From positions 302,312,001 to 302,376,000 of the forward strand of contig CM126204.1 of the NCBI GenBank assembly GCA_052327205.1: a stretch of DNA of 64,000 nt, read 5' to 3'. Positions 1 through 64,000 of this stretch are shown here, piece after piece. The notes under the pieces were generated by a model. The model did no database searches, was not told where the DNA came from, and was given only the letters and a program-made list of their open reading frames with translations. The DNA is from Somniosus microcephalus. Its lineage: Eukaryota. Position 1 is the stretch's first letter. Each line of letters opens with the position of its first letter. A program made the position numbers and the translations under genes.

Positions 1-419
1 AACATGAATGTGTTTCCTAATCCCTTTTGCATCTGCTATCTTTGAAAAAAGACATTAGCCTAGTATTTCTGATCAGTGTTATTTTAATGTCGACAGTAAT
101 GCATTACTACCAGTGTTAAAATATGCTGATCAGAAAAGCTAGACTATTCTATTCAGAAATTATTTCTAGACCTACCTTTCCACATTCACAATTGGCATTC
201 CTATAGTACACAAAACATTGATTGCCGTGAAGGACTGCAGGACTAAAGTTACTGCCATGAGAGTTACAGAAGTAAGCAGAAATGTGCTTTGAGTTATTCG
301 GGACAGTCAAAATCAAGAAAACAAGGCGCCGTCTGCCCAACTATTGACACAATCCTTTATATAATCTATACTAAACGTAGAATTTACCCTGGAATAATAT
401 GTTAGAGGTTGTCACAAAC

Positions 420-660
420 TGTAGATCTAGGGGACACGGGCTCAGGATTAAAAGGTGCACCGACAGTTTAGGTTTAACTTATTTATGCAGAGCGTGTGAA
501 ACAAGCTGCCTGTGGAGATAGATAGTATGTAGAAAAAAAATGAAGGAAGAATTGGATAAACATTTGAGGGAGGGAGTGAGTGAGGTGTATTAGTTTTTGG
601 GACAAGCTAGATAGACTACAGAGTCTTTTCCAGTCCTGTACTTTCTTGTGTTCCTTTGTG
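420..660 (+). mobile_element. Old, degraded CR1/L3 LINE 3' end relic
   Basis: Resembles the CR1 ORF2 C-terminus/3'UTR (agatctaggggacac..., gaattggataaacatttg..., cctgtactttcttgtgttc) and loosely matches 25235-25430 in this window. Confidence 0.45.
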
Positions 661-2615
661 TGTGATTGTAAATCATTTCTCAATTAAAACTGCAATAATA
701 CCATTGCATTATTTATAAGAAAATACTATGCTAATTCCATGGCAATATATCTCTCTTTAAGATTTGAGATATAAATAGCATTCCGATAATTCCAGTAATT
801 CAAAACAAAAAAAAAGAAAACTGAAATATTTGCAGGAATAAACTTTTTAAACTTTAAAATGTTTGAACTACCCAACTTCAAAATAATTATTTACAGTAGA
901 GCACAAACTTACATGATATAATTGCGATAATGAGCATTTGATTTTTTTAAAAACCCACAAATGCAAATTGCTGAAATCCCTAAAGGTCCTTCGTATGTAT
1001 GTAAGCCATCAGCAGCCACAGGTTTATCTGGTGGTAACAAAGCCTTGAATATCACAAGGGCAATTTCCACCACTTTTGAACGGCAGCAGTTTTACATTTC
1101 CCTTTCTTTCCATGCCATGATGAATAACAATAATTTTCAGCTATTTAGGGTGAGTGTGGTAGAAACCACAATCTTTGTTGTGGTCAGTGCAGTACACAGC
1201 AGGGCTGAACGTTTCACTTGGTTAGAGCCTTGGCTTCACTGCTGGGAGACCCCAGCCATTTGGATTGGTGCATATTTTGACATCGGCTCTAATTCGCTTC
1301 TGCTGCCTGTTATAGATCCAGCCAGTGAATGGATGTTATAGTTTGGTTTTGGAAGCTGTTAATATTTTCGACAGAAAACCTGGCATTAATTCTTTAAACT
1401 TCAGTAATAGTATTTTTTTACCAGTTATAGCAATGCAACCTTCTTTGTTGCATTTCGCAGCCTTTTCAAAAGTCTAGCTTCCCTTTCTAATTTCACATTG
1501 TATACTATGTTTTTCAAAACTGTCTTTAAGTGAATACAGTTTTGAAATCTTGTAATCTAATGTATCAACATGTTTGACTAAATTTATTATGGATACATTG
1601 GTCCTTTCGAGAAGGAATGAGATACATGAAAAGGGACATGTTTTATAGTTTAGATTTTTCTTGTAGTTTTTAAAGTTCAACCAGTTTATTCCAACAGAAA
1701 GATACTTTTTTTTGCTTAATGAACTCATTTAATTTATTTTTGTTTCCTCTTTTTTTCTGAGTCTGTGTGCGGGTTTGGGGGGGGGAGGGGGGAGTGCAAA
1801 GGTGTTAATTGAACAAATAGTGCAGATGCTTCTTTCAGTATAAATTCCTTGGCGTTGAACTCTGTCCTGAAAGGTAGCTTGTGCCAAACTCTCCTATATC
1901 CAACATGTTGAAACTTTATTCACCTGACACGCCTTCTGCTGCTTCAGGCTGACCCACTTTCTGAAGATTATGTCTGGTTAGTCTGTACACCCACACAAGG
2001 CAGTTAATTTGGAAATCCTCTTGATGGATTTTTTAAGAACTGCTGGAGTGAACAAAAGAGAGCAAGAAAGAGAGCAAAGTGAGAAATTGGGTTGCAGACT
2101 ATTTTAGCGACGGTATCTCTTTTATTTGGCCAACGGCAATTATTATTCAAAACTGAAGATCAAACCACCCTCGTCCTTTAAAAATACTAAACAAAGATTC
2201 TTTAACAAAATCTCCTTTTTAATGTTTTTTTCAAGTATATTTTTACGGGCCAGTAAAATACAATCTTTGCAGTTTTGGCATTATCTGCTTTGACTTTTAT
2301 TAGAAGCCTTGAGAACTCTGTGTAAAGTGTGTCTACGTGATGGCTGACTGGTATTAAATGTATCTCTTGTAAGACTACAAAATGGATACTGTTTCTTTTT
2401 ATAGAGACAAAATCTCTTTTGTTGGGTTGCATACATAGTAATCAAAAACTTTATTTCCATTCTCTGGCCTTTCATGGACCTCGAGCACTTTTTTTAAAAA
2501 AGCCTTGATTTTCTTAATTTAAAAAAAAGCAAGATCAAAATCTTGGGTAGTGATTGAACCCCCTTCCTCAGAGATGAGAGGAGACATTTTAAAGAGGGAA
2601 TATCCCCATTACTGT

Positions 2616-2673
2616 TCTTCTTAAAGACTACGTTGTTAAAACTATCTTCTTAAAGACTACGTTGTTAAAACTA
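2616..2673. repeat. Perfect 29-bp tandem duplication
   Basis: tcttcttaaagactacgttgttaaaacta occurs twice, at 2616-2644 and 2645-2673. Confidence 0.9.
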
Positions 2674-4430
2674 ATTATTATTACTGTAATGTTTAACATC
2701 CTTTTTTGATTATTTGTTTCCTTTTATTTAGTTCTGTTAATTTTTTTAAAAGTTTGAGTAAGCAATAGGTGCTCGATGACCTTGTCGAGGAACTGGTTGC
2801 GACGTCAGTGCAAGGGAGCTAAATTAATCTACACAGTTAAAATGATATGATGAGTGAGGTACCCTGGGTTAATGGCTAATGTTCTCGATTGGTAACTCCT
2901 CATAACCAATTCCCTCGATGATTTCACCAGGAATCATAATCTTTTAGAAAAATACAACAGTAATAAATAAAAAAAAGTTTAAAATTACAAATTTTCTTGT
3001 GATTTCCATTTATAGATGATGTGTAAGTCAGCCAGTTAAATATCTCATTTTGCGTTGTGAACGAATGTGGATTTTACCAAATTTATACAGAACCGTATCA
3101 TACTATATGTTGGTACTCTGTTATGATGCAGGATTTGACTGTAACCACTGCAAATGCATAAATATGATAGTGCCCATTCAAATACTTAAAACCAAAAATG
3201 TGGATAACTATTTGCTGGTTAAAGACCATAAAAGCAGTGCTAAGTGCTGAAGGTTTCCTTTTCTCTATTATAAAGCCATTATTTAAAACAAAATTAATGT
3301 AATTGGGAACGCATTCTTGTTTTCTTTTTTTTTAAATTAGTTAGTTGCAGTGACATGTTCATACATTGGCAAATCCTGACTGTACTCTTTTGTGTGACCG
3401 ACTACATAGCCAACATTTAAAAAAAACTCCCTCAATCATTTCTTGGCAAACTGGAGCTCTAGGTAGTCAAGCTGTAAATGCTGGTGGGAACAATATGGTT
3501 TAAAGCTTTTGGGTTTGCTAAATGTTGACACTCCTAGAGAAAAAAATGCAGCAATGATTGGCATTCAAAATCAGTCAGTGAAACATGTACCCTGCAATTA
3601 AATAGAATGATGTGAAAGACAATTTCTGTATCAGTCGAGCAAACGGACCTCATTTTTACTAACTCACTGGGTTCAGCAAAGTAGTTCAAGGGTTCATCTA
3701 GCAACTTTTGAGTTTCATTCCTCATATCAGTAGAGCTCTTGCTAGCACCAGGTGAAATATTAAACGGGGATTTATTTTCACTTGTGCTTCAGCGTCCACT
3801 CTCTTCCCCTCTTTGTCTGTCTTTCTATTTGTCCATCATTCCAATTACGCCCTATTTGCTGTGATCCTCGACTATGGTTCTTTCTCCAGTTGTTGGCATG
3901 TAGTATTTAGGGCACTGGAATTTTCCGTGGTCGCTATAAATGCTCCTTCACAATTAATGGATGGGAAATAACTTCTGCTTTCCCCCACCCTACATCGCTA
4001 GCCCCCCCCCACCCCCCATTACACAGGAAGCCCCTATCTGTTAGTTGCTCCATCTTGTGGTCTAACCAGGAATCGGCAATAAAAATGCTTCAATGAAGAT
4101 TACGGAAAGATTTTAATACAGGTACAAGTTTTCTTCCCCTTCTCAATATCAGTAACGTATCCTTGTTACATCATTCACCATTTGTTTAATAACAAAAATG
4201 CACCATTTCCAAGACTCTGACAAATACAAAAATCAGGGCATTTTTTCATGAATGCTTTCAAACATTTAGACCATATTAGCTGTTTTAAAAGGAATTAATT
4301 AATTAACAACCCACCCCATTAGCTGGATAGTGCAAAGAAGCTTTACTGGCTGTTTTGAGGTCTCTGGGTTTAGTAAGGATTAAGCAATGGAAAATCTCTT
4401 CAGTGAGAAAAAAATAGGAAATCTCCAGAC

Positions 4431-4494
4431 TGGGGCGGGGTGGGGGGGGGGTGGGCAGTGGGGGCTGGTGGCTGTGGTGGGGGTTTGGGGGGGT
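4431..4494 (+). other. G-tract cluster (potential G-quadruplex)
   Basis: More than 4 runs of 3 or more G within 65 bp. Confidence 0.5.
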
Positions 4495-6723
4495 AGAAGA
4501 CACAACTAAAGTTTGCTATGTCCATCCATTGAATCTGTCATGTTCTTTCAGGGGTGTATTGGTGTACTGAGGCGGAGCTGTTGCCATGGAGAGCAGTGTT
4601 TGAATCTGACCCCCAGGGATTGGGGACGGAGATCACTCTCTCACTGATGTCTGATAAGGGTCACCACTTCAAAATAAGTCAATCTGGCCCCAGTGGGAGT
4701 ACTGTAAAAAGTACCCTTGGTGCAATGTGAAAAGAGAAAAATCTCAAAAAAGTACTCTTGCTTCCTTTTGTGGGTGACATCGAGGAAGTGAAAATTCAAT
4801 AAGGAGTGAGAAAACAACGGGCGTTACTTTTTAAACTCAACATTTAAAATTTTCTTCAAAAACAAGGATATAAAACCATTGTATCTGAGTAAACTGTTTC
4901 TTGAACAAGTAACTTGCTCATAGGACCTAAAATGTTTTCTAACCACACAGACAGCCTTCTCCAAAAAATAATGAAGGTTAGGTTTTGTCTTAGCTGAGCA
5001 CCAGCTCTCCGGGACATACACAATTCACAGATTTGTTTATGGCCAACTTTATGCAAATGATAAAAAGAATTAGTCCAGTGACAAACCACAAGAGCTTTAT
5101 TGAACAGCTGTATGATTGCGCCTGTTTTTTCGCTGTCCCTCAACACCAGGAGTGCTTCCAGTGTTCAGCTGCTAAATGTTACTGTCGCGGATTATTCTTG
5201 CATAGCAAAAACCTATAGAGTATAGTCATTGGGAGTGCTCTTTGTAGTCAGAAAGATGTGGGTAGGATGAAAGTAATACTTTTTGTTAGCCATTGTCTTC
5301 TGTGGTTAAATCTAGGCTTTTGAAGTATGCAGACCTGCTCCCGTGGCTTTCGGTGTTTCATAGTGGTTAGCTTTAGAGTAGGCCATTAAAATAATTGTTT
5401 GACATTTTCACAAATGGCAGTAAAATACAGAAGTATATTGTTTTTTTCTATTTTGCTTTTTTTTTGGTTCCAAATACAATGCGGGACTTAAGCTGCATGT
5501 GCTTGATCTCAGAACTAACACTCTTGCTCGTTTGCCACACGGAATTTGGAAACCTTGTAAACTCCTTCTTCGTTCTATTAAGGATGCAGATGTAAATCAG
5601 ACATGTGAAGTTAGGAAGTACCATATATTGTAAATGCTAAAGACAATTGCTGTCCTTGCTAATGTTCATCATGTCCACAATTCCAGTAGCGACCAGTAGA
5701 GCAAATATAGGAGCTCGCTATAAAAGTTTCAGTGCTGTAGTCAAGCTGATTGCAAGCTCCAGTGGCAGCGTTATCTGGAATATAAAAAGGGCGAAAACAA
5801 TGAGTTGTAGAATATTTGTCAGTGTGTCCAGTATCATGGCTAGAATTTGGCACTGGTTTGTTAATTTGACATATTGTATCATTTTTGCTAAACGTGTTAC
5901 TGACCAAACCAAATAACAGCGATACTCTGTTGATTCTACATTTAATATTGCTACCTACTCAAAGAACTTGTAAGCTGAAAGAAAAAAATCTTTGAATTGA
6001 GACAGTTGCTTAGTGTTATTAGAAGAAGAGTTGTGTTGCTATTTTTTCACCGCCTTCAAGCGAGATGTTTAAAAAAAAAGTTTTATGAAACTGATTTTCA
6101 TTATTTTTCTGTACCCAGAGTAGCCCTTCATCCCCACCTCTTTTAGAATGTTAATACATTCTCTTAATCTCTGTTGTAAAGGATGTAAGTTTGAACGAGC
6201 TGTAATTAGTGCCGCAAAATGCATCCTTGGAAACGGATGTCTCTGAACTTTTCTGGGTAATGTGTAAACAGATTGACATCACTGATTACTGACAATTTAA
6301 TGGTGTCTCTTTAATTCAGAAAAGTTGCTGTTTGCTTTTACAGTTAATATAACACAGCTTTACAGTGTTGACATTTTGCATTTTCTTCCTAAATACTTTA
6401 TCACACTATTGCAAGTTGGGCCCACAGAGCGATTTGGTTTGAAGGATTTAGGGTACTTGTAATTTAACACTATTAAAATGGATGAACAGATTGTTCCAGA
6501 ATGTGTCCAGTGTGGCTGCTGTCATAGTACACGACAATGATGGCTCTTGTATTTTGAGTGAATGCTCCAAAAACTTTAATTTTTAAAAATGTAACTACAA
6601 AATATGTCTCAGAAGGGAGACAAAATATTGAACAACTAGACTTGGTTTCAATAAAAGTACATCCCTCATAAAGGGTATTATTGCTTATAGAAAAACAAAT
6701 GGGGATTTGCATTCCCTTACTAT

Positions 6724-7473
6724 GGGGGGAAGTTTAACCTAAAAAACAGGTGGGTTGGGGTCATGTGGGAAGTTAAAGTGTTAATAATCTAAATCTCGAC
6801 TAGAATCCGCCCACTTCGGGTTTTAACAGAGGTGGGACGGGAGGGCGGGGAGCCAACCCGCTCCCAGGAGGTGGGTCGTCTATTTAAATATTATAATGAG
6901 GCATTTTTACCTCCATTTTGAATTTAACTTTAGCTGGTCGGGTTTTGCAGGCCTCATGAAATCTGCCAGCTAATGCAAGGCGAGGATTGCTATGTGCAGG
7001 AGGTAAGTGCCTTTACACGTACCTCCTGGATTCAGCATCCCCGCCTAACCCACTCCCCCGTGATCGGAGATCTCCCATGAGTCCTCCAATTTCTTCCCAC
7101 CCCAGGCTTCCGATTCCCCTCATCAACCCTGGCCCCATATCTTCACTCGACCCCCCAGGTGCTGGTCCCGGCCCCCGACCCCACCGCTGTGCTGCTCCCA
7201 TCTCCCAGATTGGTTCCCACCGCCCCCCCGCTCCTCTGGCTGCCTCCCACGAGATCCCCCCTCTCTGCGGCCTAGTGCCGCAGGCCTACCCGCCAGCAGC
7301 CAGCCAGCCAGCCTCTTGATCTGACTGGCAGGGGGTGGGAAACAGAGGTTTCCCATGCAAATCAGCATCTGGTTCGGCAGGGCCTGCGGGAAACCCGTTC
7401 TCCCAGGTTTCCCAACTGCCTTGGAGCCCCCCCATCCCCGCTCCCAACCCGCCTCCCCATTAAAATTCAGCCC
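6724..7473. mobile_element. Non-autonomous DNA transposon (PIF/Harbinger-type MITE)
   Basis: Imperfect TIRs ggggggaagtttaa / ttaaaattcagccc, a 3-bp direct repeat TAT on both sides (6721-6723, 7474-7476), GC-rich non-coding interior. Confidence 0.7.
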
Positions 7474-7861
7474 TATGGTTTACTAGGAGGCTTGCTTATT
7501 TATTTATTTTAAAAGCTTAAAAATCATTATTGCCATCTCGTTTGAATTGGATCCTCACTGATTTTATTCTTGAGTCATAATTTACTATAATCTAGGTAAA
7601 CCTCTAGCTTTGTAAATACTGGGCCGCCTTTTTCAGCCATCAAGGACTGGAGATGAAATTCCTCACCAAATTTAATAAATTAGCTGTTCCACAGAAAACA
7701 ATGGAAATTTTTGCCTGTTTGATAAATTCTTTCCTCACTTATTCCAAATAAAAGTTAACTTTTTATTTAACTGTTTACTACACACACAAAAATACCACGG
7801 CCCAGTTAGCATAATGACCCACCCATTAGGAGGCAGTTCCCTTTCATACCTTCCCAAATAA

Positions 7862-8712
7862 TCTATATATATAAATGAATCGATCTGTCTGTCTGTCTGT
7901 CCTTCTGTCCTCGGGTGTGCGTCTGTCCAGCTATGCGCTCGAAAGTTATAGAGCGTACCTACGCGCGCGTTACCTCCAAAGAAAGCTTACGGTTCCGGAA
8001 CGGTCGTAAGCGTATTTACTTTTCGGTCGGACGAAAATTGTTGGCGCCTTATGCAAAATACCTTCAAAATTAAACTCATTATCTGCTACTTAGCATTGAT
8101 TGACTGACGTCAAGGTTCGACCAATCCTGTGCCGTCACGATTGACCAGTCCTACAGTACAGTCCCCTGATGGTTGGCCAATCGGTGTGTGTGTGTGGGCG
8201 GGACTAATCGTTTTCATCTCAGGGATGTGGCAGCCATTGCCTCAAGCTAAAAACACCATTTACTTCCAGCTCAAAATCTGCTGATGCAGCTTCGAAAAAG
8301 TTAGTATCTCTTATGTTATTTTTAAAAGATTTACCAAAAACGTTTTATAAGTACTTTCACTTTCATCTTTGAAGGTATTAAAAGGTAGAAATGTTGCCCG
8401 GCAGCAGATTCACAAAGGGACAGACAGACAGGGCCTGAAAGCCTGGTACTCAATTTAAAATGTTGCCCAGCAGCAGATTGAGAGAGGGACACAGAGACAG
8501 GGTCCAAAAGCCTGGGACTCGATTTAAACCGCCCAGCCCGGCAGCAGATTCACAGAGGGACAGACAGACAGGGCCCGAAAGCCTGGGACTCCATTTAAAA
8601 TGTTGCCTGGCACCAGATTCACAGAGGGACACAGAGAGGCCCCAAAGCCTGGCACTCGATTTAAACCGCCCGGCCCAAAACAGCCCTGGCAAAGCCGGGC
8701 TCCCCCAGCTAG
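7862..8712 (+). mobile_element. Non-autonomous Helitron
   Basis: Inserted between A and T with no TSD. 5' end is TCTATATATATAAA followed by a (TCTG)n tract. Subterminal hairpin gccctggcaaagccgggc (8683-8700) lies 12 nt before the end of the terminal CTAG (8709-8712; alternative CTAG at 8715-8718). Confidence 0.85.
8389..8676 (+). repeat. Four ~69-71 bp tandem units arranged as a 140-bp A-B dimer inside the Helitron
   Basis: gca(g/c)cagatt anchors at 8401, 8470, 8541 and 8610. Units 1 and 3 end in tttaaaatgttgcc; units 2 and 4 end in tttaaaccgccc. Confidence 0.9.
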
Positions 8713-11700
8713 TACTAGTATATTATCTCCTTTCTTGCTCCCTTTTTAAACCGTGTAGTGTAATCTCAGCCTAAATCAGGGCTAGACTAAACTTAAAAAA
8801 AAAGCAATGTTTTCTTTAACATAAAGTGAGTGGATGCAAGTTGGGTGACATTGTCCATTTTGTATTCCAAGAGCTCACTTGTTCTTGTTTAATAGAAAGA
8901 AATTCACTGTAACAATTGGTTTAGTAATCCAGTAATACTGCTAAAATTAATATCTGTTTATTTCATAAATAATAAATTCATTAAGTCCAGGCAAGAAAAA
9001 ATATGCTTCAAAGGGGGTTCTGTACTTCTATATGGAAATATCTTTAAAGAAAGAAAACATCTTTGTTATGTCAACAACTATGTACTCTGAATCCCATTAT
9101 AAAAATACCACTGTCCTTTTAAAATTGTTGTGGTGTCGAAAGAAATACGTAAATTAGATAATTGAAGCTGTAATTAATTTGCCCTTTTCCAATTACAATT
9201 GAAGGAGCCATTGTATTAGAATTGTGTTAGAATTTGACATGCACCTCCAAGAGGTACTGGGACCTAAGCAGGAGCACCGTCAGACAGGGCAGATCACTTC
9301 CTCTGGAATGTCCATTAGTTTCAGCAGTTCAACTTCAACAGTTCCTTGAATTAGTGGTTTTAGCAACTGGGTTATTTGCTGTTATTCTGTCCATTTCCAT
9401 TCTCAGTGAAATTAATGTGTTTTTGTTCAGAATCTGCCTTTTTAAAGTTTAATTTTGCTGGGGATTAAATGTTGCAAAGTGAACATTTAATTATTTTAAT
9501 GATCCATAAACCCTCTGTTCCCTTCACCTGCAGCACATGAACCTTATTTCTTAAACAGCATGGTGCTTAGCTCTGTATCAGTATTTAAAATATAGAACAT
9601 TACAGAAAATAATAAAAGTACAGGTCGCAGAGCTGCCACGCTTCGAGGATTTTCATGCAGGAGATTAATGAAGGAGGGGAAATGGAGATGTAGTCATTGG
9701 TTCCTATTAGATCATCTAAGAAAAAATGTGGGAGACTCCTATTAGAAATAAGAGACTTGGCAGTGCTGAAACCATATACATATTTAAAATAAGTCTGTCA
9801 TATTTTAAAAATATGAATCAAAAATGTCTGTGCCCTCCAAAGGTGAAACGGTGCTCACTAGCTTCAGAAGGAAATTGAGTGGGGAGCTGTGTTATATATA
9901 ACCATATATATATACACAGCAGATTAGCTGGTTACTTGAGAAAAGGCCCCGAGTGGATATGAGTCAACATTATAAACACAGCAGTGTGGTTTGACCACCT
10001 AGTGATTGCTAAGAATACAGTTGGCCAGGGTAACCACTTGGATTTTCCTGACCAACTAACTTTCATTTTTGTTAACGCCTCCGTAAACTTCAGTGTTGCC
10101 AATGGTGATTTGAAACAAATGCTTGAGTCTGTACATTTTACTATTGTTGAACCCCATATACCATGTTGTTCTGTATCTGAGATGAAATGAATAGATGTTT
10201 TCTCTCTTGTCATTACTGGTTTATTCTTTCACTGTTCTCTCAATCTTAAGTTACAGAGGGCAATATTCCTGAGAATGGCTAATCACCCTATTTCCCCTTC
10301 CCCCAACACATTTAAACGGAAAAAAAACAATGACTAAAAACCAGTACCATAAATGCTGTTCAAAAAAATTCTGATTGATATTACACAGCAGATCTGAAAG
10401 GAACTGTTGGCTGCTATAACATCTATAATTCATCTCAATTTAACATTATTAGAAAAATGTGGTGTGTGCTGCAAAATTGCCACCAAACCTATTACTTTAG
10501 GCGTTGTTGGCAGTTTTAAGGCAAGGGGGAGAAAAATTCTTGAAGAGATGATGCACATGTCCTGGCTATGCAGTTGTGAGCAATAACTGATTAAATGCTG
10601 TCATTTCCATTTCTATGCCTCATGGCAGCTTAAAATTTGTCAATTTGTCAAATATTTAGCACAAATTAACCTTTCAGCAAGATTTAAACTTTCTCTGCAT
10701 TTGCAAGTTAGTTAATGTGTGACCCAATGAAATGGCACTTTATCTCCACAATGTTGATATAGAAAAATATCTTCTTTAATAAATTATATTGATACCGAGT
10801 ACAACGCAACTGGGGAAAGCGCCATAAATGAATAGAAGCTTACGCTCAAGTGTCACAAATTTTAGTTGAATCGAAACAGCACTTTACCATGATTTAGATT
10901 AAAAATTGATCACAATGTCATTCAACTAATGTTGAACATAAGATGGTGATTGTTTCCCTGGTAAAATTACAGCCTTGAAGCCTGCACATACTGTACCAAT
11001 GTTGGATGCAGCACACAGCCGGTTTCTGTCCCTTGCCTTTGCCAGGTGAGGAGTCAATAAGAATTCACCAATCAGGTGAAGGCTAGTGTTTGATCAGACT
11101 TGTGGAACCATTTGTAAAGGTAACCAACAGACAGGCTATTATTTAGCACTGCAATGACTCAGTTTATATTGAAATATCAACAAATGTTTCTAAACTTCAG
11201 CCTGCTGGAGAAATTCCGATTGCTTGGGCCCAAAGAGGAAAAGTGCTGACCGTCTACTAAAGTATATTTTTTGGGACTTGTTGGGAATGATGCCCCATTT
11301 AGCAGGTTGTTTTCATTAACCCCCAGTGTGCTGCATAAAGATTTGTACTGTGTATTGAAATAAATGGCCAGCCAGTTAAAGGTTAAGTGAACCCATGTGT
11401 ACAGTACTGATTTAAATACAGTTGGAATTACTTGGCACCAGAAAGAATGTTCCCATTGATTGGCATCGATTGAATGACTTCAAATCTACCCACAAGACGA
11501 CCCTCTGGAACAGCTTTGGATTGTTTCTATGGTAACTGCTCTTGTCCAAGCATTAACATTATGTTTGGGTCAGGAAGGGGATATAGAAAATAGAGACCAG
11601 TTGAGGGGGGACTTTTTTTTGATTATTCTATCATGCAGAAAGTAATCCTTTTTCTCGCATCTGATATTTTAAAAGAAAAGGTTGGAGAGGAGACGTTAAA

Positions 11701-14700
11701 GAAAGGAATCTATTTCATGGGCTGACTTGCTGTTACAGGTAGTTCATGAAATTAACTTCATTTTTTTGTAATAATTAAGAATTCCAATAAAACAGTCATA
11801 GTTTGTCATTGTAGTAAACTATAATAAAGTGTTTGGCAAGATCTTGAACAGTCACTTTGTGCCAATATGGACCAGGAGATGATACCAGCAGCTGCAGATC
11901 CAGGCCTAGGAAATAAATCTTCTTTCCTTGGTGAATTACTGTAAATGTACAGAGTTAAAGGTGAATTGTTAGGAGTACGCAGCTGCTCTGTAGTTATCTC
12001 AGTCCTTGTTGATTATGTACATATACTGTGTATGTATATGAGTTATAAATGCCTATATCACTTGCAAACTCAACAGTTGTACTGTATTCATAGTTAAATT
12101 TTTGTAAGTGGAATATTCTACATACTGTACGCTAATTGTCAAAACTAGATGAAAGGGGACTGTTGGCATTAACACCCAATTAACCCCTTCACTGTTGTTT
12201 CCAGGGTTTAGCTCAGCAGTTCTGCTAGAGGTCTGAATTGGATATGTTGCCACATTCAGATGGATTTTTTTATCAGCTGAGATGCACTGACCAATTCTGT
12301 AAGTGCAGTTGCCTGATTGCTTGAATCACCAGTGTTGACTCCAAAAGCACAAATTGCACTTGAAGTATCAGAACAAGAAGGTACCTGAATCTGAGAGTTA
12401 GCTTTGAAGATCTACAAAATGTATTCAAAGTTTGCTTCAATGTGATTCAGATTTGGGATATTTCAACTGCATGGTTTCCGGATGTATTTAAATTCAGCCC
12501 GTCCTAACCTAATGTTACCTAGTGCTGGAATATTCTGGGATGGTCTGAGTATGAAAAATAATTCATTTGCACAGCCAGCATCTCCTTCCAGAATTTTGTA
12601 GGGTTCTGCTTTCTGATAAAAATGGAAAATGGATGCTTAGTTTTACTGAACTCATATCTTTGCACAGAGTCTGTGCTTGTAATATGCATTAGGTTGATGT
12701 AGATACTTTTATCCTTTTAAAAACCTCATGTGATGGTGAATAATGGAATATATATATTTCTGGCCATATTTATATCCGCTATTGATCCAGTGATATTGTT
12801 TTATGGGTGTTCCTTCATCACAACGTCACAAGCGACGTTCACCAAATGACTTGTACCATATATTCCCACAAATTTAGTGTTTTGTTGTAAGGATGCACTT
12901 TGGAACATGTCACATAATGCAGGTGGTTAAAGGATAACTAATTAATTGTAGTCATTTACATCTACATCCTGGGCTGTGAATGTGTCACCGACACCTACAA
13001 AGTAAACTCATTTATAATATTTTGTATTGGTGTTTGGTAATTGCATTCTCCAAACTTGCTGAATGTTTCAACTCGCTAAACTTTAAAAGCAGATCTGAAA
13101 CAAAATCCAGTTAAAAGTTAAGTTAGAGTGAGTTACTGAATCTGATTTAATTTGCAATTCTCTGATTTTTTTTTAATGGAAAGTGGGATTTGGATTCAGC
13201 AGGAATGGACATTTTTACTTCCTGGACGAACTTCAGATTTCTAATTCTGGTATATCACGGGTTATATTTCTATTAAACTTTTTCAGGGGAGGCATTCATA
13301 AAGGCTGAAGCTAGTCAGCCCTTAATGGGTTGGGATTTTTTTCCCCCATTTCTTAACAGCAGCTTCAGCTAACAGCTGAGAATAGACTCTTTGTATTCAG
13401 ATGCCTTCTAACAAGACGCTCATTGTCTTAAGCCTCTGCCAGGAGAACGCGAGCCACTGCACTGCCTTTATTGTGCAGACTTTGATTGTATTTGAACTTG
13501 ATGAGGACTGCATTTGAATTGTAGTCAGACAGTTCATCTGTAGTTTTGCATAGGCTGAGAACTAGCCAGAATCTGCTGTGTTCGTCTAATTACCTCTTTG
13601 GATAAGATGGGGTGGTGGGGAGAGTTAATTGAAGTTTACTGTATGGTGTGTCAAACAATGTGACTGTTTGTATTGCTATGGGAACTTCTTGACTTATAGC
13701 AGTTCTGACCAGAATCTTGCATTATAGGATGGTGATGTGTTACAGGTTTATGGAATACACGATAATTATTCTATCATTATTTTACCCCCACCCCCACAAA
13801 AAAATCATTAGCGCCAGATAAAAGAAGTATTATTTTTAATAAACTTTAATTTTGTTTTGCTTTATTAAAAAAGTGTGAAAATCTTTAAGTTATTTTGTTG
13901 AATGCTGAATTGATTAAATTCCTGTACTGGATCTTGGCTATGCTGTAGAGTGCATTCAAAAAATTTATAGGCTGCTTTTTTTTTAGATGTTTTGATCATT
14001 TGTTTCTTCTTCCCACCTCCCCCGACACCCTAACATTTCGGTTAAAATATCAACTATTATACGCAGCACCCAGTGAAGTCACAAGGAGCATCAGCAACAA
14101 TGGAAGTGCCGGTCCTTGTTCTGCATTCTTCTGTGGGTCTCAGGGACACTGCTACCTATGTGAGGGGCGGAGTGGAGGGTTGCGAGGGGGAGTGTGTGGG
14201 GAAGGAGGGGCGATCATCTTGTTTATGTGGCAGCAATTGTGGGTTATGTTTCACTTGTGAGAATCCCTGTTAACTCACTCATGCCTCTGATGCTCATGAA
14301 TTATGGGTCTTTTGTACTTGTAAGGTAAACGACTGCTACTGCCAGTACCATGAATCTTTGAAATTGCTAAATACAATACATACGGTTTTAAATGAGAAAG
14401 CTTACCTTCAATTGGCAAATGTACTTTCAAACGAGAGCACAATCCCAGCAGTCACTAGGTACAGGTTTGCTGCAGTAGTTATACTGATAATACATTTTCC
14501 ATTAGTAGTTTTTGAATTTGAATATAAATTGTCCACTTACTTGATTTCATCCTGTTTAAGCGAGAGCATTGCCATTTTAAGATATAACTGAATATTCTGT
14601 ACCAGAATAGAGTATAATAACATTTCACCTGCCATCCTCTTGATGTAGTTCAATCCAAGGCCTGGTAAGTAAGGAACAATCATATTGAGCATTTAGAAAA

Positions 14701-16192
14701 CTAAACAAAAATAATTAAATATTTAGGTTTCAAAGCACATGCCATAGAAGCCCAATAGGGTCTTATATTTTTCCCCTAAGTGATCTGATTTTTTATCAAA
14801 ATAGTTTCTGTGTTCAAATAAAAGGGAGCTATCTAGAACTGCCAACATCAGGAAACTGATTAAATGCCCTACCTAAGCCTAAATCAAAGAATCAAACAAT
14901 AAGGCTTTTAGCAGCTCCATCTGTTTAGACAGCAGCAATATTGACTGCGGGCTGCTTTTTAACTTCTACCAGTGAACTAAAACAGGATCATGATGCAGCC
15001 CCAATCCTGATTTATTCAGTATTGTACGTGTTAAAAAAGCAGCACTCGGGCAGATGCAGCTGCTAAATGCCTTGTCCTTTGATTTAGAGCCGGGCAGATA
15101 GTGCTGCATATACAGCTTGATGGTTGCAGTCAGAACAATCAATACACTGTAAAACTCAATCAACAGAAGAAATGTAAAAGAGCCTCTACTTGCTCAGTAC
15201 TGCACAGCACTCTGAGACTTGGACTTGAAAAGCTGCCTTGGCATCCCACAATGCAATGCAATGCCCACAGCTGCTGCCAGTTGGGAAGAGAGTATTGGTA
15301 CATTGTGTTTCATGTACTCCAAAAGACTTCAAAATTAAGGATCGCTTTACAGATTTGCAATAGGCTACATGATTGAGACTTGAGTCCATTATTAGCATTA
15401 ACTCTTTCCAAGCCACACTGTATACTGGTTTGGATTTTTTCATTGAAGTTAGGAGTGCTGCAAGCAGTGCAGCACATTCACGATCTAATATTCTGCATCA
15501 TACCTAAGATTTTCTCACATGGCGAGTTCCGGATCTTAGCCAAAGATATCTGGGGACATGTGAGGTGCTTCCCTAGATGGAGAGAAGAATGGAATAGAAG
15601 AATGATTCGGCTATGACCCCTCTTCCCCTTGTGCTAAATTCTGACTAGTGCGATAGAGGTCTGGAAATGAGTTGTTTGCCTTTGTTGGTGAAAGAGACAT
15701 ACACAGACAGAATGGAATAACTTTGCTAAGATAATGGGATGGGGGTTAATGGAAAAACTGGGCAACTGCAGTAAATCAGATACCGAATATGGGTTGAATT
15801 AATTTAGTCATAAGTAACAGTGTGTACGGCTTCCTTCCTGAGCTAGTGACTTGCACCTCCTGTTTTTTTGCCCTCTCTCTATGCATATTAGACAACATAA
15901 TGACACGGGGCAGCTTGAAGAAAATGTAACAGGGCCTTATACCTCATGAATTTGATCCAGGTGATTGCAGAGACACTTGTACAGGAGTATCAGTGGGCAG
16001 TTCACTTTACGACTGATATACTTACTTGCAAGTGTTGAGACACTAGTGAGAGTAATGCGACAGTAAGTGGGTTTACTTGAAAACTAGATGGGGAATGCTA
16101 AGATTTAAATACATACTACCAGTGGTGAACTGAGGCAGATAACCAGAGGTTAGTTGAAGTTATTTTAATCTACCCTCTTAATGAGCAAAAAT

Positions 16193-16265
16193 GAGAAGAA
16201 CAGGGGAGTTTTTCCCAGTGTTCTAGCCAACATTTATCCTTCAACCAGCATCACTAAAAAACATT
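16193..16265 (+). mobile_element. Fragment of Deu-domain (SacSINE1-like) SINE
   Basis: gaagaacaggggagtt...gccaacatttatccttcaacc matches 37784-37850. Confidence 0.55.
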
Positions 16266-16499
16266 TATTAAAACTGAGCAACAATACCAAATGTTTGGCA
16301 AAGGAGGAGAAAGTAGAACAGATTAAATAAAGCACCAAAGAAGCCCCGAGGTATTTGAAAAAACACCTACTTCCCCAGAATCTCGGCAGTCTGGTAAGTG
16401 TGAAATATATATACTTTTTAAAAGCAGTTTCCCTCGTACAGTAAAGGTAGTTTGGAAATATTGTTTATAATGTTTGCCTTAATTGGCATTCTAGTAGTA

Positions 16500-17388
16500 C
16501 CACTAACTCTCTCGACCCCTCCACTGTCTCTAAATTGTCAGACTGCTTGTCCGGCATCCAGTACTGGATGAGCAGAAATATTCTCCAACTAAATATTGGG
16601 AAGACTGAAGCCATTGTCTTTGGTCCCCGCCACAAACTCTGTTCCCTAGCCACCGACTCCATCCCTCTCCCTGGCAATGGTCTGAGGCTGAACCAGACTG
16701 TTTGCTACCTTAGTATCGTATTTGACCCTGAGATGAGCTACCGACGACATATCCGCGTCATCACTAAGACCGCCTACTTCCACCTCTAACATCGCCCAAC
16801 TCCACCCCTGCCTCAGCTCATCTGCTGCTGAAATCCTCATCCATGCCTTTGTTACCTCTAGACTTGACTATTCCAACGCAATCCTGGCCGATCTTCCATC
16901 TTCCATAAACTTATCTCATCTAAAACTCTGCTGCCTGTATCCTAACTTGCACCAAGTCCCATTCACCCATCACCCCTGTGCTCACAGACCTACTCTGGCT
17001 CCCGGTTAAGCTACGCCTCAATTTTAAAATTCTCATCCTTGTTTTCAAATCCCCTCCATGGTCTCGCCCCTCCCTATCTTTGTAACCTCCTCCAGCCCTA
17101 CAACCCTCTGAGATATCTGCACTTCTCCAATTCTGGCCTCTTGTGCATCCTCGATTTTAATTGCTCCACCATTGGTGGACATGCATTCAGCTGCCGAGTC
17201 ACTAAGCTCTGGAATTCCTTCCCTAAACCTCTCAGACTCTCCACCTCTCTATTCTCCTTTAGGACGCTCCTTAATACCTGCCCTAATATCTCCTTATGTG
17301 GCTAGCTGTCAAACTTTAACGCTCCTGTGAAGCACCTTGGGACATTGTACTACATTCAAGGTGCTATATAAATGCAAGTTGTTGTTGT
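16500..17388 (+). mobile_element. 5'-truncated L2 LINE (ORF2 C-terminal part plus 3' tail)
   Basis: Translates to LSDCLSGIQYWMSRNILQLNIGKTEAIVFG...HAFVTSRLDYSNAILA...KLWNSFP with stops and frameshifts; ends in gctatataaatgcaa(gtt)n. Confidence 0.9.
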
Positions 17389-17973
17389 AAACACTTTTAT
17401 TCATGTAAATAAAGTCCTATGCCCATATTCCTCAGCTGGATTTTAATTGTACAATTTGTTCTGTGCCTCACTGGCCTCTGCAGCAGTCCTGCATTTCGGG
17501 TGCATTTTTACTGCAAAGCCATTAGTGGAACTTTGTTCTTCATGCCTCTACAGAGGAATCATCATCTTCCAGCTTTTCTGCAGTAACCCCTAAGGCTATA
17601 ACCATTTGAAGAGGACAGTAACCAGATAACAATGAGACATTAAGTCCTTTGGTCAGGAGGAACCAGCTGCTGCCACAGAAGATGTGCCACCCAAGGGAAC
17701 ACAGTCCATACTGTGCTTATTGAGTGGTGGGAAGACTCCACTTGTTGCTGGATCCACCACAGGGCCTTCTTTGGGCCGCAGCATACAAACCAAAGGGTCT
17801 GCATCGATATTCTAGGGCAAATGACAGCTGCACAAACAGATGTTGTCCCTTCCATATCACCACCATTAGCGAAGTCTGCTAAAGGAAGGTATGCATCTGC
17901 TGAATCAACCCATTAGCAATGTCCATGTTGGTGTGCATACTGATGTGGCCACATTGTATAGTATTATGCAACC

Positions 17974-18375
17974 TTTTATTAATTAATTCCTGGGATGTGG
18001 GTGTTGCTGGCAAGGCCAGCATTTATTACCCATCCCTAATTACCCTTGAGAAGGTGGTGGTGAGCTGCCTTTTACAACTGAGTGGCTTGCTAGGCCATTT
18101 CAGAGGGCAGTTAAGAGTCAACCACATTGCTGTGGATCTGGAGCCACATATAGGCCAGACCAGGTAAGGATGGCAGATTTCCTTCCCTAAAGGACCAGAT
18201 GGGTTTTTACGACAATCCGGTAGTTTCATGGTCACTGTTACTGATACTAGTTTTTTATTCCAGATTTATTTAATTAACTGAATTTAAATTCTCCAGCTGT
18301 GATTTGAACTCAGGATCACAAGTCCAGGCTTCTGGATTACTAGTCCAGTAACATAACCACTAGGCTACCATACCC
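17974..18375 (-). mobile_element. tRNA-derived SINE made of the 5' head/body plus 3' tail of the LINE at 40554-43470
   Basis: Minus strand carries A box TAGCCTAGTGG, anticodon arm CTGGA-CTAGTAA-TCCAG and B box GTTCAAATC. 18073-18375 aligns to 43158-43470, and 17985-18070 aligns to about 40563-40650. Confidence 0.9.
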
Positions 18376-20049
18376 AGGGCTGGGCACATTTGGCAGAGCA
18401 CATCAGCTTTTCACTGGCAAAATCAGCAACTCTCCTTCACTTTTCTGCAAGACATTGCCACTCAGTGCTCTGTCAGACCATCTAAAGATATTCCTATTCT
18501 GGGACCTTTTACCATTTCTTGTGTCGCTGAAATGGCCTGTTTCAGAGCACCAGCCTGTGGAGGATCCTTCCATTGCCTAGTCCTCCCAAAACTTAGCTGC
18601 CAGTATATTGTAAATAATTGTAAATAGAACAAAGTTACTGTACTAACTTTTAATAAATTATGTGTAAAACTTGCATTGATACAATATTATTATTTTAATA
18701 TGGCACATATTGTTTAGTAGTAAACCGGATATTTGCACATAACAGGCACCTGTAACTTTTAAAATTATTATCTTTTAATTTTACACTTGAGTTGCACTGA
18801 CGATAACTACTCTGAGTATATATTGTATACTTTGTTGATATTCACGTGTATATTTTCTAGTTTTTGAAGTAAAATGTACACCCCCCACCCCACCCCACCA
18901 TACCATGCCAACTTTTCATTCACAGTTTATATATGGATGGGAAGCTTTAGCACTCTCTTGAGTGTGACTAACAGTTTCTGTCTTTTTCAGTCATCTGCAG
19001 TGATCTTTCTATCTGGGTTCATGGTATAATTAAATATATTCACATAGGGGACATCTTTACTTATAAAGAAATACTCACTCCACCTGTGTCTAGTGTGTAT
19101 TCAGCATAATGCTGCATATAATGCGAAACAAAGAGGACTTTTATGTTTTACAGTACAGTACAAGGGAAACACTCATTTTTACTGACATATCCTGAATGAT
19201 GTTAAAACAAAAACTTAAGCTGTACTGTATTTCTTCTGCAGCCATTGATGTTTTAATCCGCTGATATAAGATCGCCGTCATGTTAAATTAAATCATTGTT
19301 AGAGTTTGCAAACTGGCATAAATAGCGCTCAAAGTAGCCTTAACTTAGACCACCATTTGCAACATTGCAAAAGGCTGGTGTAAGTACCCCCATTCCATTT
19401 TCTTTACATTGAATGCATGCCACACCAATGCTGCTTTAGCAGGTAAGGGTTAAGTTCCACATTTGACTAAAGAGAATGTTGATGGAGATTATGTAGAGAT
19501 GTCTGAAGACTTGACCTGCCGCTTTTGCACAAGAGGAATGTAAGCATGGGTGATGGGAGGGGGGAGAAGGGTGGGGAAGAGGAATTTAATTACAAAAAAG
19601 TTTTATGTCGGCCAGTTCTGTTTTTCCAGAAGTTTTGTGTGTTGTTTTTTAGTTGTGGTTCTTTAATCGATAATTTAATAGCCTGACAGGATTTGGAGTT
19701 TGCAGAATTAAAGTCTGATCTCATTATGCTCCCAAATCCCTGTTGTTGCTTTTTGAATATGGCTCCCTGTTCAGGCCTTCAAAATCTCCACCGCTTTTCG
19801 TTCATACAATATAAGTTAACGAAAGCAATTTTCTTTGAATAATAATTTTTTATTATCACATTGCATATTTTTGAACTTTGACATGGAAATGTAACCATTT
19901 CTTAAAAGTTATTAAAACAGCTAATGACTGCAAGTGTGATGACATTACTGGAATTCTTTCTGCATCTGACCTTAGGGAATGTTGCACTATTGCTGAAAGG
20001 TCGCTTGCAATGTATATAAGGGCTTCAGTGAAAGTTTATCTTTTTTTAA

Positions 20050-20240
20050 TAGTCATCTTCGAATAGAGCCATGGGATCTTTTTCAACCACATGCGAGAAC
20101 AGGCGGGGCCTCGGTTTAACATCCCATCCAAAAGATGGCACTTCCGACAGTGCAGCGCTCCCTCAGCCTGCTCAAGTCTCTGGAGTGGGGCTTGAACCCA
20201 TAATCTTTTGACTTAGACTTGAGAGTGCTACCACGGCCGA
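20050..20240 (-). mobile_element. Deu-domain (SacSINE1-like) SINE fragment
   Basis: Reverse complement gives gggttcaagccccactccagagacttgagca...gttaaaccgaggcccc...aaaagatcccatggc, matching 37620-37780. Confidence 0.75.
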
Positions 20241-20854
20241 TTCTAGGTAAATGAGCTGCATGGTATAGTAAATGTGACAGTCGTACCTTACATAGCACCT
20301 GGCTATGGAAGTTTTTGTACTGTTGTCCATAAGCTATGGATGCAAAGTAACCTTGCAGTGTATATAAAGGCTTCCATTTCTGAGAAGACACACCCTCTTA
20401 TATATCAGGGACGTGCAGCAAAGCACATTGGGAGAGTGGAGCATTTAAAAGCAGTGCGGGCACCAGGCAGCAGAGGCAGTGCAGCAAAGCAGAGACCAAA
20501 ACAGAGGAGGGGAAAAATTCACAAAGTGACGGCATATCTAAATCAACACAGAGGGAGGAGTTTAAGTTCAAGAATCGGAGAGCCTGGAGGTAAGGGAGCA
20601 CGAGCATCACGAAGAGAGGTAAAAACACCTAAAGTGACATCAGCACAATGAAAGGAGCTGATTGGTGAGTAGCTGGTGAGTTTTTTTTTCCAGATCAGAT
20701 CAGGGACAAGTCTTAAGTTTCTAGTAAGTTTAGATAGTAGTCGAATAAATAGAGGCATTTAAAAAATGTTTCCAGTGTTTTAGTACTTATTGCAAGTTAG
20801 TGTGTAAAATAAGAAAAAAATACTTAAGTAGATATAAATAATCTAGACTAAGAT

Positions 20855-21807
20855 ATGGCAGAGCAGCTTGTGTGTCTAGACTGCAGTATGTGGGAGTTTG
20901 TGGACAGCGAGATGGCCTGGGCAACCACATCTGCAGTAGATGTCTCTGTCTTGAATCTCTCCTGCTCAGAGTCATTGAGCTGGAGTGCGAATTGGAGACA
21001 GTCTGTCACATAAGGGAGGGGGAGCAGTATCTGGACTGTTTTCTCCAGACCTCGGTCACATCTTTTAGAGAGATACAGGTTCAGAACGGGGTTGGTGTGA
21101 CCAGTAGTGTGCAGAGCAAGGGGAACCCAGGTGAGATAGAGAATGAGGATCAGCAGAAACTGATCCTATTCAACAAGTAAAATGTACTTGCTACCTGTGA
21201 GGATAAGGATAAAGACTATTGGAAGGACAGCCAGAATGTGGACCATGGCACCGTGGAGCAGGAGGCTGTCCAAAGGGTGGAGGAGGAGGAGGAGGGGTAG
21301 TGTAATGTGGTAGTTGTAGAGGATTAAGTAATTAAGGGGACAGATAACATCCTTTGTAAGCAAGATCGCGAGTTATGTTGCCTACCTGGAGCCAGGCTGA
21401 GGGACCTCTCGAACCGGCTTGAAAGGATTTTGGAGAGGGAGGGGGGGGAGGATCCCGTCGTTGTGGTCCATGTTGGGACCAACAACATAGGGAAGAGTAG
21501 GCAAGAGGTCCTGTTTGGGGAGTACCAGGAACTAGGAGCTAAATTAAAGAACAGGATCTCAAGGGTTATAATCTCTGGATTATTACCTGAGCCACGTGCA
21601 AATTGCCATAGGGATAAGAAGATTAGGGAGGTGAACACGTGGCTGAAGGAGTGGTGTGGGCAAGAGTGGTTCCATTTCATCGGGCACTGGCACCAGTATT
21701 GGGACAGGAAGGAACTGTACCATTGGGACGGGTTCCACCTGAACCGGGCTGGGAATAGAGTCCTAGCGGAAAGGATAAATAGGACGGTCACAAGGACTTT
21801 AAACTAG
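20855..21807 (+). pseudogene. CR1 ORF1 (zinc-finger/leucine zipper plus SGNH esterase), disrupted
   Basis: MAEQLVCLDCSMWE..., CSRCLCLESLLLRVIELECELE, CCLPGAR, VVVVHVGTNNIG, IISGLLP, WDGFHLNRAG; frameshifts and stops present. Confidence 0.9.
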
Positions 21808-22019
21808 TAAATGGGGGGGGGGGGCTTAGGTGGAAAATGTAGAATAAATAATAGTTCAAAAACAAATGAAATGGAAGAGAGTAGAGTAACAGAAATTGTG
21901 CTTTAGGCAGTACAGGTAAGGGGAAAACTAAAAGGTGTAAAGTGATTAAACCAGGAGAGAGAAATAAGAAACATGTGAGTAAAACATTAGAGCTGAAGAA
22001 CAGGTTAGGGTGTGTGGCC

Positions 22020-25000
22020 CAAATAAGCATTCTTTATACAAACGCACGGAATAAATTGAATGAACTGCAGGCGCAAATTCAACTTGGAGGGTATGACATG
22101 ATAGCCATTACTGAGACATAGCTGCAAGATGGTCAGGACTGGGAACTAAATATACTAGATTAAAAGGCCTACAGGAAAGATGGGGAAAATGGCAGAGGGG
22201 GAAGAGTAGCCTTAGTGATTAAGGATGAAATCACTTCCATGATAAGAGAGGATATAACGAAGGGTAAGCAGGCAAGGGAGACTTTATGGGTAGAATTAAG
22301 AAATAGGAAAGGATTTAAGACTGTAGTGGTAGCAGCTGTGAAGTGCTAGATTGTATAAGTGCAGAGATTAGACAAGCATGTAGTAAAGGCAGAGTAGTTT
22401 TAATGGGGGATTTTAACTTTCATATAGATTGGGATAAGCAGATTAGTACATGTCAGAAAAGTAGTGAATTTCTTGAGTGTGTCCGAGATAGTTTTCCACA
22501 ACAGTATGTCCTAGAACCAACAAGGGGACATGACATATAAGATTTAGTAATGAGCTAGATTTAGTTAATAGCCTAATGGTGCATAAACTTTTATCTAATA
22601 GCGATCATAACATGATCGAGTTCAACGTAGTGTTTGAAAGGGAGAAATGTGAAACAGCTACAGGTACACTATCCTTTATCCGCACTTCCGAAAACCTCTA
22701 AAAACCGAAAGTTTTTTCGTGGAGCGTAAGTCGTGCACACGACATGACCCGAGTGGCGCCAAACATGACGGGAGTGGTCCGGAAGCTCTGCCTTTCCCTG
22801 TGAGCAGGGCAGAGGGTCACAGAGTTCCCTCCTGGGTAGGAGATTGCAGGCCGAGCCGGGCAGCGTGAAGGAGGTACCGGGAGAGTGAACCCAACAATAC
22901 AGCGGCCCGTCCGATAGCTGCAGCAGCCCGTCCGATAGTCTTTCCTTCCCCCCCCCCCCCCCAACCTGATTTGCGGGCCAGCTTAGTGTAGGAGTCAGCC
23001 GATATCCGGCTTTCCCACAACTGGCGGCGGCAGTCGAGCCCCAGACCCCCGCTAAGTCAAGGAATTCAGATACGGAGCAGGGGGAGCCGGAAACCTCGAT
23101 CTAACGGCAGAAATCAGCAGCCGTTTTGTTAGGTTTTTTTGTTCCCCTAGCATTTTTTTTCTTCCCCTAGCATTTTTTTAAACAGTCAGGCTGTGGAAAG
23201 AGTCTCTGTAGCTTAGCAACAGCTTCAGAGACTCTTCCAAGGCAGGGCCCGAGTGTTTACAAGCTGTTGTTAAGCAACAGTGTTTGTTGTCAGATACGGA
23301 GATGAAAACCTTCTAAAATCCGAAAAATTCCGAAAACCGAAACACAGCTGGTCCCAAGGTTTTCGGATAAAGGATAGTCTACCTGTACTAAGATTCTAGA
23401 TTTAGGTCAGGCTGACTTCAATGCGATGAGACAGACTGTCCACAGTAAATTGGGCAAATCTGTTAATGGGTAAAATGACAAGATCAGTGGGAGCGGTTCA
23501 AAAAAGAATTTGTGATACAGAAGCAGTTTATACCCCTAAGGGGCAAGAGCTCTACTTGCCCCCAAAATAGCCATGGATGACGAAAGAGGTAAGAGATGAC
23601 ATAAAACTAAAAGAAAAAGCATACAAAACTGCAAAAAATAGCGCAGATCCTGGCGAATGGGAAAGATACAAAGAATAGCAAAGGGTCACAAAACAGATAG
23701 TAAGAGCTACACAAAGGGAGTATGTAAAGAAACTTGCAAGGGATATTAAAACCAACACAAATTTTTACAATTACATTAGGAAAAAGAGGGTAGTCAGGAG
23801 CAATGTTGGCCCCTTAAACTGCTAGCAGTGATTTTGTCAATGATAATAAGGAAATGTTGAATAATTACTTGGTGTCAGTATTTACAGTAGAGGAAGAGGG
23901 TAGTATGCCGGAAATCCCAAGGAAACTAGTATCGAATCTGGGACAGGGACTCAACAAAATTAACGTATGTAAAATAACATTAATGAAGAAAATAATGGCA
24001 CTAAAGAGTGACAAATCCCCAGGACCAGATGGTTTTAAAGGAAGTAGGTGAGCACATTGCTGATGCCCTAACTATAATCTTCCAAAGTTCTCTGGATTCA
24101 GGAACCATTCCGTTAGATTGGAAAATTGTGCATGTCACTCTGCTTTTTAAGGATGGTGAGAGAGGGAAACCAGGGAATTATAGACCAGTTAGCCTAGCAT
24201 CTGTTGTCGGGAAATTACTGGAGTCTATAATTAAGGATAGGTTGACTGAACACCTTGAAAATTTTCAGCTGATCAGAGAGCCAGCATAGATTTGTTAAAG
24301 GTAGGTCATACCTGATGAATCTGATTAATTTTTTGAAGAGGTGACTAAAGTAGTGGACAGGGGAATGTCTATGGATGTTATTTATATGGACTTTCAGACA
24401 GTATTTGATAAAGTCCCCCCTAAGAGACTGTTAACTAAGGTTGAAACCCATGGAATTGAGGGCAAATTATTGACCTGGTTAGGAAATTGGCTGAGCGGCA
24501 GGAGACAGAGAGTAGGGATAATGGGCAGGTACTCTAATTGGCAGGATGTGTCTAGTGGTGTCCCGCAGGGATCTGTGTTGGGGCCTCAACTATTCATCAT
24601 ATTTATTAATGACTTAGATGATGGCATAGAAAGATGACACAAAGATAGGCGTTATTGTAAGCAGTGTAGATGAAAGCATAAAATTAAAAAGAGATATTGA
24701 TAGATTAAGTGAATGTCAAAACTGAGGCAAATGTAGGCAAATGTGAGGTCATCCACTTTGGACCTAAAAAGAATAGAACAGGGTACTTCCTAAATGGTGA
24801 AAAGCTAAAAACAGTGGATGTCCAAAGAGACCTGGGGGTTCACGTACATAGATCATTAAAATGTCATGAACAGATATAGAAAATAATCAAAAAGGTTAAT
24901 GGAATGCTGGCCTTTATATCTAGAGGACTAGAATACAAGGAGGTAGAAGCTACAGTGCAGCTATACAAAGCCATCGTTAGACCATACCTGGAATACTGTG

Positions 25001-25445
25001 AGCAGTTATGGGCACCACATCTTGGGAAGAATATATTGGCCTTGCAGGGAGTGCAGCATAGGTTTACCAGAATGATACCCGGAGTCCAGGAGTTAAATTA
25101 CAAGGAGAGATTGTACAAACTAGGGTTGTATTCCCTGGAATTTTGAAGGCCATGGGGGTGATCTGATCGAAGTTTTCAAGCTATTAAGGGGAACAAATAG
25201 GGTAGATAGAGAGAAACTATTTCTGCTGGTTGGGGAATCTAGGACGAGGGGACATAGTCTAAAAATTTGAGCCAGACCTTTCAGGAGTGAAATTAGGAAA
25301 AACTTCTATACACAAAGGGTGGTAGAAGTTTGGAACTTTCTTCAGCAAACAGCAACTGATGCTAGATCAATTGTTAATTTTAAATCGGAGATTGATAGAT
25401 TTTTGTTAAACAAAGGTATTAAGGGATATGGGGCAAAGGCGAGTA
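22020..25445 (+). pseudogene. CR1 ORF2 (APE endonuclease plus reverse transcriptase), disrupted
   Basis: [65 protein letters not shown] small deletion near 24633 truncates the FADD motif. Many stops. Confidence 0.92.
22661..23385. mobile_element. Tc1/mariner pogo/Tigger-type (MER46/Tigger4-like) non-autonomous element inserted in CR1 ORF2
   Basis: TIRs caggtacactatcctttatccg / cggataaaggatagtctacctg (21/22 match) and TA TSD (22659-60, 23386-87). Removing it restores the CR1 frame ETATKILDLGQADF. Confidence 0.92.
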
Positions 25446-25746
25446 AGAACATAAGAATTAGGAGCAGGAGTAGGCCAGGCGGCCCTCGAGCCTGCTCTGC
25501 CATTCAATAAGATCATGGCTGATCTTCGACCTCAACTCCACTTTCCCGCCCGATCTCCCTATCCCTTGAGTCCAAAAACCTACCTATCTTGGCCTTGAAT
25601 ATACCCAACGACTGAGCATCCACAGAACTTCCGGATAGAGAATTCCAAAAACCTATCTATCTTGGCCTTGAATATACCCAACGACTGAGCATCCACAGAG
25701 CTTCCGGATCGAGAATTCCAAAGATTCACAACCCACTGAGTGAAGA
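25444..25746 (-). mobile_element. Second CR1 3' fragment inserted antisense into the 3'UTR of the first CR1
   Basis: taagaacataagaattaggagcaggagtaggcc...gatcatggctgatct is the reverse complement of a CR1 3' end. Confidence 0.85.
25571..25716. repeat. 73-bp tandem duplication within the antisense CR1 fragment
   Basis: tccaaaaaccta...gagaat occurs at 25571-25643 and 25644-25716, bounded by tccaaa microhomology. Confidence 0.9.
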
Positions 25747-27849
25747 GAGCAAAGAGTAAAGTTGCAGATCAGCCATGATCTCATTGAATGGTAGAAGAGG
25801 CTCGAGAGGCTAACTGGCCTACTACTCCTCCTATGTCCCTATATCTGCTCGGACAGTCACAGTTTATATAGTGCCTGATTGTAAAATATTTTTATAGACA
25901 CTAGAAGAGCAGTTGATGTATAGATGCTGCATATAATTTCAAATATGAAATATTGGCTGGATTTAAAATAAAACTTTCAACTAGCAATGATGGGTGACTC
26001 TGTTGACATGCCATCATATCTCATACCTTTATGTTTTGAAACAAAAAGGACATATGGTGGCCTTCTGTTGTGGAGTTTCATTCTTGTGCATTTCCATTTT
26101 GCTTTTGAGTTTTAATTATTAATGATATATTTGCATAGTTTTTTTCAAGCTATTTTAAAAACAAATTTCTATCATCCTTTATCACATTGTGGCAATATAC
26201 CGTGTGATAGGTGATATTTCATCAAAAAAGAAGAGGACCAGGCCTCCTTCCACTAGCCAGAACAAAAGGGACACAACAGTTATAAATATTGCTGAATTGT
26301 TTACGAGCTATTTGGACAGAAAATAAAAGGAACTGAACACATTACACTGGACAGCTGCAGCGGTCTGTGGGGAAAGTTGGTACAGATGGTAGAAAAAGTG
26401 GTAAAATAAACTGCCTTATGGCTGCTAAATAAAAAAAAGAGAATGAGGTTTGTCGATCGAACGTAAGAAATTTGTTCCCCTGAGGGAGTTTCAATACTCA
26501 TTGGGCCAAATTAAGGAGAATATTACAGATGACAACAATCCTGTTGATTTTCTTTTTTTTTTAAAAAACAGAAAGCTGGATATTTATTAGTTAATATTTC
26601 TTCAAAAAAATGATGTACAAAACACTATGGTAATAGTTTCCTAATGAGGGTTACAATCATAATTTACACTTGGCTTTTTTTTAAGTGAGTGTATGTGTGT
26701 GAGAGAGAGAAAGACAGAGAGAGCAAGAAGTGGAGCTGATTCTAATGAGCACCTGCTTTTTTTATGCAGAGTATATAATGCCAAAGTTCTAGGTCCTGTA
26801 TAGATGCATAGCCCCGTTTTAAAAGGACATTTCCTCTTTCATTTGTCTACATAGGTTCAAGTGTGAAACTGAACAGTCAAACTTTGCCACTGTGCTTTTA
26901 CCTATTTGGACCTGTAATTAATTATCTTTTAAAGTGTTCTGTATCTGGGCGAAAAGTACCACTGAATAGTAGCCACTGTTGTGATAATTTGCAGCATATT
27001 TGCCACTATGTTTTCAGGTGGGAGAGCGTGGGCTGTGCTATTGTACCATTGCAATATCCTAGTACGGAGAAGAGAGGGAAGCTCGGACTGTTTGAGAGAT
27101 TGCAAGCATGTGGCATTATAAAAATACTATTTAAAAGATGTGATTCACTGTATTAAAAATAAATTAATGTGAGTAAAAATAATGTGGTAGTACCTCAGGT
27201 CATTCATCATCATCCTTTGCATATTGTAAAATCAATTTACCTTCAGGTCCTGTATCACACAACATTTTTGATAGGCAATGTGCAGGCATCTTAGTAAAGC
27301 TTAAACATTTGCAAAGAAAATTCACTGCCATATGTCTATTATACATAGTAATAGGGAACTCCAGGTAAATTTTAAAACAATCTAATATCGGGGTTCAGAT
27401 GACAAACAGGGACCACTTGTAGACTTTATGATGTCATCTCAATGTCCTCAATTAGATTAATGCTTTCTAATTCACAAATAAACCTGTCTAGTTACCAACT
27501 GCTCTGCACTTAGGTCCTTCTGGAGTGATGCTTTTACCACCGGTGCAGTAGGTTTTTAGTCTTAATCTAGAGTGTTTTGGAAATCTGAGTGACAGATAGA
27601 TGTTTTGGACTCATTCCAAAAAAAGTGCTTACTTTTTTCATACCTCTTCCCCGCCACCCCACCCCACTCAATTCCTAGGGTTAACTTCAAGACTACTTGT
27701 AAATTTTGCACTGATTTTCATTGATTAATAGGGCTACAAATCTAAAACTCACTCTTACTTACATTTCTTCTTCCCCCAATCCTTCACCTGCAGCCTCCTC
27801 AACAGGTGCAACAACCCAGCTGATCTGTGAGTTAGCCAGTATTGAGCTT

Positions 27850-27856
<7 letters not shown>

Positions 27857-27888
<32 letters not shown>
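27857..27888. repeat. (AT)n microsatellite
   Basis: Direct reading. Confidence 0.95.
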
Positions 27889-27891
<3 letters not shown>

Positions 27892-30663
27892 GCATTTATT
27901 GTGTGTATTCCCCTGATGCTGTGTTGAAACCACCCAACTCAACCTGCTCTGGGTTGGGATTGGCCCTAAGCACAGCTGACCATTGCCGAAACACAGTCAG
28001 CAGTTAAGTGAGCCAAGCCAAGTGCCAGAAGGAGTTATGGAACCAGAACTGAAGAGGTCAATGGAACAGATGGGGCACCAGTGTCATAATGTCTGTACAT
28101 CAGGATGGCAGGAGGTCCACTTTCCTCGCCAGTATTCTAAAGGAGATCCAATTTATGTTCACCAGACTGTTGAGAAAGAATCTGAACATATCCAAACAAG
28201 TAAGTTCAAGGAGGAGGTACTCTTTCAGGAGGCCAGTCTAGAGAAGGCATAAAAGGGTTAATGAGCCTAGCTTGAGCAAGGTTTTTCCCTGAGGGGAGAT
28301 GCTCCCAGCCTTAGCTGTAGTGGGATGTGAAGTCCCTTTCCAAGAGCAATGAGACAATTGGGAATGTTAAGAAAAAAATATAGATGGACTGGCTGAGTTG
28401 AAAGAAATTGTGGCATGAAGTGAAGAAACGAAAAGAAGTCGGTGACTTTGGAGCAAGCTGTGTGGTCAAAACAAGCTGCATTTCTGTTGGTACGATGCAT
28501 TGTTTTACTGTGCTGCAGAATATGTTAATAGTATTATTATTCTGCTCATACTCCCTGGTAGCTGTGATTTGAAGGAGTTCATTGCACTTTGTGCAAGAAG
28601 GCTTGAGTACTAACCTTAACTGAAACCACACCCCCAAGCTGTTTTGTCCTTGAGTCACTTAATCATTTGGATGAAGCTGTTAAATTGCTCTTCTAATTAT
28701 TGTGGGGTAGTTAATAAATTCAGTCAGTGATATTCATTCTGAGGAAGCTGCCTCCTACTTTTGTACAGGATTTGTTCAAAAGAAATTTGGTTTGTAATAA
28801 TATAAGAAATTATTTATAAAGTTAAAGTTCTACCCTGTGTATAAAGTAAGATGTTTTGGCACTTGAGTGAAAAGATCCAAGATAGGCTGATCAGGGGGGT
28901 GCTACCCAAATTACCCTTGGTGAGGTCACAACAGTTGCAGAGTATCATGCAACTGTTTTCTCAGCATCAAGTATGCTGTTCTATTGTGAGTATGCAGTGT
29001 AATCAGATCAATACAACATTCTTTTTACTCAGCAAAAAAAATGTCCTCAGTGGGGAGTCAAAATGCCCCTGGAGATAACTTTTCCCAGTAGACTGTCTCT
29101 TCGCCCCCCCCGATAGAAACTCAAGCCCTCCGCATAATTGCACTGGATTTTCAAAGAGGTGGTTTAGCGTAGCTGGTCTCTAGAAATCAAGAGAATACTG
29201 CTGTATGTGACTAGACTAATTGGTGAATTTGTCTAGAAAAATGCTCCACAGCCCACAATAGGTGAGAATTCGGTCCTTTCTTCTTTTGGTTCTAAGTGAA
29301 CAATCACTTTTCTTCAGGCTAATTAAAGTGCTTGCAGATTAGTCGAGCAAAGACAAACTTGAGCCTACTTTTTAGTACAGGGAGTAATAGTAAATGTGTA
29401 AATGAGTCCTGCTAGTTCTGGAGAGCAGGTTGTACAAAAATGCAATTAATTCAGAAAATTATTAAATTGACTGAATTTCATAGCACTTAAGTACTCTATT
29501 TTGGTGCGTTCTTAATTGGATGATTAATACTGGATCTTTTTCCCTACGCACAGTCCCTTTTTCCAGATGGCAAATGGTAGGTCCCAACCCTCTTTGTACA
29601 CAAAGAGGTCATGGTTCAAAGTCAAAGATACAGAGATACCACAATAATCAATCATTGGAACTTGCCTGCTTGCTGTGACCAGCCAGGCAAAATTGAGTCT
29701 CTCTTGTTAGCAACAAAATTATAGGAGGGTTTGTGTGTTTTTTACTTTATAAAAAAAAGTGTGAGGAGAGAGACTTCATTCTACATTTTACTATATTAAT
29801 TTATAGTTGTAAACTGTGAGGGTAACATTTGGCTTTCATCGCTGCTCAGAATGGCAGTTAAAAAGACATTCTTTGTAAGTCTTCTGTAGAGAGCTTCTCA
29901 TTTCACTCTGCACAGCGTGCTGTTACTCTGAGCTGCTTTACTAATTAAATTCAATTGCTATCCATTAGACTGATGGAATGAGAAGAATCCACTGTACAGC
30001 TGACTCAGTACAGGTCTGTGTGGCCACATTCACCCTTCAGTACACTGCCACCTATTCATTTTTATACAGCTATCGTCAGACAGTAGTACTCTTGCCCCAG
30101 GCTTGAAAATAAAAATCGTGGCATTCCTAATCCCTTTGTCCATTACACCAGGTAATTAAGGAAGTATTTCTGATGCTTAGGCCTTTTTGTGACATACACT
30201 TGAGAGATGTCATCATTATTAAATCTGTTCTTTTCCACAGTCCACTCTCATATATTTTTCAGAATATTGTGTTCATTACATGGTACTGTTTGCCTCAAAG
30301 GAGTTCACTACATTCTCAGTTGCATTTCTGTAACAAAGGCCCAAAATATTATCGGAGATTAGGCATTTCCCAACTGGTGACAGAAAATCAGAGGGCAAGT
30401 CATGACTGGCAACTATTGGAATTGTCCAGTAGGCTGCTCAAAATTGGCTTTGGCAAAGGCATGAGATGAGATTGCCTGGCAATGATATCAGCTGGTTCAT
30501 TTTAGCGGGTAGCTTATAGTAAAAGCATTGCTAGTACAAATAGTAGTTACTATTTAAAATCTAATTCACGTGATATGGAACAGTCTTTCCTATAAACTGC
30601 CATTTTGGCTAGGTTTAAATAGGAAGGCTTTGTGTAAATAATACAGTTTTATAAAAATTAGCG

Positions 30664-31739
30664 GGCCTAGAAATTCGATCACACCTGAAAATGGGCTCGC
30701 AGGGGACGGGGCTGTGGTCTAGGTAGTGGACAGGAAGAGGGAGATCCTGTCCTGTCCCCCAAGGCGGGAAGAAAGCCCTCCGGGCAACACCTCTGCTGCC
30801 AGTGGGAAGAGGTCGCTGAGGAGGTCAATGCCGTGAGCTTAGCTCCCAAAACATGGCTACAATGCAAGAAAAAGTTCAATTACCTCACCAGAGTTGTCAT
30901 GGTAAGAATCCTGCCTCTCACCTCAACTTCTCTCTCCTCACACCTGCACCACCTGCCGCTTCACGACTCCCAATACTCCCCTCCCCCGCTTACCTTCTCC
31001 TACAACCACTGAGACACACATCACTGCACCTCCTCTTCCTACTCTCACTACTATTGAAACCCTCGCTTCTCACACCTTGCACATGACACACAAACTATTT
31101 CAACGTGACGGGCACATTTTCAAAACAGTTCACAATGCTGTCTCCAACACACTCCCTTCTTTCTTGCAGAAGAAGGTCACGCACAACATGAGGCAGGAGG
31201 TGGCTACCGGAGGAGGCCGAACCCGCCCGCACACCCTTTCCCCTCCGGAGGAAGACAGGCTGGTCATTACGGGCAGGGGCAAAGTCATGGCCGTGGTAAG
31301 TGGCAGTGCTGGAGGATATGACATACAGGGTTTCTTCACATATTAATTCACCAGGCACACCAGCAGCACCAACATCCACACCAACCTTCTCCGCAATCAA
31401 CTGATGCTGCACTGGACACAGGACATCATCACCCGCGCACATTGCTGCCTGGGATACCAGCGATGGCCTCACCATGTCCAGATTAGCTTCACTTTACACT
31501 GTACACCCTGGCTGCCACATGATGCACCAGGTTGGCACCACCCCACACCAGCACCATAAAGCATCCCTACAATGTCCAAGCCATTCCTTTCACATGCCTC
31601 ACCATTGGGGGGTGGGGATGTTATGTCTCACATTCACTGCAACTGACTGAGCCACATCCAAAGGTGCACACACATCCGAGCGGAATGAGTGGCCGCCTGC
31701 TATATTGGACCCTTCGGAGCCCGAACGAATTTCTAGACC
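30664..31739 (+). mobile_element. Internally deleted PIF/Harbinger transposon
   Basis: TIRs ggcctagaaattcgatc / gaacgaatttctagacc (15/17 match). Contains a Myb/SANT gene; no transposase recognised. Confidence 0.8.
30720..31330 (+). pseudogene. Harbinger Myb/SANT-like DNA-binding protein (NAIF1/MSANTD-type), two exons, decayed
   Basis: Exon 1 ...QWEEVAEEVNAVSLAPKTWLQCKKKFNYLTRVVM, phase-0 intron GTAAGA (30902) to ttcttgcAG (31169), exon 2 KKVTHNMRQEVATGGGR...LSPPEED. Confidence 0.8.
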
Positions 31740-33047
31740 ATGGTCGTTGAGAAGAATGTCTTGCAGCCTAGTGCCATGGTGGATACTGTCAGAACATTGT
31801 TCAGTCGAATGACCATACATTCTTTTTAAAGCTGCAGCGCCGCATCATTGCCAAATCATAAATGTTTCCATTGCACAAATAGGAGGTAAAGAAGCAGGCC
31901 TTTATTAAGAATTTGTTCTTTCTGCATCAGCCATTATGAAGAGGTTTAAGCCTTCATTGTGGAGTCCCGTTTGAGAAACACACAATTTATGCATTCATGC
32001 TGGATTCCCTGATCTTCTGCAAATTGCAACATACCTTGCACACGTTTCTCAGGTGAGTAGAAAAATGCATGAAGTAAGGTAACTAACTTTACCTGAGAAA
32101 ACCTGAATTTCTTTACCATGAACATAACTTAGGAAAATTTGTTCGAAATGTCATGAGTGTCTTGGCTTTCCTCCCCCCCCCTTGTCCCACTGCCACTTTC
32201 CTTAGGGAAGTATATGCCTCTGCTCAGCATCTCCCCAATGTTATGACTAAGATGAGGAGAATGAGTTTGAAATTCTTTGTACCTTATATCAAAATTTACA
32301 AAATTGTGACACAATATCATTGCTGCTTTAAACTACTTTTGCCATTAGGACTGCTAATCATATTTGATAAATTCAAATAGTCGCCAGCACAAATCCACAA
32401 ACTGAACATTCCACAGATTAAGCTCTGCTGTGCCAGTGATCTGTCTTTAGATCTCCCTTACACATGACATTGGAAATGATAATGTATCCTTTTCCTTTGT
32501 CTGTGCTGGAGCAGAGTCTCAGTGGGACGAGTTACCAAAAAATTTATTTTCCTTTAGTGTCCAATTTTAATTCTCTTTATCCTGTGTGAACACTAACAAA
32601 ATATCTTTTTAATAACCGGATTTGAAAAAAAAAACCTGCAAAGAATGATTTTTAATGTTGCTGTGTGTGAACAAACTTCCCTTTACCCACCAAAGGAATG
32701 CTTCCTTGTCAATTCTTGGGCTAGCTGTTCTGAAATGTACAAATAAACAGAGGAGTATGGAATAAAATTGGACAGAAATCTCCATCAAAATGCTTATTTT
32801 CCTTTAATTCTCCAAACAACAAATCACTTGATTCCGGTTCAGTTAGTGCTATACAAGAGATGTTAGTATTTGAATTGTGTAGAAGTTTCGACTGCTCAGT
32901 GGGTGAAATGGTAACTTGCTGTACCATAGATTGGTGAGATGCAGATAAATGCTAGTGACCTCCTCAGGCTGTGAGTTCTTGATCTCAGCCAGAGTTATCA
33001 GAGGATGCAGCAAGGAGAGAGGGAAAAACAGCATGGCTCACACACAC

Positions 33048-33234
33048 GGATAGGTCTTGACTTTGTGCGATAGTATAAAATGGGTGATAACAAGTCAGCA
33101 GCAGCCCATTTTCCATCTCTCCCAATTTTTATTTCCATTGAAGTCAGTGGAAATAAAAATCAGGAGAGATGGAACATGAGCTGCCAATTCGTTATTGCCC
33201 ATTTGAAACAATTGCACAAAGTCAAGATCTACCC
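33048..33234. mobile_element. Palindromic hairpin MITE (~187 bp)
   Basis: The whole element is an imperfect inverted repeat: ggataggtcttgactttgtgc...gcacaaagtcaagatctaccc, centred on tttatttccattgaagtcagtggaaataaa. Confidence 0.85.
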
Positions 33235-34249
33235 CATAGTCTCTAGTAGCTGGTTACAAAGCAGCATTCTAGAGGCTTGGGTGTGGATGTGAATTTTCTA
33301 TATTCTTAGCTGAAAAATAGTTTGTAACACATGATGGATGTGGATATATGCTTTAATAGAAGACTTCTCCCCCTCCTCTGTGAGAGCAGGAAACACCAGG
33401 CAGTTCTAAGATGTGTTTGGTCCTGTAGAGTTGTTATTTTCAGTAAGTAGTACACCAATAATGCATTACATCATTTTTGTTTCCCCAGATTGTCAATTTT
33501 CCTATATTTATAGTCCAAACTGTATAATTACCTCCTCAAGCACCCACACAATATGACCGACGGGGTAAATAGTTCCTTGATTCTACACTCTAACTCAGCA
33601 ACCTCAAATTGAAGGGTAAAGTGGATTTTAAAATCTGAAACAGCTTTCCATTGCAGTTAATAGTAGATCGCAAGAGTATTGATGTTTCCATGTTCGTTTA
33701 AACCCCTCAGTAGTAAACAAACATTTGCAGTAAACAAGTTATTCACTTAACTGCAATCACTCTCATTACTGACATTTAAGTCGGGGCATGCATAATTAAA
33801 AGCAACTCAGCAGGGATATGTGGAGGCATAACTGGAACCAGGAAGCAGGACAGTTAGTGAACACCTGAAGAATGTTTTTAAGACCTTCGAGCTCACTTGT
33901 TTACCTTGTTAAGTCAGTTTGATGGTCTCGGGTTTCTCATTGTGATGGTGTTCGAGCTCTTCCACATATGTAGCTCATTCGCATTACTGTCCTGAGACTT
34001 ATCACTGCCTTTTGAGTCAAAATGCGGAAATGTTTTTATGTGTAAAGATTTTCCAGTGTAAACATATTAAATGGAAGAAGCACTTAACAAAGAGAGACGG
34101 TTTTTGTAAAAACCATCTCTGCAGGCACTTGGCCTCCCTATCACACAGAGGTTCTACTCCAGTACATGTGTGAGAGGAGAGGGTGATTTTTGTCCCCATT
34201 TTCCTGCAAGCTGAATATCACTGTGTTCTAATTACCACCCCATTCTCGG

Positions 34250-34841
34250 CGACACCTGGTTTGCTGCAATTTTGGAGTGGGCCAGGAAACAAGTGAGCAT
34301 CGCCCCTTCCTGAAACAGGCAGGAGCCTACTTACATATACAAATAGGGGTCCTACACCGTCTGTGGGACTGCAATGCAACTTTGGTGTTCCAGTGGAACT
34401 GATGGTTGACCAGCCGAGTCAGCGGTCCTTAAAGGGACCGCTCTGAAAAGCCTTCAAAAAAGCTGTGTCACTCATTTTTTGGGGGGCCAAGAGGAACATG
34501 AATATTCCTCCTGGCCCCACAAGAATTTTCCTGCTGACTCCTCTGTGACACCCCTCTTTCCACCCCCCCCCCGCCCCCGTTTTCCCTCCGCGATTGGCCC
34601 TCCTCCCCCGCTTAAGGGTCTACTTCCTGTTCGGTTCAGTGGTGAGCTACCAGATTTCCCTCGCCCCCGATCAGCAAGCTGCCTGATGGCGCTCGTTCAG
34701 CGCTGGCAGCTTGCTGCAAGGATTCTAATGAGGCCTGACCATGAAAATGGTTCAGGCCTCTCTCGCTGGTGCCATCGAGCAGGGCGGTGCAATTGCTCCT
34801 TCCACCCGCCCAATGTGCACCCAAAATGAAAATCGGAGCCC
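34250..34841. mobile_element. Partial GC-rich Harbinger-type MITE
   Basis: GC/CpG-rich block ending gaaaatcggagccc, similar in style to the other GGG..CCC-ended MITEs; left end unclear. Confidence 0.5.
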
Positions 34842-35087
34842 TGGAATTTCTAAACTGTCAACACAAGAATGCAAGTTAAAGACTGGCAGGACTGTCGCTT
34901 CTTCACCAGTGTTAAAGTTTCTTCTGGATTTCCAGTGCAGTGAGGCAGAGAAGCACTTTGAGTAATACTGGCAGCTCTGCATTCTTCTGTACTCATTGGT
35001 GCCAGCTCATACTGCAAAAAAACAGACACCAGAGTCAAACTAGTAGTTGCAGCATAAAGGCAGCATTAAATAGAACAGTATAATATT

Positions 35088-35282
35088 GGTCTGGAAATTA
35101 CTGAGTGGTGTTATTGTACAAATGGTTAATGTGTTGGTAGCCATTTTTCCCCTCTATTTTAACAGACATTAATTCATCTAAAACAAGTGGGTAAACACCT
35201 CCATTAAAATAGCAAAGGGACGATTTGGTGCAGGTATGTTGAGCATTTGAATGATAACATTACGTATAGTAATTTTCAGGCT
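35088..35282. mobile_element. Degenerate palindromic MITE
   Basis: Ends ggtctggaaattact / agtaattttcaggc, with internal inverted symmetry (ctattttaa / ttaaaatag). Confidence 0.6.
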
Positions 35283-36167
35283 TTCCTTCATAATTATTAT
35301 TTAGTGGTTGGCACCAAGTATTGTAAGGGTTGAACTTCACCCGAAGAAAAAAGGAACAAATGAGGCTTACCATACAATCCATATTAAACGGCCTGGAGAT
35401 AGGGTCATGACACTAATGTCTGGAGTTTAATTTTATTGACCTTTAAATAATCAGTTTGATTGAGACAGTTGTATTAGGAAGAACTGAGAAACATTAATAG
35501 ACAACAACATTTAGGCAGAATTCATTAAAAAGAATGGAGTCTAAAACTTTCTAGTTGCAAAAGCAAATTAAAAATATCAACCTAAGTTCCAGTCTTTCGA
35601 ATGAAACAGGCAGAGGATTTTACTCTGTCCCAATTTACATGGTGGCCATAATTTTCTTGTCAAGTAGATTTAAATAGTTATTAATTAGGAAAAACATACT
35701 GAAGCTCATTTCACATACTCCATGTTTAATCAGGTAATATTTGGGTGACAAATCTTGAAAGCTTGACCTGTTCTGAAGGTCCTGACACCTGTTGCTTTTG
35801 TGAAGCTGGAAAGGTTTAGCAATTAATGTGTACACAAGCCAAAACCTGTTGCTTTAATTTACTAGCAAGTATCCTCAATTTGCCAGCAGCATATAAAAAA
35901 TAAGCAGCTAGTTTCTTTTTGTGAATTAAATTGTATCAGCTAGTTTTCTGAAAAGAGTTGATTATATTTGGATCAATTCCTGTAACTTGGTGGCTAAGTA
36001 GTGAATAAACCGCCCTCTGCCCTTGTGCTATGTAACCGTTTTGCTGTAAGACAGCTCTGTGAAAGTGAAGACTTTACTTCAGCCATTTGTTCAAAAAGTG
36101 CAGCTATTCCAAGTGTACAATAATGTTATTGTCATTGACTAACATACTATGATCCATATCTTAACCT

Positions 36168-36310
36168 AAAAGGAAAATACTGCAGATACTTTCATCTGGA
36201 ACACTCAGCGGGTCAGACAAAAGGCCATAGTCCTGAAACGTTAGCCCTACTTCCTTCTCCACAGATGCTGCCTGACCTGCTGAGTGTTTGCAGCATTTTC
36301 TGTTTCTGTT
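36168..36310. mobile_element. Penelope-like element terminal fragment with inverted arm
   Basis: cctgaaacgttagccctacttccttctccacagatgctgcctgacctgctgagtgtttgcagcattttctg, preceded by a partial inverted copy (aaaatactgcagatact...actcagcgggtcagac). Family assignment is from recall. Confidence 0.6.
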
Positions 36311-37570
36311 CCCTATTTTTACCACTTTAGTTAATGCTATTTCCACAATCTTCTGTTATTCTTACCAGACTTTTGGGCTTGCAAAGAAAATGACTTTAAA
36401 AAGCTTTCTTTTTGGGGGTACTTTGGTCACTTGCATGGTCAGGTTGACTTGTCCCATTGTATAGTAAGTGCACTGTGTTACACTGCAGGAGGTGCACTGG
36501 GACAGTGGGTACAAATTGGACTAAGAATGTAAAATGAGACGGCATGGTTCCATGCAGAAATGCAATCAGTTTCAGCTGAAAGGATGGGACAGGAATAATA
36601 AATCTGTCGATACTGCAGAAAACAATATGGTGCTCCCCAAAGATGGGTGATAGTGACTGATTGATGACAGCTCAAAGGATCACTGACTAACTATAGCTTA
36701 GGGATTATGGATACCTAGCTTTGCCTTGTCATTCATAGATAGTGATGCCAACAACTGATAGAATTTTTTTTTAAATCAGCTCTATGGGATTTTTGACTAT
36801 TGATGTTTCCTTCTCTCTGTGTAATATAACTTGTTTTGTCCCTGTCTTGCGGAGTAACGAACAAGTGCTGCATTAGAGGAAAGGGGGCATGAGGATAGTG
36901 AAGGAATCCAGGCCAAATTGTGGTCTGCTTGTGTATATGTTAATCCTTTCAGTATTGAATACAAGGTGCAGTTTTATAGACTTCTCCGTTATTTAACTTT
37001 TTGATTTGTGTCCATTATAGAAATGAGGAATGCTAGTGCTAGGGAATGGAATTTTCATTTCTAACACCCAGAAGGCAGCATTAAGCACTCTCTGGTTAGA
37101 TATAATCTGTCAAATAAAGCACCCTCTACTCTACCCTGACAATATGCCTTCACCTCAGCTTCCATAAAGCACCCCTCCATTGTGCCAATTTGAATTTTTG
37201 CATCATTGTTTCAGACTTTCTGATTGAAATTGTTAATTGAGTGATGATTTTTGTAAATTATGGCCAATTTTGTGCTGTAGGCTGAAATCTACTTGGGACT
37301 TAGTTGAGACTGCCCCAGCTTACTTCAAATAGAAACCTAGGTAAAACTCCCTGGTCAATGCTATGCATACCATTTAACACATTTTGTTAAGTCCAAAAGT
37401 AGATAGGGGCAGGATAAGAGTAGGTAGAGGATAGGATTGTGGTCTGCATTCTGAGGCTTGGTTTCCTGTTGATAAAAATTCATTGAAAACATTATTAACT
37501 TTAATAACTAATACTTCCACATCAAGATATAAAGAAATAAATGAGGGAAATGTACTTTTAGGTTATAAGC

Positions 37571-37950
37571 GCCAGCTTGGTTCAGTGGTAGCACTTTGAT
37601 CTCTTGAGTCAGAAGGACATGGGTTCAAGCACCACTCTAGGATATGAGCACATAATCTAGGCCACACTTCTGTGTAGTACTGAGGAAATAATGCATTAGC
37701 AGAAGTACTATTTCTTGGATGAGATTTTAAAACATGCCTTGTATGCCTACTCAGATGAGCATAAAAGTTCCCATGGCACTATTTGAAGAAGAGCAGGGCA
37801 GTTCTCCCCATGTCCTGGCCAACATTCATCCCTTAACGAATGGCACCAAAAAAACAGCTTAACTGCTATTTGTGCGATCTTGCTGTGCACAAATTGGCTG
37901 CCGCATGTGTCTATGTAACAACAGTGACTACACTTCAAAACAGTTCATTT
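37571..37950 (+). mobile_element. Deu-domain (SacSINE1-like) tRNA SINE, near full length
   Basis: A-box-like tggttcagtggtagc, B-box-like ggttcaagcacc, core aaaagttcccatggcactatttgaagaagagcaggg, and 3' acaacagtgactacacttcaaaa. Confidence 0.8.
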
Positions 37951-40616
37951 AAATAATAGGAAGGGGGTCATTTAAATAATAGTGGAAGGTGCCCACACCT
38001 GTACCACACAACAGGGGTGCCTGATGGAAGCAGTGTGACCTTAGAGTGGCACCCTGCTGTAGTGAGAGGGGGAGTCAGAAGCGGGTTGGGTCTGAAGATT
38101 GAGGTGGGACAACATTCTTAATTTATTTAATATTGAAGGAAGGGCCATTATGATAATTGAATCCTCGGTGATCAATTCCGTTTGGATTTGTCACCAGGGA
38201 GCTTCAGTAGGTCCAAAATAGAACCTATGTCTGCTGATGTAGGTTCCACTGCACCACTTGGGTGTATCTAGCAGGATTCCTGGAAGAACCCCAACACTCC
38301 CCCAAACTGCTGTTGGGATGTAGGGGGATGAGCAATAAAAGTATATGCCCTGCCACCATTCTGGGATTTTTTGTACAGTTTAAATGGGGTAGAAACGTGA
38401 CATATCTGGATTCCTTCCCCCCCCACCCCCCCACAAAATTTAAGTCCTCTCCCCTGCCATAACTCTAGCAGAATTTTGCCCTCCCACACCCATGGGATGT
38501 GATTTTTAGGATTTGCTGACCACTTTCTATTTTAGAAATTTATGGACAGCTGTTACAATGCAAAACTGTATGGGCAGAAACCCTACGGTTTGTGTATCCA
38601 TACATATGTTGGGTAGTCCTTCCCCCCAGTGCACTATAATGTGATAAGGCAATTGGCTTATTTTCTGGCTGAAGTTGGATGGCTTGTGACAATTTCCATT
38701 ATGGAGTGGCAGAGATGCACTACTGTGCACAGGCATTTAGCAAAGTCCCATCTTTTAATTCCCCTGTTGGTCTCAGAAAAGACCGAAGTTTGATGAAGTA
38801 ATTAAAATGGCTGGGATGTCAAATATTGAAATTAGCTCGTTTCCAATCTTGGTGAAAGACATTGCAAGTTGACAGATTTTTAACAATTGGCTCAGTGGTT
38901 GCCGCAGACTGGTTGAAAATAACACAATTTTTGAAGAAAGCCTTGATGGAAAGAACAGGTTAATTGAGAACCAGCAAGCTTCCAGTTACTGGCTTAACCC
39001 CAATATCAGTGTTTTTTTTATTCCTTGTCCTCCTTTGGTTTTGCAGTCATCGCTGGTCAGACCTGATGTACAGCATTGAGTGAAAGTTTCTTCAGCCCCT
39101 TGCCTCATTTGCATATGAATCTCTATTCAACAGTTAATGTCCGTTACAGACAGAGCGCTCAATTCTTGTTTTCTGTAAGCCTGTTGTAAAATGTCGGTCT
39201 GTCACTTGCAATATAAAAAAGCAAAAATGATGGCATTTGTAAAAATGTTATCACCTCATAAACACAAATTGTAAAGACATGAAAGCGATCTCTGCCATGC
39301 TTTCAGTGGGAGTTAGTACAGCTGCCTTTTTTAAAAACACAGTTGTCCAGATTCCCACAGCTCACTACCAATAGACCAGTTTACACAAGCATATTTAATT
39401 CAGAGTTCCCCAAATTAACATTTAATTTGCATAATATGTGACACTCTATACAACATAGACTTGCCCAGGAATTTAAATCCGTTGCATCTTTCTTCAAAAT
39501 GCTCCAGAAACTTCAGTAATTAACTTCAAATTGATCCCTTTTTGTCTTTCCAAATAAAATTAAGCCACGGTTAACATATATTCATCTAATTAATAAAAGA
39601 TTTGTTATTAAGACCCCGTTAACCGCCATTCACAAAAGTCAAGAATTAGTTGCTACAAACTTTGTTCATCGTATATATAAGTGCTCAAAGATGTAAATGC
39701 TGTGTTTTGTATATGGTGTTATACAACAGTCATCAGTGCCGGAATCTGGGTCAAAGGTCAAGCATTGTAGCAATTTTGTTAAAGTTGTGCGGAATAGTTT
39801 TGTTAGGTCCAGAAACTACTCAGTCTGGTGTACTGGATTTGGTTTATTAAAATGAAACACATTATGGTAGGCACATCACGCCCACCCCCTCCCCCCAATT
39901 TCTCTTGTGATTTCCCAAGCCCACCAGACCGGGCCATCTGAGGAATTGCCAATTGTGTGAAGACGCTTCTTCAAAAAGAGGAAGGATTGACAGGTGAGTC
40001 AGCATGTGCCGCTGTTCCACACCTGCAGGCACCTGGATGGACAGCAACACCCGGACAGGTCACATGTTACATGCTATTAGTCGTGAAGGTGTAATGTGGC
40101 ACAGGACAACATACAGATTGAAGAAAATAACTTTCAAACGGGGTAAAAAGTCTCTTGGGAATAAAATACAGTAAATAATCATGGGAGACTTTGAGAGACA
40201 ATTTACCTGTGTGGAATTGTATAGATTGTGACTCAGACCTGACGTGTCAAGGCCATTGATGAGAATCCCCAAAATTAGGACAATCCAAATGGTAAGGAAG
40301 ATATAGCTTTTATTAACCATCTGGTTGATGCCAGATCAGAATCTTAATGACTGACTTAGTCTTCTGGTGAGTGTTCGGGTGAATTTTGTTTAATTTCAGC
40401 TGGGTGCCATTGGAACTCCAAAGCCCCTATTTTAACCTGGAGCTGGAATCGGGGGTGGAGGCCGAGTGCCAACCCCCCTGGCCTTGGCAGCATTACGCCC
40501 AGGTGATTTTAACTCCCACATTTCAACTGCATGCCTTCTGTCAGTTTCCTGCCTTTTTTTTTATTCGTTCCTGGGTTGTGGGTGTCGCTGGCAAGGCCAG
40601 CATTTATTGCCCATCC

Positions 40617-43183
40617 CTAATTGCCCTTGAGAAGGCGGTGGTGAGCCGCCACCTTGAACCGCTGCAGTCCGCGTGGTGAAGGTACCCCCACAGTGCTGTT
40701 AGGGGGTGAGTTACAGGATTTTGACCCAACGACGATGAAGGAACGGCAATATATTTCCAAGTCAGGATGGGGTTTAACTTGGAGGGGAACCTGAAGGTGA
40801 TGGTTCTCCCATGCGCCTGCTGCCCTTGTCCTTTTAGGTGGTTGAGGTTGAGGGTTTGGAGGTGCTGACGAAGAAGCCTTGGCGAGTTGCTGTAGTGCAT
40901 CTTGTAGATGGTACACACTACAGCCATGGTGCAGCGGTGGTGGAGGGAGTGAATGTTTAAGGTGGTGGATGGAGTGCCAATCAAGCGGGCTGCTTTGTCC
41001 TGGATGGTGTTGAGCTTCTTGAGTTTTGTTGGAGCTGCACTCATCCAGGCAAGTGGAGAGTATTCCACAACACTCCATACTTGTCCCCTGTAGATCGTGG
41101 AAAGGCTTTGGGTAGTCAGGAGGTGAGACACTCGCCACAGAATACTCAGCCTCTGACCTGCTCTTGTAGCCACAGTATTTATGTGGCTGGTTCAGTTAAG
41201 TTTCTGGTCAATGGTAACTCCCAGGATGTTGATGGTGGGGGATTCGGCAGTGGTAATGCCATTGAATGTCAAGGGGTGGTGGTTAGACTCTCGCTTGTTC
41301 GGAGATAGTCATTGCTTGGCACTTTTGTGGCGAGAATGTTACTTGCTACTTACCAGCCCAAGCCTGAATGTCTTCCAGGTCTTGCTGCATTCGGACATGG
41401 ACTGCTTCATTATCTAAGGAGTTGCAAATGGAACTGAATACTGCAATCGTCAGCGAACATCCCCACTTCTGACCTTATGATGGAGGGAAGGTCATTGATG
41501 AAGCAGCTGAAGATGGTTGGGCCTAGGACACTGCCCTGGGGAACTCCTGCAGCGATGTCCTGAGGCTGAGATGATTGATCTCCAACAAATACAACCATCT
41601 TCCTTTGTGCTAGGTATGACTCCAGCCAGTGTAGTTTTCCCCCTGATTCCCATTGACTTCAATTTTACTAGGGCTCCTTGATGCCACACTTGGCCAAATG
41701 CTGCCTTGATGTCAAGGGCAGTCGCTCTCACCGCACTTCTGGAATTCAGCTCTTTTGTCCATGTTTGGACTAAGGCTGTAATGAGGTCTGGAGCCGAGTG
41801 GTCCTGGCAGAACTCAAACTGAGCATCGGTGAGCAGGTAATTGGTGAGTAAGTGCCGCTTGATAGCACTGTCGACGACACCCTCCATCGCTTTGCTGATG
41901 ATTGAGAGTAGGCTGATGGGGCGGTAATTGGCCGGATTGGATTTGTCCTGCTTTTTGTGGACAGGACATACCTGGGCAGTTTTCCACATTGTCGGATAGA
42001 TGCCAGTAATGTAGCTGTACTGGAACAGCTTGGCTAGAGGTGCGGCTAGTTCTGGAGCACAAGTCTTCAGCACGACAGCCGGGATGTTGTCGGGGCCCAT
42101 AGCCTTTGCTGTATCCAGTGCGCTCAGCCATTTCTTGATGTCACGTGGAGTGAATCGAATTGGCTGAAGACTGGCTTCTGTGATGGTGGGGACCTCAGGA
42201 GGAGACCGATATGGATCATCCACATGACACTTCTGGCTGAAGATGGTTGCAAATGCTTCAGCCTTGTCTTTTGCACTCGCGAGCTGGGCTCCATCATCAT
42301 TGAGGATGGGGATATTCATGGAGCCTCCGTTAGTTGTTTAATTGTCCACCACCATTCACGACTGGATGTGGCAGGACTGCAGAGCTTTGATCTGATCTGT
42401 TGATTGTGGGATCGCTTAGCCCTGTCTATAGCATGGTGCTTCCGCTGATTAGCATGCCTGTAGTCCTGTGTTGCAGAGTACCCAGGTTGGCACCTCATTT
42501 GTAGGTACGTCTGGTGCTGCTCCTGGCATGCTCTTCTGCACTCCATTGAACCAGGGTTGGTCCCCTGGCTTGATGGTAATGGTAGAGTGAGGGATATGCT
42601 GGGCCATGAGGTCACAGATTGTGGTGGAATACAATTCTGCTGATAGCCCACAGCAGATGCCCAGTTTTGAGCTGCTAGATCTGTTCTGAATCTATCCCAT
42701 TTAGCACGGTGGTAGTGCCACACAACACGATGGAGGGTGTCCTCAGTCTGAAGACGTGATTTCGTCTCCACTAGGACTGTGCAGACCTGAAGTCATGAGA
42801 CTTCATGGGGTCCGGAATCAACGTTGAGGACCCGCAGGGCCACTCCCTCCCGACTGTATACCACTGTGCCGCTACCTCTGGTGGGTCTGTCCTGCCGGTG
42901 GGACAGGACATACCCAGGGATGGTGATGGAGGAATTTGGGGCATTGGCTGAAAGGTATGATTCTGTGAGTATGACTATGTCAGGCTAGTCAGTGGGACAG
43001 CTCTCCCAATTTTGGCACACGCCCCCAGATGTTAGTGAGGAGGACTTTGCAGGGTCGACTGGGCTGGGTGTGCTGTTGTCTTATCCGAAGCCAGTGCCGA
43101 GGTCGATGCTGGGTGGTCCGTCCGGTTTTATTCTTATTGTTTTTCGTAGTGGTTGTGTACAACTGAGTGGCTTGCTAGGACAT
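40617..43183 (-). pseudogene. LINE EN-RT ORF, disrupted, with the central endonuclease deleted
   Basis: KVLLTNIWG, PDIVILTESYL, IPGYVLSHRQDRPTRGSGTVVY, then a deletion at ~42783, then [75 protein letters not shown]. Confidence 0.9.
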
Positions 43184-43384
43184 TTCAGAGGGCAGTTAAG
43201 AGTCAACCACATTGCTCTGGGTCTGGAGTCACATATAGGCCAGACCAGGTAAGGTTGGCAGATTTCCTTCCCTAACTGACATTAGTGAACCAGAATCCGA
43301 TAGTTTCATGGTCACCATTACTGATACTAGCTTTTTAATTCCAGATTCATTTAATTAACTAAATTTAAATTCCACAGCTGCCGT

Positions 43385-43470
43385 GGTGGGATTTGAACTG
43401 ACGTCTCCGGATTATTAGGCCAGGCCTCTGGATTACTAGTCCAGTAACATCACCACTATGCTACCGTTCC
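43385..43470 (-). promoter_or_regulatory. tRNA-derived internal Pol III promoter at the LINE 5' end
   Basis: A box TAGCATAGTGG (43463-43453), perfect 5-bp anticodon stem with 7-nt loop CTGGA-CTAGTAA-TCCAG (43444-43428), B box GTTCAAATCCC (43398-43388). Confidence 0.8.
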
Positions 43471-44029
43471 TCACCCAGGCCACTGATTAAAATAGCCATC
43501 GGGGCCCGATGATGTCATCAGACTCCCAACCTGCATATCTATTGAAGGAACGCACTGGATTCGGGCGGGCATCCTTGCCACCTGCTCAGAGATGAGGTTA
43601 AAATTGAAGGCAATGGGAACGGAGCAGGATGTCAGCGGATAAGTCTCCCGGGTGGGTAGGGCTAAAATTGCCCCTCAAGTACAGTGGAGAGACTGATCAG
43701 CCTCACTTGTTGCACAATTAGCAGATCATTTGGTAAGAAATCCTGAGTTGTTAGCAATACATGTCATGCGAAGGCCATTGCCATTGTCATGTGTGAAGAT
43801 TTGCGAAGTGGGGTCAGAGTGGGAAACAAAACAATATTTCTGTCTCTAATCTGGAGTTAGAGGGTGCAGCCTGGAGCATATGGCTAGAGATGAATAGTCA
43901 GATAAGGTAACTCTGTATGACATGCTGATCGGAAGTGAAGTCAGACTGCGGTAGCTTGGAATGCACACTGAATTTTAACTGCATGTAAAATTTTTGGAAA
44001 AAATATATGCACATGGATGGTAGTAGAGA

Positions 44030-44355
44030 AAGAAAGTTTTCATTCATGTAATGTCTTATTCCATAGTGTTTCCCAGCCAATTAATCACTTTTGAAATACA
44101 GTCACCGTTGTTATGTAGGCAAACACAGCAGACAATTTGTGCACAGCAAGGTCCCACAAACAGTAAATGAGATGAATGATCAGTTAATCTGTATTAGGTG
44201 GTGCTGATTGAGAGAGGAGCATTGACCAGGATACTGGAAAACTCATTGCTCTACTTTTATTAATGCCACAGGATTTTTTATGTCCACCTGAACAGACAGT
44301 CGAAGCATCAGTTTAATTTTTCATTTGAAAGACAGCACCTCCAACGGTGCAGTGA
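44030..44355 (-). mobile_element. Deu-domain (SacSINE1-like) SINE, diverged
   Basis: Reverse complement matches 37690-37945 (cttgctgtgcacaaattg, acaacggtgact...tcaaaa). Confidence 0.75.
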
Positions 44356-47300
44356 TTCTATATAACAAATGCTTCTTGGCCTCCAGTGCGAAGTGATAAA
44401 TATCCCACAACTGAGGTGACCGGGTCCCACATGAATGGAAATGTTTATCAAATGCCGCTGGTCATCATGTACTCTATTGATTCTTGACATTTTGATAGAG
44501 ATAATTTTAAAGTTAATTTTTGATTTTATTGGCCTTGTTTTGCATATCTACATACAAAAATCCATTGCACTTTCTCCGCACAAAGAAGACTTAAAATAAC
44601 AATTTTGCCGTAAAAACCTTGTACTAGAATAGGAAATTTTAGGAACAGGAAAAGGTAATTCAGTTCCTCAAATCTCAGGTACTAGACTTTAAAAAGTTAA
44701 AATGTAAGTTTTTCTGCACAAATTGGATTTGGGATCCTTATATGCTTGACAGTTTTAATTATATTTATTTGAAGTATGCAAAACAAAAAATGTTGCCAAA
44801 ATATTTAAATCATGGTGGTCCAGGGTAGGGAAAAATAGCTGGAGCTGCTTGAAGTTCAAGATTTGCAGGATGTTAATGCCTAAAGTAGCACCAAGATTGA
44901 TTCACACTAATGTTTTAATTTAAAAAAAAGAAAGTTGTTTATGCAAACGGAGGGAAAAGAAAATGTAAACATTAATTATTCACTCCACTTTGATAATAGC
45001 CTTGGGTTATTGCCTGTAATTTTTGTTTTGTTTTTTAATGAAGGAAAGACATAATTATCTTTAATCTGTTGTTTCTTTTCATAGGAAGTTGCCGTTTGTG
45101 TTTTAGTTGGAATAACTTTGACATAAAAAGCACAATTACTGTCCAACCTCTACTCTCCCTGATTTGTACATATATCTTTGGAAACATGCCAGCATACTCC
45201 TGATGTCATTGCCAAAAAAACTTTTTTGAAAACTAATTTTATTCTTCTGCAGCGCAATGAAGAATAATTCTGTCAATTTTTTAGATGGGAACTAGGCGGT
45301 TTAACGTATGCTGTTCTGAGATAGCCAGTCCTCAACTGTTGAAGCTAGTTTTTGCTGTGCCTCCAATGAAGAGGTGCACACAAGTAAGTGGTGGGGCTGA
45401 GAAAGCAAAGATTTGAGACATTTCGCAAGCAGCAATGCTACATGATTATTTATATGTAATTTGCAAGCAAAATGTCACAGATTTTTTGAAGAAAAATTCT
45501 TACACAAATATGGCCACAGAGTTCAATGTGCTCAATTCATTACTCTGTGTAAAATTACAACTTTATCACACACATTTAGTGGCAGGAAGGAGTTATTTAA
45601 TTTCTAAAGTCAGAAAGTTAAGTTTTGAGTAAAGGATGGGCTGAGTTCTACAAGATGAGTGGCATTTATGCGTGAACTTTGCTTTTTAGTTGCCTATTTC
45701 TATGTCAAAGGGACTATCCGCAGAGCGCTGAAAAGAAGGTAACTATGCCGTTTTCCCTGTTTTTTTCTCCATTCAAAAGGAGAAAATACCCGGAGAAACT
45801 GTATGGTATAGCTTCCTCTCTCAATGTTATGTGTCAGCCCTCCTCCCCCTCCCCCCAAGCCAAAGTGCTACTGGGGTGGAGGGGAGTAATGAACAATTTA
45901 TAATGTCTGCAGCTGTCTATGAACATGTTCTATTTGTGCACAGAAACATAAAGAAAATAGGTCCCCCAAAATGGCTTGTTTATTCTGTGTTTAATGCACA
46001 AGGAAAGAAATGGTAGAACTATTGGTAATAGCCTTTTATAAAATATCAATGCTTTCATAAAGCATACATAAATCATTCCAAGAGGCAGTTAAGTACAATA
46101 AATCCATTAGATCTAATTAGGTACCCATGACCTATAATTAATTTTGCTTTCTAGACACAATCTCATTAATATTATGATGTCATGTCTTGAAGACATTCTT
46201 AACTATTAGATCAATACACTTTAGGCAGTGATGTTTTGAGAAAATGTACAGGTGAAACATTTCATCAAATTATTATACAATATCCTGATTCCCACATGAA
46301 AGGATCCCATTTTGACTAATCACAAATGGGCTGCGGAAGGCCGTATCAAGGATTCATTGGTTTTGGATTCCAGCCTGGTAGAGATTGAGTCAGGCTGACT
46401 TCATAGTACAGGAGATCATGGCTGTGATTATCTTTGTACAAGAGTGTCAGTATTCATACTCTGGATACAAAGAAGGCTTATGGATGTACACTTTAGATTT
46501 AAAAAACAGACTTGTACATTATAAATAAATCCTCTTGATTTAAATACATACAAAGAGGATGTCGTATTGGGAGCAGCAGTAGATCAGGAAACAAACCACC
46601 AATCTTTCCAACTCAGGTGATAGTTGATCTCTGTGAACCTTCTCATTGTGTATCTTATTCTATCACACATGGTATGGCTTTTTGATATATGGTTTGTGCA
46701 CCTATACTGTCACACAAGGAGCCTCAGTAAAAGAAAAATAAACCAGCATGGTTAAACTGTAAAGTCAATACTGTATCAGTCAAAGCACAGTACTGTACAT
46801 GTTGCATATAACAAGTTTACATGCTGCCTACAGTATTGATTAAATCAAGCAAAACTGCAACTTGTTTGAACTAACAATAGGTTTTGAATATTTTACTAAA
46901 GTCAGTTCTTTAAACTGTGGAAATGGGTTACTAATAATTACAACAGAATGATACTACCAAATAATGAAATGAACAAATGGCCTGATGAGTGGCTGAAGAT
47001 GCTAATGGCAGAAGTTTAGCATAATTCATATTTGTGGGCAGTGCCATTCTTTCAAAGTGAAATTCGAGAGAAAGCTCAACTGAAGTATTCTTCACAATAT
47101 TATGTTGATTCACTGAGCTCTCCGGCAATACCTCAACTTATGAAAGCAATGACTCTGTAATCTGCTCTAATAAATACTAATTCTGGGATACAAGGCTTTC
47201 ATCATGTGGTTTGGGCTCTGGTTGCAGTTGATTTAGTTAAGAATATGTTATGGGTTTTTTTCCCTGTCTGTTTTGGCCTCGTATACTTTTAAAGAAAGGT

Positions 47301-49344
47301 TTTTTTTTGAATGCCAGATTTCAAGTAATCTGGTGACGTGAAGCAATTTTTTTGCAATATTGTTTTTTTTTTAAGGGAGTGTCCCTCTGTTTCCTATAGC
47401 CTGCTGATGCTTTTTTTTAAAGGATTGGAGGTTTTTTAGCTGATTTAAGAGTTACAGTCTGTATTTGATTGACTGTTAAAACTGCAAATGTAGAATGACC
47501 CATTTTTGCAATCATTACTTTGAATATTTAAAGAATGTATTTTAAATTGTTACAGAAAAACGTGTAGTAGAATTGCTCGGTTCAATAAACATTTACAGTA
47601 GTTGGATTTAATATCTTAATGAACCTATTCAGACTTTTCTTGAATTCTGTTTTAGTGGATTTTATGGTCATTTTTTTTCTCCAAGAAAAAAGGCAAAGAA
47701 GCCAATGTTAGCATCTCAATCTGTTCTCATGGTGAGAGGTTATATGACTTTTATCTGTGTAAATATCTGTGATTACTTCTTTCCAGTAGTCGGAGTTAAA
47801 ATATTTGTCTAGAAGCTCATTTTACTCTGCCTCTGACAATATAAAATGTGTCACTTAAATGTTGAGCTACAAGCACTCATGAGCCAAGGAGGGTATTTTT
47901 AATAATCTTTTTCCTGAAGCATTTCTGGAGATAGTTTTTTTCTTTCATTGTTCTATATTTGTGACTTCAACAACGCTACTGTTGAATCCTGTAAAGGTTC
48001 AATAATGGACGCGGCTGGCAGAATGGAGTGGTTGCAATTACCAACCATTTCGCACATTTGCGGAGCGACTAATCTTTGTTTTTTAAATATAAAAAGGAAA
48101 AGTGATTCCTTTTAAAGCTTTGATTTCTAACAGCTTATTAGTATGACTGGGTTTCCGATAAGAAGCAAGCTGCTTTCAAAATGTTTCCAAGAAAGAGCCT
48201 AACTTTACTCCAGGACAAAGCTGTGGGTATTGCAGTTCCTACCAATGCAACATTATCTCTTTCTTATATAAAAAAAGGAGTGGGATATAGATTTTGATAC
48301 AGTGTAAAATGAATGCCATACTATTTTAAAATAAATTTGTCATTAGTACAATTCATACAACTACTGCTTGTTGAAGTTTTTTTTAATCGATAGAGTAACT
48401 GGTTTTAATGTATTGAGAATTAACAGATTCTGATGTGACTGCTTTGTTTCAACACTGGAAAACAAAAAAAAGTTTTGATTTTTATCCTTCATATTAATTT
48501 GGTTTTAGATTTAAGAAATTTGCCCCCACCACCATTTTCTATGAACATCCTTTACAAGATAAAGTCTTTCGGTTTGCCTTTCTGCGTTTTCGCACCAGGA
48601 ATATAACATTGGGTTATACAGTTTGAGCCGAGTTTTTGATCTGCACTAGCAGCAGGTGTAAATGCACTGAACAAAACCCGTACAAGATTGTGGTCTTTAT
48701 GTTGTTAGCTGATAAAGAGTGGTGAAGCCAGTATAAATAAAGGCTAAAGAGAATTTTTTTTAAAAGTAGTGTTATGCAGCAGTAAAATAAAAAACACAGT
48801 CAGCCTTGTTCTCCTGCCTTTGTTTTGTTTGCCAAAATACATAGCACAGTATTGGGCATATCATTAAATTCCCATTTCAGCTAAATGAATGCTGGGAAGG
48901 GGGGAGAGAGATTGTATTTTTATTTTTAAGAAGATGTACAGTTAACTTTATAGAGATTGCTTTCCCTACTGTGAGGGAAATAATTGCAGTTTCTACCTGC
49001 CGTTTATGTAGACTTTTTGATATACCGACATGTCCTAAACTTCCTAAGGAAAGTGCATTTTGAAAAGTAGGCCTTTTACTGCCAAAGCCATTGTGTTTAA
49101 GTGTAGTTAATTTTGATTTTAAGGCAGATTTAAACAGAAACACATGGTTAGTAATTTAACAACTGCGCATTTTTCTTCCTTTTTTCCATCCTGTTTTTTA
49201 TTTAAAGATAAAAATGAAATGCTGCAACTGTTGAAATAAAAAGAGAAAACACATTTGCTGTGTACTTCAAGCATTCTTCTGCTTTTATTTCTCACTGCTA
49301 TTTATTGTACGTATCTCAGTCACAGGTAGAGCATAAAATTCAAT

Positions 49345-50054
49345 GGGCTAGATTTTCAGTTGCTTGCGCCAGCAGTTAGCGCCTTAAGAGAAGTGATTTT
49401 CGGGCGCTATGCGTGTAGCGCCCGGGCGCAGCGCAGTTTGCGCCCCGCCCCAAATTAAGTTGCCCGTTAGCGCCGGCGCAAAGTTTAGCGGCCGCCCGGA
49501 TGCGCGCGCAGAAAATGACGTCACATCCTCGTGCAACGCCCTTTGGCCGCCCCGAATCCAAACTTCAGTCGGACCGCCCCATTGTGCGGCTGGCGTCCAG
49601 AGCGTTTGTAAAATGGAACGCAACACACCCTGGGGAGCGCAAATTAAAGGGCACTCCTCCTGCACTATAAACGGCAGTCTGCATGTGTTGTGTGGAAGGA
49701 TCCAGTGTGTTGTTGTGAACGGTGTCACCACCACCGCCACCACCACCACTACTCCTCCTCCTCTTCACCCCCCCGGACTCTGCTTTTGAAAAGAACACAT
49801 GCACCCTTCCCCTGTAAGAGCACACTGGCACCAGAGTGTCTGCCGTGCGCTGCGCCCGAGCTCGGGCGTTGCGCTCTGCACCGCCGGCTTAGCGCCTAAA
49901 GATAGTAGTGGAACGCCTCTTTTAGCGCTCCACCAACCTCTTAGGGCGAAGCCACTGAATTTCCGGCAACGGGGCGCTACTTTGGGGCGGGCGCTAACTT
50001 CGGGCGGGCGCTAAGGTTAGCGCCCCAAAACTGTCTATACTGAAAATCTAGCCC
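49345..50054. mobile_element. Young CpG-rich Harbinger-type MITE (710 bp)
   Basis: Perfect 16-bp TIR gggctagattttcagt / actgaaaatctagccc and about 11 subterminal TAGCGCC-like motifs; no clear TSD. Confidence 0.85.
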
Positions 50055-53000
50055 CCTGTCTTTAATGACAAACAACGAAATCGGCACCGTACGCACTTGT
50101 TTAGATCTTGAGCAGTAGGCATATTTTACAACTAAATAACTTTATGGTACAAATAGCTGTGGATTGGCATTTTGGGTATAAGGTCAGTGTTTGTGGATTA
50201 GAACACAGGAATCTAATGAAGTTCAGAACACAACTTCTTGAGACAGAGCAAAAAAAATCTGACTTGAAATGATTACTGTTGTAGATATGCAAGGGCACGA
50301 GCATGTTTCTTGCAGGATGAAAAGTTGATTTAAAATCACCTCAGGAGCTTTGTAATTGTGAAACTGAGCGGAGGCAAACACTTTACAAACAGGAAGATTC
50401 AATAAAGACAAAAAATAAAAATAAAGCTGAGATTTCACATCAAGAACCAATATGGTTAGAATAGTTTGCTCCTTATCACCCCTCGCCGCCGCCCCCCCCC
50501 CCCCCACCCCCCACCCCCCGGTTTAAAAAAAAAACCCAAACCTTTCAATCTTATACGTAACTGTTATTGCAGCTCTGATGCTCTTCATTTCCTGACCACT
50601 TTGTCGTATTAACCATTTAAATTTGCAGTTTGTCCACCAGGGATAAAGTTAAATTTCAGGTTTTTCTTTCATGGCAACATTTATTTACCTAACTCAATGC
50701 AGCTCCATTTATTTAGCAGGAGAGGAATGAACTGTTTTAATATTATTTTTTAACAATGGTTCTAGCAGCACCAAGCAGAATTTATTTAGGGTTCCTTCTG
50801 TCCAATTCTGATCTAATAAAGGCAGTATATTTAAAACATAACATCTTGTTATTCTTGGATCTTATGCATTTATGCAAACATACTTTTAACATGCTAATTT
50901 TGGTACAACATTGAGTCCTGTAAATGATATCGGGCTAAACTCTCCCTCAATGGCTTTGGAAAATTTCAGCTATTTTGTATTTCTCTTCTTAAAAATAATT
51001 TTTTTTTTTGGGATCTTTATATATATTTGTACTGTTTTTCCCTTAATAGGTTACGGAGGAGGGATGTGGGTTCGGTAAACAGGATCTTTGAGTTACTTGA
51101 GTGTCACAACATTAGACATAATCCATCTGATTTGAAGTGGAGGTATTATAGACTGTCCAAACCTTTTGTGTTTATGGGTCATTTCCACAGAATTGTCCAT
51201 TATTTGCTAATTATAGGCTTACACAGTATTTGTTTTTCAAGCTTTCCCATAGCATCCATATTTGTTGAAATCAAAAAGAACCGCCATTTGTCATGAGTGG
51301 GATTGATACTACAATTTTCGCTGGAACGAGTTGTTATGCTTCAACTTGTCTGCCCGAAGTGACTGCAAATTAAGAAGTAATTTTATTAATTTGTTTAATT
51401 GAAGCAACGAGTTCTCTTTTCCATTTTAGTGCATTGTTCACCTTTACAGAAAGACTAGTCTGTTTTCTTTCCCCAAACGGTATTTGCTGTTCATGATACT
51501 ATGTTCAAGCTTGCTGAAGATTTGATTTACTTTCTAGAATTTTCTGTTGGTATTTTTAAAAGATTGACTGGAGAAATGTAGCTCAAAGCAGAAAGAAGCA
51601 GATGAAGCTTTATTTAAAATTTAAATTGTATATGTTTTAAGGAGGAATGATCATTTTTTTAAATGAATATTGCTACCCAATAGAATTATAAGGCCAGCCA
51701 TTCCCTGTCAACCCTTGTGTGTTAATTATACAAACTCTTTTCAATACTGAATAGATAAAATAAATTATTTTATTTGTGGAATGCCCCATTTAATTTTTTA
51801 ATAGAACAATAAACTGTTTTATTTTAAAAAATCTTAAAATTGGTAATGATCTAGTGTGTTTTACATCAATGAGACAAGGTTTAGTTCCTGTTGCTTGAAA
51901 ATATTCAATATTACTTTCAGAAAGACAGACCGAATCAAATAATTCCGCCGCAGTTAGTAGAAAGCAGGTGTTTGAAGTGGCTCCAGAAGGCAATTTAAAC
52001 TGAGTTCAATTTTTGATTATAAGGATAAATGTAACTTGCAGTTGGATTGTTATTATTCCAGCAAGTATCTGTTGGTAGAAGCTGCTTTGTTGATCATGAT
52101 TCCCATAGATATGGGTACATGATGTTAAATATTCCTCGCAGAATAGGATATGGAATTGTTCAAGCAACCACATTTGTTTTCTTGTACTGTGCAATTATTT
52201 ATTTTGCTTCACGCAAACATCCACAAAAGTACCTTAGAATTTTTTTTAAATAGCAGTGGTTAGTGTATTTTGAAAGTTTTTTTTTCAAGGCATCAGAGAT
52301 TACAGGAAAATAACTTTTAGAAATCAGTTCTTAGCTTAGATAGTCTCTCAGATTGTTTTATTTAAGTACATTTATATGACATTAATCTCCTTATTTAAAT
52401 ATTTTTTTTATTGACAATGATCCCTTGTTTGCTGAATTGGAGCTAAGATAGCTTGGTGTAATTGCTTTCTTGCATTTATTTTAAAATCAGTGGTAAAAAC
52501 TGAATAGACTCTTTATTTGAATTGATGCATGCAGCTTTATTGTTCACTCATTGCATCGAGCTGCTTCGAGCTGCATTGTTAGCACTTTATATCCAAAAGT
52601 AATAACTTGGATAATTGCCGTATGCAATTATTAAGACTTTTTCGATTTTCAATCTATAGAATGCTGAGCTTTATTTTGTATAAAATTAATGAGGGGTTTA
52701 TTCAAGAAATCCTCAAATAAAACCAATTAGCACAGCGTCAGCTAATTTCTTTTTATAATTTGTTTTGCTTGCATTATCTTCCTATTTTGTTTTATTTTCT
52801 TTGTTTCTGCTTTCTTCTTTTCAAAATTTGCTGTGCTCAGTTTCTTTTCAGTTTGACTGTAGATCTTTTGTTTAAAGTTATTTTTTTTTGTTCAGTTTTT
52901 TAAAAAACATACTTGTTCAAAACAGCTTCCTTGTACTGTATTCTGTCGCTTGAGCAGAAGAAAGAGCAGACCTCAGACACAGTCCAGCTGTGCAAGAGTA

Positions 53001-54520
53001 ACCCTGGAATGAAAGTGGTACTCAAAGCAGTAGGAAAATATTTTCTAATAATTTTTATTTTTTAAATATGAGAGTCACACATTGCATTTCTTCAAATTAA
53101 GATTCTTATCGGGCATGCAGTTATAAATCAGCCACAATTGGGATCATTAGTACGTTAGTATTTGAAGACATAACATACATTTTGTAATAAGATTCCTTGT
53201 TATTGTGTGTCAGCCTACTATAAGATATGTCTGGAATATGCTGTATTCAGATATATTGTAAGTGCGTTGTAAAATAACTACATATTAAACTTTTAAGTGT
53301 ACTTAAATGGAAAAGGAGGGTATTTGTTATAGTTTTGACTACAGACCTTGTTGTATGGTGCACTTACAAGTGTATTCCTCTGCTGGAGAATGTAAGAAAA
53401 CTAGATGTTTAAAAAAAAACTAATGTTTAGATCTCAACGCTATTATGAGCTCCTGTCAGAAATCTTGCCTACACAACTGATGTGTACAGCGCACTCGACC
53501 CTCTCAGCCAGAGTCATTTTTTTTTTGCTTGTTAAGTTGCACTGGTGAAAGTAAAAATATTGCAGCACTTTTCTGGAGAGGGGTAAGAGGTGGTAAAACA
53601 TTTTCATTCATAAATGTTTTAATTTTCCAAAATTACGATCCCTCTGATTTCTTCCTGAATATCTTAAATTTGCCTCATCGCAGCCAGCAGAAAATTGGGA
53701 AGAGGGCTGTGTATTACACTGCAACAGTGCACGTAGTCTGAATAATGTTGAAACACTGTTAACATTCTGTGCTGTTTTTCACTGTTGTCAGTTTCCTGTG
53801 AGCCCTGTCCCCGCAATAAGATTAGAATGAAACTCTTGCAGCGCCTTACCCACTCCTCCAGATCTTGCTGTAAGCAAAATTTATACTACAATTCACTTTG
53901 ACTGTGCCCCATAATATTCAACTTTGTTTATCAATGAAAGAAAATGAGCTGGGCAAATATATTTGTTTCTTGTGATGTGAAAAATTCTTCAGAATGCAAT
54001 CGGCTAACAGAACATTAAGGGAACATATTGTTCAGCGTCTCCAGTAATTTTATATAGGGCATCGGACCGTGCCTAAGTCTGCAAGTTTGCCAGGCCTGTC
54101 TGTGCAGTGGACCAAAATACAGCCTCAAAATGGAAAAGCAAAAAAAAGGAAAAGTTTATAATAGAATTAAAAGTAATTTCCTGTTGTATTGTCTCATTTT
54201 TATTATTCTAAGATGATGCAGTAAAAAATGAGTCCTTAAATAATTTGTGCAGAACCTATAGTAGGCCTTTAGCATTGCCAAGGTAGTTGTAATTTTTTTT
54301 GCAAGTGGTGTAACTGTAGTTGTTGCAATGACTTTGATTGTACCTCTTTGGAAAGTGGGTTGGACGAAAGCCTGCAATGTAACATATTGCACCGAGACTC
54401 TATTCCAGCTTTCCAGCCTCAATTTAAACAGCACTTCTTAAAAGGACTGACTACATTGTCCTGGCAAAGCAGGTTTAAGAAGCTATGTTTCAAAGTTGCA
54501 TTTAAGCTACAAAGTCATAG

Positions 54521-54573
<53 letters not shown>
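54521..54573. repeat. Compound (TC)n(AC)n microsatellite
   Basis: Direct reading. Confidence 0.95.
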
Positions 54574-54574
<1 letters not shown>

Positions 54575-56410
54575 CTGATACTTAATCCATCATCTTTGTT
54601 TTCCCCAAACATCGTGCAAGCTGTTCTTGATGATGTTGGCATCGGTATGAAACTGATGGTCCATCTGGAGAGCGTGAATGTGGGCCAGGAAGAAAGAGAG
54701 ATGAAGAGGGTGTGCGTGGAAGGACAGATAACACTCAGCTGTCGGAAGACCCTGCGGTACTGTCACAGTCTTGCTGCCAACATGATATTTGATGTTGCAA
54801 ACTTCTGCTTCATTAAAAATTGGAGACTTATTTGGGGTCTTTAAATTTAAAAAAGCATTGTCCACCATGTTTTGGGAATGCCAGCTTTAGTTCCTTTATG
54901 ATTTAACACCAACGTTTTGGGTAGTGATCTTAATGGAATAAAGAGCTCCTTTTACACAATAGAATGCACATAGAAATCCTTACTTTAAACAGAGCACTAT
55001 CTGCTGGGACCCACAAACAACCCTGATTTACAGTTTTGAATGAGAAATTAAAAACCACATCTCCCAAATTGACAAACAAACCTGGGGGACAATCACATTT
55101 CAGCGCAGACTCGTGTCTCTGCTGTGAAAATGTGAAGCAGGCTCAGGTGACATGCATTTAAAGAAAACATTTTGAAAGACTGCATTGCTGCAATTTCTTT
55201 ATTTTTATATTCCAAAATTGTGTGTCACTACAATGTCTGGTACAGTTTTAAAATTTAAAAGCATATCGGGATGGGTTAAACTTTAAAAAATGTTTGGCAA
55301 AAATTTATAAAATGGGATATATTTGGCAATTTTATTTAACAATAAAGCTTTCTAGTTCTCTGAGGAGGGAGCTACAGAATAATACCATGGAACTAAAACA
55401 AAATCTGTTGACACTGAAATATATTAAATAAACCATTTTGATCTATTTCAGTCTGGATTTTACTGTTGCTCTGTTCGCTTTCTGGAAATGTACAGTCAAT
55501 CCTTGGTTCTCGAATGTAAACCGACGGTTCTGTGGGGCCAATTTGAAATGGAAATAAACGGCTCCAGTTGTACACGGAGTTGTTATTCATAAACAAGCTG
55601 TGCCGAATAGCCTGTTTATATTTCATTACCGAGACTGACGAATTGTTCCTTAACCCTTTTCATCCTGCCTTGGCCTGCAACTGCACCAAAGCTCTCATCC
55701 CTTTCAGTGGCATCTGGGAACCTAGCCAGCCTCTGTTTGTCTTCAAAGAACCCATTGATACTTGCTAATGTGTCTTCCAAGACACGTTAGCTGGTTTGTA
55801 AATGGAGGTGTGTGGCATTGACATCACCATGTCTACTCCTTCAGGTTTTTCTGGGAGGAAGGAGATCTCATTGCAAAGCTCTGTCTGCAGCTGATCTAAC
55901 GTGTAGCATGAACTCACCCCGCCGGCCAGCACTGCTGACTTTTCAGCTAAAATGTTGGAGGGAGCTGTCCCAGCAACTTGGGAGTGCACCAGAGTTTGCC
56001 CACAAGGTAATGGTCCCCCTTTAAATGACTTTAAAATGCAGACTATCGATCCAGCAAGGGTAGAAGGATCTTGTGCTTAACTTGAGCTTATTGGAAAGTG
56101 AAAGCTGTAACGATCGAGAACTTTTAAAAATTACATTTGTTGTGGGTTGTCAGTTTTGGGAATGGAACTATTTTCCACTTTTCCACTCCGTGTTAGCATT
56201 AGCTGTGCCACTCTACGGTACCTCTGCAATATGCCTTAACTCCAACATTACCAGTTTCCATGTCAGTGATCTTTGTGTCCTGTCTGAGCGAGTCTGTCAG
56301 TGTAGTACCCATTAGTGCTGGGGCAACTCGCCCATTAGGAATTACATTGAGAATGGCCCAGATTTATTTCATGTAGAACCCTTGCAGCTATCAGAAGATT
56401 TTCAACCTTG

Positions 56411-56520
56411 CACATTACAACAGTGACTACACTTCAAAAAGTAGTTCATTGTCTGTAAAGCACTTTGGGACGTCCTGAGGTTGTGAATGGCGCTATATAA
56501 ATGCGAGTCTTTTCTTTCTT
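56411..56520 (+). mobile_element. 3' tail of Deu/SacSINE1-like SINE (L2-related tail)
   Basis: acattacaacagtgactacacttcaaaa...ctgtaaagcactttgggacgtcctgagg...gcgctatataaatgcgagtctttt. Confidence 0.8.
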
Positions 56521-57494
56521 ATTAGTCTGGGCCGGATTGAAGCCGAGATTCCAGAGGTGAAAAGAGTATTCTACATCACTACATGGCCCAATCCCAATAT
56601 TTACATTTTATTTTAAAACTGACCATGGTTTACACATACTTATTTTACTTGTTCTCTTTGTGTTTGATATCATTCTAGGAAAAAGTTCAATTGGCAGACA
56701 GACTTTGTTAGAAAGTTTTACTTTTAAAAAGCTAATTGCTTGCTCATCAAAAAGTAATGAAATGGGGGGAGCGGAATTGAAAATTTAAAAATTCCCTGCA
56801 ACTCTTTTTCTCTTTGAACGCAAGGCTCTTCAGACGAGCCAGCTGAGCAGCAGCCTATTCCACAACTTGTGGCAGTGTGTGGCTGATCAATGGGATGTAC
56901 GATTGTGGCGGGCTAAGGAAGCTGCAATTAGATTATTTAAAAAATTATAACCATCAAAACACTTCGCTATACCGTGAGGGGGCCCTACCTCAGCATTAGC
57001 AAATCAGAACTTAGCCAGGTGTGACAGCCACACTGGAGTGTTAATCAGCCCCGAGTTGTGCACTAGCAGTATTGGCTGGATTTACAGGCTGTGCTTTGCT
57101 CATGAATATTCTAGGGGGTCGAAATTTTTGTCTTTATTAATTCTGAAGAAAAGGTAGAATGCTATTTTTACTCTCATCCTTTTTTATTGCTAAAATTAGT
57201 GAAGACAGGAATTTCAGCCCCAAGGGGAACCATCATGCTTATATGTTTAGTATATTAGGGCCCGTAGGATTACATTAGGTTGGTTGACGAGAGCTTTTTG
57301 TTATTTTTAAAATCAGAACCATCTTGTGTGATGGAGAACATATTCATATATTGTAATGTTTGTGCCTGGTTTTAATATAGTTTTCCAAATGCACATAACA
57401 ATTACAGTATTTTCCCATTTTTGTTTGCGTGTCTGTTTTTAAATCCAGTTAAGATTTGTTCATTTAATTCCCTTTTTTGTAGTAAATACACACT

Positions 57495-57600
57495 GGCCTA
57501 GAAATTCTACAAGGATTCTCCCAGTCTCCCTCCATTTACACCATTTCTCTCAGGGTTCCACTGATCTTCCACTGAAGTTAAAGTGGAACACCCACGGAAT
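57495..57600. mobile_element. Left end of a Harbinger-type MITE
   Basis: Starts ggcctagaaattc, identical to the TIR at 30664; central ttccactgaagttaaagtggaa symmetry. Confidence 0.5.
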
Positions 57601-57619
57601 GTCGGTGCCACTATGTTTT

Positions 57620-58035
57620 TTCCTTCTTTCCTCTCCTGCAGGTATTAATTCCTCTCTTGGGTACAGCTGCATGATGTCCATTGTTCTCTGGTGTCTTGCC
57701 CAGGTGACTACCCTTCTGCTTCAACCACTCTTTAAGTGTGATACTTAACAATGAGTGTCGGCATATTATTTGACCATTGGAGGTATACTAGCCAAATCCA
57801 ACCATGTCCTTGTGCCATGTCCACACTTGCACTTCCAATAGAGGTTCCTGGTTAGCCACTACGAGAGGGAATTGTGGCCGCATTTCTGTTTCCTACGCCA
57901 GGTATACTAAGGCCAATTTTAGTATCTCTGCCACCATCCTGGCTGAGCTAGGCTAAATCAGCAAAGAGCAGGTAACGAGCCCGGGGCCCTCCTGATTGTA
58001 CGACGCAACTGCTTTAACCTGCCAAGCCATTAGAA
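57620..58035 (-). mobile_element. Ancient SINE-like dispersed repeat
   Basis: Reverse complement is colinear and divergently similar to 61180-61545 (ctcagcc...attggccttagtatacctggcgtagg vs ctcggct...cttgcctcagcatccctgaagtagg). Confidence 0.55.
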
Positions 58036-58716
58036 GAGCTTAAACATTTAATGTAGTCCAATTGGCCTTGTACAGTTTGTAAAAGATGGAGGCCCATAGG
58101 AATTTTCAATCCCATGAACCCAAGTCAGTGCCGGTCTTGTGATAAGTACAAATCGATGGCCTAGGGACGCCAACCTGTGGCCATCTGGTTAAGAAGCCAG
58201 ATCTGAACTCACAAAGCTGCTGGGCTGCCCAAAGGGTAGGAACAGATTTCATCATCTTTGCCAGAAATGGAACGAGCTTGATTTAAAAGTGATTAATAAA
58301 TCTTTAATTACCTCAAATCTTATCAATTATTAACAGATTAATTGTACATAATTATGACTTATTCATCACTGCAGCCACACAAAATTGCTCATACACTGCC
58401 AGATCTGGAGAGCTTTCATTCCATTGTCTGACGGGTCTATATCACTGTGTATTGAGTTCTAGTTGAGGATATTTTATAGGCTCTGTATCCTAATAACATT
58501 ATTTTGCTGAAAGGTTAGTGTTATCATACAAACAACTTCAGATAGGTAAGCTTAAGGCTTGGAGAATGTAAATTGGGACTGACTTACATTTTGCCTAAAG
58601 AGCAGATACTCTGTTTATTTAGCACAGGTTAAAAAACATAGATTATTTTCCCACCTTACAACAGTTCTTTTTTAAAAACAAAACTGCCTTTGGAAAACCA
58701 AGATGGCAATTAACAT

Positions 58717-58896
58717 GGGGGAGGAATTTCCCTTAGTCACTATGCGTTAGTGAAATATAGTGGGAAGATTTTCTATGTTATTTTATAGCAAAATTGTAAA
58801 TACATTCTAAAAGAACATGCTTACAATTTTACAAGAAATAGTGATCAGAGGAAATCTTCCTACTTCGTTTATAGTGACCAGAAGAAATCCTCCCCC
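58717..58896. mobile_element. Palindromic hairpin MITE (~180 bp)
   Basis: gggggaggaatttcccttagtcactat / atagtgaccagaagaaatcctccccc; internal ggaagattt/aaatcttcc and aaaattgtaa/ttacaatttt. Confidence 0.75.
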
Positions 58897-61179
58897 TTTT
58901 GCGATTTATATGAAAGCAGCTACACTACCATTTGGATCTCCCGTCACATCATAACCTTCCCAGCTCAACCACCATGGGTTACGAAGAATCAGAACAAAGC
59001 CTTGTTTTCTTGGGCAAAGTTGCAGTTTCTAGGGGAAATACCTAAATAATATTCCATTTAGCTGGGATTGTTGATTATATCATGATACTTCTAAAATGAT
59101 TTTCCTGCCCCAGCCCCTTTAATGGGGAGTCCCAGCATGCTCGACCTGTTTATAAAATAATAAAAAAAACTGGAGAGCTAATTGCTTTAGTGCTGCTGCT
59201 GGTTTTGTTCTTGAATATCACCATGTTTTTGTGAACTGACAGATACACAAAGGAGAATGGTGTGCTCAGTTTTTGATTTTGTTTAATAGTATTTTAAATC
59301 AAATCTGTTTTGAACCTACAGAATGGTGCACTCATTCTGCAGAAACCTAATCTGTCAATATAAATGACCTTTTCTTGCCAGAAATGGTCTCTCCTGTCGC
59401 AGTGGTACTATAAGTGTTATCTTTTAATACAGATAGTAGTGTTCCATTCTGAAACGACTGCAAATTCTGTCAGTTAAAACTGTTCTAATTTCCAGAATGG
59501 GGCAGAAAAAACACCCCCACAGCACATGAATATTTTTGGCAGTATTACTGGCTGGGCTAATACAGATCATTTTAAATAGCAGTACCCTTGTGAGGAAACA
59601 AAACCATTGTGCAATCTTGATATATTGCTGTAAAAAGATTAACCTTGAAAGTTGATATTCCTTACTACAGTAAAGAATTAAGCTGATGTTTGTCTAATGT
59701 ATATTATCAGATGGATACACCCTATCTGAATTTAATATCACCCCAGCAGCTACTAACTTTCATATTACAAAGCAGATTAAAGGGTACCATCAAAAAAAAC
59801 CTCTAGTCTGAAGTGACGCAGCTAAATTGGAAAATACTCGAACCTAAAAATAGTTAACAGTACCAACACCCACATAGCGAGTAGCGTGTTAAACTGATAT
59901 AATCTGTTGTGATTAAAGTATTTGAGATCTTGCAAAGAGCTATATTACAGTGGATTATCATTTTACATTGGTTAGCAGATACAAATGATGGAATCATCAT
60001 TTTGATTGGTCTCTTAACAAATTAAAACATCTAAAAGACAGTGAGGAGACATTTGGTGAAGTCAGTTTGTGCTCTGCCCCAATAACTGCAGATTGGACCT
60101 TTACAGAGCTCATTTTAAAGAAATGAAAGCTGCATTATCTTTGTTCGTTGTTTTCTATAGTTCAGTTCCAAAACCATCAAAATGCGTCATGTAAAGCCAT
60201 GTGTGAATGGTGTTCAGTCTCTGTTTAATAAATCAAGCAGTTATGTGGCATTTATACTGTTCCTGTAATGAAGGCAATTTTGTTCCAATCTTCACACCTT
60301 TGTTGCTAAAACTTTCCAATCTTCTGATTTCCATCCTTTAATGAAAATGTCTTTCTGCTGTTCGAAAAGAACCATCCAAAGTCACACTGAGGTACTGTAT
60401 TTGTAGATCGTGAGTCTCTAGTGATTGCAGAGCAGCTCTTTCACATTGGAAGATTATGGGAGTGGGGGTAAAATGAAATGGATGTTGCCATTTCATGAAC
60501 TCCCCATGGAAGTGAATAGTTAAAAAAAAAACATCTTAACCCTTTCAATCAGAATTTCCTCCTCTTCCCATCTAATTTTCTTGACCTGTGTGGAGTTAGG
60601 CGTTATTTCAATCTGGCTGGATCTGGTTTCCAGACCTCAGTTACGTTGGAGATTGGTAACCAGAGCAGCTCTGATTTTTAACACAATTTGGTCCCTCGAT
60701 GTGTATGGTATAATTAGGTTGCATTCTTCTCATTGTAGTCTGAATTGGTTTAAAACAGACCAGAACTGCTGGTTTGGTACCACTTTGGTCTGAAACTGCC
60801 CATGGTTAATCTGCTGCTGTGTGGATACAGTCCTACACACCCAAATTTTTTTGTAAATGTTTGTTTATTTTGAACAGTTTAAAATGTTGCCTTTTTCCTT
60901 TTTAAGTCGTAAGCTTCAGCATTTTTATACCAAAGTGTGCAGTGGGAAGATTAAACCATGTATGAAGTGCTACATTGGCATAATTATGTAATTGCAGCAT
61001 GCTGCATGCTATTTAAGCAATGCAACTTTGGAGTGAGTTTACTGTTCAAACATAGTATAAATGCTGGGCGTGTGAAACACTTCAAATACCCCACTGAAAT
61101 TTATTTAAAATATTGTAACCCAAACATGATTGATTTTATTTTAAATCCCACCTTTGTTAATAATTCTAGTTAAGGCTGC

Positions 61180-61545
61180 TCTACTAATTCATTAGTTAAA
61201 TGCTTAGCATCAAGTGATAGTAAGCCATACAGGCCAGGAAGATCCTAGGATTGATCCTTGATCTATGGTAAGTTCGTCCAACTCGGCTGTGGTGGCATTG
61301 GAGACATCACAACTTGCCTCAGCATCCCTGAAGTAGGTCAAGTAAAAATATCAGTCAGAGTTCCTGCTCCTTATTGTTATCCAGTGAGGACAGGATCAGA
61401 CTCTGCTGTGGTGGCCCCCATGGTCGAGTAGCCAGCAGTGCTCTCCGTTTTGATTCACACGCAACGAAAGGCTGCCAACACCTGTGATGCTGCGCATCAT
61501 CATGAATTGCTGCCTTCACAAAAGGATGGGTATGTGAGGAAAGAG
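61180..61545 (+). mobile_element. Ancient SINE-like dispersed repeat (same family as 57620-58035; possible partial copy at ~32890-33040)
   Basis: Mutual similarity within the window; boundaries approximate. Confidence 0.55.
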
Positions 61546-63629
61546 GCAAGGAGAATTCCAGCCAGTTCTATGCCCACATATCATTCCTGGCCAAAAGGGC
61601 AGATAGAAGCCCTGCTTCCAGGTCTCTTGCGATGTAGCTGTGGAACTGATCACCAGAAGTTGTAGTAGAGCAGCTCCGGGCAAGTTGCTCTCTTTTTTCT
61701 TTCCTTGCCTGTGAATTCAGTGTGGGAGAATTATGGGCGTGAACCTGTGTCTTGTGCCTGGGACATTTCAATAAGTATTTGCTTAACAGTCTAAAATAGG
61801 ATTGAATATTGAGAAACTCAACTAGATTTCATAGAAATGTTGTGTTTGGATTGGGATTATACACAGGGCTTCTACTAACTAGGAGTGAATGAGATATTTC
61901 CGAACATTGGATTTTTACATTTGGATCAATTATACTTAAATCAGGTCACGTTCCTCTAAACTACTGCAGGAGCACAATAAATAATGGTGTTAATTTTGTA
62001 CTGTGCGTTTTTAAAAAAAAACGTGCTATTGGGGAGAGGGGGAAATTTTAACTAAGTAAGATAAGCAGGGTCACTTTTTGAATATGTTCGTGTCGGTCAT
62101 TTTTTTCCTAAAAGTTCTTAAGCATATTTGTGTAAAAGTCTAAGATGTTAAAGTGTTTATATTATAAAACTGAGACAGATCACATGGTTGGGGCAGTACG
62201 TGACACGACAGCGGTACGTGCTTGTAAACTTAGTGCACCATGTGACAATAAGCCCTGTTTAAGAGTGGGGAGATTAATATGTATGATGCAGTGCTGCTGG
62301 GCTCTTCCCTGATGTACAGAAAGCTGTTTTTCATATATTGCAGCCTGGGAAAGCTCTGCACCAACGAAGGAGTAACTCTATCTCTTTCTGAGTTGTTGCC
62401 AAGCAGATGTAGGGTTCTGGAACCTTCCCAGCAAACTTGACATAGCCAATACTTCTGCGAGCTGGCCTTCGTCCCCTCTGTTCACTGCGTCCTATTCAAA
62501 TGCCTAAAGCACATTATTTATTTTTTGCTGTGGCAGGGGAGCTACGATTTTGTTTCCAATCATTCTCAATGGCAAGCCTGAAAAGTTGGGAAGCTACTCA
62601 GTTAACCCCCTCCTGGAATGCTAAGGTCGCAGAGTGTTTCAATGCTTCGAGTAGACACTTATTAGTAACTTAAATTGTGAACAATCAGGAGCTTAGTGAT
62701 TGCCGTTGGAGAATATACTGTGTGAGTCAGTGGAGTGGTCATTCTGAAGTGGACCTTTACCTGTGATTCTTGTACAGCTTTGCTGTAATGCAGCCGACCG
62801 TAAATCTTTACAGTAACATCCTGCTTGCCAGTTTCTGTTGAACGTATTTCAGTTTGACAAGAAGGTTTTCTTTTTTTCACTACTTTTTTAATGATACTTG
62901 ATTATGTTACTGACTGAAGAAATTGGTGAGGTCACTGAAAGAAGAACACCCTATGACCATTAACAGTTGGACACTTTTCTTATCCAAACAGGAGACTGCA
63001 CACTCAACTGTTGTTGACTAAATGGACAGGTATTCATTTCAAAATCACTTAACCCCAGACCTACACTGGATATAATTAGCTATTTGTAGCGATCACCAAT
63101 TTTTAGCATTCGCAATGAAAAGTACCTTTGTTCTCAGGCTGTGCCAACTGCTTATTTTAGTAATTGAATACTCTATCAGTTATTGAAACGATTAATTGAA
63201 TACTTGAATACATCAACCATCGTAAAAGTGGTACAGCTTCCCGGTTAATTGTGTGTTCAGTGTGATAATGTGTTTACACCATTCTGAATAAAGCCCAGCT
63301 TGTTTATGTTTTCCTATTTGTGCCAATATTTATAGAATTATTATGGTAGTATACAAATGAGCACCAGTAGCAAACAAAAGTTCATAAATATATCCTATGA
63401 TCAAAGTAATATAACCCATGTAATATAGAACGGGATATGGATCACAATACCAATCATATGTAATATACCCTGACTTTGCCTCATAATAAGTCAATTCATT
63501 TCATAAATTTGTCACTTTTATTATCAGTTGATTAACTTGTGATGTTTGTCTGTATGCCATTTTCTTGACAATTTTCTCTCGCTCTCTCTGTTTTTGATTT
63601 TGAAACCCAAAAATCATTTGCGTTTACAG

Positions 63630-63680
63630 CTCAACATTTCCAATTATGTTACGGCTTTTGTTACATGTCTGACGGTCTGA
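63630..63680 (+). other. Candidate 51-nt host-gene exon
   Basis: Pyrimidine-rich tract at 63560-63600, acceptor tttacAG, donor GTAAGT at 63681. Open only in phase 1 (xQHFQLCYGFCYMSDGL), or it is a UTR exon. Confidence 0.4.
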
Positions 63681-63724
63681 GTAAGTTTGCCCAGTGGGTA
63701 TTCCCAAGGACTGCAAAATACTTT

Positions 63725-64000
63725 GGGGTGAAATTCAATAACGCTGGAAAAAGGGCACGGGCACCGCGGTGCGAGATATGTCCACGCCTGTTCAAAAAGC
63801 GTAGGCAGCATGTCAGTTTCATGCTGCCTGCTAATTACCATGATTACAGCGCACAGCCTAGCACGAAACGCAGTGCTGACCGGCTGTGCACTCAGCAGGG
63901 GGACGAAGTTCGCATCGCTGGAGTGAGGCTAGCTTTACTTAAAGTTAGCCTGCACCTCTTCAAGGCAGTCTGCAGCTCTTAATGCTGAGCTGCCTTCTGC
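63725..64000. mobile_element. Left part of a CpG-rich Harbinger-type element running off the window
   Basis: Starts ggggtgaaattc like the other TIRs here; abrupt switch to CpG-rich sequence. Confidence 0.6.

Follow-up and report, generated by a model that had tools for sequence, protein, structure and literature searches.

The short element on the minus strand of the window (the whole 64,000-nucleotide stretch of DNA analysed here) is probably a bipartite internal-deletion derivative (SIDE) of an elasmobranch Zenon LINE that also has the structure of a SINE, from a parent that would have given rise to such forms by repeated deletion, with some amplification of the products. The Zenon 5′ UTR, made up of a tRNA-Thr-like head with A and B boxes and a body, is joined to the end of the Zenon ORF, the 3′ hairpin and the A tail. 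The Zenon parent family and Zenon deletion derivatives are already in print; what appears to be new is that the parent carries a SINE-type head, so that what its deletion leaves behind is structurally a SINE. The features of the two elements are as follows.

About 17974-18378, minus strand: whole short element, about 400 bp, structural SINE
18295-18378, minus strand: tRNA-Thr(AGT)-like head of the short element, A box 18367-18357, B box 18310-18301 (ARAGORN, Rfam and box pattern)
18073-18294, minus strand: body of the short element, homologue of the Zenon 5′ UTR, with Squalus-type subfamily indels (BLASTN and by-eye consensus comparison)
18070-18072, minus strand: junction, three A residues that separate the 5′ block from the 3′ block, class 40650->43158
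17974-18069, minus strand: tail of the short element, with the Zenon ORF's final 10 codons and stop, the 3′ UTR hairpin and an A-rich end
40555-43477, minus strand: whole long element, a decayed elasmobranch Zenon LINE copy without sense TTTT
43158-43477, minus strand: 5′ block of the long element, tRNA-like head and body, nearly the entire 5′ UTR, A box 43463-43453, B box 43399-43390
40617-43157, minus strand: LINE-specific short leader and decayed APE-RT ORF of the long element (RVT_1 E 2.7e-12), no ORF1
40555-40650, minus strand: 3′ block of the long element, with poly(A) at its end, also present in the short element

BLASTN within the 64-kb window aligned two blocks of the short element to the long one, 18073-18369 with 43158-43465 (262 of 313 columns, 84%, E 5e-93) and 17974-18069 with 40555-40650 (86 of 96 columns, 90%, E 3e-32), and returned no further copies of either element. 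This bears out the reading in an earlier note, made from the sequence alone, of a LINE 5′ block joined to the 3′ block of the same LINE, and the letters at the junction read as given there, with three bases (18070-18072) that align cleanly to neither block. The same note held that the whole ORF was missing; nearly all of it is, but its final 10 codons plus the stop survive in the tail (frame 1). The short element thus consists of a single LINE's 5′ and 3′ ends with the middle missing, as in SIDEs or bipartite LINEs, and is non-coding, about 400 bp long and has its 3′ tail in common with a partner LINE (90% over 96 bases). Divergence was alike in both blocks (29 of 292 aligned bases, 9.9%, and 8 of 85, 9.4%). 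Private deletions in each copy within the shared block show that neither copy was the direct template for the other. A target-site duplication was looked for next to the ends of both elements and not found; the short copy is old. The same hairpin was predicted in the tail of both elements, at a z of −1.35 against shuffles that is not significant, and none of head, body or tail folded better than shuffles.

The long element has no ORF1, a single APE-RT ORF and a poly(A) tail, in agreement with the definition of Zenon, within the CR1 group, by the absence of ORF1 and a poly(A) tail in the relevant text of Stuart et al. (2026; PMC13343379), and its 5′ end matches the published Zenon consensuses by eye. 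The ORF is decayed by stops, frameshifts and an internal loss in the endonuclease; at about 42790 (minus strand), where that part is lost, alignments to relatives skip from residue ~75-98 to ~209. A quick RT tree of 45 of the 120 listed proteins joined the long element with lepidopteran proteins in a group of 29 rows (SH-aLRT 95), apart from the CR1-like copy in the window; the rows of that group carry no Zenon label. The closest named protein matches (63–87% identity) were LINE fragments within shark and ray gene models, followed at ~40–46% by mostly unnamed proteins, many of ~940 aa and a few from Lepidoptera. Seven named shark gene models (P0001, P0010, P0011, P0027, P0031, P0032, P0033) contain Zenon ORF fragments; models of this kind include aldo-keto reductase, anoctamin-7, GPR139 and others, and probably reflect misannotation of a repeat that had not been masked. 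A set of 80 related LINE loci was distant (27–42% identity in the best RT segment), and head or body DNA found no convincing match in them (5 matches of 19-24 bases).

Vertebrate Zenons are given in the relevant text of PMC13343379 as occurring only in elasmobranchs, coelacanth and hagfish, and those of elasmobranchs as absent from repeat repositories. Over the first 400 bases of each, all seven elasmobranch consensuses of that study, from five species (CarCar, HypSab, RhiTyp, ScyCan and SquAca_Zenon-1 to -3), start with the same head and body, and in all seven these run through one junction into LINE sequence. As far as the source describes them (PMC13343379), they resemble the long element in lacking ORF1, in their poly(A) and in their length of ~3 kb, and the long element is nearest to the SquAca consensuses among the elasmobranch Zenons. 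A second genomic copy also crosses the long-form junction (X1 record 8, 42948-43254). The presence of head and body in 7/7 consensuses indicates that long forms with the tRNA head make up a genuine family, common to sharks and a ray, and are not a local chimera. In most elasmobranch consensuses an ATG stands ~20-30 bases past the shared block (by eye), so head and body make up almost the whole 5′ UTR; the window copy reads ATA at this place (43120-43135, minus strand). The two hagfish consensuses and the one from coelacanth, as published in PMC13343379, have 5′ ends without head or body, that of the coelacanth being of low confidence.

At the start of both elements stands a decayed tRNA-like sequence whose anticodon loop is intact and reads AGT (Thr). 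ARAGORN detected it at the relaxed setting -ps80, with a call of tRNA-Thr(agt) in the head of the short element, and gave nothing at -ps90. At the ARAGORN default, or at the Rfam gathering score of 29, no tRNA was called; the Rfam tRNA model scored 21.9 bits (E 0.04) on the short-element head and 17 bits (E 0.98) on that of the long element. A pattern of A and B boxes adjusted to these heads matched only the two of them on both strands of the 64 kb, and matched 0/36 regions upstream of related LINEs, a weak result for a pattern fitted to the two heads. The head of the short element, though decayed, is thus of the SINE2 kind, tRNA-derived with A and B boxes. Since other Zenons lack the head, and the 36 distant relatives the A/B pattern upstream, Zenon must have acquired it at some point, possibly from an older SINE as a one-time donor or from a tRNA gene. 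The word “tRNA” occurs 0 times and “SINE” once, in a reference, in the main text of PMC13343379, and “tRNA” 0 times in its searchable supplement.

With a library that included head and body, Zenon masking covered 0.7–6.8% of seven elasmobranch genomes, 0.018% (179 kb) of the chimaera genome and 0.0018% (47,839 bp) of that of sockeye salmon (O. nerka). The 179 kb masked in the chimaera is more than in most other non-carriers and may be an older relative. From these sequence comparisons, head and body appear to be nearly absent outside elasmobranchs. Body motifs had no matches in viral, prokaryote and metagenome contigs, as expected for a shark repeat, and six of them had 0 matches in the hagfish SINE supplements, giving no link to the UCON3, Deu and Meta SINEs listed there.

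Contigs from 4 of 24 listed runs, representing four coded organisms, were placed on the long element. All figures for joints refer to the 15 listed of 6520 joint rows, most of them without letters between the two sides and drawn from fragmented contigs; the contigs carry neither transcript starts nor strand, and contig counts per class are lower bounds. In seven of the 15 listed joints one side lies in the 5′ block (43158-43189) and the other in the 3′ block (40619-40679). All four runs contain four of these joints; of the remaining three, two were seen in three of the runs and the last as a single contig. The commonest class, 40627->43158, was found in at least 34, 16, 20 and 7 contigs per run, 40619->43158 in at least 9, 9, 8 and 1, and 40649->43181 in at least 6, 2, 16 and 3. 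The class of the window, 40650->43158, was found in at least 6, 4, 5 and 3 contigs; X1 is possibly the sample of the window itself, and contigs may include orthologues of the short-element locus. The earlier note had put forward, as a check, whether short copies have one junction in common; the window's class recurs in four runs, but the short copies fall into several breakpoint classes and not one. By eye, the two main 3′ breakpoints lie at TCAA words (40657-40654 and 40630-40627), and a CAA follows the 5′ block in all seven published elasmobranch consensuses (first 400 bases of each); words of this kind at the breaks fit microhomology, and a single microhomology fits either direction of descent. 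Contig depth rises over head and tail, a measure unable to rank the parts. In run X14, 514 loose ends at 43158 run on past the body into sequence like a diverged Zenon leader and an A run (by eye), possibly from another subfamily or a further short form.

Descent from LINE to SINE is favoured because the long form has a uniform junction and the short forms varied ones, because both blocks are equally diverged and because the short copy carries Squalus-type subfamily indels. These indels are common to the short copy and the three Squalus consensuses and absent from the first 400 bases of the other four (by eye, for one short copy). The contrast in masking between elasmobranchs (0.7–6.8%) and chimaera or sockeye salmon points the same way. 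The earlier note had named an older, more widespread short form together with heterogeneous long junctions as the pattern that would reverse the direction; the opposite was seen, with one 5′ junction in 7/7 long consensuses and several short junctions, and the masking of the seven elasmobranchs, chimaera and sockeye salmon gave no sign of an older or wider short form. Repeated internal deletion is favoured because it is known for the Zenon of Lepidoptera, whose deletion derivatives (Persaeus) are described in the relevant passages of PMC6740152 as having formed repeatedly at short direct repeats or microhomologies. The wider claim that head, body and tail all come from one autonomous parent is supported by both blocks and by the seven consensuses but is not proven.

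By this route, the Zenon reverse transcriptase would change template at short common words (CAA/TCAA), or microhomology repair would act later. The deletion product would retain a Pol III promoter and a tail recognised by the Zenon enzyme, and could be transcribed and copied in trans with no need to acquire a head. Some junction classes would then have been amplified, and the short copy in the window would derive from a family master and not from the neighbouring long copy. Going by contig counts only, the short RNA may have been amplified independently.

An origin in the other direction is much less likely and would start from an old SINE of tRNA-Thr type that had a Zenon tail. Zenon would have taken its head and body from this SINE by template switching, the present short copies would descend from the SINE, and recurrent exchange with Zenon would have kept the short line alike. 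Such a history also predicts the 5′ break at 43158 that several classes have in common, which counts against descent from LINE to SINE. It further fits the headless 5′ ends of hagfish and coelacanth and the 0/36 upstream regions with the A/B pattern, by which the head was added, the absence of tRNA homology in the lepidopteran Zenon derivatives, as described in PMC6740152, and the module exchange reported as common among SINEs in passages of PMC4824008 and PMC5499810. Against it stand the several differing 3′ and 5′ breakpoints, a short copy that tracks a LINE subfamily, the equal divergence of the two blocks and the lack of an abundant homologue beyond elasmobranchs. A weaker version, with the head donated a single time by an older SINE and today's short forms produced by deletion, is compatible with the deletion of headed Zenon copies preferred here.

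Slightly less likely again is that the short forms are recurrent accidents, Zenon insertions whose middle was lost, during or after reverse transcription, at hot spots of microhomology and which were never recopied. The heterogeneous junctions, the modest contig counts (at least 3-34 per class per run) and the failure to find a target-site duplication would all suit such accidents, as would the letters at the window's junction, which are unlike those of another member of the same class. However, end-to-end joins dominate the best-supported joints, the other eight of the 15 listed being single contigs from one run each, the contig counts are minimum values, and copying would be possible with promoter and tail intact. 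Reverse transcription of a spliced Zenon RNA is very improbable: the 3′ breakpoint has an AG close by and the 5′ breakpoint a GT, but the GTA that such a donor site would remove is still in the short copy, and GT..AG ends occur in no sense-strand joint among the 15 listed of 6520.

The nearest known counterpart of the short element is Persaeus, the SIDE of lepidopteran Zenon, which in the description in PMC6740152 likewise keeps the 5′ and 3′ Zenon ends, the ORF's end and poly(A), measures 260-390 bp and has repeated origins with breaks at microhomology. Persaeus is described there as without tRNA homology or Pol III promoter, whereas the short element inherits A and B boxes. Bov-tA, AfroSINE, SINE2_Gav and SINE2-1_EC, bipartite derivatives of RTE or Vingi (passages of PMC5786205 and PMC7245038), have a tRNA head followed by 5′ and 3′ LINE parts, as here, but in these the head was joined second to a deleted LINE and the LINE is headless, whereas the shark LINE is already headed. 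RTE-1_DAn and relatives are LINEs said in PMC5786205 to hold tRNA-like sequence, as Zenon does here; they belong to the RTE clade, and the passage gives no position, function or derived SINE. Neither the tRNA-type head nor the short derivative of the published elasmobranch Zenons is described in the main text and searchable supplement of PMC13343379, and we found no description of either in the open-access literature; a name in Repbase, Dfam or SINEBase may exist.

The shark SINEs SacSINE1 (Deu) and HE1 (V), and SlmI, which is abundant in salmonids, all compared by description, have a tRNA head, a body and a LINE-type tail like the short element. The partner of HE1 is HER1, where that of the short element is Zenon. 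The resemblance to SlmI that the earlier note suggested did not hold up: SlmI has a tRNA-Leu head and an RSg-1 tail (relevant passage of PMC3747384), whereas the short element, compared with it by description, has a Thr(AGT)-like head and a Zenon tail, and only 47,839 bp of O. nerka were masked. A Deu/SacSINE1 label was dropped, again on comparison by description: the tail is Zenon and not L2-type, and the chimaera, with 179 kb masked here, has 218,294 copies of SacSINE1 with its L2-2_CM-like tail (relevant passage of PMC5499810). A bivalve motif for part of Deu had 0 matches in the short element at 3 mismatches, a weak test, as had one bivalve motif each for V and Meta, and no likeness to the V/Meta SINE alignments was seen by eye. 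MetaSINE heads are tRNA-Thr-like, as is that of the short element.

Sense-strand TTTT was considered in both elements. The short element lacks it, as the earlier note stated, yet this means little, with 1.3 runs expected in 400 bp and 208 of 2544 400-bp segments also free of it. The first sense TTTT lies ~950 bases past its tail (17026-17974, minus strand), so a Pol III transcript from the short-element locus would be long. The long copy has 0 sense TTTT in 2906 bases (4.5 expected) and 15 AAAA runs, and lies within a TTTT-free stretch of 3218 bases, the longest that the window has on either strand (the next is 1393). The CR1-like copy of the window, taken as a control, has 19 TTTT runs against 9.4 expected, and none of 64 scored ORF stretches of at least 1 kb, from the 80 related loci, is TTTT-free. 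For this one long copy the deficit has a P of 0.011 in base, 0.067 in dinucleotide and 0.44 in trinucleotide shuffles. As a sign of Pol III transcription the deficit is suggestive only. We therefore offer tentatively, and as rather unlikely in its full form, the broader proposal that elasmobranch Zenon is an autonomous coding LINE whose entire 5′ UTR is a tRNA-type promoter, that it is transcribed by Pol III and has an ORF purged of TTTT terminators, and that each of its end-to-end deletions would be a complete SINE from the outset.

The CR1-like copy, a second LINE at 21328-25140 (plus strand), comprises a GDSL esterase ORF1 piece and RT pieces. The window also holds tandem arrays at 8389-8665 (69 bp, four units) and 25571-25722 (73 bp, two units) and two inverted repeat pairs, 25459-25525 with 25766-25833 (85%) and 37866-37940 with 44089-44163 (80%), the latter flanking the long element at a distance.

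In the usual model a SINE is a mosaic, a small-RNA head and LINE-derived parts joined in separate steps. Here the autonomous LINE is already headed, and a single deletion yields head, body and tail. The route from LINE to SINE becomes testable by trees of individual copies from shark genomes, in which several independent births would serve as replicates. The repeat covers 0.7–6.8% of elasmobranch genomes, and masking would label its short forms as LINE. If the Pol III reading is true, the LINE must translate an uncapped RNA, and LINEs would have a one-step, repeated route to SINEs. The element raises the question of whether a coding retrotransposon can be driven by Pol III.

Follow-up and report, generated by a model that had tools for sequence, protein, structure and literature searches.

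Full-length Zenon LINEs of elasmobranchs begin with a tRNA-derived head that carries A and B boxes and probably has RNA polymerase III (Pol III) transcribe the whole element, a reading to which we assign a probability of about 0.7. In the working division of retroelements, LINEs are coding and transcribed by Pol II, and SINEs are non-coding and transcribed by Pol III. If the reading is true, a long-lived, high-copy LINE running on a tRNA promoter breaks this division, and its transcript is a natural 3.3-kb Pol III messenger RNA.

Layout of the window copy

The window, which is the whole 64,000-nt stretch of Somniosus microcephalus DNA that was analysed, contains on its minus strand a dead member of a 3.3-kb Zenon LINE family, with a 342-nt deletion and frameshifts. 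The original prediction had placed a tRNA-like head with its boxes and anticodon arm, the endonuclease motif KVLLTNIWG, a reverse transcriptase (RT) and an A-rich tail on this strand, and all were found in that layout. The body, predicted at about 230 nt with the endonuclease (EN) some 110 nt further on, measures ~228 nt and the distance to the EN ~112 nt. The features are as follows.

43453-43463, minus: A box TAGCATAGTGG
43428-43444, minus: anticodon-like arm CTGGA-CTAGTAA-TCCAG
43407-43423, minus: hairpin inserted in the head
43388-43398, minus: B box GTTCAAATCCC
43379-43470, minus: tRNA-derived head, containing the A box, anticodon-like arm, inserted hairpin and B box
43160-43378, minus: non-coding body (~220-228 nt), an AT-rich half and then a nearly invariant block of ~135 nt
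43163-43188, minus: hairpin at the end of the ~135-nt block
43049-43159, minus: Arg-rich, AUG-less N-terminal extension in the EN frame, from translations and spacing counts
42786-43048, minus: 5′ half of the APE endonuclease, KVLLTNIWG codons from 43048; 3′ half deleted
41437-41953, minus: RT domain, frameshifted, FADD at 41446-41457
40617-43048, minus: single EN-RT ORF, broken in this copy, stop at 40617-40619
40553-40616, minus: short 3′ UTR with AATAAA and an A tail that runs to 40553
17974-18374, minus: SINE-like short derivative, in which this head and body are followed by the final ~95 nt of the LINE

The 342-nt deletion, at ~42785, removes the second half of the EN and is private to the window copy, which has several other frame-breaking indels; RVT_1 matches in two fragments of the window. 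Exo_endo_phos and RVT_1 match in one frame of another copy, L081 (PF03372, PF14529 and PF00078; Pfam). As in Zenon LINEs, there is a single ORF without ORF1 that encodes both APE endonuclease and RT (L081), and a poly-A tail is present. Target-site duplications are not above chance: in 22 full-length copies the longest shared flank word is 4-7 nt, with a null mean of 4.8.

A fixed 5′ end across the family

The S. microcephalus genome holds two subfamilies of the 3.3-kb family, A and B, the young one (B) being ~1.3% diverged. The order of head, body and ORF does not vary between copies, between subfamilies or among the five published species. Among 40 copies picked by their RT, 16 extend 5′ of the EN and all 16 enter the same leader, whose first 9 nt are reached by 7; no two of their flanks share sequence abutting the 5′ junction. 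When 30 young copies were picked by their EN, 24 entered the head or body and 10 reached position 13 or less. The 5′ ends of the family are fixed ~8-10 nt before the A box. None of the copies collected continues 5′ into an ORF1 or has a different 5′ end in common with others, and the head-ORF junction is family-wide (3703 first-look candidates), as expected for the tRNA-headed coding family, not a one-off chimera, that had been proposed.

Template switching between a common SINE and truncated LINEs, by chance or recurrently, could also join such a head to an ORF, and this head is often found on short elements (12 of 30 A-type heads). This explanation is hardly credible: it is refuted by the one identical junction shared by many copies and five species. 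Furthermore, the head and ORF subfamilies match, A and B being separated in a tree of the 5′ region as well as in one of the ORF (31 copies), and the LINE tails on the short elements match their subfamily; in B the short elements also retain sequence of the LINE linker.

Between A and B the nearly invariant 135-column block of the body shows one substitution and a single 1-nt indel, whereas synonymous sites differ by ~19%. Folding of the body does not exceed that of shuffled sequences (z -1.0 to 0.3), and an Rfam search found neither ribozyme nor IRES; an HDV-type or other ribozyme was dropped on the same search. A reading of the body as that of SacSINE1/Deu was ruled out, as the body differs from the published Deu alignment (compared by eye) and is unlike a Deu-type SINE of the S. 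microcephalus genome.

The tRNA-derived head

The head is a weak match to the Rfam tRNA model (17 bits, E 1.3, below gathering), and ARAGORN calls no tRNA gene in the window head. Apart from an insert of ~20 nt it is colinear with S. microcephalus genes for tRNA-Thr(AGT) and tRNA-Gln; judged by sequence, the former is the likely source and the latter a second candidate. A and B differ at 22 of 99 head columns, yet both boxes and the head stems are kept, and the box changes sit at degenerate positions. Both sides changed in 3 of 21 head base pairs, a count of double changes reached in 46 of 500 shuffles, and the A-vs-B contrast is in effect one event. The anticodon arm, predicted to be intact, is so in the window copy but is broken in subfamily B. 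In having a head with A and B boxes, though weak by Rfam score, the element resembles tRNA-derived SINEs (SINE2).

Depletion of Pol III terminators

The minimal Pol III terminators are TTTT and TVTTT (PMC8466645). T4 runs are absent from the ~3300 majority columns of both A and B, where composition predicts 4.0 and 4.8. In synonymous-codon shuffles of the B ORF, T3+ runs are expected 15.5 times and occur 7 times (p 0.001), and T4+ runs are expected 2.8 times and do not occur (p 0.03); the T4 test is modest by itself because the ORF is T- and Phe-poor. TTTT or TVTTT is found once in this ORF, as TGTTT, against 5.2 expected (p 0.012), and A, C and G runs show no significant depletion. Low Phe was not counted as an adaptation to Pol III, being common to the nearest relatives, P0039 and P0002.

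T4 occurs in all 69 related long ORFs, at no less than 2.3 per kb, 11 of 80 relatives without an ORF of 500 aa having been left out. The ratio of observed to expected T3+ runs in these 69 has a minimum of 0.79 and a median of 0.98, compared with 0.45 in the Zenon B ORF, the related ORFs being 28-42% identical and mostly more T-rich than the Zenon ORF. Ten other retroelement ORF pieces of S. microcephalus gave 56 against 54.6 (2 low-complexity ORFs of 12 flank controls were omitted). The element, like SINE2, has no internal Pol III terminator apart from the one TGTTT in B. This purge of terminators lends Pol III use indirect support.

The same autonomous, tRNA-headed family might instead owe its transcripts to Pol II; the promoter would then be the conserved 135-nt body or host read-through, and the head a structural or vestigial module. 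It would suit this that the body block has changed far less than the head (1 of 135 columns, vs 22 of 99), as would the easier translation of a capped RNA; Pol II is generally assumed for LINEs (PMC5786205), and a pre-EN ATG stands in the published consensuses of all five species. However, that ATG is out of frame, 66 of the 71 S. microcephalus copies scored have ATA in its place, and Pol II transcription leaves unexplained the purge of T runs and TVTTT beyond codon usage, the box-compatible changes and the fixed 5′ ends. We regard it as unlikely. Contigs of four runs, guessed to be RNA, cover all 30 bins; among the pieces listed, none bridges head and EN.

Selection on the ORF

In the majority columns of subfamily B the ORF is one open frame of 936 codons, counted from the lysine of KVLL up to the stop; an apparent family-wide RT frameshift was an artefact of a variable G run and of copies picked with a frameshifted query. 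No copy among 20 young ones is intact, the longest frame being 773 aa; a published table gives 3 of 612 as intact in a ray. Over 935 codons A and B differ with Sd 127.5 and Nd 75.5, giving dS 0.22, dN 0.036 and a ratio of 0.16. The neutral control, copies against their own majority, gives 0.88 for B and 0.58 for A, the latter value implying that hidden substructure affects the control. This pattern of substitution indicates that purifying selection acted on the ORF while the element bore the head, and the ratio of 0.16 supports autonomy of the source elements. Autonomy, as originally predicted, is supported for these, but the window copy itself is dead. The predicted lack of ORF1 also stands, with only ~430 nt upstream of the ORF, but it is not unusual: Zenon is universally without ORF1 (PMC13343379), many of the 80 relatives also have no upstream ORF, and loss of ORF1 was rejected as a novelty.

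Could the element be a passenger, a long non-autonomous Pol III SINE that bears the ORF of a LINE as cargo and depends in trans on a Pol II Zenon without the head? The missing AUG start and the lack of an intact copy among 20 would fit, and since the genome searches score best hits only, a rare headless master could escape them. But dN/dS is 0.12-0.21 in all four ORF regions between head-bearing subfamilies, no alternative shared 5′ end appears in the 40 + 30 copies picked by coding sequence, and the linker keeps its reading frame, all of which makes a passenger very improbable.

Translation and proposed life cycle

An uncapped Pol III RNA without AUG would need an unusual translation route. 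There is no AUG in the ORF before codon ~250. In 70 of 71 copies GCT and AAT are spaced by a multiple of 3, and 65 of 71 keep the frame over the remainder of the linker. An AUG start with a -1 frameshift or TAG read-through is not favoured, as the ATG is mostly ATA and no conserved slippery site is seen by eye; subfamily B has two in-frame stops after an ATG-GCC-TAG mini-frame. IRESs of the dicistrovirus IGR type, a comparison of function only, have ahead of a non-AUG start an anticodon-like loop that pairs with a codon in frame, and covariation supports this pairing. Here, the loop CUAGCAA might form such pairs with GCUA, which lies in frame 12 nt downstream, in a block that is invariant, and so without covariation, and that folds no better than shuffles.

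We propose that TFIIIC would bind the A and B boxes and that Pol III would make an uncapped RNA reading to the A tail. On this RNA, translation would begin at a non-AUG codon directly downstream of the conserved 135-nt block, which would enable the start. The EN-RT product would then use target-primed reverse transcription on the RNA that encoded it. Every new full-length copy would bring its own promoter, and any copy shortened by deletion but retaining head and tail would already be a SINE. Capture of the head was likely a single event that predates the shark-ray split. The 135-nt conserved element makes translation of an uncapped, AUG-less RNA directly testable.

SINE-like deletion derivatives

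Nine of 30 young B-head loci are internal deletions, each with its own junction (nine junctions) and a B-type tail. The short derivatives keep the A and B boxes. Their structure indicates that the SINE-like elements seen in S. microcephalus arose from the LINE by internal deletion. This would be SINE birth in one step, the middle being deleted from a LINE already bearing the head, and visible in the ~1.3%-diverged subfamily. SINE2 elements are short (<1 kb) and non-coding; the deletion derivatives are of this kind, whereas the full element, at 3.3 kb and with an ORF under selection, is not.

Comparison with known systems

In an RT tree of 39 segments, built with no named Zenon references, the family groups with amphioxus P0039 and other proteins (SH-aLRT 88); the group adjoins a clade with lepidopteran P0036, apart from the flanking CR1-like LINE. 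Neither head nor body occurs in 80 metagenome relatives, in viral contigs or in plasmids; relaxed ARAGORN on the 80 gave 30 low-score calls in 23 loci, and six matches of the head/body pattern to bacterial sequences were taken as chance. A sequence-motif search of paper text returned no match.

The literature already lists the family as elasmobranch Zenon (CR1-Zenon; Stuart et al. 2026, PMC13343379), with SquAca_Zenon-1, CarCar_Zenon-1 and HypSab_Zenon-1 as examples; by that paper's account, these elements have had no formal deposition in a repeat repository. This corrects the original prediction, which named no characterised vertebrate example and left room for an existing Repbase/Dfam entry. 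Like the window family, these elements are ~3.3 kb long, lack ORF1, and have APE, RT and an A tail. The window head, body and linker are seen by eye in the first 400 nt of all seven elasmobranch Zenon consensuses (five species); hagfish and coelacanth Zenons, also read by eye, do not begin with this head and body, and three of three have T4 runs in their first 400 nt. The main text of PMC13343379 does not mention tRNA, polymerase or promoter, nor its supplement tRNA; the head, terminator purge, AUG-less start and generation of SINEs are undescribed there.

SacSINE1 and the DeuSINEs of sharks (PMC5499810, PMC2746220) likewise combine a tRNA head with a conserved body, but the body here is not Deu. 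Among tRNA-derived elements, SINEs with LINE tails, including bipartite LINE-derived SINEs (PMC5786205), share with the shark family an A/B-box head, a conserved body, a LINE 3′ end and no internal T4. They are short and non-coding, whereas the shark family has its head on a full coding LINE; that paper states that SINEs cannot encode protein, and proposes that the head is added after deletion of the LINE. The lepidopteran Zenon (PMC6740152), a single-ORF LINE of ~3.3 kb, repeatedly yields short 5′+3′ deletion derivatives, as here; its internally deleted derivative is Persaeus. The shark elements, too, are internal deletions of a Zenon LINE, but Persaeus lacks both tRNA homology and a Pol III promoter, whereas the shark derivatives inherit the A and B boxes and look like true SINEs.

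The window copy and its family

The original prediction placed tRNA-like boxes, an anticodon arm and endonuclease and reverse transcriptase (RT) motifs in one minus-strand element, and all were recovered at the positions first claimed. The arm is intact in this copy but broken in the younger subfamily B.

Features of the window
40553-43470 (approximate), minus strand: tRNA-derived head, non-coding body, linker, endonuclease-RT ORF, A tail
17974-18374: short element that has its head, body and 3' end in common with the LINE
37744-37852 and 16196-16260: Deu-type SINE fragments, matching the SINE that hosts the insertion of genomic copy L060
21328-21807, plus strand: 159-aa open frame resembling a piece of the esterase-type ORF1 of canonical CR1 elements
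24167-25337: fragments of old LINE sequence with ~65% similarity to the CR1-like element beside copy L097
8396-8676 and 25485-25806: array of ~70-nt tandem repeats; duplicated 73-nt segment flanked by 46-nt inverted arms

The copy in the window is dead, having lost the 3' half of its endonuclease to a 342-nt deletion at ~42785 and its open reading frame to several indels. By score its head is a weak tRNA (Rfam 17 bits, E 1.3), in which ARAGORN called no tRNA gene; it aligns end to end with tRNA-Thr(AGT) and tRNA-Gln genes of the same genome, relative to which a ~20-nt hairpin is inserted ahead of the B box. tRNA-Gln gave 176 matches genome-wide, and most of those listed lie on contig G000:C38, which carries a dense tRNA-Gln gene array at ~1.4-12.8 Mb.

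The joining of head to ORF is family-wide and not a single-copy chimera, as copies picked without using the head have a common leader. A first look yielded 3703 candidate body-ORF junctions in the 6.4-Gb genome, the best 40 of which were scored. To avoid selection by the head, we took 40 of 137 other RT matches (the 20 best-scoring ones and a further 20 selected mostly because they had long open frames): 24 are 5'-truncated within the ORF, and the remaining 16 all run on into one common leader, seven of them as far as its first 9 nt. No two flanks have sequence in common abutting the junction. Subfamily B was found via one copy; among 30 loci picked by endonuclease DNA, 24 run into the head or body, and 10 of the 30 extend to within the first 13 positions. 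Copies differ from their column majority by 1.3% in B and 5.3% in A, and the split appears in both the 5'-region tree and the ORF tree (31 copies). The full-length element measures ~3290 nt, and target-site duplications did not exceed chance in 22 copies.

A selected open reading frame

From the lysine of KVLL, the start of the first endonuclease motif, to the stop codon, the B majority columns form a single 936-codon frame that includes APE and RT domains. The A-B comparison gives a dS of 0.22 and a dN of 0.036 (ratio 0.16), with ratios of 0.12-0.21 in each of four ORF regions. When copies are compared with the majority of their own subfamily, the ratio is 0.88 for B and 0.58 for A, the A value being probably lowered by substructure. 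The ratios between A and B show selection on an ORF that functioned while the element bore its head. None of 20 young copies fetched whole has an intact ORF, the longest frame being 773 aa. Gene models of one ray and several sharks contain fragments of the protein; host-named shark models with ORF pieces (proteins P0003, P0009, P0015, P0016, P0020, P0023 and P0024) reflect either annotation errors or exonisation.

Probable transcription by Pol III

Runs of four T are absent from the ~3300 majority columns of A and of B, against 4.0 and 4.8 expected. In a test that preserves the protein and its codon usage, runs of three or more T number 7 in the B ORF against 15.5 expected (p 0.001), T4 runs 0 against 2.8 (p 0.03), and TTTT or TVTTT, the shortest working Pol III terminators in the available text of PMC8466645, 1 against 5.2 (p 0.012); the same test shows no significant depletion of A, C or G runs. 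Ten other retroelement ORF pieces of this genome contain 56 runs against 54.6 expected. Among 80 metagenome relatives, which are distant (28-42%) and T-richer than the element, all 69 long ORFs contain T4, and their lowest observed/expected ratio for T3 or more is 0.79, compared with 0.45 here. The distance and composition of these relatives, and the low Phe common to the element and its nearest relatives, weigh against the Pol III reading. These sequence counts show that Pol III terminators were purged.

The heads of A and B differ at 22 of 99 columns, and changes in the boxes fall on degenerate positions. Paired changes (3 of 21 pairs) keep the D-arm-like stem and the inserted hairpin, a count matched by 46 of 500 shuffles and in effect a single evolutionary contrast. 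Taken together, we infer that Pol III probably transcribes the element, with a probability of roughly 0.7.

Initiation of translation

The weak step of the Pol III reading would be the route of translation. From a stop ~35 codons ahead of the endonuclease up to codon 249, the frame contains no ATG. The linker codes for an Arg-rich stretch, resembling the basic N-terminus of the homologous protein P0002, and in 70 of 71 copies its GCT and AAT are spaced by 15, 18 or 21 nt, so that the frame is kept; repeat slippage by threes may have played a part. By eye, the frame is also kept, with a different linker sequence, in four of the five first-listed species consensuses, one being off by a single base.

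The 135 nt directly upstream of the linker differ between A and B by one substitution and one 1-nt indel, where ~25 changes would be expected at the synonymous rate. This block may direct cap- and AUG-independent initiation. The loop of its terminal hairpin could pair with the in-frame GCU codon, and comparable loop-codon pairing occurs in dicistrovirus IGR IRESs, an analogy that offers a lead. The pairing has no covariation, and the block folds no better than shuffles (z -1.0 to 0.3). The main rival is that its conservation could be that of a promoter element acting at the DNA level. If instead the block serves initiation, it would supply a start to the ATG-less frame.

SINE-like derivatives

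Thirty loci picked by the B head, the query being one, were classed by script as 19 LINE, 7 SINE-like and 4 other; on inspection L256 and L259 also proved to be internal deletions, so that 18 loci are long, 9 are deleted and 3 lack part of the 3' side. The nine have nine different junctions, retain LINE linker sequence and carry B-diagnostic tails, a pattern showing at sequence level that SINEs were generated from the LINE by internal deletion. The deletion endpoints cluster narrowly in seven of the nine (short elements L231-L259), at positions 340-383 on one side and 3128-3173 on the other.

The A-head loci were classed as 12 LINE, 12 SINE-like and 6 other. Some A junctions are common to several loci (~344 to 3146 and 325 to 3186; L270, L285, L286; L268, L281, L288), which suggests that these derivatives were amplified as SINE families of their own. 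In a count without a control, 16 of 45 copies, most of them older, and 3 of 14 young ones have a T run where the A tail begins or shortly beyond (L031-L099, L211-L229); either normal decay of the tail or the gain of a terminator could account for it.

Relation to known elements

Stuart et al. (2026, PMC13343379) describe, in the part available, Zenon LINEs from five elasmobranchs; none of these LINEs has ORF1, and all carry a poly-A tail. The predicted architecture of a tRNA-headed LINE without ORF1 stands, but the missing ORF1 is no oddity. All seven elasmobranch Zenon consensuses of that work start, within their first 400 letters, with the same head, body and linker; the family was therefore already catalogued, and these consensuses, from sharks and a ray, confirm its architecture independently. 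The tRNA-headed element is a genuine and long-lived variant of a known LINE, the elasmobranch Zenon. "tRNA", "polymerase" and "promoter" have no match in the main text of PMC13343379, and a whale shark preprint, in the portion available, names a CR1-Zenon-like class and nothing further. Our RT tree was a quick search without named Zenon references.

By eye, the hagfish, coelacanth and lepidopteran Zenon 5' ends available have no such head, so that, at its deeper origin, a Zenon LINE likely captured a tRNA-headed module. A Deu body, the conserved domain of DeuSINEs, was rejected on mismatch with the Deu alignment (PMC7245038 supplement) and with a Deu-type SINE of the same genome; since the body is not Deu, the element is not SacSINE1 as presented in the accessible parts of PMC5499810 and PMC2746220.

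The literature searched, including the available portions of PMC3747384, PMC4494074, PMC11481361 and PMC3531059, yielded no description of a Pol III-driven coding LINE, though Repbase, Dfam, subscription papers or other supplements could hold one; the PMC4824008 supplement, one file outside the search, gave no match. Persaeus (available text of PMC6740152) is a Zenon deletion derivative like the short elements here, but headless. LINEs are taken as Pol II-transcribed and SINEs as non-coding in the consulted part of PMC5786205; if its use of Pol III is confirmed, the tRNA-headed Zenon element would be mechanistically new.
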